From IMG/VR virus record IMGVR_UViG_3300022178_000001: DNA of 64,000 bases; one strand, given 5' to 3'. The notes beneath the pieces were generated by a model, which was not told the origin of the DNA, did not search any database, and was given only the letters and a program-made list of their open reading frames with translations. Source of the stretch: an uncultured virus (IMG/VR IMGVR_UViG_3300022178_000001) (lineage: Duplodnaviria > Heunggongvirae > Uroviricota > Caudoviricetes). Positions within the stretch are counted from its first letter, which is position 1; each line of letters starts with the position of its first letter. Below, one piece after another: positions 1-64,000 of the stretch. The translations under genes and the position numbers were made by a program.

Positions 1-84
1 TACCTAGAGTACGGGGTCGTAACAGTTTATTCAGATGAAGAAGGTAACTTTACCTTAGAAGCACCACTTAACCCTAACGACTAA
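1..84 (+). CDS. 3' end of hypothetical protein (partial)
   Basis: Open frame from base 1 (YLEYGVVTVYSDEEGNFTLEAPLNPND) ending at TAA 82-84, just before the RBS of the next gene. Confidence 0.5.
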   Translation, partial: YLEYGVVTVYSDEEGNFTLEAPLNPND

Positions 85-95
85 AGGAGAGAAGG

Positions 96-437
96 ATGAA
101 TTATAGTCAGGAGGAGTCTCAGGTACTCATCCAAGAGTATGAAAAAAATCCATCAAAAGAAACGGTCGAAGCACTTGCTGAGAAGTTTCGAAAAAGCACT
201 AAATCCGTAATCGGAAAACTAAGCAGAGAAGGAGTCTACAGACGAGAAGTTTATAGATCCAAAACTGGGGATGTGCCGATTACAAAAGTAGAAATCGTAA
301 CATCTATAGCAGATATGCTAATGTGCGAACCAGAACACCTACAAGGGCTTGATAAAGCCCCAAAATCCTCATTAAAAGCTCTTGAAGACGCCTTACGCGG
401 GGTCAGAGCGGGAAAAGAAATTATCTTCCAAGACTAG
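96..437 (+). CDS. T5 A2/D3-like small DNA-binding (HTH) protein
   Basis: GGAG RBS. N-terminal YSQEE...VEALAEKF..STKSVIGKLSREGVY and C-terminal LQGLDKAPKSSL resemble T5 A2/D3 proteins from memory. Confidence 0.6.
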   Translation: MNYSQEESQVLIQEYEKNPSKETVEALAEKFRKSTKSVIGKLSREGVYRREVYRSKTGDVPITKVEIVTSIADMLMCEPEHLQGLDKAPKSSLKALEDALRGVRAGKEIIFQD

Positions 438-441
438 GATG

Positions 442-466
442 AAAAGGGTAGGAACTAAACCTACCC
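442..466 (-). terminator. Intrinsic terminator for leftward transcript
   Basis: GGGTAGG(446-452)/CCTACCC(460-466) 7-bp stem; AAAA at 442-445 gives a U-tract on the minus strand. Confidence 0.55.
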
Positions 467-851
467 AAATTCATTCAAATCTAATAAAATCTGCAAAGAT
501 TACCCTCCCCATACGGAAAAGACCATAAAAACCCCGTCGCGAATTGGGCATGGTTGTGGGAATTAAAAAAGAAAATTGTAGTTAAGGCTTGATGTAATTG
601 ATGCGGGATCGTAACAATTATTGTGCTTTTACGGGATTAAGACGATTAGGTCAGAATCAGTACATAAGCACGAATTGTTAGATTGAATGTTGGGTTTTGA
701 CTAGCTCATCATATCTTGCATAAATCCCGTAGTAGAGTGACGCCTTATCTTTCAGTAGAACGGCGTCACACTTGTACGAAACAATGCATTACGATTTTGC
801 TAGTTTAGGTTTGTAAGAAAAGTGACTTACCTGATTAATCTTACGATTTAG
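442..851 (-). ncRNA. Candidate structured non-coding RNA (~410 nt; structured core 608-847)
   Basis: No ORF of 60 aa or more; nested inverted repeats; minus-strand promoter at 858-886 and terminator at 442-466. Confidence 0.5.
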
Positions 852-857
852 AAATAA

Positions 858-886
858 ATTATAACATACGTTTTGGCATAACACAA
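858..886 (-). promoter_or_regulatory. sigma70-type promoter (TTGTGT-17-TATAAT, extended -10)
   Basis: Minus strand reads AAAAATATTAC TTGTGT N17 TATAAT with TG upstream of -10; same A-tract context as the other phage promoters. Confidence 0.55.
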
Positions 887-978
887 GTAATATTTTTGAG
901 CAGGTATACGGTTATCCGAACTGGAAAGGAAAGAGGTTACTAAAAAATATTTAAACTGAGGAGAGGTAAAAAAATATC

Positions 979-1007
979 TTGACTTTTTTCGTTCTTTCGT
1001 GTATAAT
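979..1007 (+). promoter_or_regulatory. Strong sigma70 promoter (T5-type)
   Basis: TTGACT(979-984)-17 nt-TATAAT(1002-1007), upstream A-tract. Confidence 0.85.
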
Positions 1008-1160
1008 ATGTGGTAAGAAATCGAGAAGAGAACTCGTAGAACATCTCCGTGTAAGCACGCCACGTTAATCAGATGGATCTAATGCCGGGTGTAGGTTTTA
1101 TGGCTTTTTCCTCTTTCAAAAAAAGCTTTCTCAAAAACTTATTAGAAAAAGGAGACACCA

Positions 1161-1310
1161 ATGCCAGGAATCATTATTGCGATGATCTTAGTAGGAACTG
1201 TGCTGGTAAAAGATGGAAATCGAAAACTGGACGAAAAATGTGCCCAAGAAGTGTTAGATGGTATTGCTGAGTCACATCAGGAGTGTCGTCGCTACTATAT
1301 GAGTAAGTAA
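1161..1310 (+). CDS. Small hypothetical membrane-anchored protein (49 aa)
   Basis: AGGAGA RBS; MPGIIIAMILVGTVLVKDGNRKLDEKC...; below ORF-track cutoff. Confidence 0.65.
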   Translation: MPGIIIAMILVGTVLVKDGNRKLDEKCAQEVLDGIAESHQECRRYYMSK

Positions 1311-1311
1311 T

Positions 1312-1512
1312 ATGCCAAATTTTAAAGAAATAGAGCAGGATTTAACAGAATTAAACGGAGAAGGAAACCGGGAGCGGGGTCGCAACGGGGAAGAATTACC
1401 GTGGAGCTACGAAGAAAAACGAGACAGGAGGAAAGAAGCAGAAAAGGATTACATGGAAATTGTACTTCCTTTAGAAATTGCACCTACTGTGATTGGAATA
1501 TGTGTGGAATGA
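1312..1512 (+). CDS. Hypothetical protein
   Basis: 66-aa ORF packed between neighbours. Confidence 0.55.
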   Translation: MPNFKEIEQDLTELNGEGNRERGRNGEELPWSYEEKRDRRKEAEKDYMEIVLPLEIAPTVIGICVE

Positions 1513-1814
1513 AGGAACTTCTGCAAAAATTGGAAAGTGGAATAATTATACTTTGCTTTCGAAAGCTGGAAGGACCGGAGCGCAATATGGTCTGTACTAC
1601 CAATCCTCGATATATTCCTGGATCTCCAAAAGTTGGAAAACAATCCCCTGAGAGCAATACCTTTGGAATGTACGCACTCGATGTGTGTGCGTGGAGAGAT
1701 GTACTCAAAAGCACAATTCTACACTGGAGAGAAGCTCCTGTGACCGATGATGGCTATGTAAATACGAGTGTAAGTGGAGAGATCCCGACATGGTTAAAAG
1801 TAACAATCAACTAA
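1509..1814 (+). CDS. SH3-like beta-barrel (WYL_2-type) phage protein
   Basis: ATGA overlap start; FRKLEG.ERNMVCT...D..AWR pattern typical of phage WYL_2/SH3 proteins. Confidence 0.6.
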   Translation: MKELLQKLESGIIILCFRKLEGPERNMVCTTNPRYIPGSPKVGKQSPESNTFGMYALDVCAWRDVLKSTILHWREAPVTDDGYVNTSVSGEIPTWLKVTIN

Positions 1815-1839
1815 AACAAATTAATAGAAGGAGAACCCA

Positions 1840-2016
1840 ATGGTTCGCGAAATCGACAGCATCACAATTTACTTCGCAAATAACGGAGCCTACCTTGAAT
1901 ACTCAGACAACGGAGGAGACCGAGGGTATCAAAGCCATCGAGAAGTTTACCCCTCCGTCTTCGACGCCTGTACAGCAATAGAAAGGCTTTATGATGAAAC
2001 AAAGAACGAAGACTAA
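1840..2016 (+). CDS. Hypothetical protein (58 aa)
   Basis: AGGAGA RBS then MVREIDSITIYFANNGAYLEY...; a better fit than the listed 1790..1981 ORF. Confidence 0.6.
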   Translation: MVREIDSITIYFANNGAYLEYSDNGGDRGYQSHREVYPSVFDACTAIERLYDETKNED

Positions 2017-2257
2017 ACTTACACCGCTCGAAGTAACCGCAGCAAAAAGATCTTGGATGCCAGGAGTATCTGTGCGAGTGCATAGCGATCATCGAGGATC
2101 GGCAAAAGATTGGTGTAAAAACCTAGTGAGTAAGGAACTTCTGGACAAAGAAAACTATCATATGGTAATCTATACGAATGTATACGAAGATACCTTTCAC
2201 TTTCTTTCTCCTCTCGTCGCACAAAGCTTTGCAATGGAATTTAATGGAAAACTTTGA
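1991..2257 (+). CDS. Hypothetical phage protein
   Basis: 88-aa ORF in operon-like packing. Confidence 0.65.
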   Translation: MMKQRTKTKLTPLEVTAAKRSWMPGVSVRVHSDHRGSAKDWCKNLVSKELLDKENYHMVIYTNVYEDTFHFLSPLVAQSFAMEFNGKL

Positions 2258-2513
2258 TCAGTGGGAAACACATATGGAGGTGCGCCTTACAATAGTTGCG
2301 GAAGAGCTTATTGAAATGCACTATAATAAGAGAGTATCTGAGCTAAGTAAAGAAGAAATTCAAGAACTTGACAATTTTGCATTTATGCATAATAACTCCG
2401 TCCTGTGTTACGGCCTCCGCCGTAATATTAGAAGATGGGAAAAAGCTCATAAAACTACCGTAGATGGTGGGGAATATTTAAAAGAACTTAATCTACGGGA
2501 AGGAGAAGATTAA
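2244..2513 (+). CDS. Hypothetical protein
   Basis: ATG at 2244 (MENFDQWE) overlapping the upstream gene end. Confidence 0.6.
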   Translation: MENFDQWETHMEVRLTIVAEELIEMHYNKRVSELSKEEIQELDNFAFMHNNSVLCYGLRRNIRRWEKAHKTTVDGGEYLKELNLREGED

Positions 2514-2537
2514 AGACTATAGAGCCAAACAAAATTC

Positions 2538-2566
2538 TTGACATTTATACTAAATTCTTGTATAAT
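2538..2566 (+). promoter_or_regulatory. Strong sigma70 promoter
   Basis: TTGACA-17-TATAAT, perfect consensus. Confidence 0.9.
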
Positions 2567-2586
2567 ATCCTCTTACAAGAAAAGGA

Positions 2587-2826
2587 GTGGAAATGATTGT
2601 TCATATTATTTTAGACCCAGAGCAGATGGAAGTAGTATTTATGTCGCCTTCAAACGTAGCTTTTGGCAAGTATATTGCGAACTTAAGAGATGAAATGATT
2701 GCGGATGACATGATCGAAGAAGACGGTGACTTTAGTGACAATGATATCTTAGAGATGTATGGCAATTGGTACTACGATTGTTACAATACTGACGAAACAG
2801 ATGGCTGGGAGGAAGGCAACTGGTAA
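2587..2826 (+). CDS. Hypothetical highly acidic protein
   Basis: AGGAG RBS, first gene after promoter, D/E-rich. Confidence 0.7.
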   Translation: MEMIVHIILDPEQMEVVFMSPSNVAFGKYIANLRDEMIADDMIEEDGDFSDNDILEMYGNWYYDCYNTDETDGWEEGNW

Positions 2827-3062
2827 TGGAAGATAAGACTTTCGATGAGCTACTAGAGAGTGTGAAAGAGATGGACAATATGATTATGGATGCTAACGAA
2901 TTAAGGTATAGATTTGCAAAGTTAGCAGAAGACGAATTCAGTTATTCGTATGTGTTAAAAGCGCTACTAGCAATGATGACACAGGCCGAATTAAAGGAGT
3001 ATTATGACTATTTCAATCAACTTCATCCAGGAGTTTACGATGAAGACGGAAATCATATATGA
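2826..3062 (+). CDS. Hypothetical acidic protein
   Basis: TAATG coupling to previous gene. Confidence 0.7.
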   Translation: MEDKTFDELLESVKEMDNMIMDANELRYRFAKLAEDEFSYSYVLKALLAMMTQAELKEYYDYFNQLHPGVYDEDGNHI

Positions 3063-3307
3063 TATTAGTGGGAGAAACAATGAAAGATAGATTTGTACTA
3101 GAGCAGAACATAATGAACTGCTGGGAAATAATTGATGATCTTCAACTATTATCAGAGAATATCATAGATAGTGATAGGTATAATCTGAGCACAGAAGAAG
3201 AAGAACGTCTTACCAGAAAGCTTGATGGAATTAAAGAACTTTATGAGATGAGATTTGATAGAATGTGGGATACCTTTGAGGAGATGATAAAACATGGACA
3301 ACTATAG
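3059..3307 (+). CDS. Hypothetical protein
   Basis: ATGA coupling; alternative start at 3080 with GGAG RBS. Confidence 0.65.
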   Translation: MILVGETMKDRFVLEQNIMNCWEIIDDLQLLSENIIDSDRYNLSTEEEERLTRKLDGIKELYEMRFDRMWDTFEEMIKHGQL

Positions 3308-3418
3308 CTGGGAAGAAGAGCTGAAGTTTGCACGAAGAATGACGTGGCTAACAATTATTAACACGGTATGCTTATTCGCTTTTATGGGCGTCTTTGTATA
3401 TACGATGGCTGCAGGGTA
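3293..3418 (+). CDS. Small membrane protein
   Basis: GAGGAG RBS; MDNYSWEEELKFARRMTWLTIINTVCLFAFMGVFVYTMAAG. Confidence 0.5.
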
Positions 3419-3545
3419 GAAAAATGACGTACAAAGAAGAACTTTCTATAAAATTTTGGAAAGGATTTCTTATGGGGTACTTAACAGGAATATTATTATT
3501 AGTAGGAATATACGTTATATTTAGCTAAATCGGAGCGGGGTTACT

Positions 3546-3758
3546 ATGAGCTGGAGCTACAGAATAATTAAAAAAGAAAAAGGTGATGCGGAGTGGTACG
3601 GCATTCACGAAGTTTTCTATGATGACGATGGCAAGCCTGAAATGTGTACGGAAGATCCAATCACATTAGAAGCAGAGTCTATGGAAGATTTTGATTGGAT
3701 GTTAAGTCAATTTAAAATTGCAACCAATCAACCTTGGCTGAATTTTAACGACTTTTAG
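3546..3758 (+). CDS. Conserved hypothetical phage protein
   Basis: MSWSYRII...YGIHEVFYDDDGKP pattern is common in phages. Confidence 0.7.
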   Translation: MSWSYRIIKKEKGDAEWYGIHEVFYDDDGKPEMCTEDPITLEAESMEDFDWMLSQFKIATNQPWLNFNDF

Positions 3759-3759
3759 A

Positions 3760-3960
3760 ATGTATATAGTACATACCTTTTATAACAGAAAAACCGTGCA
3801 TACCTATAAGTATCTAACACTAGAGGAAGCTTTTGGTGATTATAATACTTATACTTTTGCAGGTCTGAAAGAAGGTACTCCGTATAAATGCAAAAAAGCT
3901 CTTTATGTTAAAATTGGGGACAAATACTTTCGATATGAAGAAAATTTTAAAGGGGGCTAA
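3760..3960 (+). CDS. Hypothetical protein
   Basis: 66-aa ORF abutting the previous gene. Confidence 0.55.
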   Translation: MYIVHTFYNRKTVHTYKYLTLEEAFGDYNTYTFAGLKEGTPYKCKKALYVKIGDKYFRYEENFKGG

Positions 3961-4118
3961 TATATGAAATGGCTAGGGTATGCTTTTTGGATATTCTATA
4001 TAATTATACAGGGCGGAAAAGTACTCGATACGACATCTCCAGAGATGGTTATTATAATAGTCGGAATGATGTTTGGATTGATTGTGTTCCCCCTAACTTT
4101 TTTAGTTGAGAGCGATTA

Positions 4119-4499
4119 GTGAGCATAGACGAAGATATTAAAGAGAAGTTTGAGGGAAGTACTATGAGCAAGGCAGGCCGTCTTGCCATGGAATTAACTG
4201 CGGAACGAAAGCGGTTGAAACAAGAAATGACAGAGCTTCAGATGGAAGTAGAGGATTTAAAGCCTACTACTCCTACGGGGACTATTGACAGTTATGTAAA
4301 ATGGGCTGCTACAATTTCTGCGGTTACTGGAATATTTCTACAGCAGGCAGACTTACTCATTGCAGGACAATCTCTGTATGCACTAAGTGCTCTATGTTGG
4401 ATTTATGTTGGGAGTATATGGAATGATAAAGCCATTATGATTGGCAGTGCTATATCAGGTACAGCCGTGTTACTAACATTAACGAAGTACTATTCTTAG
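4119..4499 (+). CDS. Hypothetical coiled-coil plus multi-TM membrane protein
   Basis: N-terminal heptad-like segment, three hydrophobic C-terminal segments. Confidence 0.65.
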   Translation: MSIDEDIKEKFEGSTMSKAGRLAMELTAERKRLKQEMTELQMEVEDLKPTTPTGTIDSYVKWAATISAVTGIFLQQADLLIAGQSLYALSALCWIYVGSIWNDKAIMIGSAISGTAVLLTLTKYYS

Positions 4500-4508
4500 G
4501 TATTGGAA

Positions 4509-4585
4509 GGGCTTTTAGCTCAGATGGTTAGAGCATCCGACTCATAATCGGCAGGTCCAAGGTTCAAATCCTTGAAGGCCCACCA
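4509..4585 (+). tRNA. tRNA with CAT anticodon (probably tRNA-Ile2; elongator Met possible)
   Basis: GGGCTTT/AAGGCCC acceptor stem, D-arm TAGCTCAGATGGTTAGAGC, anticodon arm CCGA-CTCATAA-TCGG, GGTTCAAATCC T-arm, encoded CCA. Confidence 0.93.
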
Positions 4586-4586
4586 C

Positions 4587-4901
4587 CTATGGTACTCCAT
4601 CCAAAATAGTAATATTTGCGTCCGACCCAAGTATTGTTAATTCTACCTTATAGCTAGGAACTACTACTTGCACATCAAACGTATCAACCAAGATACTATC
4701 AACACTATAAGAAGACGGGGCAGTAGATCGTACTGATACACTGGCTTCAATATTCGTAGGGTTTGCAGTTACAATTGCAGAGTACGTCCCTGCAGTTGTA
4801 ATCTCGATATCTTGTGCAGAGTAATATTTATCAAAAATACCCCCTCTCCAACCACGAGTTGCAAGGGATATTCTCCTACCAATGCCAGTATGGCTACTCA
4901 T
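4587..4901 (-). CDS. Hypothetical protein (accessory structural module)
   Basis: 104 aa, TAATG-coupled to the upstream gene; beta-strand-rich. Confidence 0.7.
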   Translation of the reverse strand: MSSHTGIGRRISLATRGWRGGIFDKYYSAQDIEITTAGTYSAIVTANPTNIEASVSVRSTAPSSYSVDSILVDTFDVQVVVPSYKVELTILGSDANITILDGVP

Positions 4902-5518
4902 TACTCTTCTCTTGAAACAATAGTAACTTCGTTACTAGGATTAGTAATATTCATTTTCAGAGCAGTACCTGTAGTAATACTCTCATCAGTAATAATTTGA
5001 GGATTATCTTTATCAAGCCCGAGAGACCTCCAAACTTCAAGAAGGCGGGTTTCCGTTTTCACGCCCCCTGCAATAGAAACGGTTGGGAGAGAGGATCGAG
5101 TTAATGCAATAGTTACTCCGCTCTGAGGATTTACAGGATTGCCTCCCTCTTCCCGAGTATAAATATTACCTACAATATCAAGAATATAACCAGAAAGGTT
5201 TAAATCAGCAGGAATCCAAGGCTGTATTCTCCATCCGTTTTCAAGAAAGTAAGAATCTCCCAAAGACGTAGTTTCGGTAATAGGATCTCCCCCAGTGGTA
5301 GTGATAGCTTCGTACCACTGAGAGTTTTTCCTTTGAAGCTTCCACTCTTTCCAATTACTATAGATATCGAGTTTTACATCGATAGATCCCTCGCCAGGAT
5401 TAACTCGAATAAGCCTGTTCTCTCCATCAAATGTAACCTTCATACCCCCTGGAGTATCAGGCAAGTTTCGAGGAGCCCAATAGGACCATTCTCCGTAATT
5501 GAAAATTATGCTCGGCAT
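4901..5518 (-). CDS. Putative virion structural protein
   Basis: Start MPSIIFNYGEW at 5518; FDGENRLI..DIYSNWKEW..GDPITE..YFLENGW is similar to a domain of the 8929..11148 protein. Confidence 0.7.
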   Translation of the reverse strand: MPSIIFNYGEWSYWAPRNLPDTPGGMKVTFDGENRLIRVNPGEGSIDVKLDIYSNWKEWKLQRKNSQWYEAITTTGGDPITETTSLGDSYFLENGWRIQPWIPADLNLSGYILDIVGNIYTREEGGNPVNPQSGVTIALTRSSLPTVSIAGGVKTETRLLEVWRSLGLDKDNPQIITDESITTGTALKMNITNPSNEVTIVSREE

Positions 5519-5519
5519 T

Positions 5520-8270
5520 TTACTGTTCTCTTTCCTTCCACTGAAGATTGATTCGAATATTATGTTCTTCATCTTCTACAGGACGCTTGATAGGATTCCA
5601 CATGAAGGTCCACGCTGCTTGAGGCGGAGGAGTACCAATGATTAGACTACCTGTACCTTGAGTACCACTACCTTGAACTGCATTTAGTACGGTATTATAG
5701 TCTAATGGGTAAGAGTTAGCTGAAGTAGTAAATACATCTAATGAAAACACATGATGATGGTAGCTAGTAGCTGTACCTGCAGTCTCTTGACCAGCAACTA
5801 CATCTGTAGCATAGGTAAAATTATGATCGTCTACTACAGTAACTGCTACTACTTCATATAAAGTATAAGTACCGGTAATCCCAGGAAAAGGAGCTACAAG
5901 AACAATTTCAGTATCAGTAATTGTAGAAATTTGTCCGTGCCTATCATCAACTTCGATAAAATCCCCCGGAGTTAATCCAGTTGCAGTAAACCCTATTCCT
6001 GTAATAGTAGCACTTCCATTAGTAACTACAGCATTTGCGACACTAGCAGTATTGAAACTAGTAGTACCTGAAATCCTTACCTTATCATTACTAGTAAAAT
6101 GGTGTTGCCACGAGCGAACAGAGGCAGTGCCTCCGGCAGCAACAATAGTATCGATAGAGCGTACTCTTTCTATACAGAACGAGTCTCCTGCTACAACCGA
6201 ATCAATTGTAGTAGACTGTCTATCCCCTACTAAGAAATAATCAGTACTAGTACCTCTATAACCTAGCTCCAAGATTCTAACACGTTCATTAATTGCAGCT
6301 CCGGACTTAAAGATAATATGATCATTTTGATGGCCGTGATGTTCCCCAGTATAATTAGAACTTAATTCTCGAGTAGCCCTATCGTCTTCAAGCAGCTCAA
6401 TAGTAGTATATAGTTGAGCTTCATCTCTATCCTGCAAAGCCATATTATAGGTATTACCATTTAAAAACGTTAAACCCGGCTCCGTAACTCCTGAGACTGT
6501 AATAGGTAGACGATCTTCAAAGTAATGAACATTAGTTTGAAAAATAGGGTTATTTATTACTTTAATTGTAACTGCAGTTCCTGTACCATAAGGATTATCG
6601 TCCCCCACAATAGATAATAGCTCTTGAGATCTAACAGAAGTACTAGCCTCTGAGTTTACTCGCTCTGTACCATACTGAATTGTATTAAATAGTTCAGTAA
6701 AGTTTAAATCTGTAGGGCCTTTTATAGGTCTTCTAAATATTTCTGGTCCGTGCCCTTCATGACGCGCATCCTTGTCGATTTCAGTAGTAGCGTACCCAAC
6801 TGGTTTATAGTTTTCTCCCCTCAGTAGACACTTCCGGAATATTCTAATTTCTCCACGAACATCGTCCCCATTTGCATCATAAGCATCAATAGTTAAATAC
6901 TTAGGTAAATATAAAGAATGATTATCAATACCGTTAATTTGTGCGACTGGTCTCATAGAAAATAAATAATGAGTAGAGTTATCGACAGAGTCTGTTGTTA
7001 CGGTAAAGCTTTCATCCAGGCTTCTAAAAGCACCTTCTTCTAAAATATTAGTATTACCCGTACCTTCGGAGAAGACCCCCGCACCATACGCAAATATAGA
7101 TTTTTCTCCTGTAGCTAAAGTACCGTCCCAAACATTGGTAGCCCAGCAAATAGGCAGATTAGGATTACCAGTAGCATTATGAAGCCAGGAGCCAGCCGCT
7201 CCCCCGTTTCCCATATCCATCTCATGACATACAACTCGTTGGCCTTCATAATACACACCCCATCTAATTCGTCCACCTCCTAAATACTGATAATCAATCC
7301 AATATTGGTTAGACCTATTAACTAGTATTTCCATGCCGGAAGGATTCGAACCACCCCCGTTACCTGACAGATTATCTTTATTCCACATAGCTTGCGGAAT
7401 AATACTATCTGTTTTTATACCTCCAAAAGTTTTACGATGAACAAGGTATAAACCGTTTCCTTTCCCATCTCCACCATTAGTGAGATCGCGTCCAAGCTGA
7501 AAGAAAAAGCCGTCGGCACCTTCAAACATACCCCATCTACGAATACACCCATCAACGCCTGTGTCTCCTATTCTAGTCGCCATAACCACTAACTGATTAG
7601 CACCAGGAATGTAAGGGTGGTAAAGATTACTAGTATGAGTGGACTTTGATCCAGTAATATCTTGAACTTTAACTTCTACTGCTTGATATGCTGGAATATA
7701 TTCAACAGTTCCCCCATTACCTAAACTATTTGAAAATTGGTCTAATAAAGCATTTTTGGTGAATAAATACTGAGCAACTAACTGTTTATTTGAAGTACGA
7801 AGCTCTCCATATTGAGTTAACTCAGGCGCGCCTTCTTGGAAGGTAACCTGCCCTGAGCCAAACCTATCTACGTTCCACCCAAACTCTGGATTATCATATC
7901 CCATAATGTTTTGGGCGGGTATATAAATATCTTCCGCAGGTCCATTAACGTAAGCTATAATTTGTCCGTCTATACCACCAAATCTTATTTCCTGATTATC
8001 CTCAGGAGAATAGCCTAAGTGTTTTGCGGTAGAATTATAGTGTACAGAAAGCACCCCTGTAGTAGACGTTTCTTGTTTTATTCCATGCACATGGAACATA
8101 AAGTCACTGTTACTATCAAGCACAGCCCCCGTTAGTTGGTACATAGAACCGACTTGCCAAATATGCGTTAATTCTTTGTTATCATACCTAATTTCAGCAG
8201 TGTGAATCATGTATACACGATCACCTGTACTTTCCGGAGGTATTCTAGTATATTTGCGTTCCCCTGCCAT
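5520..8270 (-). CDS. Large fibre/appendage-like protein with lectin/jelly-roll-like domain
   Basis: 916 aa; GGAG RBS; WIDYQYLGGGRIRWG motif recurs in phage structural proteins; G/T/S-rich beta C-terminal part. Confidence 0.7.
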   Translation of the reverse strand: MAGERKYTRIPPESTGDRVYMIHTAEIRYDNKELTHIWQVGSMYQLTGAVLDSNSDFMFHVHGIKQETSTTGVLSVHYNSTAKHLGYSPEDNQEIRFGGIDGQIIAYVNGPAEDIYIPAQNIMGYDNPEFGWNVDRFGSGQVTFQEGAPELTQYGELRTSNKQLVAQYLFTKNALLDQFSNSLGNGGTVEYIPAYQAVEVKVQDITGSKSTHTSNLYHPYIPGANQLVVMATRIGDTGVDGCIRRWGMFEGADGFFFQLGRDLTNGGDGKGNGLYLVHRKTFGGIKTDSIIPQAMWNKDNLSGNGGGSNPSGMEILVNRSNQYWIDYQYLGGGRIRWGVYYEGQRVVCHEMDMGNGGAAGSWLHNATGNPNLPICWATNVWDGTLATGEKSIFAYGAGVFSEGTGNTNILEEGAFRSLDESFTVTTDSVDNSTHYLFSMRPVAQINGIDNHSLYLPKYLTIDAYDANGDDVRGEIRIFRKCLLRGENYKPVGYATTEIDKDARHEGHGPEIFRRPIKGPTDLNFTELFNTIQYGTERVNSEASTSVRSQELLSIVGDDNPYGTGTAVTIKVINNPIFQTNVHYFEDRLPITVSGVTEPGLTFLNGNTYNMALQDRDEAQLYTTIELLEDDRATRELSSNYTGEHHGHQNDHIIFKSGAAINERVRILELGYRGTSTDYFLVGDRQSTTIDSVVAGDSFCIERVRSIDTIVAAGGTASVRSWQHHFTSNDKVRISGTTSFNTASVANAVVTNGSATITGIGFTATGLTPGDFIEVDDRHGQISTITDTEIVLVAPFPGITGTYTLYEVVAVTVVDDHNFTYATDVVAGQETAGTATSYHHHVFSLDVFTTSANSYPLDYNTVLNAVQGSGTQGTGSLIIGTPPPQAAWTFMWNPIKRPVEDEEHNIRINLQWKEREQ

Positions 8271-8280
8271 TATTTACTCC

Positions 8281-8856
8281 TTATTTTGCTGTAGACAGCA
8301 ACTTCATAATTTTTGCCTTGAAATCATCGTCAAATTCATCGATAGGCTTCAAGTCTAATTCGGTTTGTATACTGGTAGCCAGTGGGGCCTTAGCGGGTTC
8401 TTCAATTGTAGGCATTACTGGTTGGTTAATTTTAGTACTCAAATTGTTAACTTCTAACCGCTTACTTGCATAGTTAATGCTTATATTCCATTTCGTTTCG
8501 TAGCCGTTCCAGTCAATTTCTTGGCCTAAATAGTTTAAATCTACCATTTGATACACGTTTCTTTTCCGTGCGGGAAGTCCTTCTAGAATACTCTCTAATG
8601 CAAGCCCCATTTCCACCTTAGTCTTAATCTCAATTAATGTCGAGTGGATAAATGTCTTGTCAGTTTCAGGAGCAATTCTTACAATATTATTTTTTGTTAC
8701 AAAAAGATCCCAAGTTAAGGAAAAACCTGCCCAAGTATCCCCAGGCTCCATAACTTTTTCAATTTCTGCAATAATTAAATTTATTTCGTCATTAAACTGA
8801 GTAACACCATTTTTCATGGTATACGCAGTGTGTCTAACTTTCTTTCTTGAAAACAT
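8281..8856 (-). CDS. Hypothetical protein
   Basis: 191 aa with GAGG RBS. Confidence 0.75.
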   Translation of the reverse strand: MFSRKKVRHTAYTMKNGVTQFNDEINLIIAEIEKVMEPGDTWAGFSLTWDLFVTKNNIVRIAPETDKTFIHSTLIEIKTKVEMGLALESILEGLPARKRNVYQMVDLNYLGQEIDWNGYETKWNISINYASKRLEVNNLSTKINQPVMPTIEEPAKAPLATSIQTELDLKPIDEFDDDFKAKIMKLLSTAK

Positions 8857-8874
8857 ATTTTTTCCTCGTTTTAG

Positions 8875-8900
8875 AAAAGGGGGGAAGAAACCCTCCCCCC
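8875..8900 (-). terminator. Intrinsic terminator
   Basis: G6/C6 stem with minus-strand U-tract just after the 8929..11148 gene. Confidence 0.65.
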
Positions 8901-8928
8901 GAATTTACATCTAATATTAAACTATAAC

Positions 8929-11148
8929 TTAGACAGTACCTTCGTCGTAGTTACGTTCAAGAGCCGCAATAAGTGAAACGATGTTTGACTTAGAACGGTT
9001 AATTGTACCAGCAGATGATACGTACTGAGCTTCATTCAATCCAAGTGCCACAACGATAATTGGAGCAGGAGTAGAAGCAGAACCTGCCCCACGCTGAACG
9101 TTACCATCATAGTCATATGAGAAGGTAGCAGAAGCACGCTTAGTTGGCCAAGAAGGGTTTACTAAGCCTGAGATAGGAGTACTATCCTTGTCTTGTACAA
9201 TTACAGCCAGTGGCGTATTGTAGTTTTTTCCTTCTGGAGAAGTAGCAGCCAAATCATTTTCGAAGAATACGAAGAACTTAGCAAACTCATCATCCTGCAA
9301 CGTAGAGCCAAAGTTGACGTTAAGCGTTGCTAAGAAGTTGAATAATCGAGTTCCGTTCTGAGCATCAACGAATTCAATAGCGTTAGTATCTGCTTCCGCA
9401 AAACTATCGATATATACACCTGATGCGGTTACAAGAGTGTCCCCAACAAATCGGAGTAAGCTATCCCCTGTTTTACCAACAACAGTACCAGTACCATCGG
9501 CATCGATATCGCTATTTTGACGTAAGAAGTACTGTACTTTTTCATAGATATCTACAGTAGTATTTACACCACCAGCGCCTTCACCAGCAACGTTAGTATC
9601 CCCATCAATGATTACAGTAAAGGGATAGTTAGTGCCCGCAATTTCACGTGAGCCTGCGAATACTTCCCAGTTAGTAGGATCACTTGGAGGAGCAGTAGCA
9701 GTATTGACACCAGTCTTATTGATGTACCACTCACCTGCTTCTTGAATAACATCACCAATTGCATAGTCGCCAGCCCCAGTAGTATGTGTAGCGCCTGAGA
9801 TCTTATCGTTAGTAACAAGATCACCGTTAGCGTCACGAACATAAGTGATAGTTGTAAGATCATAAGAAGGACGAACAGCAGAACCACCGGTATCAGTACT
9901 GCTATTAGCAGTTGCTACTGTAGGGGTCATAGTAAAGGTTGTATCACTAGGAATCGACAGAATTGCCGTAGTAGTTTCGTTGAAATCAGTCTCAGAAGTA
10001 AAACCAGTAATAGTCAAAACTTCCCCAATAGCTAAGCCGTGAGCACTAGGAGTAGTATAAGTATGGATAGTACCGTCAGAAGAAGCACTAACACTAACAC
10101 CACCAGAAAGGAAGCCTTCGAGATGAGGTACCTTCAAGTCTGCCTGAGACGTAAGAGGGAATCGATATGCTTGATACGTTACTGAGGATACACCGATATC
10201 ACTGAAGCGTGAAGTACCGTATGTAGACTGCCACTCACGAACAAACAACTTCAGAATATTAGTTGCACCTGTTTGATCCCGATAATCCGCTCCACCATTT
10301 TCGTACATTTGAACTGCCTGATTAACTGCACCAAACTGTTTAAAGTTAAAAGTATTGGTAGTAGAAGTTTCATCTTGTACTTGCTGATAATATACTTGGT
10401 CAGTTGCCCCAAGAATACCAAGAGAGATAATAGCAGCCCATTCTTCTTGAATGACGTTAGACGTATCTTTAACAGACCAACCACCATCACGAATTAATTC
10501 AATAGTAGTGGCACTAACAGTACCAGAAGTTTCAACTTTATCCCAGTTCCAGCCGTTGATCATTTCGAACTGCTCGTCCGTAATTGGACCCATTGGGAAA
10601 GGGAATTTAATCAAAAGTGCGTCAGACTGCCAAGCATCTTTGAGAGATGAGTAGATAGCTTTCAAAGAAGCCCCATCATCGCCTAAGTTACCTTGAACAA
10701 CCAAACCAATTTTCTTGAGGTCCCAATCAATAATAATTTCGTCAGCAGTAATAGCCGCAGAAATATTGTCCGTACCAGTAGTTAAGTCAAAATTGGTGCC
10801 TGCTTGAGAAGCCCCGCCGGTTACAGCAGATTGGGTAAGAGTTGCAGCAGCAGCAGTATTTGCCCCACCAACTGTAGTTACTGTAAAACCAGTAACAGCT
10901 CCGGTGCTTACAGAAGTAACAGTTACTTTAGAACCATCAGATAATTCAATTACATTATCTACGACATACCCCGAACCAGCAGTAAAAGTTCCGTTGTTGC
11001 CTACGTTATCGTAGTCAGCAGCGGCTGTTTGTCCATTAATAATATCACCACCAATACTGGATGCGATAGGAGTGGATACTGTCGGTACGTGTACTGACAA
11101 TTGATCCGGATCCTTCTGGACGTTAGAAGTTTGAAAGAAATTAGCCAT
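8929..11148 (-). CDS. Large structural-like protein (likely abundant)
   Basis: 739 aa, T/G/S/D-rich, GGAG RBS, followed by a terminator as seen for high-copy virion proteins. Confidence 0.75.
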   Translation of the reverse strand: MANFFQTSNVQKDPDQLSVHVPTVSTPIASSIGGDIINGQTAAADYDNVGNNGTFTAGSGYVVDNVIELSDGSKVTVTSVSTGAVTGFTVTTVGGANTAAAATLTQSAVTGGASQAGTNFDLTTGTDNISAAITADEIIIDWDLKKIGLVVQGNLGDDGASLKAIYSSLKDAWQSDALLIKFPFPMGPITDEQFEMINGWNWDKVETSGTVSATTIELIRDGGWSVKDTSNVIQEEWAAIISLGILGATDQVYYQQVQDETSTTNTFNFKQFGAVNQAVQMYENGGADYRDQTGATNILKLFVREWQSTYGTSRFSDIGVSSVTYQAYRFPLTSQADLKVPHLEGFLSGGVSVSASSDGTIHTYTTPSAHGLAIGEVLTITGFTSETDFNETTTAILSIPSDTTFTMTPTVATANSSTDTGGSAVRPSYDLTTITYVRDANGDLVTNDKISGATHTTGAGDYAIGDVIQEAGEWYINKTGVNTATAPPSDPTNWEVFAGSREIAGTNYPFTVIIDGDTNVAGEGAGGVNTTVDIYEKVQYFLRQNSDIDADGTGTVVGKTGDSLLRFVGDTLVTASGVYIDSFAEADTNAIEFVDAQNGTRLFNFLATLNVNFGSTLQDDEFAKFFVFFENDLAATSPEGKNYNTPLAVIVQDKDSTPISGLVNPSWPTKRASATFSYDYDGNVQRGAGSASTPAPIIVVALGLNEAQYVSSAGTINRSKSNIVSLIAALERNYDEGTV

Positions 11149-11233
11149 TTAGTTTTTCTCCTAATAGCTTGCCCTAAGTCTAGGACATTATAATATATAC
11201 TTGTTTATAAGTATATCTAAGTAGCCTCGACTG

Positions 11234-12907
11234 TTAGACCGTTCCCGAATCATATTGCCTGTCAGAACTCTGAAAGAGCGATATAGTCGTATCCGCACTA
11301 GCAGTCAAAACTTTTTGAACTCGAAAGAATTCAAAGTTTAAATTATGTGCTACAATTACTACATTAATATCTCCTCCGGAGGTATCATATGAGCTTGTAA
11401 CTTTATACTTTCCAGCATTTACTGGATCTGCTGCTATACTATCAAAAGTACTAGAGTCGGGGGTAGCCCCAACTCTTTCAGCCCCTACTAATTCCGTATA
11501 GGTTAAAGGATTATTTAAATCAGTATAACTGTAGACTCTTAGCTCAGTTTCATCTTCGATATTATCAATAACCAGTGCTTTTGCTGCGACAAAAACTACA
11601 GAAGAGCCCGCACCCACATTAGTTACAGTAGGTGTATTACTAGTACCATTCAAAGCAACTGTAATTTCAAACCCACTTGTATTTCTTATAGCGGCACTAG
11701 TAGACCCATTAGCCCCAAAAGTAGTATTATCAAATACTATATTTGTAAAAGTAATCGAGGTATCGGCAGTATAAGTAGTAGCTGTAAATTCAAAAGCGTG
11801 CCCAGAGCCTACATTAATTATATTACAGTTATTTATTCCAGTAGTGGTTCCGAAAGCAGCATCTGTAATCATGGCTACTGCAGAAGCGGAGCGGGGTCGT
11901 ATATCTGCATTTTCTATTGAGCCTCCCCCTAAAGTAAGGGCTATTGCATCTACTGTGCCTCCAGTAATTTCTACACTACTATTCATAGTAATAAGTCTTA
12001 ATCCTAGCAAAGCACAGGAGCTAATTGTTGCTGTTCCTGTAGTGCCTGTAAAAATTAAGTCAGGTCTATTAGTAGCAATAGATACTGCTGAAGACTGAAA
12101 GTTGCAGTTAGTCATACTAAAAGTAGTAGAAGCATTTCCAAGGTTTACTGTCCAACCAAGCCACGCAGTATCAATAGCTGCTTGATCTACGTGAATAAAA
12201 GTTTTATCTGATTCTGAAAAAGTTGTTGCAATTGCAGTACCTGCAGTAGCTCCTTCCCCTATTGTAAGTCGACAGTAAAATAAATCTGCTCCTGCTTGAG
12301 TTACTAATAAACCTTTATATCCGTTAGTTTTGTTAGACTCTGTAGTTCGAATAAAGGCTATAGTATTATCTGTAGTTCCATTTATATAGAATGGAGAGAC
12401 TTGACTGCCCACAAATGTAATAAAATTATCTAGAAAGGTATTAGGTTTATTACCAGATCCGGCATCGGTATTACTTACTCGAAACCCTATGGCTTCGACA
12501 TTACTAGTAGTAATACTTCCTGATAGTGAGGGTACGTCACACCAAATAGGAGTATAACCTCCTGTAGCCGGATAGAAAGACCCTAAATTAACAATACCAT
12601 TATTGCTACCATCATGAATTAAGACATCATAAGAAGTAAGAGTACTACCTACAGAGGTATTTAACCAGTAGAGAGTAGCGCTACCAGAGCTTGATAAATT
12701 TCTGCTAGCATTATTGCTCGCACCTACGGCTTGAATAAAGTTATTTTCATTGTCAAAACGAGTTTCGATACAACCAGTACCTTGCAATTCAAATCCATCC
12801 GCTACGTTAACGTCTATAGTATTACCCCCTCCAGGGGTATACTCAAGGGTGCCGACATTGTCGGCATCCATGTTATTGAATACTGTGGTACGTGTACCGA
12901 AAGCCAT
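11234..12907 (-). CDS. Structural-like protein with probable beta-helix region
   Basis: 557 aa, N/T/S/G-rich beta-repeat-like segments; C-terminus parallels that of the 739-aa protein. Confidence 0.7.
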   Translation of the reverse strand: MAFGTRTTVFNNMDADNVGTLEYTPGGGNTIDVNVADGFELQGTGCIETRFDNENNFIQAVGASNNASRNLSSSGSATLYWLNTSVGSTLTSYDVLIHDGSNNGIVNLGSFYPATGGYTPIWCDVPSLSGSITTSNVEAIGFRVSNTDAGSGNKPNTFLDNFITFVGSQVSPFYINGTTDNTIAFIRTTESNKTNGYKGLLVTQAGADLFYCRLTIGEGATAGTAIATTFSESDKTFIHVDQAAIDTAWLGWTVNLGNASTTFSMTNCNFQSSAVSIATNRPDLIFTGTTGTATISSCALLGLRLITMNSSVEITGGTVDAIALTLGGGSIENADIRPRSASAVAMITDAAFGTTTGINNCNIINVGSGHAFEFTATTYTADTSITFTNIVFDNTTFGANGSTSAAIRNTSGFEITVALNGTSNTPTVTNVGAGSSVVFVAAKALVIDNIEDETELRVYSYTDLNNPLTYTELVGAERVGATPDSSTFDSIAADPVNAGKYKVTSSYDTSGGDINVVIVAHNLNFEFFRVQKVLTASADTTISLFQSSDRQYDSGTV

Positions 12908-13263
12908 TAAGGATTAGCTCTGGTAACGTCCTTGACTACTTTAACTTTTCCAATAAGTAGAGTTTGAACATTGCCCGAATCATCAACTTGTTGAATATCA
13001 TAGTTATAGGTTTTAGGGTCTAAGGCTCCTGTAAGGGTGCGGGACGCATTAAGATAAACAATTCCTACAGCAGCACTTGGCCCTATAGGAACAACAGAAA
13101 CTTGAAGATCTCCCGGGTCGGGATCATCAATATTTGCTTTTAGAGTAAGGGTGTAAGTATAGTTTGTTACATCCGTAATAGTGCCGTCAGAGCTGATTAC
13201 TAATTTAATAGTCCAATCGTCTCCGCGCACTAAAGGATTTAAATCTTTTGCTGTATATGACAT
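12907..13263 (-). CDS. BppU N-terminal-like baseplate/adaptor protein
   Basis: RGDDWTIKL...DVTNYTY...YNYDIQ...TLLIGKVKVVKDVTR pattern. Confidence 0.6.
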   Translation of the reverse strand: MSYTAKDLNPLVRGDDWTIKLVISSDGTITDVTNYTYTLTLKANIDDPDPGDLQVSVVPIGPSAAVGIVYLNASRTLTGALDPKTYNYDIQQVDDSGNVQTLLIGKVKVVKDVTRANP

Positions 13264-13320
13264 AGTAGGTTCACGGTGCCTGGCCAATAATTATTAGCCT
13301 AGTAAAACATTTCATAGCAA

Positions 13321-13349
13321 ATTATAGCAAGTGTCACCTACTATGTCAA
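13321..13349 (-). promoter_or_regulatory. sigma70 promoter driving the 4587-13263 block
   Basis: Minus strand TTGACA-17-TATAAT with extended -10 TG. Confidence 0.85.
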
Positions 13350-13401
13350 GAACTATTTTTTGAAAGGTGAATCCCCTCAAAAGGAAGGTTACTGACAATT
13401 T

Positions 13402-13785
13402 TTAAAAGTCTAAAACATACTCCAAGTTAGGTTTAAAAAATCCAGGCCCTTTTAGTACTTTTCCATCTTCTCTATAGATAGGTTTACCATCTTCCCCTAG
13501 TTTACTCATATTGCTAGCATGTACTTCTGCAAAACAACAGTCTAAATCAAGCCCAAAAGAATGCCCTGCTCCATATACAACATATAATAGATCTGTAAGA
13601 GCATCAGCAACTTCTACAATATCCATAGCATCCATAGCATCTTTAAACTCTTGTAACTCTTCAGCTATTAGTTCATATCTTAGCTTTTGAGTGTCTTCAT
13701 CTGCCATCTCAGGAATATCTTTTACTTCCTGCCCAAATACTTGCATAAAGTCTCCTACAAGTTCGAAATTAGTACCATTTGACAT
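13402..13785 (-). CDS. MazG-like / PRA-PH family NTP pyrophosphohydrolase
   Basis: LIAEELQEF...EVADALTDLLYVVYG...EVHASNMSKL...REDGKVLKGP; AGGAG RBS before ATG 13785. Confidence 0.9.
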   Translation of the reverse strand: MSNGTNFELVGDFMQVFGQEVKDIPEMADEDTQKLRYELIAEELQEFKDAMDAMDIVEVADALTDLLYVVYGAGHSFGLDLDCCFAEVHASNMSKLGEDGKPIYREDGKVLKGPGFFKPNLEYVLDF

Positions 13786-13966
13786 TGCTATTAGCTCCTT
13801 GTCTTTTTTTCTCTCTTTTGATTGCCGCTTTGTGAGATAGGTGTTTATTAACACTAGGTTTCTCATAGAACTCTTTTGATCTATAGTCCCAAACTATATC
13901 AGCGCTCTTTCTCTTAAATATCTTTAATGCTCTTTCAACATTATTATTTTTTACAGTAACTTTCAA
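13769..13966 (-). CDS. rpsU: 30S ribosomal protein bS21
   Basis: V.V..NNVERALKIFKRK....RSKEFYEKPS...K.AAIKR matches the bS21 signature; TTG start. Confidence 0.85.
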   Translation of the reverse strand: MKVTVKNNNVERALKIFKRKSADIVWDYRSKEFYEKPSVNKHLSHKAAIKREKKRQGANSNVKWY

Positions 13967-13974
13967 ATTATTCC

Positions 13975-14463
13975 TTAATTTTTCCCGTCTGTATAAAAAA
14001 TATGAGTACCTATTTTATTAGTAATAGTCATATTCTTAGTCCAGACTGGAGCTTCTATATAATCAGCATGATACCACATAGCTCCGTCCGTTACATCCCA
14101 TATTAAACGATTAGCGTAGAATAGCTTCCATGCTAGGGATAAAGCTTCTGAGTACGCATCATGGTCATTAATAACCTTACGTGATGGTTTTGAACAATAC
14201 CATGTAAATTGGCACTTTCTTTTGCTTTTCTGAGTAACAACCCTACATATAGTATTAGGAAATCTATTAGATGTTACTCTATTAATAGTAACATACCCTA
14301 CTGCTGTTCTACCCTCTAAGCTTTGGTTTCTACTCTCAAAATAAATATTATTAGCTAAACAAAATATTTCATTTTTGTCGTTAGACGTCATGTAAACTTC
14401 TGCATTCACTGACTGGCTAGATATAGCTAATAGTACTGCTGTTATTGCTTTTTGAAAAACCAT
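13975..14463 (-). CDS. SleB/CwlJ-like cell wall hydrolase (Hydrolase_2)
   Basis: Signal peptide; CLANNIYFESR..VGYVTINRV..FPNTIC.VV.Q..CQFTW; YHADY; IGTHIFY. Confidence 0.92.
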   Translation of the reverse strand: MVFQKAITAVLLAISSQSVNAEVYMTSNDKNEIFCLANNIYFESRNQSLEGRTAVGYVTINRVTSNRFPNTICRVVTQKSKRKCQFTWYCSKPSRKVINDHDAYSEALSLAWKLFYANRLIWDVTDGAMWYHADYIEAPVWTKNMTITNKIGTHIFYTDGKN

Positions 14464-14618
14464 CCTCTATCCTTTAAATACTTGGCTTGTTTTACACAGG
14501 CATTGTATGTTCTGTCTGGAAAAAGCTCTTCCAATTCTAATCTGGAGCTTTGATGATACACTTTACTCAGCAGCTTTCGCTCATCATGAGTCCATGGTCT
14601 TTTTATATATTTTTTCAT
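14442..14618 (-). CDS. Small Myb/SANT-like HTH protein (58 aa)
   Basis: MKKYIKRPWTHDERKLLSKVY...ELEELFPDRTYNACVKQAKYL; missed by ORF track. Confidence 0.6.
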   Translation of the reverse strand: MKKYIKRPWTHDERKLLSKVYHQSSRLELEELFPDRTYNACVKQAKYLKDRGWFFKKQ

Positions 14619-14647
14619 AGAAACCTGTATGAATATATTTAAAATGT

Positions 14648-14676
14648 AGTATAGAACATTTCACCTGAAAAGTCAA
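14648..14676 (-). promoter_or_regulatory. sigma70 promoter (leftward member of divergent pair)
   Basis: TTGACT-17-TATACT on minus strand. Confidence 0.8.
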
Positions 14677-14706
14677 GAAGAATTTTTAGCTAACAAAAAA
14701 TTTTTC

Positions 14707-14735
14707 TTGACTTTCACTTCATATTTATGTATAAT
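14707..14735 (+). promoter_or_regulatory. sigma70 promoter (rightward member of divergent pair)
   Basis: TTGACT-17-TATAAT. Confidence 0.85.
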
Positions 14736-14772
14736 AGTATAAATTCACAAGAACATATCTCGGAGATATAGT

Positions 14773-14928
14773 ATGTTTTTCGGCGTCGACACAATTATTT
14801 TTGTTTTTTGCTTAATAGGCTGCGGGATTACTACGTGGAGCCTAGGGCATAGAGATGGGGTGGAAGATGCCGTTCAATATTTTATTGATAACGGAGTTAT
14901 AGATGTGGATGAAGATATAGAAGACTGA
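14773..14928 (+). CDS. Small membrane protein (51 aa)
   Basis: GGAG RBS; MFFGVDTIIFVFCLIGCGITTWSLGHRDGVEDAVQYFIDNGVID... Confidence 0.65.
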   Translation: MFFGVDTIIFVFCLIGCGITTWSLGHRDGVEDAVQYFIDNGVIDVDEDIED

Positions 14929-14960
14929 TATGTCTATAACTATCAAAATAATATAACTAT

Positions 14961-14997
14961 TGAGTACCGAAAGGGCTCACGCCTAGCGAAAGCAGGC
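14961..14997 (+). promoter_or_regulatory. Twin GAAA-tetraloop hairpins in hsp20 leader
   Basis: TGAGT-A-CC-GAAA-GG-GCTCA and GCCT-A-GC-GAAA-GC-AGGC. Confidence 0.6.
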
Positions 14998-15023
14998 TAA
15001 GATCATAAAATGAGGAGACATTT

Positions 15024-15452
15024 ATGACAAATTCAAGATTAGGTATGGCAGACTTAAACAAAGTATTGTTTGGTTTTGACCGTTTCATGAACAACACGGC
15101 ACTGTTCCAAGAGAACTTTGATGGTACTTATCCTAGATTTAACATTTTATCAAATACTGAAAGTGGTAACAAAAGGATTGAGATTGCTGTGCCCGGATGG
15201 AATAAAGCGGATATCGAAATATTCCTTCACGAGGGTGTTCTAACTGTAGAGGGCAAAAAGAAGTTAGATACAAAAGAAGAATCTGAAACATATGTTTACA
15301 AGGGCTTAAGTGGTAAAGCGTTTAAAAGAGTCTTTGGCGTTCCTGAACACGTTCATGTAGTTTCCGCTTATTGTGAGCGGGGCCTGCTTTGCATTGATTT
15401 GCATGAAGAAGTCCCTGAAGCATTGCAACCGAAAAAAATTGCAATTACTTAG
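15024..15452 (+). CDS. Small heat shock protein Hsp20 (IbpA-like)
   Basis: FGFDR..YPRFNI..IEIAVPG..L.VEG..YKGLS..F.RVF...GLL.IDL..EVPE..PKKIAI. Confidence 0.93.
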   Translation: MTNSRLGMADLNKVLFGFDRFMNNTALFQENFDGTYPRFNILSNTESGNKRIEIAVPGWNKADIEIFLHEGVLTVEGKKKLDTKEESETYVYKGLSGKAFKRVFGVPEHVHVVSAYCERGLLCIDLHEEVPEALQPKKIAIT

Positions 15453-15580
15453 GAGAAACGTGTGAGAGATATTAACAAGGCTGATATGGTAGAGTTAATG
15501 GCAACGATCATAACTGTATTATTAGTTCCTGTTGGGTTAATAGGACTTATCTTTACGCCTTTAATGGCGTAAGATAGAGA

Positions 15581-15605
15581 TGGGGGGCGTAAGTCCCCCT
15601 ATTTT
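15581..15605 (+). terminator. Intrinsic terminator
   Basis: GGGGGG-CGTAAG-TCCCCC stem followed by TATTTT. Confidence 0.6.
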
Positions 15606-15618
15606 AAGGTGTGATAGT

Positions 15619-15996
15619 ATGGCACTACAAATTTTAGGGGGCTTAATCTCCTCTGTAGCTGGACTAGGGAAAACCTATATAGAAGGCAAAAATGCTGTAA
15701 GCAAAGCTAAATCTGAAGCACAAGCGGCAGTAATAGTTAAAGCAGCAGAAAGTGAGGCAGACTGGGAAAAGATCATGGCAGAGAATAGTGGTCAATCTTG
15801 GAAAGATGAGTGGTTGACTCTTCTATTTAGTATTCCTTTAATTATGGCTTTTTTGCCAAGCATGGTTCCCTATGTAAAAGAAGGCTTTATAGTATTAGAA
15901 CAAATGCCTGACTGGTACCAGTACACTCTAAGTGTAATAGTTGCTGCTTCCTTCGGGGTAAGATCAGCAGTAGGGCTTATGAAGGTTAAGAAATAG
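15619..15996 (+). CDS. Holin (GTA-type 3TM holin-like)
   Basis: WKDEW..LLFSIP..L..MPDWYQY.L.VIVAASFG; immediately upstream of lysozyme. Confidence 0.75.
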   Translation: MALQILGGLISSVAGLGKTYIEGKNAVSKAKSEAQAAVIVKAAESEADWEKIMAENSGQSWKDEWLTLLFSIPLIMAFLPSMVPYVKEGFIVLEQMPDWYQYTLSVIVAASFGVRSAVGLMKVKK

Positions 15997-15998
15997 AT

Positions 15999-16460
15999 AT
16001 GTATTACAACAAAGAATTAGATAAAGATAAATTAGAAGCACAATTGAAGATTGATGAGGGAGTACGATATGAGGTCTATCTTGACCATCTTGGGTATCCT
16101 ACTTTTGGTATTGGTCATCTTATTTGTGAAGATGATCCGGAATATGGCTACTCTGTTGGTACAAAAGTATCAGAAGAGCGCGTTGCGGAAGTATTTCAAA
16201 AAGACTTAGATTTAGTATTGGAAGATTGCAAGATACTATATAAAAATATTTGGGAGGGGTTCCCTTCAGAGGTAAAAGCAATTTGTGCTAATATGATGTT
16301 TAATCTAGGCCGTACTCGACTAACTAAATTTAATAACATGAGATTAGCACTCGCAGCGGGGTCATGGAAGCTCGCAGCTGTAGAGATGCAAGATAGTAAG
16401 TGGTACTACCAAGTAGGAGACCGTTCTAAAAGACTAGTAGCTCGAATGAATAGCGTATAA
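15999..16460 (+). CDS. Endolysin, T4-lysozyme-like muramidase
   Basis: LKIDEG...YLDHLGYPTFGIGH; NMMFNLG; EMQDSKWYYQVGDRS.RL. Confidence 0.93.
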   Translation: MYYNKELDKDKLEAQLKIDEGVRYEVYLDHLGYPTFGIGHLICEDDPEYGYSVGTKVSEERVAEVFQKDLDLVLEDCKILYKNIWEGFPSEVKAICANMMFNLGRTRLTKFNNMRLALAAGSWKLAAVEMQDSKWYYQVGDRSKRLVARMNSV

Positions 16461-16612
16461 TGTATTTATGCGTATGTAATAAAATAACTGAAAAAATGCT
16501 AGAAGAAAACTCTTCTTTAGCCCATAAAATAGGGAGTAAATGCGGAATATGTATAAAGGATCAAAAGATAATAACGGAACAAATAACGTATCTAAGGGAG
16601 CAGAGCAGTTAG
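16460..16612 (+). CDS. BFD-like (2Fe-2S)-binding mini-protein (50 aa)
   Basis: TAATG-coupled; MYLCVCNKITE...IGSKCGIC = CxC...CxxC motif of bacterioferritin-associated ferredoxin. Confidence 0.7.
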   Translation: MYLCVCNKITEKMLEENSSLAHKIGSKCGICIKDQKIITEQITYLREQSS

Positions 16613-16707
16613 ATGCCTGTTACCAAGGGCTTTTCTATTGCCATATTCGCGAAGAGTTTCATAGGTGGCCCGAACATATTAGCTTTTACACTAGCAAAAG
16701 AATCTAG
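16549..16707 (+). CDS. Small hypothetical protein (52 aa)
   Basis: MYKGSKD...LDACYQGLFYCHIREEFHRWPEHISFY; overlaps the BFD ORF. Confidence 0.4.
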   Translation: MYKGSKDNNGTNNVSKGAEQLDACYQGLFYCHIREEFHRWPEHISFYTSKRI

Positions 16708-16727
16708 ATAGGTAGAAGGAAGAACCC

Positions 16728-16928
16728 ATGTTGCCTTGCCCTTTTTGTAGAAACCCTTTAGGCTTCTCACTTGACTTCATAATAAAAAATCCTATATCTG
16801 CCTGTCCGGGGTGTAAAACAGTATTCAACTTTGCTGTTGAAGATGATATCAAGAGTAAAATGAATAAGGCGCTGCATGAAATTGAAACCGTAAAAAAGCG
16901 TTACCAAGGTTTGGTAAAATTTAATTAA
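16728..16928 (+). CDS. Zn-ribbon protein (CPFC...CPGC)
   Basis: AGGAG RBS; two CxxC motifs plus C-terminal helix. Confidence 0.75.
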   Translation: MLPCPFCRNPLGFSLDFIIKNPISACPGCKTVFNFAVEDDIKSKMNKALHEIETVKKRYQGLVKFN

Positions 16929-16936
16929 GGATATAA

Positions 16937-17539
16937 ATGGCTAATATAGCGAACAAATTTGTCGGTCTTCCGATTGAGCAGTTGATTACTGCCCCAATTA
17001 TCGGCATGGCAAAGGGTCAAGCACAACTTAACGATGTTACTTGGCAATACATTCAAGAAGTAGCATTTACAAAAGACGAAAAAACAGGCAAGACAGTAGC
17101 ACGTTCTCTCGATGTAGAGATGAACCGAGTTATGACAGATGGCGACACTGGGGAGCAATCAGTACAAACTTTGTACAGTAAAGTTCCAATGTTACCTTTG
17201 GTACCTCTGCCCTCCCTTGCAATCACATCAGCAGATATTAGTTTCATGATGGAAGTGCAAACTTCTAGTCAAGATACTAGTTCGGTTGATACAGAAAGTG
17301 AGATAAAAGCGTCTATTTCTGGCGGCTTCTGGGGAGCGAAGTATAAAGCTTCTATCTCTGGTAAAGTATCCACCAGTAAAGAAAGTATTCGAAAAACTGA
17401 TAATACTGCAAAGTATGAAGTAGCCGTGCACGCGGAACAACTACCCCCTACTGAAGGTATGTTAAAATTATCTGATTACTTGACACAAATGCTTGAACCT
17501 TCTTTAATTCCACTGACGCAAGACCCTAACGGCGGCTAA
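16937..17539 (+). CDS. DUF2589 family protein
   Basis: LPIEQLITAPI...AQL...IQEVAF...VPMLPLVPLPSLAI..ADISF.MEV; ..PEG..KL.D.L. Confidence 0.85.
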   Translation: MANIANKFVGLPIEQLITAPIIGMAKGQAQLNDVTWQYIQEVAFTKDEKTGKTVARSLDVEMNRVMTDGDTGEQSVQTLYSKVPMLPLVPLPSLAITSADISFMMEVQTSSQDTSSVDTESEIKASISGGFWGAKYKASISGKVSTSKESIRKTDNTAKYEVAVHAEQLPPTEGMLKLSDYLTQMLEPSLIPLTQDPNGG

Positions 17540-17565
17540 ACTACACTAAATTCTAGGATAAGAAT

Positions 17566-26504: not shown

Positions 26505-26761
26505 TAGACGAAAGAACTAAAATAGAAGAGCATCTTATTAATTTGGAAGTCGCACAAGAGTTTGGGGACTTGCATCAAATGCAAACTGCACTCGCTAGAT
26601 TATCTAGATACTATTCGTCTCTTACAGAGGAAGAAGTGAATAAATTTCTAGAGTTTGAGTTAATGGTAGAGACAGGTAATCTGAATATTGATGAGAATGA
26701 AGATTATTATGAGGAGCCTTCTTGGGAGCAAGAATGGTACGATTTTGACCCGGACTGCTAA
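26501..26761 (+). CDS. Hypothetical acidic protein
   Basis: ATGA coupling; C-terminus EQEWYDFDPDC. Confidence 0.7.
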   Translation: MIDERTKIEEHLINLEVAQEFGDLHQMQTALARLSRYYSSLTEEEVNKFLEFELMVETGNLNIDENEDYYEEPSWEQEWYDFDPDC

Positions 26762-27598
26762 ATGAACGTAGAAGACCTATTAACAAGTAAGGAGATTGCC
26801 TTTATTCCTAAAGGGGGAGACTTTCTCGTGCGCTGCCTAAACCCAGAACACGCAGATAGAAACCCTAGCATGAGAATAGACCAAATAACTGGTATATTTA
26901 ATTGTTTTTCTTGTGAATACAAGGGCAATCTCTTTACTCTTTATGGGGAACAGCAAAACTTATTGCAGATCCGTAGAGATATGCTAAAGAAGAAAATTCA
27001 AGAAGTAAGAGCAGAGAACTTAGGACTATCTTTTCCTAAAGAGTCTATGCCCTATATTGGTAATTGGCGCGAGATCCGCCCAGAGACTTATAGAAAATTT
27101 GAGGCTTTTCAGCAGCAGTCTTTAAAAGAGTTTCAAAATAGGATAGTATTTCCTATACGGGACAGAACCACAAAGATAGTAGCATTTGTAGGTAGACATA
27201 CTGCTATGGGTACTCCTAAGTACTTGAATAGTCCTTCAGGAGCTAAGATGCCTCTGTTCCCAGTAGTTCGGCCCATACTTGGGTCTGTTATACTAGTAGA
27301 AGGTATGTTCGATATGTTAAACTTGCATGATAAAGGATTAGATAACGCTGTGTGCTGTTTTGGTGTAAAAAATGTTACAGAAGACAGACTAGCTATTCTA
27401 GGTATGCAAGGTGTTAGTAATATTGACTTATTTTTCGATAATGATGAGGCGGGTCAAGCCGCCTCTGTTCGTGTACAAGGGTTATGTGAGAAAGTTGGTC
27501 TTACATCTAGGATTATCAAATTTGGAAGCAAAGATGTTGATCCTGGAGCTCTAAAAGAGTCTCAAGTGAAAAATCTAAGGATTAAATTATATGCCTAA
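26762..27598 (+). CDS. DNA primase (Zn finger + TOPRIM)
   Basis: CLNPEH.D.NPS..CFSC; KYLNSP; VEGMFD; FDNDEAG. Confidence 0.95.
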   Translation: MNVEDLLTSKEIAFIPKGGDFLVRCLNPEHADRNPSMRIDQITGIFNCFSCEYKGNLFTLYGEQQNLLQIRRDMLKKKIQEVRAENLGLSFPKESMPYIGNWREIRPETYRKFEAFQQQSLKEFQNRIVFPIRDRTTKIVAFVGRHTAMGTPKYLNSPSGAKMPLFPVVRPILGSVILVEGMFDMLNLHDKGLDNAVCCFGVKNVTEDRLAILGMQGVSNIDLFFDNDEAGQAASVRVQGLCEKVGLTSRIIKFGSKDVDPGALKESQVKNLRIKLYA

Positions 27599-29858
27599 AG
27601 TTGCATTAGTAGAAACTAAACCCAGCCGCACAAACTTTAAAACTGAGTTTGCAGGGGCTTTTGAATTCGATCAGTATCATTTATGTTCTGATTCGTCTTT
27701 AAAAAAAGTGTTGAAAAAAGATTGTGATATCGATATCAATGTTGACAACTATGACTGGGTTATCCTAGTAGGTAGTGATGCATTGAAATATTTTACCAAA
27801 ATTACTTCAGTTACAGAATATTCAGGTAAAAAGGTAGAAGAAAAGTTCTTGCCTGTAATTAATCCGGCAATGCTAGCCTTTAAACCAGAAGCTAGAAAGA
27901 CCTGGGAGTCCTCTAGAGATAATATTGTTAAATATATTAAGGGAGAAATTCAAGATATAGTAATTGACGATAGTATTGCAAAAGGTATACAAGATACTGA
28001 GGAAGCAAAATCCTGGGTAAGAAAAGCTATGGCTTATCCTGTTATTGCTCTTGACTCAGAAACTACTGGACTATATCCACGAGATGGACATGTTCTTGGT
28101 ATTAGTATGTCTTTTGACGGTCTCAGCGGGGTCTATGTAGACACGGAGTGTTTTGATGAAGAATTAGAAAATATGCTTGCTATGCTATTTAAAGATCGTA
28201 AAGTAATATTTCATAATGCTAAATTTGATATGGCTTTCTTTGAGTACCATTTTGGGTGGGTTTTTCCTGACTTTGAGGATACTATGCTTCTTCATTATCT
28301 TATTGATGAAAATCCGGGCGGCCATGGCTTGAAGCCTTTGTCTTTAAAGTACACACCTTATGGTGACTACGAAAAGCCTATGTACGATTGGATGGATCAA
28401 TATAGAAAAGAGCACGGCATTCTTAAAGGTGACTTTCAGTGGGGGTCAATTCCCTTCGACGTAATGAAAACGTATGCCGCTATGGACGCTCTCTGTACTT
28501 TTTTACTATATGAAAAGTTTAAGAAAATTAAAGCAAACCCAAAACTGTTATGGGTATATGATAATATCCTTATCCCAGGAACTCGATTTCTTACAGACTG
28601 TCAAGATAACGGAGTTCCCTTCGATAAGAAACGTTTAATGCTTGCTCAAGAATTAATGCAAGATGATATTGACGCAGCAATCGGTGAACTGTACAAAGTA
28701 AATGCTATTAAAGCGTTTGAAAAGGCTCAGGGTAAAGAGTTTAACCCTAACAGCACAGTACAACTTCGTTCCTTACTGTTTGATTATATTGGACTAGCTC
28801 CAACAGGAAAGAAAACTGGGACAGGTGCGAATTCTACAGATGCGGAAGTATTAGAACAATTAGGAGAAACTCATGAAGTGCCTAAACACATTCTTAACAT
28901 TAGGCAAAAATCAAAAATCAAGAATACTTACCTGGATAAGATTATTCCTCAGCTGGATCGTGATTCACATCTCAGAACCGGTTTTAATCTTCATTCTACT
29001 ACTAGCGGTCGTCTCAGCAGTTCCGGCAAGCTAAATATGCAGCAGTTGCCTAGAGATAATCCTATTGTAAAGGGGTGTATAAAAGCATCGACAGGCAATA
29101 AGATTGTAGCAATGGATTTAACAACAGCAGAAGTATATATAGCTGCTATTCTTGCAAAAGATAAAGCGCTAATGGATGTATTTAAAAGTGGGGGAAACTT
29201 TCACTCTACTATTGCAAAAACTGTATTTAGGCTACCTTGCCCCGTGGAAGAGGTAGCTGAAACATATGGTACTCAAAGACAGGCTGCTAAAGCTGTGACT
29301 TTTGGTATTATGTATGGTGCTGGCCCTAAGAAGATCAGTGAACAAGTAACAAAAGATTCTGGTAAATTATTTTCAGTAAATGAAGCTAAGGAAGTTATTG
29401 ATGATTATTTTCAAACGTTCCATAGACTTCGCAGCTGGATTAATGAGAATCAAGAGTTTATCTTACAAAACGGCTTTATATATAGCTTTTTTGGAAGAAA
29501 ACGGAGATTACCTAATGTACAATCAACGGATTCTCAAATTAAAAGTCATTCGATTAGGTCTGGCCTTAACTTTTTGGTGCAGTCTGCTGCTTCTGATATT
29601 AACTTACTGGGAGCTATAGACATGAATCAACATATTAAGACTAACCATATGAAAGCTAAAATATTCGCACTAGTGCACGATTCTATTTTAGCCGAAGTAC
29701 CTGAAGAAGAAGTAGACACTTACGTAGACTCTCTCAGAAACTTCATTCAAATGGACAGAGGCTTGAGCATACCTGGAGCACCTGTAGGGTGTGACTTTGA
29801 GATCGGAGACGACTACTCAATGGGTAAGTTTGAGAAAATGTATGGTAGTTACTTATAA
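27591..29858 (+). CDS. Family A DNA polymerase (T5-type, with 3'-5' exonuclease)
   Basis: DSETTGL, HNAKFD, YAAMD, TSGRLSS, RQAAKAVTFGIMYG, LVHDS. Confidence 0.97.
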   Translation: MPKVALVETKPSRTNFKTEFAGAFEFDQYHLCSDSSLKKVLKKDCDIDINVDNYDWVILVGSDALKYFTKITSVTEYSGKKVEEKFLPVINPAMLAFKPEARKTWESSRDNIVKYIKGEIQDIVIDDSIAKGIQDTEEAKSWVRKAMAYPVIALDSETTGLYPRDGHVLGISMSFDGLSGVYVDTECFDEELENMLAMLFKDRKVIFHNAKFDMAFFEYHFGWVFPDFEDTMLLHYLIDENPGGHGLKPLSLKYTPYGDYEKPMYDWMDQYRKEHGILKGDFQWGSIPFDVMKTYAAMDALCTFLLYEKFKKIKANPKLLWVYDNILIPGTRFLTDCQDNGVPFDKKRLMLAQELMQDDIDAAIGELYKVNAIKAFEKAQGKEFNPNSTVQLRSLLFDYIGLAPTGKKTGTGANSTDAEVLEQLGETHEVPKHILNIRQKSKIKNTYLDKIIPQLDRDSHLRTGFNLHSTTSGRLSSSGKLNMQQLPRDNPIVKGCIKASTGNKIVAMDLTTAEVYIAAILAKDKALMDVFKSGGNFHSTIAKTVFRLPCPVEEVAETYGTQRQAAKAVTFGIMYGAGPKKISEQVTKDSGKLFSVNEAKEVIDDYFQTFHRLRSWINENQEFILQNGFIYSFFGRKRRLPNVQSTDSQIKSHSIRSGLNFLVQSAASDINLLGAIDMNQHIKTNHMKAKIFALVHDSILAEVPEEEVDTYVDSLRNFIQMDRGLSIPGAPVGCDFEIGDDYSMGKFEKMYGSYL

Positions 29859-30333
29859 AAGTCTACATAAAGTTAAGTTCCCTTTGTACGCCCTAAAGTC
29901 AGAGAACTGGTGGGAACAAGACGGATTACTTTTTCTAGATGATAGGGTTTTGGATGATAAGAATATGCGCGGCAGTAATTTAGGCCTACGCCGCGCACAA
30001 ACGGGAGACCCTAGACTTTATAAGTTAAATAAGCAAATTATTTCCGTGCAAGGAGTATTAAAATCTTCATACAAATATTTTATAGATAGTAATGGCACAC
30101 CTTTTATCTATGAAAAGACAAAAATGTGTAAACTTAGCTATAAAAAGATCCAAAAAGTTAGTAAACGAGGTAATTGCAGTATTATTACTTGCTATAAAAC
30201 TCCTCCGTTCGATGTTCCTCGACCTCCTTTGGACGGAGAGACTTGGGCGGGATTTATATACTTAAATGGCTTTCCGTATATTTTGTATGAGTATTCCAAT
30301 GGACCGAAAAAAGATTCATATAGAAAGGTGTAA
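29842..30333 (+). CDS. Conserved T5-like hypothetical protein
   Basis: Follows pol as in T5; VLDDKN...LG.RR. Confidence 0.75.
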   Translation: MVVTYKSLHKVKFPLYALKSENWWEQDGLLFLDDRVLDDKNMRGSNLGLRRAQTGDPRLYKLNKQIISVQGVLKSSYKYFIDSNGTPFIYEKTKMCKLSYKKIQKVSKRGNCSIITCYKTPPFDVPRPPLDGETWAGFIYLNGFPYILYEYSNGPKKDSYRKV

Positions 30334-30335
30334 AA

Positions 30336-31019
30336 ATGTCCCGAGGACAAAAAACGATGAGACGTCGCAAACCTAGGACTCTTAATGATGCAAACTTACA
30401 GTTGCGACAGATAGAGCCTTTAACTAGAAATCAAGTACTAGCTTTTGAAAGCTCACAGAATTTAATTCTTCATGGCGTAGCAGGTACAGGTAAAACGTAT
30501 ATATCATCGTATTTAGCTTTTGATGATATATTAAAAGGACTTTATGAAAAATTAGTTATTATAAGGAGCGCGGTATCCACTAGAGATATAGGTTTCTTAC
30601 CCGGTACAGAGAAAGATAAAGCCTCCGTATACGAAGAGCCCTATAAAGACATTTGTATTGACCTCTTTGAAAGAGGGGATGCTTACGAGGTATTAAAAAG
30701 TAAATTTTTAGTACATTTTATGACTACCTCTTTTATACGTGGTATTACATTAAGAAATGCCACTATTTTAGTGGATGAATGTCAGAATCTCACTTTTCAT
30801 GAGCTAGATTCTATTATTACTAGAGTAGGTGAAAATTGTAGAGTGATATTTTGCGGAGATTTTAGGCAATCTGACTTACGTAGCAATGGCCTAAGAGACT
30901 TTATTCGCATTCTTGAAGCTATGGATTGTTTTGATCTAATAGACTTTGAAGTGAAGGATATTGTAAGAAGTGCTTTTGTAAAAGAGTACATTACATCAAA
31001 GGAAAAACTGGGACTTTAA
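30336..31019 (+). CDS. phoH: PhoH family ATPase
   Basis: GVAGTGKT, IGFLPG, RGITL, DECQN, GD.RQSD, DIVRS. Confidence 0.95.
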   Translation: MSRGQKTMRRRKPRTLNDANLQLRQIEPLTRNQVLAFESSQNLILHGVAGTGKTYISSYLAFDDILKGLYEKLVIIRSAVSTRDIGFLPGTEKDKASVYEEPYKDICIDLFERGDAYEVLKSKFLVHFMTTSFIRGITLRNATILVDECQNLTFHELDSIITRVGENCRVIFCGDFRQSDLRSNGLRDFIRILEAMDCFDLIDFEVKDIVRSAFVKEYITSKEKLGL

Positions 31020-31021
31020 TT

Positions 31022-32305
31022 ATGAAAGCAGTATTAGGTAATAGAATATATTTGACCGCTAAAGGTCAATTTAAAGAATGGCTCAATAAACAGCTAACGT
31101 ATGTTGTACCTTCTACTATGCCTAATGACCCACCTTTAGTAATTAAAAATATGGGTAGAATTACCTCTGAGCTAGTAAGTATACCTTCTGGGAGAGAAGA
31201 TCTCATACCAAAGGAATACGAAGTAGTAGATAAAAGAGTATATAAGCCTGTAGAGCCTCCAGAGTTTAAATTTACGTTAAGAGAAAGCCAACAAGCTGTC
31301 TTTGACGAAATTGATGATAGTGCTATTATTAATGCCTGGGTAAGTTGGGGTAAAACCTTTACTGCCCTAGCCATAGCGGCTAAACTAAAACAAAAAACTC
31401 TTATTGTTGTTCACACAGTTCCTTTAAGAACTCAGTGGGCGCGAGAAGTAGAGAAAGTATTTGGCATTATCCCAGGCGTTATTGGTAGCGGTACATTTGA
31501 AATAGGGGAGTTTATTACAATTGGTAATACTCAAAGTCTATATAGACAGTTGCCAAAAATCGAAAAAGAGTTTGGCACTATTATATTAGACGAGATGCAC
31601 CACGTATCCTCCCCTACTTTCGCTAAAATAATTGACACTAATCACGCAAGATATAAAATAGGTCTATCAGGAACTATAGAAAGAAAGGACGGTAAGCACG
31701 TTGTATTTAGAGATTACTTTGGATCAAAAATATTTAAGCCGCCAAAAGAAAACTATATGATACCTGAAATTCATATATTTAGATCTAATACTAGGTTTAT
31801 GGACGGAGCTAATATACCTTGGGCTAACAGAGTAAACAATCTTACTTCTAATGAAGAATACAGACACTCAGTAGCTCTATTAGCTTCCTCATACGCAGCC
31901 CGAGGACATAAGGTTCTCGTGGTAAGCGACCGTGTGGCGTTTTTAAAAGCTTGCGCCGAACTCGTTGGTACAAACGCAGCTTGTGTTACGGGTGAGATTG
32001 ATCAAGTGCAGAGAGAAAGCACTATGTCTTTAGTGGAGGAGGGACGTTTTAATGTGCTATTTGGAACTCAAGCAATATTTTCAGAGGGTATATCTTTAAA
32101 TTGCTTAAGTTGCTTAATTTTAGCAACTCCTATTAATAATGAGCCTCTACTAACTCAGCTTATAGGCAGAGTGGTTAGAGAAGATGAAGGAAAACTAACT
32201 CCTGTTATTTTAGATATTCATCTAATAGGTAAGACTGCTTCCAGTCAAGCATCAAAAAGAATGGGGCACTACATAAAACAAGGTTATATAATTAAACAGC
32301 TTTAA
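31022..32305 (+). CDS. SF2 helicase (T5 D10-like)
   Basis: LRESQ, WGKT, DEMHH, LSGT, QLIGRV. Confidence 0.93.
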   Translation: MKAVLGNRIYLTAKGQFKEWLNKQLTYVVPSTMPNDPPLVIKNMGRITSELVSIPSGREDLIPKEYEVVDKRVYKPVEPPEFKFTLRESQQAVFDEIDDSAIINAWVSWGKTFTALAIAAKLKQKTLIVVHTVPLRTQWAREVEKVFGIIPGVIGSGTFEIGEFITIGNTQSLYRQLPKIEKEFGTIILDEMHHVSSPTFAKIIDTNHARYKIGLSGTIERKDGKHVVFRDYFGSKIFKPPKENYMIPEIHIFRSNTRFMDGANIPWANRVNNLTSNEEYRHSVALLASSYAARGHKVLVVSDRVAFLKACAELVGTNAACVTGEIDQVQRESTMSLVEEGRFNVLFGTQAIFSEGISLNCLSCLILATPINNEPLLTQLIGRVVREDEGKLTPVILDIHLIGKTASSQASKRMGHYIKQGYIIKQL

Positions 32306-32316
32306 AAAAATAATTC

Positions 32317-32345
32317 TTGACAACTTGGTAAAACTTTGGTATAAT
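32317..32345 (+). promoter_or_regulatory. sigma70 promoter
   Basis: TTGACA-17-TATAAT; TSS would fall at or just after the ATG at 32348. Confidence 0.8.
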
Positions 32346-32347
32346 AT

Positions 32348-32752
32348 ATGTTACTTTATGACTTCGAAAAGATTATAGACGCGACTAACGGAAATGTCAA
32401 TGACTGCTTTGCAGTGCTTGATATGTTGACGCATAGTAAACTTCCGTACAATAAATTCGATAAGCTTTATAAGTACTCGAATATAAACTTTAACGGAGGT
32501 TCTTTTATGCTGCACCCAGAGGTTGCTTTTTATAATAGTTATAAGTATACAAAAAGAGAAATGGTACAGTATTTTGGATTAGGTGCTTTTCGGCTTACCT
32601 CAAGATATATTGCCAATCAAATCGTTACTATGAGCGTGCATCAAGTGCCGCTTGATAGGAATTTATATATAGAAAACAGACTACTTCATATAGATGATAA
32701 TGACATAATTCATTGGCGCTATGAAGAAGTTACAGCTAAGGAGATACACTAG
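32348..32752 (+). CDS. Conserved T5-like hypothetical protein
   Basis: Synteny between D10 and D11. Confidence 0.7.
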   Translation: MLLYDFEKIIDATNGNVNDCFAVLDMLTHSKLPYNKFDKLYKYSNINFNGGSFMLHPEVAFYNSYKYTKREMVQYFGLGAFRLTSRYIANQIVTMSVHQVPLDRNLYIENRLLHIDDNDIIHWRYEEVTAKEIH

Positions 32753-32753
32753 A

Positions 32754-33389
32754 ATGGCAATTTCATTCAACAAACAGAAAGGTTCTGCACAAAAATCCTC
32801 AATTTCAGGCTACCAGTATAAAGAAGGTGATAATCAAATACGCATCGTAGGTGATATTCTTGCTCGATACGTATATTGGGTCAAAGGCGAGAACGATAAA
32901 GATATTCCTTTAGAATGCTTATCTTTTGATCGCAACGCAGAAGCTTTTAATAATAAAGAAAAAGATTGGGTAAAAGACTTTTATCCCGATCTTAAGTGTG
33001 GCTGGAGCTACGCAACCCAAGCAATCGTTAACGGCGAGCTCAAGGTAGTTAATCTAAAGAAAAAGCTATGGGAGCAAGTAATCACTGTAGCAGATGACTT
33101 AGGCGACCCAACTGACTTTGAAGATGGCTGGGATCTTTGCTTTAAGCGAGTAAAAACAGGCCCTATGCCCTATAATGTAGAGTACCAATTACAGCAATTA
33201 AAGTGCCAAAAGGCAAAAAGACCTTTAACAGAAGATGAGTTAAAGCTAGTAGCGGGACTAAAGTCAATGGATGACGTTATGCCACGCCCTACCCCTGACG
33301 CACAAAAAGAGTTGTTAGATAGAATAAATAATAATCGATCAGATACTACTATTGATGAGAGCATTGAAGACGAGTTTCGTATTGCATGA
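32754..33389 (+). CDS. ssDNA-binding protein (T5 D11-like)
   Basis: AGGAG RBS before MAISF; GDILARYVYW..PLECL; KTGP...NVEY; acidic tail. Confidence 0.85.
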   Translation: MAISFNKQKGSAQKSSISGYQYKEGDNQIRIVGDILARYVYWVKGENDKDIPLECLSFDRNAEAFNNKEKDWVKDFYPDLKCGWSYATQAIVNGELKVVNLKKKLWEQVITVADDLGDPTDFEDGWDLCFKRVKTGPMPYNVEYQLQQLKCQKAKRPLTEDELKLVAGLKSMDDVMPRPTPDAQKELLDRINNNRSDTTIDESIEDEFRIA

Positions 33390-34345
33390 TATTATTCACA
33401 GCAGACTGGCACCTAAAATTAGGACAGAAAAATGTACCTAAAGAATGGGCTTTAAATAGATATAAATTATTTTTTAATCAAATCTATTCGCTAGAGCTAG
33501 AGTGTAACATGCACATTATTGGGGGCGATCTTTTTGATCGTCTTCCCAATATGGAAGAACTGGAGCTATATTTTAGCTTTATTAAAAATGTAAAGATACC
33601 TACTATTATTTACGATGGAAATCATGAAGCTACAAAAAAGCATACTACTTTTTTCTCTCAGTTAAAAGAAGTTTCAAGGGCTGTTAACCCTTTAATAAAT
33701 ATAGTTGATATTTCATACGAAGATAATGAATTAGGCTTTAGTATTTTGCCTTACGCAGACTTACATAGAAATAATAGCATTGAGAGATTAAATAGTAGTT
33801 ACCCGTTATTTACACACGTCAGAGGAGAGATCCCGCCGCATGTCAAGCCAGAGGTGGACTTAGACAGACTAGAGGACTTTCCTATTGTATTTGCAGGAGA
33901 CCTACACGCTCATAGTAATACTCAAAGAAACATAGTATATCCTGGAAGTCCTATGACTACTTCATTTCATAGAAATAAAGTTTCAACGGGGTATATAGTT
34001 ATCAATGAGCAAGACTGGAGCTGGCGTTGGGATCCTTTTGATTTACCTCAGTTACTAAGAAAAACAGTAGTATCTCAAAATGACATGATTCCTTCAGAGT
34101 ATGATCATACGATCTATGAAGTTGAGGGAGACATACAGCAGTTAGCAGACGTAAAAAATTCAGAGCTTCTTGACAAGAAAATTGTAAAGCGAAACTCTGA
34201 AGCGGCACTTATTATTGATAAGGAGATGTCCATTGCAGAAGAACTCGTGGAGTATCTAATGTACATTTTAGAAATTGATGAATCAAATATATCAAATATA
34301 GTAGGATTATTTAATGATTACGCTGCAAAAGTTGAGATGGAGTAA
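33386..34345 (+). CDS. SbcD/Mre11-like nuclease (T5 D12-like)
   Basis: ADWH, GGDLFD, GNHE, GDLH, YPGSP. Confidence 0.93.
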   Translation: MILFTADWHLKLGQKNVPKEWALNRYKLFFNQIYSLELECNMHIIGGDLFDRLPNMEELELYFSFIKNVKIPTIIYDGNHEATKKHTTFFSQLKEVSRAVNPLINIVDISYEDNELGFSILPYADLHRNNSIERLNSSYPLFTHVRGEIPPHVKPEVDLDRLEDFPIVFAGDLHAHSNTQRNIVYPGSPMTTSFHRNKVSTGYIVINEQDWSWRWDPFDLPQLLRKTVVSQNDMIPSEYDHTIYEVEGDIQQLADVKNSELLDKKIVKRNSEAALIIDKEMSIAEELVEYLMYILEIDESNISNIVGLFNDYAAKVEME

Positions 34346-36110
34346 CTGTTTTAGCTATGGAAAAAATAATGAACTTATTTTGGACGATAGCCCAGTAACT
34401 CAAATAGTTGGAACTAACGGAATGGGGAAATCCTCCATTCCGTTAATTATTGAAGAAGCTTTATATAATAAAAACTCAAAAGGTATTAAGAAAGCTGATA
34501 TACCTAATAGGTATAACAATGATGGGTACTCGATAGAGTTATTTTTCACCAAAGATAGCAGTACGTATAAAATCTGTGTAGACAGAAAAACATCTATTAA
34601 GATAGTATTGATTAAAGATGGGGTAGATATCTCTAGCCATACAGCAACTAATACTTACAAAACAGTTCAGAATATACTAGGCGTTGACTTTAAAACCTTT
34701 TCTCAGTTAGTCTATCAAAATACTAATGCGAGCTTACAGTTTCTTACAGCAACAGATACTAACAGAAAGAAATTTCTTATTGATCTATTGCACCTTGAGA
34801 TATATGTAAGCTATTTTGATATATTTAAGGAAGCCTGCCGAGAAAATCTTAATAATTTAACGGCTATAGAAGCGAAAGTAAGTACTATTGAAAAATGGTT
34901 ATCAAACAATAAATTGGAGGATACTACCCTACTTCCAATGTTAAATTTAGAAATTTACACGGAAGAAGATGAGAAAGAGTTACGTCATCTGAACAAAGAA
35001 CTTGAAAATATTTCGGAAAATAATAAAAATATTTTAAGAAATAAACAATATAAAGAGCTACTCAGTAAGATAGATATATCGGCAGTCCAAGGCATAAAAG
35101 CAATAGAACTTCTATCCTATGACCAAAACCAAGAAGCGCTTGGAAAGGTCTCTGCGCGTGTACAAGCTGCTCAAAAACTACTGCATAAAATACAGGGGTT
35201 GGGCAATAACTGTCCTACTTGTGAGCAGGAAATAAATGAAGACTTCAGAAACTCAATAATTGAGGGAGAAGAAATCTTGATAGGAGACTTAAATGAAGAA
35301 GCTAGAAACCTTAGTGCAGAAATTGAAAGAATTAAATCAAACAATTTTGACTTTAGTAGAAAGACTAAACTTCAAAGAGAGTGGGAAGAAATTTATAGGT
35401 CGATTGACAACAGCTTACCAGAAGATACTGTGGATGGCGAAGAGCTTGAAGCTCGCATCAGCAGCGTTCGTAAACGTTTATCGGACGCAAGAAATTCTAT
35501 GGAAGCAACAGCAAAAGAAAACGAAAGACGAACTAGACAAAATACTAAAATAGAGATAATCTCTGACCAAACTGATGAGATGATGGCGGAACTAAAAGTA
35601 TTAAGCAAAGAGCTTTTAGATCAATCAGAAATATCTTCTAATCTAGAGGTATTGAAAAAAGCTTTTAGCACAAATGGCTTAGTAGCATATAAAATTGAAA
35701 ATTTAGTAAAAGAACTAGAAGATCTAACTAATAATTATCTTGCGGAGCTTTCTGATGGTAAGTTTACACTTGAGTTTGTAGTACAAAATGATAAATTAAA
35801 TGTGCAAGTAACAGATAACGGCAACATAGTAGATATTCAAGCACTCTCTTCGGGAGAGCTAGCAAGAGTTAATACAGCAACGTTAATAGCTATCAGAAAG
35901 TTAATGAGTAGTATATCTAAGTCTAGAATTAATATTCTTTTCTTAGATGAAGTTATAAACGTACTAGACGAAATAGGTAGAGAGAAGCTAGTAGAGGTTT
36001 TATTATCGGAGCCCATGAATACTTATATAGTTAGTCATGGGTGGACTCACCCTTTATTAGAAAAAATAGAAATAGTAAAAGATAATAACATTAGTAGATT
36101 GGAGAAATAA
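34314..36110 (+). CDS. SbcC/Rad50-like ATPase (T5 D13-like)
   Basis: GTNGMGKS, CPTC hook, LSSGE, FLDE. Confidence 0.94.
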   Translation: MITLQKLRWSNCFSYGKNNELILDDSPVTQIVGTNGMGKSSIPLIIEEALYNKNSKGIKKADIPNRYNNDGYSIELFFTKDSSTYKICVDRKTSIKIVLIKDGVDISSHTATNTYKTVQNILGVDFKTFSQLVYQNTNASLQFLTATDTNRKKFLIDLLHLEIYVSYFDIFKEACRENLNNLTAIEAKVSTIEKWLSNNKLEDTTLLPMLNLEIYTEEDEKELRHLNKELENISENNKNILRNKQYKELLSKIDISAVQGIKAIELLSYDQNQEALGKVSARVQAAQKLLHKIQGLGNNCPTCEQEINEDFRNSIIEGEEILIGDLNEEARNLSAEIERIKSNNFDFSRKTKLQREWEEIYRSIDNSLPEDTVDGEELEARISSVRKRLSDARNSMEATAKENERRTRQNTKIEIISDQTDEMMAELKVLSKELLDQSEISSNLEVLKKAFSTNGLVAYKIENLVKELEDLTNNYLAELSDGKFTLEFVVQNDKLNVQVTDNGNIVDIQALSSGELARVNTATLIAIRKLMSSISKSRINILFLDEVINVLDEIGREKLVEVLLSEPMNTYIVSHGWTHPLLEKIEIVKDNNISRLEK

Positions 36111-36114
36111 TATT

Positions 36115-36321
36115 ATGGATTTGCGAGACCGCATATTTGAAGGCTTAGAGGCGCATCTGAAAGGAGTACATGCACTTCATAAAGCTAACATAGAAATTTA
36201 TTTAAGTAATCCCGCAGGGATAGGAGAACACCCAGATGTACTACAAGCAATCGAATTAGAGTTAGGTAAAATGGCGGATGCTACAGAAAAACTGGAAGTT
36301 CTATATAGAGAGTTTGATTAG
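36115..36321 (+). CDS. Conserved hypothetical phage protein
   Basis: NIEIYL.NPAGIGEHPD motif. Confidence 0.75.
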   Translation: MDLRDRIFEGLEAHLKGVHALHKANIEIYLSNPAGIGEHPDVLQAIELELGKMADATEKLEVLYREFD

Positions 36322-36770
36322 TGGTAGATTCAAGAGCTAAAGGTGCTCGTGGAGAATATTTAGTAAGAGATATGCTAAGAGACTCTACAGGGCTTAAATT
36401 CGAGAGAGTACCTAATTCAGGAGCTTTGGAGTATTTGAAAGGGGATTTATATATTCCCCATGAAAAAAACAGATTCTGTATAGAAGTAAAAAACTATGCA
36501 GAATCTCCATTAAATGATAAGATTTTTACTGCTAAAAAGACTAATAATCTTATTAGGTGGTGGAAAAAACTACAGGCACAAGCAGAGCAGGGCTCACAAG
36601 AGCCTCTATTATTTTTTAAATATAATAGGTCTTCAGTGTTTGTAGGTACTCCGCATAAACCACTTAATCCGCTAAGTGAGTGGATGTTTATTAACTTCTT
36701 AGAAGTATATTTAATGGAAGCCTCTGATTGGTTAGAATATGAAAACATAAGGTTCATTAATGGCGTTTAA
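36321..36770 (+). CDS. Holliday junction resolvase-like nuclease (T5 D14-like)
   Basis: SRAKGARGE, KGDL, IEVK (PD-(D/E)xK). Confidence 0.88.
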   Translation: MVDSRAKGARGEYLVRDMLRDSTGLKFERVPNSGALEYLKGDLYIPHEKNRFCIEVKNYAESPLNDKIFTAKKTNNLIRWWKKLQAQAEQGSQEPLLFFKYNRSSVFVGTPHKPLNPLSEWMFINFLEVYLMEASDWLEYENIRFINGV

Positions 36771-37599
36771 TTTTAAAGATACAATGGAAACAGAAACAGG
36801 CTCTACTATGGTAGTAGATGCTTTGAATCTGGCTTTTAGATGGAAACATCAGGGAAGGTCAGATTTTAGATACGACTATCTGCAAACAGTAGAAAGTTTA
36901 GCTAAATCTTACAAATGTAGTAATTTAATTATTGCTGCTGATTGGGGTTCTTCATCTTATAGAAAAATGATCTTACCCGCGTATAAACAAAATAGAAAAG
37001 ATAAGTTTGCAGATCAAACAGAAGAAGAAAAAATTGCCTTTGAAGAATTTTTCGAGGAGTACGAAGCAACCTTAGAGCTTTTAGCAGATAAATATACAAT
37101 TTTACGTTATGAAGGCGTAGAGGCTGATGATATAGCCGCGCATCTAGTAAAAGAAAAAAGAAAGTATGGGCTAGAAAAGATTTGGTTAATATCAAGCGAT
37201 AGAGATTGGGACTTACTAATAGATGAAAGTACTGCTAGATTTTCATATGTTACTCGAAAAGAGATAACAATAGATAACTGGAGTGAGCATTACGAAGTAC
37301 CTCGTGATGAATATATTTCATTTAAATGTTTAACAGGAGATAAAGGAGACAATGTTCCTGGAGTTCCAGGCATAGGGCCAAAGAGAGCTGTAGACCTTAT
37401 AAAAGAGTATGGAAATGCTCTTAATATATACGACTCTTTACCTATTCCTAGCAAGTATAAATATATACAGAGTTTGAATGAAAGTAAAGATTTAATACTA
37501 ATAAATTATGAATTAATGGATTTAATTACATATTGCGATGATGCTATCGGAGCCAGTAACTTGGCAGATATTGAAAGGAGAATGATAGGCAATGCCTAA
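36760..37599 (+). CDS. 5'-3' flap endonuclease (T5 D15-like)
   Basis: YKQNR, EADD, SSDRD, GDKGDNVPGVPGIGPK. Confidence 0.95.
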   Translation: MAFNFKDTMETETGSTMVVDALNLAFRWKHQGRSDFRYDYLQTVESLAKSYKCSNLIIAADWGSSSYRKMILPAYKQNRKDKFADQTEEEKIAFEEFFEEYEATLELLADKYTILRYEGVEADDIAAHLVKEKRKYGLEKIWLISSDRDWDLLIDESTARFSYVTRKEITIDNWSEHYEVPRDEYISFKCLTGDKGDNVPGVPGIGPKRAVDLIKEYGNALNIYDSLPIPSKYKYIQSLNESKDLILINYELMDLITYCDDAIGASNLADIERRMIGNA

Positions 37600-39376
37600 G
37601 TACAATATAGAAATTAATTATAATAGAGATAACTATCTTTCAGAGTTTAGTAAGAAAACTCTGGAAGATAGATATATGATCGATGGAGAGCTTTCTCCTC
37701 AAGACGCCTTCGCGAGGGCTGCTTGTGCTTTTGCTGATAATACTGCCCATGCACAAAGACTATACGATTATGCTAGTAAACTGTGGTTTATGTTTTCTAC
37801 GCCTCTACTATCTAATGGGGGCACTAATAGGGGTCTTCCTATTAGCTGTTTCTTGAACTATGTGGACGATAGTAGAGAAGGTATTACAGGACATTATACG
37901 GAAAATGCTTTCTTATCTTCGGCCGGTGGCGGGGTCGGAGGATGCTGGAGTGGTGTACGAAGTGTAGGATCTAAAACCTCAGCGGGGTCAGAAAGTACTG
38001 GAGTTATTCCATTTCTAAAAGTAGTAGATGCAGAGATGCTAGCATTTTCTCAGGGCGTTACTCGTCGTGGAAGCTACGCAGCATACTTGGATATGTCCCA
38101 TCCAGAGATAGAAGAATTTCTTGATGTTCGTAAACCTACGGGTGGTGATATCAATAGAAAATCTACTAATCTTCATCATGGTGTAATGATTGGGGACGAT
38201 TTTATGAAACTTATTGAGGCTGCTACTTTGAATGCAGGTTTTGATGATGCATGGCCATTAATCGATCCACATACTGGGGCAACTAAAAAAGTTGTATCTG
38301 CAAAAACTCTATGGGTAAAATTGATTCAAAATCGAGTAGAAACGGGGGAGCCTTATGTAGTTTTTCGAGATACAGTAGATGCTGCGGTACCTGAGTATCA
38401 AAAAAATATGGGGCTAAAAGTACATCAGTCAAATCTTTGCTCAGAAATTACATTACCTACGGACAAAGATCGCACAGCAGTGTGCTGTCTATCAAGTGTA
38501 AATTTGGAAGAGTTTGATGAATGGAAAAATAATACCCAATTTATTCCTGATCTAGTAAGAATGTTGGATAATGTACTAACCTTCTTTATTGAAACAGCCC
38601 CTGATCAGTTATCAAGAGCTGTATACAGTGCTACACAGGAAAGAAGTATAGGTCTTGGGGCCATGGGGTTTCATGCGTATTTACAGCGTCAGAATATTCC
38701 TTTTGAGAGTCCGATGGCAAAAGGCAAGAACATGATTATGTTTAAGAGAATTAAGGAGGAAGCAGTACGTGAAACTCAACAGCTTGCTATCGAGCGAGGA
38801 GAGTGTCCTGATGGACGAGGCTATGGAGTGCGTAATGCACATCTTATGGCCGTTGCTCCTAACGCCTCTAGCAGTATTATTTGTGGCAACACATCTCCTT
38901 CTATTGAGCCTTATCGTGCTAACGCTTTTACTCAAAAGACTAAGAGTGGTAGTAGCTTACTTAAAAACGAATACCTTGAAAATGTTCTTCAAGATATCGG
39001 GCAAGATACGGACGAAGTTTGGAAGAGTATAATTACAAATAGTGGATCAGTACAACATCTAGAGTTTCTAGATGATTGGACAAAAGATGTATTTAAGACG
39101 GCAGTTGAGATAGACCAAAGATGGGTTATAGACTTAGCTGCAGATAGACAAGAGTTTATTTGTCAAAGTCAATCTTTAAATGTATTTTTCCCCGCTAATG
39201 TGTCAAAACAAGAGCTTCATGCCGTTCATATAATGGCATGGAAGAAAAAAGTAAAAACACTTTATTACTTACGAAGTGAAGCGTATAAAAGAGCCGAAAA
39301 TGTATCCGACGAAGCACTTCGAAAGTATATTTTTGATAGTTTAGATGATGAAGGTTGCTTGGCCTGTGAAGGGTAA
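37592..39376 (+). CDS. nrdA: Class I ribonucleotide reductase alpha subunit (no ATP cone)
   Basis: STP, PISC, SNLCSEI, APNASSS, KTLYY, CLACEG. Confidence 0.96.
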   Translation: MPKYNIEINYNRDNYLSEFSKKTLEDRYMIDGELSPQDAFARAACAFADNTAHAQRLYDYASKLWFMFSTPLLSNGGTNRGLPISCFLNYVDDSREGITGHYTENAFLSSAGGGVGGCWSGVRSVGSKTSAGSESTGVIPFLKVVDAEMLAFSQGVTRRGSYAAYLDMSHPEIEEFLDVRKPTGGDINRKSTNLHHGVMIGDDFMKLIEAATLNAGFDDAWPLIDPHTGATKKVVSAKTLWVKLIQNRVETGEPYVVFRDTVDAAVPEYQKNMGLKVHQSNLCSEITLPTDKDRTAVCCLSSVNLEEFDEWKNNTQFIPDLVRMLDNVLTFFIETAPDQLSRAVYSATQERSIGLGAMGFHAYLQRQNIPFESPMAKGKNMIMFKRIKEEAVRETQQLAIERGECPDGRGYGVRNAHLMAVAPNASSSIICGNTSPSIEPYRANAFTQKTKSGSSLLKNEYLENVLQDIGQDTDEVWKSIITNSGSVQHLEFLDDWTKDVFKTAVEIDQRWVIDLAADRQEFICQSQSLNVFFPANVSKQELHAVHIMAWKKKVKTLYYLRSEAYKRAENVSDEALRKYIFDSLDDEGCLACEG

Positions 39377-39530
39377 GTACTGGATAATTTGGAAATATAC
39401 AATAGGTAGTTTCTCAGATGAAAAAACAGCAGAGTACGATAATATAGTAGCAGTATTAAGAAGTGCTATTGTAGGTATAAATTTTATGACCTGTTTTTTC
39501 ATCATGGCAAACGTAGTACACAATTGGTAG
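39345..39530 (+). CDS. Small hypothetical membrane protein
   Basis: WKYTIGSFSDEKT.EYD...NVVHNW between nrdA and nrdB. Confidence 0.6.
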   Translation: MMKVAWPVKGKYWIIWKYTIGSFSDEKTAEYDNIVAVLRSAIVGINFMTCFFIMANVVHNW

Positions 39531-39541
39531 GAGAGAAAGAA

Positions 39542-40501
39542 ATGAGTTTACTAGAAGAAAGATCATACTATAAGCCTTTTAATTATCCATGGGCTTTTGA
39601 GCATTATAAGACTCAGCAGCATATGCATTGGCTTCCTGACGAAGTTAATTTAGCAGATGATTTAAAAGATTATAGAGAAAAACTAGCTCCAGAGAGCCGG
39701 CGATTAATTAATCAAATTTTTAGATTTTTTACTCAGGCAGACGTAGATGTTTGTTGTGGATATGCAACGCATTATTTACCAACATTTAAGCAACCTGAAG
39801 TACGCATGATGTTAAGTGCATTCGCTGCTATGGAAGCAGTACATCAAGAAGCCTACTCTCTACTCTTAGAGACTTTAGGCTTTGGGGATGATGAGTACCA
39901 AAAGTTTTTTGAGCATAAAGAAATGCTTGATAAGCACGAATACTTAAATAATTTCGGAATGGATACTAATGTCAATATAGCTAAGACTATGGCTATTTAC
40001 TCTGGATTCACCGAAGGAGTTCAACTATTTAGTAGTTTTGCTATATTATTGAACTTTCCTCGTCATAACCTAATGAAAGGTATGGGACAAATCGTTACAT
40101 GGTCAATTCGAGATGAAACTCTTCATGTTGAAGGCATGTCTCAACTTTTCCGTACTTTTATTCAAGAAAACCCAGAGCTATGGAATGATGATCTAAAATA
40201 TGAAATCTATTGTGCGGCAGAACGAACTGTAGATTTGGAGGATGCTTTTATTGATCTATGCTTTGAGGGAGCTATAGTTCCCGGACTTACACCGCAAGAA
40301 GTAAAAGACTATATTCGGTATATTGCAGATCGTAGACTCCTGGGTCTCGGTATGAAAAAAATCTTTTCAAGTAAGGACAACCCGCTTCCTTGGCTAGATT
40401 ATATGCTAAATGGAGTAGAGCACGCTAATTTTTTCGAAAATAGGGCAACTGAGTACTCTAGAGCAAGCACCACGGGTAATTGGCAAGACATTTTTAAATA
40501 A
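39542..40501 (+). CDS. nrdB: Class I ribonucleotide reductase beta subunit
   Basis: FFTQAD, EAVHQEAY, EGVQLF, RDETLH, NFFE. Confidence 0.96.
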   Translation: MSLLEERSYYKPFNYPWAFEHYKTQQHMHWLPDEVNLADDLKDYREKLAPESRRLINQIFRFFTQADVDVCCGYATHYLPTFKQPEVRMMLSAFAAMEAVHQEAYSLLLETLGFGDDEYQKFFEHKEMLDKHEYLNNFGMDTNVNIAKTMAIYSGFTEGVQLFSSFAILLNFPRHNLMKGMGQIVTWSIRDETLHVEGMSQLFRTFIQENPELWNDDLKYEIYCAAERTVDLEDAFIDLCFEGAIVPGLTPQEVKDYIRYIADRRLLGLGMKKIFSSKDNPLPWLDYMLNGVEHANFFENRATEYSRASTTGNWQDIFK

Positions 40502-40512
40502 GGAAACAAAAA

Positions 40513-40776
40513 ATGACAGAAGAAGTAAAAGATCCAAATGAAGTACAATCAATTAATATTGATGGAACACCTCACGACATTGATAGTTTAACAGAGCTAG
40601 CTAAGTTTTATGTGTCTCAACTACAAGATCTGCAGCAGAAACTTGGCAGGCTTAAGTTTGAGGTTACTCAAGTAGAGGTAGCTAATAATGGCTTTATGCA
40701 AATGTTGCGTGATGAGATTGCTAATCCAAAACCACCACCTACTGCAGAAGCACCAGTTGAAGTTGTAAAGCAGTAA
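40513..40776 (+). CDS. Hypothetical coiled-coil protein
   Basis: AGGA RBS; last gene of the rightward block. Confidence 0.75.
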   Translation: MTEEVKDPNEVQSINIDGTPHDIDSLTELAKFYVSQLQDLQQKLGRLKFEVTQVEVANNGFMQMLRDEIANPKPPPTAEAPVEVVKQ

Positions 40777-40808
40777 AAAACTAGGGGGGCAATAGCCCCT
40801 CTTTTTTT
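40775..40808. terminator. Bidirectional terminator between convergent operons
   Basis: AAAAAA..AGGGGGGC-AATA-GCCCCTCT-TTTTTT. Confidence 0.8.
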
Positions 40809-41718
40809 AGTAAGTACCGTTCCTATATCTACCAAGCGCTGTCGGACTTCCAGCAGTACCATTAATACCCATGTTAAAACCCGCCGCCGCAGCTTCAGTT
40901 TCTGCTATTATAATATTATCAAATAGCGCGGGTTGTGATAAAGTACCAAATCCATATTGCTGTGGCCCTGAAAATTTTGCTGCAACGCCCGATAAAGTGT
41001 ACACAAGCTCATCTTTAAGCGTAGTACTTCCAGCATCGGTTGATTTACAGCGTATAGTATCGCCCTCTCTAATAACTTGAATCACAGTACCAGGTAAAGG
41101 TGAGAAAGTATTCCAGTTGGCATTACTGTTTTGTAAAACTATTTTATTAGGATCTACAGATGTTTTCAAAGTTGCGCTATCAGACTGAAAATAATTATAC
41201 ATTATAGACCATGAAGCTTGCGCCCCCACTAAAAGATTTTGCATTCTTAGCGCACTAATAGTATATTCATTACCTACAGTTCCATAAGTTCCTGCAGTAT
41301 CTTTAAAATATGCAACTACTATTGATAATACATCATTATCACCCACCGTTGTTACTTCTGCTTGTATGAAAAAATTGTCTTGAGCTTGCGAAGAAGGGGA
41401 TACAAAACCTACATAAGTATTACTATTAAGTACACACTTTATCCCTACATTATCAGAGTCTTTTGCCCAATTATTATTACCAGTTTCTACTGTACTCGCG
41501 GGGAAGTTCCCACTAGTATTATGAGAAAATCTTTGCCAGTTATCAAAAATATCAGTAGTAGCTGCTGCCGTTAAAGCGCCTCCTGCATAGAAATAATCGG
41601 GGCTTGATAAAGCATTTCTTATATCAGGATCGTTCAAACTAACCGTAGTACCTGATACTCCTCCCACTATTAAATGTAAATTAGCTAAGGATAAATTAGT
41701 TTTTGGTAATATTGCCAT
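40807..41718 (-). CDS. Putative receptor-binding/tail fibre tip protein with lectin-like domain
   Basis: N-terminal LSLANLH...GG..T.VSLND.DIR typical of small fibre-associated proteins; beta-sandwich body; last gene of tail operon. Confidence 0.65.
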   Translation of the reverse strand: MAILPKTNLSLANLHLIVGGVSGTTVSLNDPDIRNALSSPDYFYAGGALTAAATTDIFDNWQRFSHNTSGNFPASTVETGNNNWAKDSDNVGIKCVLNSNTYVGFVSPSSQAQDNFFIQAEVTTVGDNDVLSIVVAYFKDTAGTYGTVGNEYTISALRMQNLLVGAQASWSIMYNYFQSDSATLKTSVDPNKIVLQNSNANWNTFSPLPGTVIQVIREGDTIRCKSTDAGSTTLKDELVYTLSGVAAKFSGPQQYGFGTLSQPALFDNIIIAETEAAAAGFNMGINGTAGSPTALGRYRNGTY

Positions 41719-44700
41719 TTTCTAGTTCCTCTACTCTTGCTTTTAGTTCTTTTATTGCTTCAATTAATAAAGGTATTAGTGCCTCATACCTTACCCCAAG
41801 AGTTCCATCTTTTCTAGTAGCTACAGCTTCTGGTACCACTGCTTGCACCTCTTGAGCAATTACACCTACATCTTTTTTACGTACAAAGTATCCATCTTCC
41901 CCGCCCTTAGATTCTATTACGGAGTCTATCCAGTTGAAATCAACTCCTCTTAATGTATTTACTTTATCTAAAGAATTTTGAATGGGTGTTATATCTGTCT
42001 TTAAAGTTTGATCAGATGTATAGTATGCTATAACATTGCCCTGGCCTCTAATGTCTCCCACAGTTTCTAGGTCGCCTTCATGACTAACTTTTAACTTCCA
42101 ATTGAGAAAACTAGGTGTAACCGCTCCATCGTGTATAAAGAAGTTTGCTGTATTTCCCGCACTGGCCGTGCCCCCATTATTTAAAACATTATATATATCT
42201 AACTCAGAATTAATAGTGATAGTAGGCCTATTAGTTACTGTGGTGTCATCATTCATAGAGAACGTACAATTTGTATCTTCTAATGCATTTCCATTTAAGT
42301 CAAGAGTTCCTCCAAGCTGAGGAGTAGTATCCTGTAATAAAGATGTAAATGTTTCAGACGTTAAATAACTACTTAAGTCAGCAGGAGTAAAAGTAAATAC
42401 GCCCGTACTATTATTGTACGATAAGGCACCTGACGCGCTAGCAGCATTTGTGGATACACTAAATGCAGTTAAGTCTACGCCCGCACTACCTATGTCAGCA
42501 GGAGTAAAAGTAAATACGCCCGTACTATTATTGTACGATAAGGAGCCTCCGCCATTAGCGGCTGCATTTGTGGATACACTAAGGTTAGTTAACTCTATTC
42601 CTCCTCCTGCACTACTTAAGTCAGCAGGAGTAAAAGTAAATACGCCCGTACTATTATTGTACGCTAAGGAGCCTCCGCCATTAGCGGCTGCGTCTGTGCC
42701 AATGCTGATACTATCCAGTGCCAGTATAGATGTATCTCCAGCTAAAGCTGTTGTACTCGTAGTTCCTAGTTGTAATAAAGCAGTATCTCCAGCTAAAGCT
42801 GTTGTACTCGTAGTTCCTAGTTGTAATAAAGCAGTATCTCCAGCTAAAGCTGTTCCAGCCGTAGTTCCTAGTTGTAAGTTAGGAGTAAGATCACTTATCT
42901 GACTTTCAGTAATTGATAATGCTGCTTCATGTTGAGTAACACTGCTTTCAGTGATATTAGCATCCGGGACATCCGCCCATGTAACTGCTGCTGTTAAATC
43001 GTTTACTTCTGCAGTTCCAGCGGCGGGGGCAAAAGTAAATACACCATTAGCATCATTGTACGCTAAAGAGCCACCACCACTACCAGCTACAGTAGTAACA
43101 CTTATATCGTCAAGTTTTATAAAACTACTTGCATCATGAGTTTTTGTTACATTATACGTCTTTGTACGATTTTTTGTTGAATTTGAAGGATCATTTCCGT
43201 CTACAACTTCCACATCAAATTGTAGGGTAGAAGCATCATAAGCAGGATCTGTTAAAGTAAAACTACGGGTTACTGTTACTCCACCCGCAGTACCGACAGT
43301 ATCTTCCGCTTCGTCTAGATATTGAAAAGCGTCCCCCGTAACTTTAACAATAGGATTGTCATACCCAGAAGTATCAATTTCTAAAGAAAAAGCGCTACTA
43401 ATTGCAGTTCCTGCAGTATTATATTCTATAACAGGGGAGCCTACTTTTTGTACCTCTACTTGATACTGTTTACTTCCTACAGGATCGGTTGTTAAAAAAT
43501 TAACAGTACTAAAAGAATTAGTTAATGAGGATCTTCTAATGCTTGCAATAACTGTGTCTTCTTCAAGAAGGAAATTCAAAGAAGACTTATATATCGTCCT
43601 ATCCGTAAAGCTAATATCACTTGTAGCATCAATAACAGCAAAAGTATCAGTTACTACTGCAATTACTGTCCCTATTACATAAGACCCGTCTGTATTACTA
43701 ACTCGAATCTTGTTACGCACAGCTAAATCTGTAAGAAAAGTGGTATTAGTCCCCCTAATAATTGAAGATCGTGAAGCTATACTAACTGTACCTGTGAGAG
43801 GGCCGGCAAAGTTATCTTCTGGAACACCCGCAGTGTCTATTACGTCATACCAATATGAACTTCCTAAAGAGTTATAGTACCCTATTAGTTTAAGAGACGC
43901 ATTTCTTTCTGTGTCATTTTCTGCATCAGGGTCTACTAACCCGGCACTCTTGGCTAATACATAATAAGTTACATTATCTTCAATACCTGTAGAAGTTAAG
44001 TCAAGACTTGCTGTATTTGGTATTACCAGCGGCACTTCAGGAGCTGCATTAGGATTGATAATTACATCCGTACTTGAGTCAAACTTAAAAGCAGCTCCAT
44101 CTGCGGTCGCAAATGTTGTTTGTGTGGCTAGTCCTCCTATTCCAATACCTTCTTGAAGCCTAGATATCTGTAAACTAAATGGATCATCGACCTCGAAAGT
44201 CAAAAGAGATAAGGGAGACGAAGTACCCAAACTACTAATAGTTTGCACTCCTAGTCTATATACTCCTTCATCTATTCCTGAGAATGGATATGCCGATATA
44301 CTTTTATCTACAAAAATAGGATTAGGCATTCCAGGAACAGTATGACTAATCTTATAACCAGATAAGTACTTATATTCTTCTCCATCTAAACCAAGAGGAG
44401 GAAGCCATGCTAATACAAACTCATCTTTACGAGTATTAGGATCAGATAACTGAGACACATATACAGCGTTAGGAGTAGGCACTTTTAGCGCTGCTTGTTC
44501 CATAGGAGGGTCAAACACATTTTCTTTATAAACACTATAGTTGTTTTCGACACTATCAAATTTTTCATTAAAATGTTCAAGAGCAGTAATTGAGTATTTA
44601 TTTGAGGCTTCCTGTACAATTCCTAAAATTTTATACAGTTTTGGAGAATCTACAGAGTAAGAGCCTTCTCCATTCTGCCTACTTAAAGCCCAAACACTTG

Positions 44701-47362
44701 AAGGTATCAAAGGTACCGTAAATTCCGAGTCCAAAACCATAACAGTATACTCTCCGGGTATACCCCCAGTAGTTGCTTCATAATCAATAGCTCTTTCTTC
44801 TACAAAAGTGTGAGGAGACCATGTAATATCTATAATATCGCCAGAGTCATCTTCTATATTAATAGCAGTCTCTTCTCCTCCGTAGTATTTTAAAGGTATT
44901 AATTCTCCTCGTGTATAGTCAATGCCATCTAGAGTTGCCTCTTTTTGAGCTAAAAAAGCCCCTCCTGTACTGATTAACCCAAATAAAGCATAATTTATAT
45001 CTTCTTCAAATAATATAGGTCTATCTAGTTCAACAGCAATTCTGGAAGACGACTTTACTCGACCACTACTAGAGACTTGATTTCTTGCCTGATCCTGTAC
45101 TTGAACTATATCTCCAGGCCTTAAAAAAGCTGCATTAATCGAGGTTTGAAATGAGCAAATTTCAGTTTGATACTGAGCAGTATATAGTTTATATCGTCCG
45201 TATCTTTGTGCCTGCCCCTCAGAAGTTGCTCCAAACGCACTAGAATAAGAAGAAAGTAGCTTATTAGTCTCAACAATTTCAGCCCTATTTTCTACAATTA
45301 AGGGCTCAATTATATAATCTTTTTCAGGGTTATTCCAGCCTACTACTATCTGATTAGGCCTAGCTTTAGTACCACTACTAGTATAACTGAAGGATCCCTC
45401 TATAACATTACCTGCCGTGAATGTATATATAGGATCACTAGCTTGATCTGCAACCGCAGTAACTTTACCATCTATCCAATAAACTAACCCTACGAAAACA
45501 GAAGCTATATCCTTTAGAACTTTATACGCATCTGCTGCTTTTGTAAGATATATATTTGTTTGATATCTAGGCTCTGTACCTCCTTTACCATCTGGAACTA
45601 AGCTATCGCAGTACTTACCAATCCTATATAAAGCATATTTATCAATATCGATATCTTTTATCCAATCTCCAAGACCGTATCTATTATTAGTTACAATATC
45701 ATAAAATACCCACGCAGGATTATTTGTATAAACCAATTCTGGGCGAAAAGAACCGTCCCATAACCCCGAGTACTCCGCAGATATACTACCAGTTTCTTCT
45801 CTAGTTCTATAGTTGGATGGTACTTTTACCTTCATGCCTCTTAATTCATAAGTACGTATAGGAGGGCTTGAAAACTCAGAGCTATCAAATTGTATATTAG
45901 CATAAGCAGTATACGGGTAGCTTAAAGGTTCTTTGATAACCGAATTTATAGAACTAATCGCAGAGGAAGCTACCATAGTAGATTTTTTATGATTTCTATC
46001 AGATCCGTCAGGTCTTACAGACTGACCCTCCTGTCGAGTTACTCTCTCAATAATAAGTTCAAAATCACTAAAAGGTTTAAAAGGCTCCAGCCAAATTCTT
46101 TCTTCCTGTAGAAATTGCCCTTTTATTTTTGCTTTATGTCCTAGTCTGTTATTAGTGGGGCCATATATATTGACTTCCGTCTCTTCTGCACCTCTAAAAA
46201 TTTTTAATTTTACATTATAGAAAGCCCCAGTTTCATGCATTTTACCGTCTTCATTGCCTTGAGTATATAATCCGCTATAATTAAAAACAAATCTTATCTC
46301 ATCTACTTGAGACGCCTGTTCATAGGTTAATCCAAACCCTGTGGGAGAAGTACCCTTATAGCGTACTGGACGCACTTGTCCAATAGTTAACCCAGAAGTA
46401 TCTCCTCCTTCTGCTACAAGATCTTTATATTCTTTACTTTTTGTATCCCAATATTCTAGAGGGTTTATTGTAAAACTAGGTCCTGCGGCAAAACTTACCC
46501 CCGTAGTATTTCCAAAATTAACAACAGGCTTTTGTTCTAATGTTCCTATCCTAAACTCTGTTGAAACGCTTTTATACTTAGATCCAGCTATAACCCCATT
46601 TTGACCATTGGCATTTATAGGTATAGCTCCAGCAATTCCTAGGTCAGAATAGTTACCTGTAGGGGGAAGCCAAGGAAATGCTAAAGTAAAGATGCTAGGA
46701 TCGGCTGTTTCGGAGGCAATAACAAACCAATCTAATTCCAAATTAATACTATCTGCATTCTCTTCTACAAAGCTTAAAGCTTGGGGCGAGTTTGTACCGT
46801 AAACTCTAAATTTAGCAGAAGAAGTTGTTAGAATATCTAGTCTTCCTTGTATAGATTCTCCACCTGCTGCTAGTCTAGATTTATATGTATTTCTAAAACC
46901 CGGAGTTCCGGTAAGTGCACTATAGTCCATCCAAGAACTATCAAAAGAATTATCTGCGCTAGTAAGAGGAACCTCCACAAAAGTAAGAGAGCCCTCCTTT
47001 ATAACGTAGGGAGTTCCTATAGTAACTGAGTTCCTATAGACGTTAAATATATTAATAAAAATGGCTGTGCGAGCAAAAGTATCTATACTACTGGTAGGAT
47101 CATCCAAATACGGATCAATAATAATTTGATCGCTTCCTTGTATAGCTTCTAGAATTTTAGTGGATGCTTTATAAGTACCTACTACCCCCTCTACTATAGG
47201 ATCTTTATTCAGTTTTATTGAAGCATTACCATTTACAAGCCCTTCAATAGGCCCTTCTGATAATAGATCCGTAATATTAACTATTTGACTTCTATCTTTC
47301 TGAAAGGTAGTAGCAATAGTGCCCGAATTTTTATCTGCTATTTTTTGGTCTCTTGAACTCAT
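41696..47362 (-). CDS. Tail tip/central fibre protein (lambda gpJ-like) with fibre repeats and C-terminal Peptidase S74 chaperone
   Basis: DLLSEGPIEGL, KVKVPSNY, YTNNPAW, EPRY, LRPGD, Fn3-like region; SD..LK.DI..GVIAQEV..VRYE..IPLLIEAIKEL. Confidence 0.92.
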   Translation of the reverse strand: MSSRDQKIADKNSGTIATTFQKDRSQIVNITDLLSEGPIEGLVNGNASIKLNKDPIVEGVVGTYKASTKILEAIQGSDQIIIDPYLDDPTSSIDTFARTAIFINIFNVYRNSVTIGTPYVIKEGSLTFVEVPLTSADNSFDSSWMDYSALTGTPGFRNTYKSRLAAGGESIQGRLDILTTSSAKFRVYGTNSPQALSFVEENADSINLELDWFVIASETADPSIFTLAFPWLPPTGNYSDLGIAGAIPINANGQNGVIAGSKYKSVSTEFRIGTLEQKPVVNFGNTTGVSFAAGPSFTINPLEYWDTKSKEYKDLVAEGGDTSGLTIGQVRPVRYKGTSPTGFGLTYEQASQVDEIRFVFNYSGLYTQGNEDGKMHETGAFYNVKLKIFRGAEETEVNIYGPTNNRLGHKAKIKGQFLQEERIWLEPFKPFSDFELIIERVTRQEGQSVRPDGSDRNHKKSTMVASSAISSINSVIKEPLSYPYTAYANIQFDSSEFSSPPIRTYELRGMKVKVPSNYRTREETGSISAEYSGLWDGSFRPELVYTNNPAWVFYDIVTNNRYGLGDWIKDIDIDKYALYRIGKYCDSLVPDGKGGTEPRYQTNIYLTKAADAYKVLKDIASVFVGLVYWIDGKVTAVADQASDPIYTFTAGNVIEGSFSYTSSGTKARPNQIVVGWNNPEKDYIIEPLIVENRAEIVETNKLLSSYSSAFGATSEGQAQRYGRYKLYTAQYQTEICSFQTSINAAFLRPGDIVQVQDQARNQVSSSGRVKSSSRIAVELDRPILFEEDINYALFGLISTGGAFLAQKEATLDGIDYTRGELIPLKYYGGEETAINIEDDSGDIIDITWSPHTFVEERAIDYEATTGGIPGEYTVMVLDSEFTVPLIPSSVWALSRQNGEGSYSVDSPKLYKILGIVQEASNKYSITALEHFNEKFDSVENNYSVYKENVFDPPMEQAALKVPTPNAVYVSQLSDPNTRKDEFVLAWLPPLGLDGEEYKYLSGYKISHTVPGMPNPIFVDKSISAYPFSGIDEGVYRLGVQTISSLGTSSPLSLLTFEVDDPFSLQISRLQEGIGIGGLATQTTFATADGAAFKFDSSTDVIINPNAAPEVPLVIPNTASLDLTSTGIEDNVTYYVLAKSAGLVDPDAENDTERNASLKLIGYYNSLGSSYWYDVIDTAGVPEDNFAGPLTGTVSIASRSSIIRGTNTTFLTDLAVRNKIRVSNTDGSYVIGTVIAVVTDTFAVIDATSDISFTDRTIYKSSLNFLLEEDTVIASIRRSSLTNSFSTVNFLTTDPVGSKQYQVEVQKVGSPVIEYNTAGTAISSAFSLEIDTSGYDNPIVKVTGDAFQYLDEAEDTVGTAGGVTVTRSFTLTDPAYDASTLQFDVEVVDGNDPSNSTKNRTKTYNVTKTHDASSFIKLDDISVTTVAGSGGGSLAYNDANGVFTFAPAAGTAEVNDLTAAVTWADVPDANITESSVTQHEAALSITESQISDLTPNLQLGTTAGTALAGDTALLQLGTTSTTALAGDTALLQLGTTSTTALAGDTSILALDSISIGTDAAANGGGSLAYNNSTGVFTFTPADLSSAGGGIELTNLSVSTNAAANGGGSLSYNNSTGVFTFTPADIGSAGVDLTAFSVSTNAASASGALSYNNSTGVFTFTPADLSSYLTSETFTSLLQDTTPQLGGTLDLNGNALEDTNCTFSMNDDTTVTNRPTITINSELDIYNVLNNGGTASAGNTANFFIHDGAVTPSFLNWKLKVSHEGDLETVGDIRGQGNVIAYYTSDQTLKTDITPIQNSLDKVNTLRGVDFNWIDSVIESKGGEDGYFVRKKDVGVIAQEVQAVVPEAVATRKDGTLGVRYEALIPLLIEAIKELKARVEELENGNITKN
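42370..42700 (-). repeat. Three near-identical intragenic repeats (G.L.YNNSTGVFTFTPAD)
   Basis: GTCAGCAGGAGTAAAAGTAAATACGCCCGTACTATTATTGTACG occurs three times; a diverged fourth copy lies near 43030. Confidence 0.9.
42732..42874 (-). repeat. 51-nt tandem repeat (~2.8 copies; LQLGTTSTTALAGDTAL)
   Basis: Units start at 42732, 42783 and 42834. Confidence 0.9.
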
Positions 47363-47363
47363 A

Positions 47364-48005
47364 TTATTGTCCTACTATCTCTATGCTACCGTCGGCATTA
47401 ATTATGGAAGTACTAAAATCTCTGCTTGTACTCTGACTTGCAGAACTATTAGTTACCGAAAAACTTATTGGCCTGCCTGGTATTTCTAATTGGCCATACA
47501 GAATTGGTACTGGGTCTCCTTCTACTATATTCTGCTCTGATCCACTAAATAGGTAAGCTGCTGGAGCCGACTTATCTGTGGCTGGGTCAGGGGCAAGTAA
47601 ATCAGAGATTGCACTAACAGCTAAATTAATAGCAAGACTCATAGCTAGGGCACCAACTGTAGTGCCTAAAAACGCAATTGGGCCCAGAGGGCTAAATGCT
47701 AGTATTACTAGTAGAATTGCTCCAAAGATTTTTTTAAAATATTTTGCGCCTGCAGGTACTGCTGTTATATATAAATCCTCTCCTTCAAGAGGATTTGTTA
47801 GCTCTTGGTTCTCTTCTAATATTTTGTTTCCATCTATAATTTCAAAACCTACACCCTTTTCATGGCAGTCTATAAAGTATTTTCTTATGCTTGGAAAATT
47901 TGCTTCTAAAAGCTTTACTACCTCTTGTACTGAAGAAGACTCAGACACAATACTATCTACGTATAAGTCCTTTAGCTCCCCTTGTAAATGTATTCTACGT
48001 TTCAT
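47364..48005 (-). CDS. Tail assembly protein (lambda gpI-like)
   Basis: SVQEVV..L.ANFP; hydrophobic middle; YLFSG..N...GDPVPILYG. Confidence 0.88.
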   Translation of the reverse strand: MKRRIHLQGELKDLYVDSIVSESSSVQEVVKLLEANFPSIRKYFIDCHEKGVGFEIIDGNKILEENQELTNPLEGEDLYITAVPAGAKYFKKIFGAILLVILAFSPLGPIAFLGTTVGALAMSLAINLAVSAISDLLAPDPATDKSAPAAYLFSGSEQNIVEGDPVPILYGQLEIPGRPISFSVTNSSASQSTSRDFSTSIINADGSIEIVGQ

Positions 48006-48735
48006 GTCTATATGCTCCTGTTATAAATTGAACCCAAAAAGGGTATAAGCTTTCCTTAGTAGATAATCGATCTGCTGCATGATGAAAAAACATATCACTT
48101 CCCAAGTAAATTCCACAATGGTTATTAACGTGACTTCTTACATTAAATACTAGTAGGTCATTTTTTTCTATATTTGCTATTTCTATCTTTTTTGTAAACC
48201 CATATTTTTTTAAATAACTAGCATTAAAGTAATCTATAGCTCTATCTTCATCTTCCCACCAATTCTTCTCAAAAGGTATTCTCGGAGGAATTTGTATATT
48301 TACAGAATTTAAATAGTCTCTAACGGCTTCAAAGCAGTCTGTTATTCCGTGCTCATATTCTCTGCCAAATAGAGCATTCTCGTAATATCTCGGTTGTACT
48401 ATCGTTAAATCCATTGCAGGGTACCCAAATATGTAGTATGGAGTAGCTAGTGCATTACAAGCTCTTATATCTGTATCTGAAGGAGTAGAGTCAGTATCTG
48501 GGTGACTATGAACTATACCTACAATACTATATTTAATAGCATACTTCATATATTGAACAGAGTCTATCTGAAACTGTTCGTCACTATGGGCATGATTAGT
48601 ACAAGGTAGCCAGTGCAGTACCCCCGCTCTAACTCCTAGTAACCCACAACCCTCTCTAGGATACTCGTCCCTAAAATGTTCTTCTATCTCTGTTAAATAA
48701 TTAGCTAAATTTTGCACTGCCTGGGTACGCTCCAA
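47995..48735 (-). CDS. Tail assembly protein (lambda gpK-like; JAB + NlpC/P60)
   Basis: PREGCG, HSHP...PS..D, GREY..G..DC, NHCGIY. Confidence 0.92.
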   Translation of the reverse strand: MERTQAVQNLANYLTEIEEHFRDEYPREGCGLLGVRAGVLHWLPCTNHAHSDEQFQIDSVQYMKYAIKYSIVGIVHSHPDTDSTPSDTDIRACNALATPYYIFGYPAMDLTIVQPRYYENALFGREYEHGITDCFEAVRDYLNSVNIQIPPRIPFEKNWWEDEDRAIDYFNASYLKKYGFTKKIEIANIEKNDLLVFNVRSHVNNHCGIYLGSDMFFHHAADRLSTKESLYPFWVQFITGAYRHET

Positions 48736-49831
48736 ATGGTAATTCTTTTGTAGTATCTTTTCGTGCTGATACTATTCCGGTTGTTGATATAACAGCTTGA
48801 AACCTACTTTTACAAGAGTCTAGAGTTTTACCACAATAATCTACTCTTTCCCAATATCTACTTTTATTTACTGGTACTTTATCCTCAATGGCTTCGTGAC
48901 CAAGAATGCATCTCCATATAGCGCCGTTATGCCTTACATAGTCGTTGTTTAAGGTGTACGTGCTATCTACTTGATATGTTTCTCCGAGTTCCCAATCTTC
49001 CCACACTCGTATAATTTTCCAAAATTCAGTACTGTCTCCTGGTACATAAGTATTTGCTCCAGTTTCGGATCTATAATATATGCCATCTTTTTGAACGACT
49101 TGATCCACTCCGTAATTACCGGAACTACTAAACCCACTAGCTACTCTTGTTACATATGATTTTGATACTAGAGGCTCATCATAAATATTAAAGTATATTT
49201 CAACTGCACCTGCCTCACCCACAGTCTTATTATCTATTCTCCAAGTACACCCACCCTTCTTAGCTCTTGATTGGCCTTGGTATACCCAAGGACAAAACTT
49301 TCCTATAACTACTCTTGCAGGTATCTGAATATTTTCTAAGTCATAAGGAGTTGCTAGCTCAAATTTTATATATTTATTATTCTCTTCCGCTATCCTATCT
49401 ATATAGTAGCTCTGTCTAGGTAATTCTACATTACTTGTACCTGGCTGTCCTATTAAATACTTTTCTAGTGTTTGCCTCTTAACTAATTTTAACCCTACTA
49501 AATCTTTAAATTTTAAGTATCTGCCCGTTTCTTGCTCAATACCATTTGTGAAGACGTGCTCAACATTAGCAATAGTTAACACTGGCCTGTTTGAGGCTCC
49601 ATCGCTGGTAACACTTAGTCCATCCATTTCTACAGGAATTGCACTATAAGTATTAACTATTCTAGGGTTACTTTCATTATAAAACTGAAGTTCCAGCAGA
49701 GAGTAGTCTACTCCTGGATGAAAACAGAAAGGGTCCTCAGGATCATTAGGGTCTAAGTAGAGCTCATACAAATCAACTATACCTGTATTGATTTCTGTAC
49801 TTTGAGCGTCTGTTGCTATTATATTTGACAT
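48701..49831 (-). CDS. Minor tail protein (lambda gpL-like)
   Basis: RP.LTIANV, FELATP.D, CPWVY, DYCGKTL.SC..RF, LPFGAYP; four-Cys Fe-S motif. Confidence 0.92.
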   Translation of the reverse strand: MSNIIATDAQSTEINTGIVDLYELYLDPNDPEDPFCFHPGVDYSLLELQFYNESNPRIVNTYSAIPVEMDGLSVTSDGASNRPVLTIANVEHVFTNGIEQETGRYLKFKDLVGLKLVKRQTLEKYLIGQPGTSNVELPRQSYYIDRIAEENNKYIKFELATPYDLENIQIPARVVIGKFCPWVYQGQSRAKKGGCTWRIDNKTVGEAGAVEIYFNIYDEPLVSKSYVTRVASGFSSSGNYGVDQVVQKDGIYYRSETGANTYVPGDSTEFWKIIRVWEDWELGETYQVDSTYTLNNDYVRHNGAIWRCILGHEAIEDKVPVNKSRYWERVDYCGKTLDSCKSRFQAVISTTGIVSARKDTTKELPFGAYPGSAKFS

Positions 49832-49846
49832 ACTATTCCTTTTATT

Positions 49847-52837
49847 TTAATCTAAAGCAGTAGAACCGGGGACGTTATCAAACTGACCACCCCCTCCGGA
49901 ACTTGTAGTTGTAACTTTAGGTGGAGCAATACTAATCGTTCCAATAATACTTAGTTTATTTTCAACCCATATTGCAGGATTAAACAATATAGTATCACTA
50001 AATTTTATACTACGGCTTGTAGTCCCTGAATAGGGTTCTAAGGGCCATGTGTACTCTACCTGATTATTTGTATTAGTTATATTGAATGTATAGCGAGTTG
50101 GTTTAGCTATTAAAGAAGCGGAAGCAGCAGATTTAGATCTAGATATATCCGTAATTACTTCGGGGCTTTTACTTATTTGCCTAAATGCATTGCCGCCACT
50201 AGATATTAAGCTAGTAAGGTCTAAAGAACTAGATCCCTCTGAGTCCCATTTAATAGTTTTAGTGGAAAGTGTTTCATATATTGGAAAACCTTCAATAGTG
50301 TCAGTCTGCTGCATTAGATTACATATAGCATGTCCATTTGTCCAAAACCACAGCTTTAAAAATAAACTTCCATAATTAGGGTCCGCTGGCAAAATATATG
50401 CTAAATTTAAATTTACTAATTTTCTAGCACTAGGGGCTGAAGTTCCAGACATAGAGGTAGTTATTGATTTTTGAGGAGTTATTAAATCGGACGTATGGTA
50501 TAATTTAATAGTACCACCTAAATTGTCTATGGCAAGGCCAGGTGCGCTAAAACTATATACAAATTTTCTGTTAAAATTTAAAGGATACTGAGTACCCGCT
50601 GCTACACTATTGGGGGATTGATTGTAAGTAGTAGGTACATTAGTAGTATTATTAAATTCTATTAACCAATCTTTATCAGCGCCGCCAAGAGTTCGTGCAA
50701 TGGCAGTACTTCCTACCATTTTACCATTCTCATACCGGTGTACATCCACAGTTTTTCCTACTTCATTCGGAGGATTTCTAATGAACACTTGAAACCCTAA
50801 ATTGATTTCTTCATTTAGAATAGTGGTTCCAAAAGAGTTTACTTCACTAACAGGTAAAAAAGTACCAGTAACAGAGGGCACTGCAGGAGTTTTAGTAATA
50901 ATAAAGGACTTAACCTTAAAAGCATCTGCTGGATTCAGCGGATCCCATATTTTTACAGATATAGATTGATCTTCACTAGGGGCATTTAAAATACTTAAAT
51001 TATATGGGTTTGTACTGTTATTAAAATAAAAAACTCGCTCGTTTCTTTCACTTCCTACTACTATGGTAGCGGGTGAATCGTAAGTAGGGCACCCACCTCC
51101 AAATATAGTAGTAAGTATAGAGTCATCCCCGATAGCCTTTAGACCTAGTCTTAATGAAGTGCCTTCAGGTATATCTTTGTACGTCAGATCTAAAGCTGCA
51201 TTAATCGGAAGCGCCTGTCTGAAAGGGTAGACTACTTCTCCGTCCTTAAAGCTAGAAACATATCCATTAGTAGAGGTACCCGGAATTGTAGTAATAGGGT
51301 TGTAATTAGTAAATACGAAATCAACATAGTAAAGCTTTTCGGGAGCAGGGGCAGGTAGATTTACTTCAGGTAGAGGTGTAATTGTTATAACTTGAGAAGC
51401 AACAATAACGCCAGATAGAGTAACATTTAAAGTAAAGGTTTGGTCCGTCGAATCCACATCGTCCCGTAGAGTGGGCCCTGTAATTACTGCATTACCGCTC
51501 TCATTAGTTATAAAAGTTCCTGATATAGCAGCAATATTATAATCATTTAAAGTAGCACTTCCCGCGACAAGAGACCAGTTAAAGTCAGTATCAACTTGAT
51601 TAGAAATAAAATCTAATACTACGGTTTCGCCTTCATATAAGCTGTTTGAAGTACCCTCTATTATATTTCTAAGTGAAAGAGCGTAAGTAGGGACAGGAAC
51701 TGAGGCTCCTTCTAACTGTGCTGTTATTACTCCCGTATCAATATTCAAAACATCTGCCTTTTCTCTGATATTTAAATTAAAGGCTTCGGAATTTGGTCCA
51801 ACATTATCTGCTAAGCTTGCTGTAAACGTAACAGTAATATCTTGGTTAAAGTCAACATATTGGCTAATAGCTGTTACAGGATCAGAAACTACAGTTATAG
51901 AAGGATCATCAATAGTCGACTCAAAATAAACCTCAAATTCACTACTGTTTAGCCCCAAATTATTATTAATCCAAGTTCCTTCCTGATTATAGATGAAGTC
52001 ACCTACTAAACTATCACTAAGCCCATAAGTTCCATCAGATTTTAAGTGAAATACTACAGATTGATTGGTTGGAGATTGCGTTGAAAAAGTTAATGTAGGC
52101 GCGGTAAGCTCAAGAGCAAATATATCAATATCAATACTTGCACTTGGAAAATCTGTAAGTGTAAAAGTTAATACTGCTGGAAGTGCTACAATCAAGGGAT
52201 CATCAATAGTTATAGTAATAGAGCCTTGGTTGCCTACTATTACAAAATCTGTGTAATCTCCTTCTACCGTGTATTCAGTAACTCCTGAAATATCAAATGC
52301 TACATAAGACCCATCAGGAACATTCAAGGATAGTAATGTAAAAGTAATAGTTTCTCCCGCCACAGCCTCAGCTTTATTGGATAATAGAGTATACTGTCCT
52401 TGAGAAAATTCTGTCAGGTCTTGATATATTTCGTCATCATTAAATTGTGTAGTTACTATTTTTTGAAATGTACATGCCAAACTTGCAACCTTTTTATTTA
52501 CATAGGTAACATTATACTTTTCGCATACTACAGGAACACCTCTAGCTCCTTCAGTATTACTAGTATCTTTTACATAAAGAAGAAAAGATTCCACCCCATT
52601 TTTAGAGTCAAAAAAGTCTATTAAATCTGAAATTTCAGCATAGCTTCTATTTGAAAAAGTAGCAGTATAGATCTCTTCTATAATATTTATGCCATCAGGA
52701 ACTCGTTCTTCATAGGTGCCCCCATAGCTAACACTACGTACGCGCTGCTTGACAGCAGCTCTAATGCCTCTGTCATATCGCACATATCTGGTAGTACCCT
52801 GTGCTTCTCCTATATTTATACCAAGTTCTTGGGCCAT
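49847..52837 (-). CDS. gpM/Dit-like domain fused to a long Ig-like extension
   Basis: N-terminal ~130 aa ..SYGG.YEER..DGIN....TF.NR...FFD...GV.SF; then ~860 aa beta-sandwich-like. Confidence 0.75.
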   Translation of the reverse strand: MAQELGINIGEAQGTTRYVRYDRGIRAAVKQRVRSVSYGGTYEERVPDGINIIEEIYTATFSNRSYAEISDLIDFFDSKNGVESFLLYVKDTSNTEGARGVPVVCEKYNVTYVNKKVASLACTFQKIVTTQFNDDEIYQDLTEFSQGQYTLLSNKAEAVAGETITFTLLSLNVPDGSYVAFDISGVTEYTVEGDYTDFVIVGNQGSITITIDDPLIVALPAVLTFTLTDFPSASIDIDIFALELTAPTLTFSTQSPTNQSVVFHLKSDGTYGLSDSLVGDFIYNQEGTWINNNLGLNSSEFEVYFESTIDDPSITVVSDPVTAISQYVDFNQDITVTFTASLADNVGPNSEAFNLNIREKADVLNIDTGVITAQLEGASVPVPTYALSLRNIIEGTSNSLYEGETVVLDFISNQVDTDFNWSLVAGSATLNDYNIAAISGTFITNESGNAVITGPTLRDDVDSTDQTFTLNVTLSGVIVASQVITITPLPEVNLPAPAPEKLYYVDFVFTNYNPITTIPGTSTNGYVSSFKDGEVVYPFRQALPINAALDLTYKDIPEGTSLRLGLKAIGDDSILTTIFGGGCPTYDSPATIVVGSERNERVFYFNNSTNPYNLSILNAPSEDQSISVKIWDPLNPADAFKVKSFIITKTPAVPSVTGTFLPVSEVNSFGTTILNEEINLGFQVFIRNPPNEVGKTVDVHRYENGKMVGSTAIARTLGGADKDWLIEFNNTTNVPTTYNQSPNSVAAGTQYPLNFNRKFVYSFSAPGLAIDNLGGTIKLYHTSDLITPQKSITTSMSGTSAPSARKLVNLNLAYILPADPNYGSLFLKLWFWTNGHAICNLMQQTDTIEGFPIYETLSTKTIKWDSEGSSSLDLTSLISSGGNAFRQISKSPEVITDISRSKSAASASLIAKPTRYTFNITNTNNQVEYTWPLEPYSGTTSRSIKFSDTILFNPAIWVENKLSIIGTISIAPPKVTTTSSGGGGQFDNVPGSTALD

Positions 52838-52838
52838 C

Positions 52839-53285
52839 TTATCCTAATCCTACATATGAGTCTGTGATATAACCTTCACCTACATAAGGTTGTACATCTA
52901 TAAATAATGGTAATTCATCTACTTGTATTAATTGTGCCGTTAAAGTCCCTATTGTATTTGTAGTCCACTCTATTGAATAGTCCTTACATATACATGATAT
53001 GACTTTTTCACTTGTTTCAGAGATTGGAACCCTATAAGGGAAAGGATCAATCCCTTTATATCTCCTAAAAAATCTAAAAAGAGTATTAATCTCTGTAGCA
53101 GGTCTATTTTCAAACTTTAAATTGAGTATTTCAGATCTATTATTTATACCTTGCTTAAACTTTTGTGTATAGCCGTCCCCAAAATCAGCATTAAACACAC
53201 TAAATCCAGCAGCTCTAGTGTACCCTCGATCTGGGCAAATATATTTAGGGCTAGTAACAGTTTGAACATTAATACCTATAGGCAT
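52839..53285 (-). CDS. Distal tail protein (lambda gpM-like)
   Basis: CPDR...ADFGDGY.Q....GIN...F.NR...FF...KG..PF. Confidence 0.85.
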   Translation of the reverse strand: MPIGINVQTVTSPKYICPDRGYTRAAGFSVFNADFGDGYTQKFKQGINNRSEILNLKFENRPATEINTLFRFFRRYKGIDPFPYRVPISETSEKVISCICKDYSIEWTTNTIGTLTAQLIQVDELPLFIDVQPYVGEGYITDSYVGLG

Positions 53286-53686
53286 TAGTTATCTCTCTTC
53301 TGGGCAGTATTCCATAATTGAAAAAGAGTTTCTAGCTTCTTATCTTGTTCAGATACCTGACCCTCTAACTTACCTAATTTTATTTCTAAGTTATTGATTT
53401 GCCTGACAATATCAGTAACTTTTTTCAGTTCTTCTGCTTGCATTTTAATTTGTGCATTTTGCATTAAATCGTCGGGTAGAGCGCCTCGAAGCCCTAAGGG
53501 CCACTCTCTTACAAAACTTTCATTTGCTTCTATAGTTTTCATTTGCATTTTAATATCATGCTCAATACTAGTAATTCTAGTCTCTAAGGTAAGATAGGCG
53601 GCAGTAACCATAACTAAACTTGCACCTAACCCGATAAGATTTCGTACAGGTATCTCTAGAGTAGTATTTTCATTTATCTCAGTCAT
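53285..53686 (-). CDS. TM plus coiled-coil hypothetical protein
   Basis: Start MTEINE at 53686; single TM; ends KLETLFQLWN. Confidence 0.7.
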   Translation of the reverse strand: MTEINENTTLEIPVRNLIGLGASLVMVTAAYLTLETRITSIEHDIKMQMKTIEANESFVREWPLGLRGALPDDLMQNAQIKMQAEELKKVTDIVRQINNLEIKLGKLEGQVSEQDKKLETLFQLWNTAQKRDN

Positions 53687-53846
53687 TGCTTCTTTTATTC
53701 CAAAGTTCAAAAAGTACTTTAACTTTTTCCTTAATTTGCTCAATATCAGCATGCATTTTTGCTAGCACAATAACTAAGGTTATAAACCCTACGGCTATGG
53801 GCCATCCCGTATTTACTACTTCTAAAGCTGTCACAAGGTTCTCCAT
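53679..53846 (-). CDS. Small TM plus coiled-coil protein (55 aa)
   Basis: MENLVTALEVVNTGWPIAVGFITLVIVLAKMHADIEQIKEKVKVLFELWNKRSND; missed by ORF track. Confidence 0.7.
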   Translation of the reverse strand: MENLVTALEVVNTGWPIAVGFITLVIVLAKMHADIEQIKEKVKVLFELWNKRSND

Positions 53847-53873
53847 GCACGTCGTGTGCTTATCCTATAAGGA

Positions 53874-54521
53874 TTATTGTTTTACTCTTTTAAATTTAGC
53901 TTCGCAGCCTGCATGAAAATCACTGTCGTACGATATTGAGTACTGTTGACATACTACAGGTACTGCATAATAAGGGTCTTCTCTAACTACAAACGTAAAT
54001 GATTTAACTCCTTCAGTTCTTTCAAAAAATTCTATTATACTTTCTATAATTTCGGGAGGTCTATTAATAAATTTTACCGAATATTCCTCTTGCCTAGTAA
54101 AGGCTCCTTGTTTAATTCTGCCCTCATATCCATCTCCAAATTCTGCTGTCAGAACTTGTGGGGTTATTATCTTTCTAACGTTTCTATCAGGACATACTAT
54201 ATCCTCAAAGCTTATATTAATATTAGGACTGGCTTCTTTTGTCATCGGAACAACAGGCACTGAAACACCTTCGTTATCAGTAGGCGTCAGTCTAGTAACA
54301 GATAAACTATTACTCTGCGAACTCGTAACTAAAAACGTGCCATCATTAGTATAGCCTGCCTCTAAAGAATCACTATTAAGAATAGTTACCACATTTCCAA
54401 TTTTAAAAACACTTAAATCCGTTGTTTCTGCATCTATAGTCCCATTTAGTGTGTTTGATATTCTAGTAAAAGATATATCACTGACAACTTTTAGAAACCC
54501 AATATCAAATCCTACAGCCAT
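53874..54521 (-). CDS. Distal tail protein (gpM-like) with inserted domain
   Basis: CPDR...AEFGDGYE.R...F.NR...FF...GV.SF; directly after tape measure. Confidence 0.82.
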   Translation of the reverse strand: MAVGFDIGFLKVVSDISFTRISNTLNGTIDAETTDLSVFKIGNVVTILNSDSLEAGYTNDGTFLVTSSQSNSLSVTRLTPTDNEGVSVPVVPMTKEASPNINISFEDIVCPDRNVRKIITPQVLTAEFGDGYEGRIKQGAFTRQEEYSVKFINRPPEIIESIIEFFERTEGVKSFTFVVREDPYYAVPVVCQQYSISYDSDFHAGCEAKFKRVKQ

Positions 54522-57500
54522 TAGGCCACTCCATAAGGATTAAGTATCCCTCCAGAACGCTTCTGATTTTGTAGCTCTTCTTGTACTGCCTTCGCTATAG
54601 CATTACCAAGAGTTGCACTATCCTGACCACTAGCATTACTACTAGAAGACGATTGCCCTTTTGAGTCTCCGTCGCCCATATTTACATTAACAGTAACATT
54701 ATTATTTTGATTAGATCCTGCTCTTGAATTTCCTAAGTCAACTGGGACACTTTTACCGTTTGGCATTGGAATAACAGCTTCACTATATCTTCCCTCCCCT
54801 ATTAAAGCATACGTAGGTTTACTTACTATTCCTCCATTTGCCATTGGTACTGGACTTCCTCCAGTAAAGAGACTCATCCCTGCACTTATAACTGAACTAA
54901 GCGCACTACCTCCAGCAGAGCCAACCTGTGAGACTGCGCTGACTAAAATACTTATGAACTTTTGAAAAATACTACCAATTGATGAAACAAATTTAAATAA
55001 CATGGAACCAAAACTCTTAACCGCCCCCACAATTTTGTTTACCATATTTGAAACAGTTGTTGCAAAATCATTCATCGCATCAGAGGAATTCTGCTCGAAT
55101 TTTTCCCGTTTGGTGTACTTCTTGGTGTTGCGGACAATCGACCCCTCATCCTTTGGATTACCTCCATTACCTCCATTAGACTTTTCAAATAAAGACCTAA
55201 GCTTCTCTTCTGGGGTGCCCTCGCCGCCTCCGGGGACTTCATCTTTCTTACAAGCTTGGCATGCGGCTGATATAGCCTCTGCAAGAGTTATTCCACCGTT
55301 TCGAAATGAATTATCTAACCTATCTGCTACAGAAACTCCAGCATCCTCTATTTTTTTCTTTGCTACCTCTGCCCCTTTCTTATGTCCTTTGGCAATATCA
55401 TCTGTAAGAGTCATTCCCTTGAAAATTTTAGAGCCAATTGTAGTTCTTGCTATTGCATCAATGATATTGTCTGTAATTGTTTCTGATACTTTCTTAGCAA
55501 GACTTTTAAGTATGCCGTCTATTAGCCCTAATAAAGAGTCTTTAAAACTAGACTCAGCTCCGATTATTAGATCATTTATTGCCTGTTGGAGTCCTGACTC
55601 AAAACCTTGAGCAATAGCCTGCCTATACTGTTCAAATGCCTCTTGCGTTTGTAATATAATTCCTAATTCTGCTTCTGATTCCTGTTTTTTAAGTCTGGCA
55701 ATTTCAAGACTCTCGCGATCAGTATCCAAGCTATTTGTGTTGTTAGCCTTTATGGCTGTACTAAGTTCTCGAATCTCTGACTCGTAATTACGTATAGACA
55801 TCTGAAGTTTTTCTTGTTGAAGTAATACATCAACTCTTCGTTGCTGTCCGTCAGTAAGTCCTGCCTGAATTTTTTTGCTTCGAGTAGAAAGAAGTATCTC
55901 TTCAACAGCTTGCCTATGAGATATCCTTTGTAGCTTATTATTCCTAGTTAATATAGCTCCCGTATTCTCTAATTGAAGATTCTTAGCCCTTATTATAGCT
56001 ATTTCTGCTATGAGGATATCTACGCTCTCCTGCTCTTCCTCACTTAGCTGTCTTAGGAGTCCTTTTTCATCTACACGTATTTTGTTAAGTATTGCTTCTT
56101 TGTTAAGTATCTCATCAGTATTTTTTCTTCTTTGTTCTTCTATATTTGCAATACCTTGCTGAGCTTGGCTCATATCTTTAGTAAGGGTTAAAAATTCTTC
56201 TTGTGCTATTAACTGTTGAAGATTATAATCCACACCTAAAAGTCGAAGTCTATTCTGTTGTCTTATTTTATCTTCTTTAATATCTTCCAGTGCTAACTGT
56301 GCTTGAAGTTCTTTAGTCTCAGCTAAACGTATTGTGTAGGCTTCTCTTTGTGAGATAGTCAAGTCTTCAAATTTCTTATTTGCAAGAGCTAGAAGATCAT
56401 TATTTTCGTCCTGTTTTTCAGTAATTTTATCTTGTAGGTTGGCCTTCTTAAAATTAATATCTAATATGCTTTTTTCAAAAGCGCTTGCATTTACAAGATT
56501 CTGGGTATAGGTAGTTTGCCGTTGCGCCGCCGCCACAGCAGCTGCGGACTCTCTTGTTACAATGTTCTCTATAATACCTTTCTGGCGCTCCAGCTCCGTT
56601 GTCTGTTTGACTAGCTCATCATATCCGGCTTTATTATCCCTCTCGATAGTCTCAAGTGCTTCCTGCGTTTCTTTAATTGTAGCTAGAAATGCGTCCGCTT
56701 CTGTAGTAGGAGCGAGCTTATTTTGTAAAGTTGTAAACTTATCGTTTGAATCATCTAATAGTTTTCGAGCTTGCCCAGCCGCTCTACCTACCTCTACGAA
56801 TCTCACTCTAGCATTTTCCATAGCCTCAGCATCTGCTGGATTAAACGTGCCCTTTAGCAGCTGGTCCACAAACTGCATATACGTGTTACCAGCGGCAGAA
56901 GCTGTAATTATAGAATCAGTTTGCCCTGCCCAAGCCTCTTTCTGCATTTGAAGAAGTTTTAAATAATCTGCGAGCCCTTTATCTCCTGTACGCTCAACAT
57001 ACTCGTCTAAGCTTTCTCCTGCTCTTTTAGTAGCGTCGCTCTGATCATAATAAGCCTTGCCGAGAGTATATAGCTTTTTGGACAATAGACTTACTCCTAC
57101 TACCCCAGGAATCAATGCAAGCGAGAAGTCTTTAAAGCCTACGCCTTTAGCTATTGTGGCCTGGATATCTTCTAGTTCTTTCTTTGCCTTTGGCAACTCC
57201 TCAGCGAATTTTGCAACAGAACTTGTAACAGCTGCTCCATAAGTTTCAAACTCGTTCTTACCTGTGGAGCCTATAAACTGTCCAAAGCTTTGATACGTAT
57301 TAAGAAGGTCTCCTCCTTCTTCAGACAGTATCTTCTGTACTGCTGCAAAATCTTTATAATCCCCTACAAGACTAGCTAGTTTTTTTCGCTGGAGCTCTAG
57401 TTCACCACTTACTTTTTCTGTTGCTTCCTGAACTGTAAAGAAGCTCTTTGCTACTTCATAGAGTGTATATATTATTCCTACCCAGCCTAAAACAGAGAAA

Positions 57501-64000: not shown

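What the first reader, a model, noticed from the sequence alone, without database searches (positions are those of the whole stretch)
442..886. Dedicated ORF-free transcription unit folding into a long rod-like RNA (candidate novel phage ncRNA, 6S-like architecture)
Seen: a leftward promoter (858-886) and a leftward terminator (442-466) bracket ~410 nt with no ORF of 60 aa or more. Inside are nested complementary pairs: GTGACGCC 737-744/GGCGTCAC 762-769, TGCAT 717-721/ATGCA 784-788, ACTAGC 700-705/GCTAGT 799-804, TAAG-CAC 665-671/GTG-A-CTTA 822-829, AATCAG 655-660/CTGATT 831-836 and ATCGTAA 608-614/TTACGAT 841-847. An unpaired central bubble (about 672-699 vs 805-821) and a crossing 9-bp pair TACGGGATT 630-638/AATCCCGTA 723-731 (pseudoknot or alternative fold) are also present. 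Inference: closing stem, central bubble and apical stem over ~200 nt is the architecture of 6S RNA, which decoys sigma70-RNAP. A phage relying on sigma70 promoters could use such an RNA. A replication-origin RNA is an alternative.
Basis: partly seen in the sequence, partly recalled or inferred. Interest (0 to 1): 0.8.

Follow-up and report, generated by a model that had tools for sequence, protein, structure and literature searches.

The report
New structured RNA gene in marine T5-like phages
The gene-free stretch most likely holds a gene for a folded RNA of about 320 bases with its own promoter, conserved in uncultured marine relatives of phage T5, matching no known RNA family, not built like 6S RNA, and of unknown function.

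Summary
Window 438-1160 has no conserved ORF. It carries a leftward promoter (886-858), a leftward terminator (466-446) and strong folding (z -7.3 for 600-856 on the minus strand).

Comparison shows what it is. The same element lies in all 29 related viral loci and in 45 further promoter-pattern loci, giving 40 distinct sequences in 6 clades. The promoter is conserved. It is followed by a 5' block, an unbranched hairpin H1 of about 105 nt (window 804-700), conserved unpaired linkers, 3' hairpins and a conserved tail with a U-run (to about 527).

H1 covaries strongly: 91% of cells pair against 57% in shuffles, and 31 of 31 pairs show changes on both sides. The structure is strand-specific: the minus strand is more stable in 37 of 40, and G-U outnumbers A-C 66 to 6. 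This fits an RNA read from the conserved promoter.

The 6S-like rod is not supported as drawn. Short long-range helices do close around H1. No homologue was found in T5 or Vibrio phage phi 3. No expression data could be obtained.

Verdict: a real, new phage ncRNA family. Its function is unknown; a protein-binding RNA is my inference.

The parts
858..886 (-). Promoter of the RNA. The -35-like hexamer TTGTGT is at 886-881, the spacer is 17 nt, TG is at 866-865, and the -10 TATAAT is at 863-858. An upstream A-tract lies at about 893-897. The start of transcription is inferred near 851.
   Evidence: Read. The same arrangement (GGCAAAAATA .. TTKnnn .. TATGCCAAAA .. GTGGTA(A/T/C)AAT) recurs in the relatives. 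One search did not list it because the -35 matches only 3 of 6.
805..851 (-). 5' domain of the RNA. It is a conserved sequence block with a small local hairpin and the unpaired motif (U)UCUUAC(U/A)AAC just before H1.
   Evidence: Alignment A2 and the per-clade consensus folds. Mean z is -1.2 on the minus strand against -0.2 on the plus strand, and the minus-strand z is lower in 36 of 40.
700..804 (-). H1, a long unbranched imperfect hairpin (105 nt, 38 pairs in the window). Its sequence varies among relatives but its structure is conserved.
   Evidence: Folds. It is unbranched in 40 of 40 sequences, with a median of 105 nt and 37 pairs. Covariation: 91.0% of cells pair against 56.6% in shuffles, 31 of 31 pairs change on both sides, and slid controls give 37-48%. 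Strand: the minus strand is more stable in 37 of 40 and in all 6 clades on average. G-U/U-G cells number 66 against 6 A-C/C-A.
812..815 (-). 5' half of the short long-range helix Pc (RNA UACA). It pairs with 661-664 (RNA UGUA).
   Evidence: Cognate partners are more stable than non-cognate ones (mean -3.27 against -1.82 kcal/mol). 0 of 2000 partner permutations reach the observed energy, over 27 distinct 5'/3' combinations.
661..664 (-). 3' half of the long-range helix Pc.
684..699 (-). Unpaired linker after H1. The family consensus is AAUCCCAcUCUAAU; the window reads CAAAACCCAACAUUCA.
   Evidence: Alignments A2 and A5.
606..683 (-). 3' hairpin domain (P3/P4). In most relatives a hairpin with a variable stem displays the conserved loop GAUAAUCAAAUAAC. 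The window and L003 have diverged here.
   Evidence: Fold. The loop motif is present in 34 of 36 sequences. In 30 of those 34 it lies inside a hairpin closed by at least 4 pairs, with 18 distinct closing-stem 7-mers. Mean z is -3.0 on the minus strand against -1.7 on the plus strand. Model R2 matches window 551-675 on the minus strand.
526..605 (-). Conserved 3' tail (family consensus ACUAAAAAUUCGUCUUAAUUUUGUGCAAUUCGCGA plus a U-run). In the window AAUUCGCGA is at 545-537 and the U-run at about 530-526. This is the likely but weak end of the conserved RNA.
   Evidence: Alignment A1 (TCGCGAATTGG invariant in 4 of 5) and the 3' regions of 35 sequences. A strict terminator scan finds a site in only 6 of 35.
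442..466 (-). Strong intrinsic terminator for leftward transcription. It is a back-up or alternative 3' end, giving an RNA of about 410 nt. It is specific to the window and not conserved in the family.
979..1007 (+). Divergent strong early promoter (TTGACT-17-TATAAT) for the rightward small genes, back to back with the RNA promoter.
   Evidence: It is conserved in alignment A1.

Best explanation
Window about 851 to about 527 on the minus strand (possibly on to 442) is an independent gene for a structured non-coding RNA of about 320 nt. It belongs to a previously undescribed family confined, so far, to a lineage of uncultured marine T5-like phages.

Host sigma-70 RNA polymerase reads it from a conserved extended -10 promoter (886-858). 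That promoter stands back to back with the strong early promoter at 979-1007, so the RNA should be made early in infection.

The RNA folds into these parts:
- a conserved 5' block
- a long rod-shaped hairpin H1 of about 105 nt, kept by compensatory changes while its sequence drifts
- short long-range helices that close the junction at its base
- 3' hairpins that display conserved loops
- a conserved tail

Shown here: conservation, covariation, strand specificity, absence of a conserved ORF, and the conserved promoter.

Inferred: that the RNA acts in trans as a folded molecule. I take its invariant unpaired motifs, held on variable helices, to bind a host or phage protein as a decoy or scaffold. 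Transcription itself was not observed.
For: Conservation: all 29 loci found through the neighbouring 113-aa protein have blastn similarity to window 438-1160. A promoter-derived pattern found 46 further viral loci, 45 of them real. The protein neighbour is only 52-84% identical, yet the non-coding DNA is conserved.

Promoter: it is conserved in sequence and in its position just upstream of the structure.

Structure:
- The window minus strand has z -7.3.
- H1 is present and unbranched in 40 of 40 sequences.
- All six clades keep H1 with compensatory pairs. The counts for the whole predicted fold are 16 of 34, 20 of 50, 8 of 36, 7 of 71, 7 of 67 and 17 of 49.
- On the model-based alignment 91.0% of 914 cells pair, against 56.6% in shuffles and 37-48% when slid. 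31 of 31 pairs change on both sides. 0 of 500 shuffles reach any measure.

Strand:
- H1 is more stable on the minus strand in 37 of 40, with means of -3.4 to -7.5 kcal/mol in all six clades.
- Composition-corrected z is -5.2 against -3.2 for H1 and -3.0 against -1.7 for the 3' hairpins.
- G-U cells number 66 against 6 A-C cells.

Long-range helix Pc: 0 of 2000 partner permutations reach the observed energy.

Non-coding: there is no conserved ORF. Frames differ in strand and place, and 4 of 35 sequences, the window among them, have none of 35 codons or more.
Against: - No transcript was seen.
- The 3' end is uncertain. A strict terminator scan finds a site in only 6 of 35 relatives.
- The covariation counts come from an alignment fitted to a model built on this strand, which leans towards the structure and towards G-U.
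- The 40 sequences fall into 6 clades and are not independent.
- Raw folding energy of the 3' part favours the plus strand in 35 of 38. This reverses only after correcting for composition.
- Nothing shows a protein partner. No RNA-linked protein was recognised nearby.
- The window's own 3' domain lacks the family's loop motif.
Confidence: 0.6

Rival explanations
1. It is a 6S-like decoy. The RNA would mimic an open promoter and sequester sigma-70 RNA polymerase, helping the phage shift transcription.
For: The most conserved unpaired bases flank the base of a long helix. Short long-range helices close around it, which loosely resembles stem, bubble, stem. The phage uses consensus sigma-70 promoters.
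Against: - No match to any Rfam 6S model at E up to 10 in the window, nor at E up to 1 in ten relatives.
- The supported closing helices are only 3-6 bp.
- H1 has no large internal bubble (fold).
- The RNA is at least about 320 nt and has an extra conserved 3' domain. 6S RNA is about 180-200 nt (recalled).
Confidence: 0.08
2. It is a replication-origin transcript. The conserved promoter would make a structured primer RNA, as with ColE1 RNA II or the R-loop origins of phage T4, that starts DNA synthesis near the conserved tail.
For: There is a conserved promoter, conserved non-coding DNA and a structured RNA with a conserved A/U-rich 3' tail. The comparison with ColE1 RNA II and T4 origins is recalled, not tested.
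Against: - The element lies in the small-gene early region, about 17 kb from the replication module at 18-40 kb.
- Cumulative GC skew does not turn here.
- There are no iterons or direct-repeat families longer than 10 nt.
- Davison's preprint, section 3.3.3, cites work placing T5 origins near the middle of the genome.
Confidence: 0.1
3. It is a trans-acting base-pairing small RNA. The conserved unpaired motifs would pair with host or phage mRNAs.
For: There are several invariant single-stranded stretches of 10-15 nt and a U-rich 3' end.
Against: - No complementary copies of five conserved motifs (at most 1 mismatch) were found elsewhere in the window or in 28 related loci of 4-8 kb.
- The RNA is large and elaborately folded for a typical base-pairing sRNA.
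- The host is unknown, so host targets could not be searched.
Confidence: 0.12
4. It is a DNA-level element rather than an RNA. It could be a counterpart of the T5 injection-stop or terminal-repeat-boundary region, or a single-strand DNA hairpin signal.
For: T5 has a conserved non-coding region of about 1.2 kb, full of inverted repeats, between its pre-early and early genes (annotated as iss at 9140-10149). Both strands of the window fold better than shuffles.
Against: - The strand asymmetry of the structure and the G-U against A-C bias point to one strand.
- A conserved promoter is aimed at that strand.
- There are no direct-repeat families as in T5.
- I saw no clear DnaA-box pairs when reading the sequence; no formal scan was run.
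- Neither model matches T5.
- The genes upstream are ordinary early-type genes (PNK-like, PPK2). No protein of T5 A1 size and no family match to A1, A2 or dmp appeared among them, but A1, A2 and dmp were not searched for directly.
- In T5 the genes beyond the region point the other way.
Confidence: 0.07

Closest known systems
6S RNA (Rfam RF00013 and related 6S families)
   Same: It is a stand-alone, highly structured RNA that is not translated and is made from a sigma-70 promoter. A long helix sits next to conserved unpaired bases.
   Different: There is no covariance-model match. There is no extended 5'/3' closing stem and no large central bubble. It is about 320 nt or more, against about 180-200 nt for 6S (recalled), and it has an extra 3' domain. 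Binding to RNA polymerase was not tested.
Large orphan structured RNAs linked with phages, such as GOLLD and ROOL
   Same: These are conserved, elaborately folded RNAs of unknown function that are carried by phages and known mainly from metagenomes. Their phage association is recalled. The names come from the listing and abstract start of 10.1101/2024.12.08.627333.
   Different: No Rfam match to them. This RNA is much smaller, is dominated by one long hairpin, and occurs in a different phage group.
T5 injection-stop / Repeat Region 3 (Davison, bioRxiv 10.1101/866236, section 3.3 read; T5 record NC_005859)
   Same: It is a conserved non-coding stretch with inverted repeats in the early part of a T5-type genome, better conserved than the neighbouring ORFs.
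   Different: The T5 region has many direct repeats, paired DnaA boxes and a nick site, and is thought to act as DNA. Here there is no repeat array, the hairpins are strand-specific and sit behind a promoter, and no similarity to T5 was found.
Structured primer RNAs of replication origins (ColE1 RNA II; T4 origin transcripts), recalled
   Same: A promoter is followed by a conserved folded RNA in non-coding DNA.
   Different: The element is far from the replication genes, the skew does not turn here, and there are no iterons. Priming could not be tested.

Membership tests
6S RNA | Match to the curated 6S covariance models | tested here: not met
   No 6S hit at gathering score in the whole window, none at E up to 10 in 380-1200, and none at E up to 1 in ten relatives.
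6S RNA | Rod closed by an extended stem between the 5' and 3' ends | tested here: not met
Only short helices have comparative support: 3-6 bp for Pc and 5-10 bp for the 5'-end pairing.
6S RNA | Large central bubble that mimics an open promoter | tested here: inconclusive
   H1 itself has only small internal loops. Conserved unpaired stretches flank its base, but they are asymmetric and include a small hairpin.
6S RNA | Binds the sigma-70 holoenzyme and templates a product RNA | not testable with these tools
   This needs biochemistry.
Any Rfam 15 family | Covariance-model match | tested here: not met
   The only match at gathering score in the window is tRNA at 4509-4582. The weak hits are unrelated eukaryotic or other families below threshold, and those in the relatives lie outside the element.
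Retron msr-msd RNA | Adjacent reverse transcriptase gene | tested here: not met
   No reverse transcriptase turned up among the window ORFs of 150 aa or more, the upstream G001 ORFs, or the small neighbours in the PHROGs and Pfam scans.
T5 injection-stop region (iss) | Arrays of direct and inverted repeats with paired DnaA boxes; similarity to the T5 region | tested here: not met
   No direct-repeat family longer than 10 nt. Models R1 and R2 find nothing in T5. DnaA boxes were looked for by eye only.
Bacterial sigma-70 transcription unit with intrinsic terminator | A -10/-35 promoter upstream and a hairpin with a U-run downstream on the same strand | tested here: met
   Promoter 886-858 with an extended -10. 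Terminator 466-446. The terminator is not conserved in the family.

The most novel reading that the evidence does not exclude
This may be the founding member of a new class of phage-encoded effector RNAs. It would be an abundant early RNA whose shape-conserved 100-nt double-stranded arm and invariant junction and loop motifs capture a host protein, such as RNA polymerase, a ribonuclease or an antiviral sensor, so as to take over or disarm the cell. Its architecture is unrelated to 6S or to any catalogued RNA.
Probability: 0.25. Interest if true: 0.8.

Novelty: categorically new. Interest (0 to 1): 0.62.

Why it matters
Phage non-coding RNAs with their own promoters and strong covariation are few, and almost none are known for T5-type phages.

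This one has three useful properties. It is conserved across at least six clades of uncultured marine phages. It is better conserved than its protein neighbours. It matches nothing in Rfam 15 and nothing in the literature searches made here.

It gives a concrete, testable RNA, with a defined promoter, helices and invariant motifs, for asking what an early phage RNA does to its host.

'New' here refers to the family and its architecture. Whether the mechanism is new is unknown.

Tried and rejected
- Rfam at gathering and at loose thresholds gave nothing relevant.
- blastn of window 1-3000 and tblastn of the 113-aa neighbour against 50,697 phage records gave no match.
- RNAalifold on the plain MAFFT alignments of all clades gave no structure, because the variable hairpin is misaligned. 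Per-clade alignments and a covariance model solved this.
- mafft-qinsi is not usable on the script machine.
- A pairing between the 5' end and the P4 loop was first tested against shuffled loops and showed no excess. The loop was mislocated in some clades. A cognate against non-cognate test then gave modest support.
- The crossing 9-bp pair 630-638/723-731 is not conserved.
- A generic closing duplex between the 5' 44 nt and the 3' domain is not better than shuffles per sequence (mean z -0.9, 0 of 36 below -2).
- A small conserved protein was rejected.
- Complementary target sites for five conserved motifs in neighbouring phage DNA: none found.
- A homologue in T5 or Vibrio phage phi 3: none. 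There was one weak R1 hit at E 1.4 in phi 3.
- In bacterial and archaeal genomes the pattern gave 36 matches. 35 had no R2 (3'-domain) match and are taken as chance; they were not searched with R1. One (L109) is a short, probably viral, contig in an archaeal bin.
- Earlier findings of this scan: nothing on record.

Full report
**Setting.** The window is part of an uncultured T5-like siphovirus.
- PHROGs finds a split NAD-dependent ligase, a D5-like regulator, SbcCD-like nuclease, PolA, primase, helicases, ribonucleotide reductase and T5-type tail genes.
- The nearest cultured phages are T5-like Vibrio and Aeromonas phages, with only about 45% identity in the DNA polymerase.
- The window's own assembly is not held. 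An IMG/VR fragment (G001) is identical over window 1-1400 and adds 6.8 kb upstream.
- Window 438-1160 is intergenic. It lies between a rightward 113-aa gene (96-437) and rightward small genes that start at 1161 behind a near-consensus promoter at 979-1007.

**The observation.**
- The leftward terminator 466-446 is a good one: 7 pairs, 5 of them G-C, followed by TTTTC.
- The leftward promoter 886-858 reads TTGTGT-17-TATAAT with TG two bases before the -10. The scan missed it only because the -35 matches 3 of 6.
- No ORF of 60 aa or more lies in the transcribed part.
- Folding exceeds dinucleotide shuffles. The minus strand 600-856 gives -70.6 kcal/mol and z -7.3, with 0 of 200 shuffles as good. 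For 442-856 the minus strand has z -5.1 and the plus strand z -4.0.
- The minimum-energy fold has two domains, a long hairpin 700-804 and a second hairpin region about 606-683. It is not one rod.

**Relatives.**
- The 113-aa neighbour found 29 viral loci at 52-100% protein identity. All 29 show nucleotide similarity to window 438-1160. The widest conservation falls on window about 803-967, which includes the leftward promoter.
- The promoter motif recurs with little change. It was found within 16 mismatches over 50 nt in 24 of 30 loci. It was read directly upstream of the model hits in four of the six loci where that search failed.
- A 22-letter degenerate pattern of the promoter found 46 more viral loci. 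One, L046, is a chance hit and matches neither model.
- After removing duplicates there are 40 distinct RNA-strand sequences. By similarity of the hairpin they fall into six clades.

**Architecture.** The alignments and the per-clade consensus folds show the following parts in order:
- a conserved 5' block with a small hairpin and the unpaired motif UUCUUACUAAC
- H1, unbranched in 40 of 40, with a median of 105 nt (range 87-117) and 37 pairs
- an unpaired linker, AAUCCCAcUCUAAU
- small hairpins, including P4, whose stem varies while its loop GAUAAUCAAAUAAC is conserved. The motif is present in 34 of 36 sequences. In 30 of those 34 it lies inside a hairpin closed by at least 4 pairs. The window and L003 have diverged here.
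- a conserved tail, ACUAAAAAUUCGUCUUAAUUUUGUGCAAUUCGCGA, followed by a U-run

A strict terminator scan finds a site in only 6 of 35 sequences. The family's 3' end is therefore uncertain. In the window the RNA may end weakly near 527 or at the strong terminator 466-446.

**Covariation.** Each clade keeps H1, and its predicted fold contains compensatory pairs: 16 of 34, 20 of 50, 8 of 36, 7 of 71, 7 of 67 and 17 of 49.

A covariance model built from clade A alone found the element in 44 of 45 sources, all but L046. It also gave one spurious weak hit elsewhere in the window.

On the resulting alignment, with 38 distinct rows, 31 pairs and 914 cells:
- 91.0% of cells pair, against 56.6% in shuffles and 37-48% when the partners are slid.
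- All 31 pairs show changes on both sides.
- 0 of 500 shuffles reach any of the five measures (repeated on the cleaned alignment).

Two caveats apply. The alignment is fitted to the model, and the sequences are related.

**Which strand.** Three tests agree on the minus strand.
- H1 is more stable on the window's minus strand in 37 of 40 sequences, by 5.2 kcal/mol on average. The mean favours it in all six clades.
- Raw energy of the 3' part favours the plus strand in 35 of 38. After correcting for composition with dinucleotide shuffles, the minus strand is the more structured everywhere that structure exists. For H1 z is -5.2 against -3.2, for the 3' hairpins -3.0 against -1.7, and for the 5' block -1.2 against -0.2. 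The tail shows no structure on either strand.
- In the H1 pair cells G-U/U-G number 66 and A-C/C-A number 6. This count leans on the fitted alignment.

Together with the promoter aimed at that strand, this argues for RNA rather than a symmetric DNA element.

**Not coding.** The frames in the 330-400 nt differ in strand and position between relatives. 4 of 35 sequences, the window included, have no ORF of 35 codons or more.

- On the 40-sequence alignment the three distal stems pair in 56.2% of cells, against 53.6% in shuffles.
- The crossing 9-bp pair is not conserved.
- A generic 5'/3' duplex is not better than shuffles.
- Two long-range pairings do have partner-specific support.
  - Pc, in the window UACA 815-812 with UGUA 664-661, changes in step among clades (UACU/AGUA, CACU/AGUG, UUACC/GGUAA, AAACU/AGUUU, UUACAA/UUGUAA). 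Cognate partners average -3.27 kcal/mol against -1.82 for non-cognate ones. 0 of 2000 permutations reach the observed energy.
- The extreme 5' end pairs with the P4 loop or arm. The observed mean is -4.66 kcal/mol against -4.06, and 4 of 1000 permutations reach it. The partner site shifts between clades.

So H1 stands on a junction closed by short helices, and the most conserved unpaired bases lie around it. This loosely recalls stem, bubble, stem, but it is not 6S:
- no 6S or other Rfam model matches
- the closing helices are a few pairs long
- H1 has no large bubble
- there is a conserved extra 3' domain

**Other known systems.**
- No reverse transcriptase or other RNA-linked protein was recognised in the window or upstream, so it is not a retron-type RNA.
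- Davison's preprint (10.1101/866236; abstract and section 3.3 read) and the record NC_005859 describe the T5 injection-stop region. That region has arrays of direct repeats, paired DnaA boxes and a nick, and the genes beyond it point leftward.
- Here there are no direct-repeat families longer than 10 nt, and neither model matches T5 or Vibrio phage phi 3.
- The pattern's 36 matches in 596 Gb of prokaryote genomes gave only one hit to the 3'-domain model R2. That hit is a 3.4-kb contig binned with an archaeon, which is probably viral.
- The literature searches found no description of such an RNA (listings and abstract starts only, apart from passages of 10.1101/2023.03.15.532788 read, where the anti-retron factor Rad turned out to be a protein).

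**Interpretation.** The best-supported reading is an independent early RNA gene of a new family. Conservation, covariation, strand specificity and the promoter are shown. Transcription, the ends of the RNA and its function are inferred.

The design is invariant unpaired motifs and loops displayed on helices whose sequence is free to drift. I take this to fit best an RNA that is recognised by shape and by short motifs, that is, a protein-binding decoy or scaffold. This is inference.

The rivals, each with the result that would refute it, are given in their own section:
- a 6S-like polymerase decoy
- an origin or primer transcript
- a base-pairing small RNA. No complementary sites were found in neighbouring phage DNA, and host targets cannot be searched because the host is unknown.
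- a DNA-level signal

No expression data could be obtained.

Noticed in passing
window 4509-4585 (+): There is a single tRNA-Met (CAT) gene about 3.6 kb to the right of the RNA, at the end of the rightward block of small early genes.
   Followed up: no
window 979-1007 and 2538-2566 (+): Two near-consensus sigma-70 promoters (11 of 12 and 12 of 12) drive the small early genes. The promoter consensus recurs in the related loci.
   Followed up: partly
window 96-437 (+): A 113-aa protein with no Pfam family and only a weak PHROG 'DNA binding protein' match (E 3e-4) sits next to the RNA in all 29 related loci. It has no relative in 50,697 phage records.
   Followed up: partly
window about 537-545 and the aligned place in relatives: The conserved 3' tail carries the palindrome UCGCGA. 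In L061 it is replaced by another palindrome, AUUCGAAU. In L003 and L033 it sits in or beside the loop of a terminator-like hairpin. This could allow loop-loop dimerisation, which was not tested.
   Followed up: no
L109 (contig of 3401 bases in a Poseidoniales archaeon bin), 356-480 (+): This contig carries the 3' domain of the same RNA (model R2, E 3e-17). It is probably a viral contig binned with an archaeal genome.
   Followed up: partly
window 16937-17536 and 17566-18042 (+): Two tandem paralogues of DUF2589 stand in front of the replication module.
   Followed up: no
L077 (G001 1-7300): 892-1362 and 2200-2823 (+): Upstream of the window the phage encodes a polynucleotide-kinase-like protein and a PPK2 polyphosphate kinase among small early genes. 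No protein of T5 A1 size was seen there.
   Followed up: partly
window 22183-23139 and 23228-23980 (+): The NAD-dependent DNA ligase is split into two adjacent genes, as PHROGs lists for T5-type phages.
   Followed up: no

What the first reader, a model, noticed from the sequence alone, without database searches (positions are those of the whole stretch)
4587..13349. Second, self-contained structural operon of partly paralogous proteins: candidate undescribed virion appendage system
Seen: seven co-directional genes (118, 557, 739, 191, 916, 205, 104 aa) with their own promoter, ~27 kb from the tail operon and opposite to the flanking early genes. The 739-aa and 557-aa proteins share a C-terminus (IIVVALGLN..SLIAALERNYDEGTV vs VVIVAHNLN..SLFQSSDRQYDSGTV). 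The 739-aa and 205-aa proteins share a domain (IDWDLKKI..IYSSLKDAW..GPITDEQFEMINGW vs FDGENRLI..IYSNWKEW..GDPITE..YFLENGW). The block starts with a BppU-N-like adaptor, and the 739-aa gene is followed by a terminator as for high-copy subunits. T5 has no such block, and the main operon already has a full tail tip. Inference: a polymeric head or tail filament with a major subunit, related minor subunits and a lectin-like tip.
Basis: partly seen in the sequence, partly recalled or inferred. Interest (0 to 1): 0.75.

Follow-up and report, generated by a model that had tools for sequence, protein, structure and literature searches.

The report
Syn5-type phage horn gene cassette
This seven-gene block in an uncultured T5-like marine phage is an enlarged copy of the gene set that builds the unexplained "horn" on cyanophage Syn5, and it probably makes an extra sugar-binding fibre on the virus particle.

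Summary
The seven co-directional genes, their promoter-like site and the hairpin after the 739-aa gene are all present. The block has a known relative. The 739-aa protein matches Syn5 gp53 (43% identity). The 557-aa protein is of the gp54 class and the 205-aa protein of the gp55 class. Syn5 gp53 and gp54 are reported to form its "horn".

In 55 non-redundant viral loci the three classes travel together. A gp55-class gene is present in 53 and a gp54-class gene in 53. The domain grammar is strict: body+C-module, N-domain+middle+C-module, N-domain+body.

This window carries the "long form", with four more genes. One is a 916-aa protein with a lectin/GH16-like jelly roll. A terminator-like hairpin follows the gp53-class gene in 14 of 22 long cassettes, which fits a high-copy subunit.

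The "BppU-N adaptor" label is not supported.

This scan has already reported the same cassette on other DNA: 14 notes in at least 12 genomes.

The parts
13321..13349 (-). Promoter-like site TTGACA-17-TATAAT with TG extension, just upstream of the first gene
   Evidence: 12 of 12 consensus positions; sequence read. It is preceded by a weak hairpin at 13382-13358, after the MazG-like gene. Function not tested.
12907..13287 (-). w126: small protein, 126 aa from TTG or 118 aa from the ATG at 13263; optional first gene of the cassette
   Evidence: phrog_1084, unknown function, E 5.7e-17. No BppU_N hit; only weak Ig-like hints at E 0.03-0.06. Present at the head of the cassette in 9 of 55 non-redundant loci.
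11234..12907 (-). w557: gp54-class protein, a variable body (aa 1-470) plus the conserved C-terminal module (aa ~500-557, ending ...DRQYDSGTV)
   Evidence: An HMM seeded on the w557-family C-terminal module (gp53-class proteins excluded) and iterated over neighbouring cassette proteins finds Syn5 gp54 at E 1.5e-23 and Panino CDS 098 and 099. hhalign against the gp53-class C-terminus gives E 3e-6. The family has 30 proteins, all unnamed.
8929..11148 (-). w739: gp53-class protein, the putative major subunit. Conserved N-terminal peptide (aa 1-17); low-complexity insert (20-136); N-domain (~137-235); beta-barrel (340-430); CBM5/12-like module (446-499); C-terminal beta-sandwich module (605-739)
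   Evidence: BLASTP to Syn5 gp53: 8e-47 and 7e-43, 43% identity. 538 relatives at E <= 1e-3, with candidates capped. AF2 model pLDDT 69. VIA-align: Z 9.5 to the phi92 endosialidase barrel, Z 6.4-6.7 to CBM5/12 modules, Z 6-7.8 to pilin- and S-layer-type sandwiches. Pfam CBM_5_12 in 8 of 46 and E1_FCCH in 6 of 46 family members, but none in w739 itself.
8879..8900 (-). Terminator-like GC-rich hairpin with a T-rich tail, between w739 and w191
   Evidence: A comparable hairpin follows the gp53-class gene in 14 of 22 long cassettes (12 with a T-rich tail), against 70 of 426 (32 with a tail) after other ORFs of the same loci (Fisher p 2e-6 and 6e-8; loci are not independent). Stem sequences differ between loci.
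8281..8856 (-). w191: long-form accessory protein that always follows the gp53-class gene
   Evidence: No Pfam or PHROG family. An HMM built here finds it directly after the gp53-class gene in 22 of 55 non-redundant loci.
5520..8270 (-). w916: long-form protein with a conserved N-terminal 640 aa (lectin/GH16-like jelly roll at aa ~150-405), a variable region (~640-850) and a conserved C-terminal end
   Evidence: phrog_1645 'virion structural protein', E 8e-33. tblastn hit to an S-RIM32 gene annotated as virion structural protein. AF2 pLDDT 75.7. VIA-align Z 16.4/16.2 to GH16 glucanases over aa 158-404. No E-x-D-x(1,2)-E motif. Present in 21 of 55 loci. It is the most diverged gene against near-identical L005: 79% identity, against 91-97% for the other six.
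4901..5518 (-). w205 (the ORF extends to 5572 = 223 aa): gp55-class protein, with the conserved N-domain (aa ~1-150 of the 205-aa form) and a short C-terminal part
   Evidence: BLASTP to Syn5 gp55 1e-8 and to Panino CDS 097 9e-11. 1672 representative proteins at E <= 0.001, with the match always at their N-terminus and homologues starting at M19. None of the 150 best carries the C-terminal module.
4587..4901 (-). w104: small beta-rich last gene, seen only in close relatives
   Evidence: Only a weak Pfam hint (SpaA_4, E 0.07). Found in 5 of 55 loci.

Best explanation
The block is a long-form member of the gene cassette whose prototype is Syn5 genes 53-54-55, reported to build the 'horn' of that cyanophage. 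It most likely encodes an accessory, non-essential fibre or spike on the virion of this T5-like siphovirus.

Its core is three proteins with a strict domain grammar:
- w557 (gp54 class): variable body plus a conserved C-terminal beta-sandwich module.
- w739 (gp53 class): conserved N-domain, a middle part, and the same kind of C-terminal module.
- w205 (gp55 class): the same kind of N-domain plus a variable C-terminal part.

The simplest reading is that the C-module of one protein docks on the N-domain of the next. That would give a polar chain, w557 then one or more w739 then w205, with w739 as the abundant subunit, since a terminator-like hairpin follows its gene.

Sugar-binding-type modules would let the appendage hold on to surface polysaccharides of the host or of particles before the tail engages. 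These are a barrel like that of endosialidases and a CBM5/12-like module in w739, and a lectin/GH16-like jelly roll without the catalytic motif in w916. w126, w191, w916 and w104 are long-form additions of unknown role (base, chaperone or extra binding unit).

Shown here: homology, synteny, domain grammar, fold resemblance and the conserved hairpin. Inferred: presence in the virion, docking, copy number, sugar binding, and the site on the particle. By analogy with Syn5 that site would be a capsid vertex, but this is open.
For: Homology to the Syn5 genes:
- w739 matches gp53 at 8e-47 and 7e-43; w223 matches gp55 at 1e-8.
- An HMM seeded on the w557-family C-terminal module and iterated without gp53-class sequences finds Syn5 gp54 at 1.5e-23.
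- Syn5 genes 53 and 54 are annotated 'structural protein'.
- A commentary states that the horn sits at the vertex opposite the tail and is added after the tail.

Synteny in 55 non-redundant viral loci:
- A gp55-class gene lies downstream on the same strand in 53. A gp54-class gene is present in 53. The misses lie at or near contig ends.
- All seven genes are colinear in relatives with 45-80% identity.

Domain grammar:
- 0 of 150 gp55-class proteins carry the C-module.
- No gp54-class ORF carries the N-domain.
- Shared modules: E 3e-6 and 2.8e-5 for the C-module, 2.2e-4 for the N-domain, against 0.21-0.86 for mismatched controls.

Copy-number hint: a hairpin follows the gp53-class gene in 14 of 22 long cassettes, against 0 of 22 after w191-like, 1 of 21 after w916-like and 1 of 56 after gp54-class genes, and 70 of 426 in the background.

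Carbohydrate-type folds.

Virion link for w916: phrog_1645 and the S-RIM32 annotation.
Against: - No virion data exist for this phage, and its own assembly is not held.
- That gp53 and gp54 are the horn proteins rests on my recall of an abstract. The paper is not held; only its title was seen.
- The N-domain paralogy is modest (probability 45%) and failed with the first alignments.
- A distance-matrix test gave no clear pairing of C-modules with N-domains (partial r from -0.01 to 0.28).
- Gipson 2014 assigned Syn5 gp55 to capsid knobs, not the horn, from secondary structure alone.
- In one relative (L018) the cassette follows the central tail fibre gene J, and in 8 loci a collagen-like 'tail fiber' gene lies just upstream. 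A tail location is therefore not excluded.
- w739 itself has no Pfam CBM hit.
Confidence: 0.7

Rival explanations
1. The cassette builds side fibres on the tail (receptor-binding fibres attached near the tail tip or collar), not a head appendage.
For: In L018, whose gp53-class protein is 48% identical, the cassette starts directly after a 2452-aa gpJ-like central tail fibre gene. In 8 loci the nearest upstream gene is a collagen-like protein of 'tail fiber' PHROGs. Variable bodies with beta-helix or coiled-coil Pfam hits occur on gp55-class proteins: 2 and 5 of the 33 scanned. Carbohydrate-binding-type folds are typical of receptor-binding proteins.
Against: None of the seven proteins matches a tail PHROG. 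In Syn5 the horn is at the vertex opposite the tail. In 9 loci the nearest neighbours are head genes: portal, prohead protease, terminase or major head protein. This phage's tail operon already has a J protein with a fibre-like C-terminal part and a separate fibre-like gene.
Confidence: 0.18
2. The proteins are capsid decoration or cement proteins spread over the shell (as proposed for Syn5 gp55), with no filament.
For: Gipson 2014 assigned gp55 to knob densities on hexamers. phrog_1645 is filed under 'head and packaging'.
Against: That assignment rested on secondary-structure matching only. Proteins of 557-916 aa, and gp54-class bodies of up to about 2,500 aa (stop-to-stop frames), are far larger than known decoration proteins. 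The strict end-module grammar is not explained by this reading.
Confidence: 0.07
3. The products are not virion parts. They would be glycan-binding or glycan-cutting proteins released at lysis, or acting on the infected cell surface.
For: The block lies next to MazG-like and endolysin-like genes on the same strand and has a host-type consensus promoter. The jelly roll resembles GH16 enzymes.
Against: Syn5 homologues are annotated as structural proteins. No GH16 catalytic motif is present. No Pfam or PHROG enzyme family was found.
Confidence: 0.05

Closest known systems
Cyanophage Syn5 (Voetvirus syn5) genes 53, 54, 55: horn proteins gp53 and gp54, and neighbouring gp55
   Same: Homologues of all three classes lie on one strand. 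The same conserved C-terminal module is on the gp53 and gp54 classes, and the same N-domain on the gp53 and gp55 classes. They are late or structural genes with no other annotation.
   Different: The host phage is a T5-like siphovirus, not a T7-like podovirus. Gene order is 54-53-...-55, not 53-54-55. w739 carries a 115-aa low-complexity insert and a ~160-aa insert (barrel plus CBM5/12-like module) that gp53 lacks. Four further genes are present (w126, w191, w916, w104). The cassette lies among early-region genes with its own promoter-like site.
Long-form horn-type cassettes in uncultured viral contigs (for example L012, L022, L038, L046)
   Same: Same order: [w126]-gp54 class-gp53 class-w191-w916-gp55 class-[w104]. 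A hairpin follows the gp53-class gene.
   Different: Several of these sit between a collagen-like gene and a prohead protease, that is, in a head gene cluster. The bodies of the gp54 class and the C-terminal third of w916 differ.
Side tail fibres of lambdoid and T5-like phages (Stf/Tfa, T5 L-shaped fibre pb1); recalled, not searched by name
   Same: Accessory, dispensable, glycan-binding fibres with a conserved attachment end and a variable distal end. One relative has the cassette right after gene J.
   Different: There is no sequence-family match to tail-fibre PHROGs or Pfam families. The only experimentally placed relative (Syn5) is on the head.
Head fibres and surface adhesins of phage capsids (T4 Hoc, phi29 head fibres); recalled
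   Same: Non-essential capsid-borne structures thought to give weak adhesion to surfaces.
   Different: No homology was detected. Here there is a multi-gene kit with an end-to-end domain grammar, not a single decoration protein.
Bacterial pili built by subunit-to-subunit docking (chaperone-usher or sortase pili); analogy only
   Same: The logic of tip, repeating major subunit and base. The major-subunit gene is followed by a hairpin. The C-terminal sandwich of w739 resembles pilin CnaB-type domains at Z 6-6.2.
   Different: No usher, chaperone or sortase is present and there are no secretion signals. Fold scores are in the range common for unrelated sandwiches. It is not a member of these families.

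Membership tests
Syn5 horn-type cassette (gp53/gp54/gp55 classes) | A gp53-class protein | tested here: met
   w739 against Syn5 gp53: BLASTP 8e-47 (aa 137-340) and 7e-43 (aa 500-734), 43% identity; tblastn.
Syn5 horn-type cassette (gp53/gp54/gp55 classes) | A gp54-class protein: variable body plus the conserved C-terminal module | tested here: met
   Direct BLASTP of w557 to gp54 is weak (E 0.22). However, an HMM seeded on the w557-family C-terminal module, iterated without gp53-class sequences, finds Syn5 gp54 at 1.5e-23 and Panino 098/099 at about 1e-21.
Syn5 horn-type cassette (gp53/gp54/gp55 classes) | A gp55-class protein (conserved N-domain) downstream on the same strand | tested here: met
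   w223 against gp55 at 1e-8. The N-domain HMM scores 2e-41 on w223 and 4e-22 on Syn5 gp55. Present in 53 of 55 loci.
Syn5 horn-type cassette (gp53/gp54/gp55 classes) | Products are in the virion and form a horn at the vertex opposite the tail | not testable with these tools
   No virion data exist for this phage.
   The Pfam scan at E <= 0.1 lists only Poly_export, Cadherin_4 and He_PIG, all below their cut-offs. The PHROG hit is of unknown function. Fold-level likeness was not tested.
Glycoside hydrolase family 16 for w916 | Beta-jelly-roll fold | tested here: met
   VIA-align Z 16.4 (3i4i, rmsd 2.8, 183 aligned) and Z 16.2 (3dgt, rmsd 3.4, 213 aligned) over aa 158-404. Lectins of the same fold score Z 12-13.
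Glycoside hydrolase family 16 for w916 | Catalytic E-x-D-x(1,2)-E motif (motif recalled) | tested here: not met
   The motif does not occur anywhere in w916. The only acidic columns conserved at 80% or more in aa 150-405 are D250, D299, D326 and E402. It is therefore filed as lectin-like, not as an enzyme.
Carbohydrate-binding module family 5/12 for w739 aa 446-499 | Match to the Pfam CBM_5_12 model and fold | tested here: inconclusive
   8 of 46 family members match (best E 1.5e-4), but w739 itself has none at 0.05. Fold Z 6.7 (4ny2, rmsd 1.7, 47 aligned) and Z 6.4 (4tx8, rmsd 1.9, 47 aligned).
Endosialidase-type C-terminal chaperone domain of phage fibres (Peptidase_S74; recalled) as the shared C-terminus | Sequence match to the Pfam model | tested here: not met
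   No Pfam family for w557 or w739 at E <= 0.1. The modelled C-terminus of w739 is a beta-sandwich.
Intrinsic terminator after w739 | G+C-rich hairpin followed by a T tract | tested here: met
   Nine pairs, 7 G-C, loop of 4, tail TTTTCT; conserved in relatives. Termination itself was not testable.

The most novel reading that the evidence does not exclude
The gp54, gp53 and gp55 classes are a universal snap-together kit. The C-terminal sandwich of one subunit docks into the N-domain of the next, so that gp53-class subunits polymerise head to tail into a pilus-like filament. A gp54-class body caps one end and a gp55-class body the other. Podo-, myo-, sipho- and jumbo phages exchange this kit horizontally and swap its glycan-binding bodies. 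'Horns' would then be a common, overlooked adhesion organelle of ocean phages. In this T5-like phage the filament would be extended by a fast-evolving lectin protein (w916).
Probability: 0.3. Interest if true: 0.8.

Novelty: new variant of a known kind. Interest (0 to 1): 0.6.

Why it matters
The Syn5 horn has been a structural oddity since 2007, with no known function and no solved structure. Profile searches of the PDB with these families found nothing meaningful.

Its genes turn out to be a conserved, mobile three-part kit. It occurs on viral contigs of 4 to 332 kb, next to head, tail or replication genes, and here in a T5-like siphovirus. That suggests extra appendages of this type are common.

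The result also makes the question testable. The domain grammar predicts which ends touch. The conserved hairpin predicts which subunit is abundant. The lectin-type modules predict a glycan ligand. Cultured carriers exist for the experiments: Syn5, S-TIP28 and Maribacter phage Panino.

Six full-text searches of the held library found no paper that reports horn-gene homologues outside Syn5. Subscription papers are not covered.

Tried and rejected
Searches that found little or nothing:
- Megablast of the block against 50,697 phage records: no match.
- The window's own assembly is not held. The nearest record, G001, is a 33.6-kb fragment with an identical 739-aa gene.
- Foldseek against the PDB with the w739 model: no match at E <= 0.001.
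- Foldseek against BFVD gave only poorly superposed multi-domain hits.
- PDB sequence or profile searches with A1, A2, A3 and w916: none, or only designed TIM barrels at E 0.03 or weaker.
- Protein Atlas for w916 and w557: only unnamed viral clusters.
- The scan of 185,579 species genomes with the gp53 profile found only two MAG contigs.

Fold matches set aside:
- Foldseek's top matches for w916 are clostridial neurotoxin receptor-binding domains (E 1.8e-7). They have rmsd of about 23 A and 10% identity. I read this as the generic lectin jelly roll and nothing more.

Tests of the paralogies and of docking:
- The first profile tests of the N-domain paralogy were not significant.
- The mirror-tree test of which C-module co-varies with which N-domain gave partial r from -0.01 to 0.28 in 49 cassettes, with no permutation test. 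It is inconclusive.

Literature:
- Raytcheva 2014 and Pope 2007 are not held.
- The Panino paper reports podoviral morphology and halos but mentions no horn.

Rejected labels: BppU-N adaptor, GH16 enzyme, S74 chaperone domain, tail-fibre PHROG membership.

Cassette absence in a relative: L090 (MazG-like 66% identical) has no cassette in the 6.6 kb after that gene. The contig is only 24.7 kb, so absence from the whole phage is not shown.

Full report
**What is there**

Seven ORFs lie head to tail on the minus strand between 13287 and 4587. Their lengths are 126 aa (118 from an internal ATG), 557, 739, 191, 916, 223 and 104 aa. The sixth is 205 aa if read from M19, which is where its homologues begin.

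A perfect sigma-70-type site (TTGACA-17-TATAAT with a TG extension) lies at 13349-13321, just upstream. A G+C-rich hairpin with a T-rich tail lies at 8900-8879, between the 739- and 191-aa genes. A single tRNA-Met gene on the other strand (4509-4585) abuts the last stop codon.

The rest of the window is a siphovirus. It has a lambda-like tail tip (J, I, K, L and M-like proteins), a 1473-aa tape measure, and replication genes whose DNA polymerase is 45% identical to those of T5-like Vibrio phages. The tail genes start about 27 kb from the block.

The right-hand neighbours are a MazG-like gene, a 65-aa ORF and an endolysin-like gene. They are on the same strand as the block, so only the left flank is opposed.

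**Identity of the core**

No nucleotide-level relative exists among 50,697 phage records. Translated searches do find relatives. The 739-aa protein hits six records: Syn5 gene 53 (two records), S-TIP28, Maribacter phage Panino, an uncultured phage and virus Rctr197k.

- BLASTP of w739 against Syn5 gp53 gives 8e-47 and 7e-43 at 43% identity, in two blocks.
- Between those blocks w739 has about 160 residues that gp53 lacks.
- The sixth protein matches Syn5 gp55 (1e-8) and Panino CDS 097 (9e-11).
- The 557-aa protein matches Syn5 gp54 only weakly when compared directly (E 0.22).
- I seeded an HMM on the w557-family C-terminal module, left out gp53-class proteins, and iterated it over the last 75 residues of the neighbouring cassette proteins. 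It finds Syn5 gp54 at 1.5e-23 and both Panino neighbours.

So the block holds one member of each of the gp54, gp53 and gp55 classes.

Syn5 genes 53 and 54 are annotated as structural proteins. [quoted passage not shown] That these proteins are gp53 and gp54 is my recollection of the abstract, because the paper is not held.

A commentary that I read says the horn sits at the vertex opposite the tail and is added after the tail. Gipson 2014 tentatively assigned gp55 to capsid knobs, from secondary structure alone.

**The two claimed paralogies**

The C-terminal ends of w739 and w557 align at both extreme C-termini:
- Whole alignments: E 0.0026.
- Domain-cut alignments: E 3e-6, probability 88%.
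- Alignments drawn from 54 and 63 diverse sequences: E 2.8e-5.
- An HMM of the w557 end, searched against 1109 ORFs, hit at E < 0.05 only the C-termini of w557-like proteins, of the giant proteins next to gp53-class genes, and of gp53-class proteins.

The N-domain likeness of w739 and w205 runs from ...DxxxKxI... through YSxxK(D/E)xW to NGW.
- It was not significant at first (E 0.22; noise in HMM searches).
- With alignments from 53-55 loci it reached E 2.2e-4 over 67 columns, probability 45%.
- Four mismatched domain pairs gave E 0.21-0.86.

I take the first paralogy as established and the second as probable.

**Distribution and grammar**

Family sizes:
- The gp53 class has at least 538 relatives at E <= 1e-3. 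None carries a name other than 'hypothetical protein', and they lie on contigs of up to 324 kb.
- The gp55-class N-domain has 1672 representative proteins. The match is always at the N-terminus, in proteins of 102 to 1107 aa.
- Of 33 longer gp55-class proteins scanned, 2 carry Beta_helix and 5 carry coiled-coil-type Pfam hits.
- The w557 family has 30 proteins and the w916 family 119.

A profile scan of viral contigs returned 77 loci. Together with the two annotated phage records and the window, 80 sources carry a gp53-class ORF. They collapse to 55 clusters at 90% identity of that protein.

Among these 55 clusters:
- A gp55-class gene lies downstream on the same strand in 53. The other two are cut by contig ends.
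- A gp54-class gene is present in 53, as one gene in 50 and two in 3. The two misses are L078, where the contig ends 99 bases upstream of the gp53-class gene, and the 4.9-kb contig L053. Of the 56 gp54-class genes, 40 lie upstream of the gp53-class gene and 16 downstream.
- No gp54-class ORF carries the N-domain.
- None of the 150 best gp55-class proteins carries the C-module.

The grammar is therefore: body+C-module, N-domain+middle+C-module, N-domain+body.

**The long form**

Additional genes occur in a subset of the 55 clusters:
- w191-like: 22 clusters, directly after the gp53-class gene.
- w916-like: 21 clusters.
- w126-like: 9 clusters.
- w104-like: 5 clusters.

All seven genes are colinear in relatives down to 45% identity.

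A G+C-rich hairpin lies within 70 nt after the gp53-class stop codon in 14 of 22 long cassettes, 12 of them with a T-rich tail. For comparison:
- 0 of 22 after w191-like genes.
- 1 of 21 after w916-like genes.
- 1 of 56 after gp54-class genes.
- 7 of 53 after gp55-class genes.
- 70 of 426 (32 with a tail) after other ORFs of the same loci.

Fisher tests give p 2e-6 and 6e-8. The loci are related, so these values are only indicative. The stems differ in sequence between loci, which suggests that the structure is what is kept.

**Folds**

The w739 model has mean pLDDT 69 and is good from residue 340 onward. It shows:
- A small barrel at 340-430, like the one inserted in the phi92 endosialidase (Z 9.5, rmsd 2.2, 80 aligned) and the E1 FCCH domain.
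- A 50-residue module at 446-499, like CBM5/12 of chitinases (Z 6.4-6.7, rmsd 1.7-1.9, 47 aligned).
- A C-terminal sandwich at 605-731, like S-layer and pilin domains (Z 6-7.8). Scores in that range are common among unrelated sandwiches.

Pfam finds CBM_5_12 in 8 and E1_FCCH in 6 of 46 family members, though not in w739 itself. The last ten residues and the N-domain are of low confidence in the monomer model.

The w916 model has pLDDT 75.7. It has a concanavalin/GH16-type jelly roll at about 150-405 (Z 16.4 and 16.2; lectins at Z 12-13). It lacks the GH16 catalytic motif, which I recalled rather than looked up. Foldseek's neurotoxin binding-domain rows reflect the same generic fold, at rmsd of about 23 A.

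w916 has conserved ends and a variable region at about 640-850. It is the most diverged gene between the window and the near-identical L005: 79% identity, against 91-97% for the other six genes.

**Where on the virion**

This is open. I scanned the 91 nearest neighbouring ORFs of 180 aa or more; 34 had a PHROG match at E <= 1e-15:
- 10 are head or packaging genes, in 9 loci.
- 8 are collagen-like 'tail fiber' genes.
- 1 is a gpJ-like central tail fibre, directly upstream in L018.
- 7 are DNA-metabolism genes.

The cassette therefore moves between contexts. A relative with a 66%-identical MazG-like gene has no cassette in the 6.6 kb after it. Only two contigs among 185,579 species genomes, both from MAGs, hold a gp53-class gene by this scan.

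**Mechanism**

My best reading (0.7) is an accessory virion fibre of the Syn5 horn type. I infer that its subunits join through the shared end-modules, with w739 as the abundant unit, and that its carbohydrate-type modules give reversible adhesion.

A distance-matrix test was uninformative. Transcription could not be tested either.

**Earlier notes of this scan**

Fourteen notes in at least 12 genomes describe the same cassette in T4-like, P22-like, crAss-like and other phages, and they propose the head-to-tail filament. I took the socket-and-plug wording from there.

Here I tested the homology, the synteny and the shared modules independently. New here are the long-form statistics, the conserved hairpin, the lectin fold of w916 and the T5-like host.

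Noticed in passing
window 4509-4585 (+): A single tRNA-Met (CAT) gene abuts the stop codon of the last cassette gene. It lies between the converging plus-strand small genes and the cassette.
   Followed up: partly
L018 241-7596 and 7694-15361: In a relative whose gp53-class protein is 48% identical, the same long cassette starts directly after a 2452-aa gpJ-like central tail fibre gene. In the window the two are 27 kb apart.
   Followed up: partly
L090 10001-16997: This contig has a MazG-like gene 66% identical to the window's. It has no cassette in the 6.6 kb after that gene, only small ORFs, almost all on the opposite strand. This may be an empty site.
   Followed up: partly
window 10741-11088 (w739 aa 20-136): A Gly/Thr/Ala/Ser-rich insert of low model confidence separates the conserved N-terminal peptide from the N-domain. 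It occurs only in this lineage. It is weakly similar to the C-terminal part of Syn5 gp58 (E 0.037).
   Followed up: no
window 5520-8270 against L005 12879-15626: w916 is 79% identical between two otherwise 91-97% identical cassettes. The differences are spread along the whole gene. This looks like allele replacement or fast evolution.
   Followed up: partly
L011 16116-16883: A second w126-like domain sits at the N-terminus of a 256-aa ORF downstream of the cassette.
   Followed up: no
L014, L025, L015, L026 (genes upstream of the gp53-class gene): gp54-class ORFs can be giant: stop-to-stop frames of 2495, 2499, 1736 and 1808 aa. They still end in the same ~60-residue module.
   Followed up: partly
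window 13975-14463 (-): The endolysin-like protein (phrog_938) begins with a hydrophobic, signal-like stretch (MVFQKAITAVLLAISSQSVNA). It may be a secreted or signal-anchored lysin.
   Followed up: no
L091, L092: The only two hits in species genomes are contigs binned into an Aenigmatarchaeota MAG and a Kapaibacterium MAG. They may be viral contigs mis-binned with cells.
   Followed up: no
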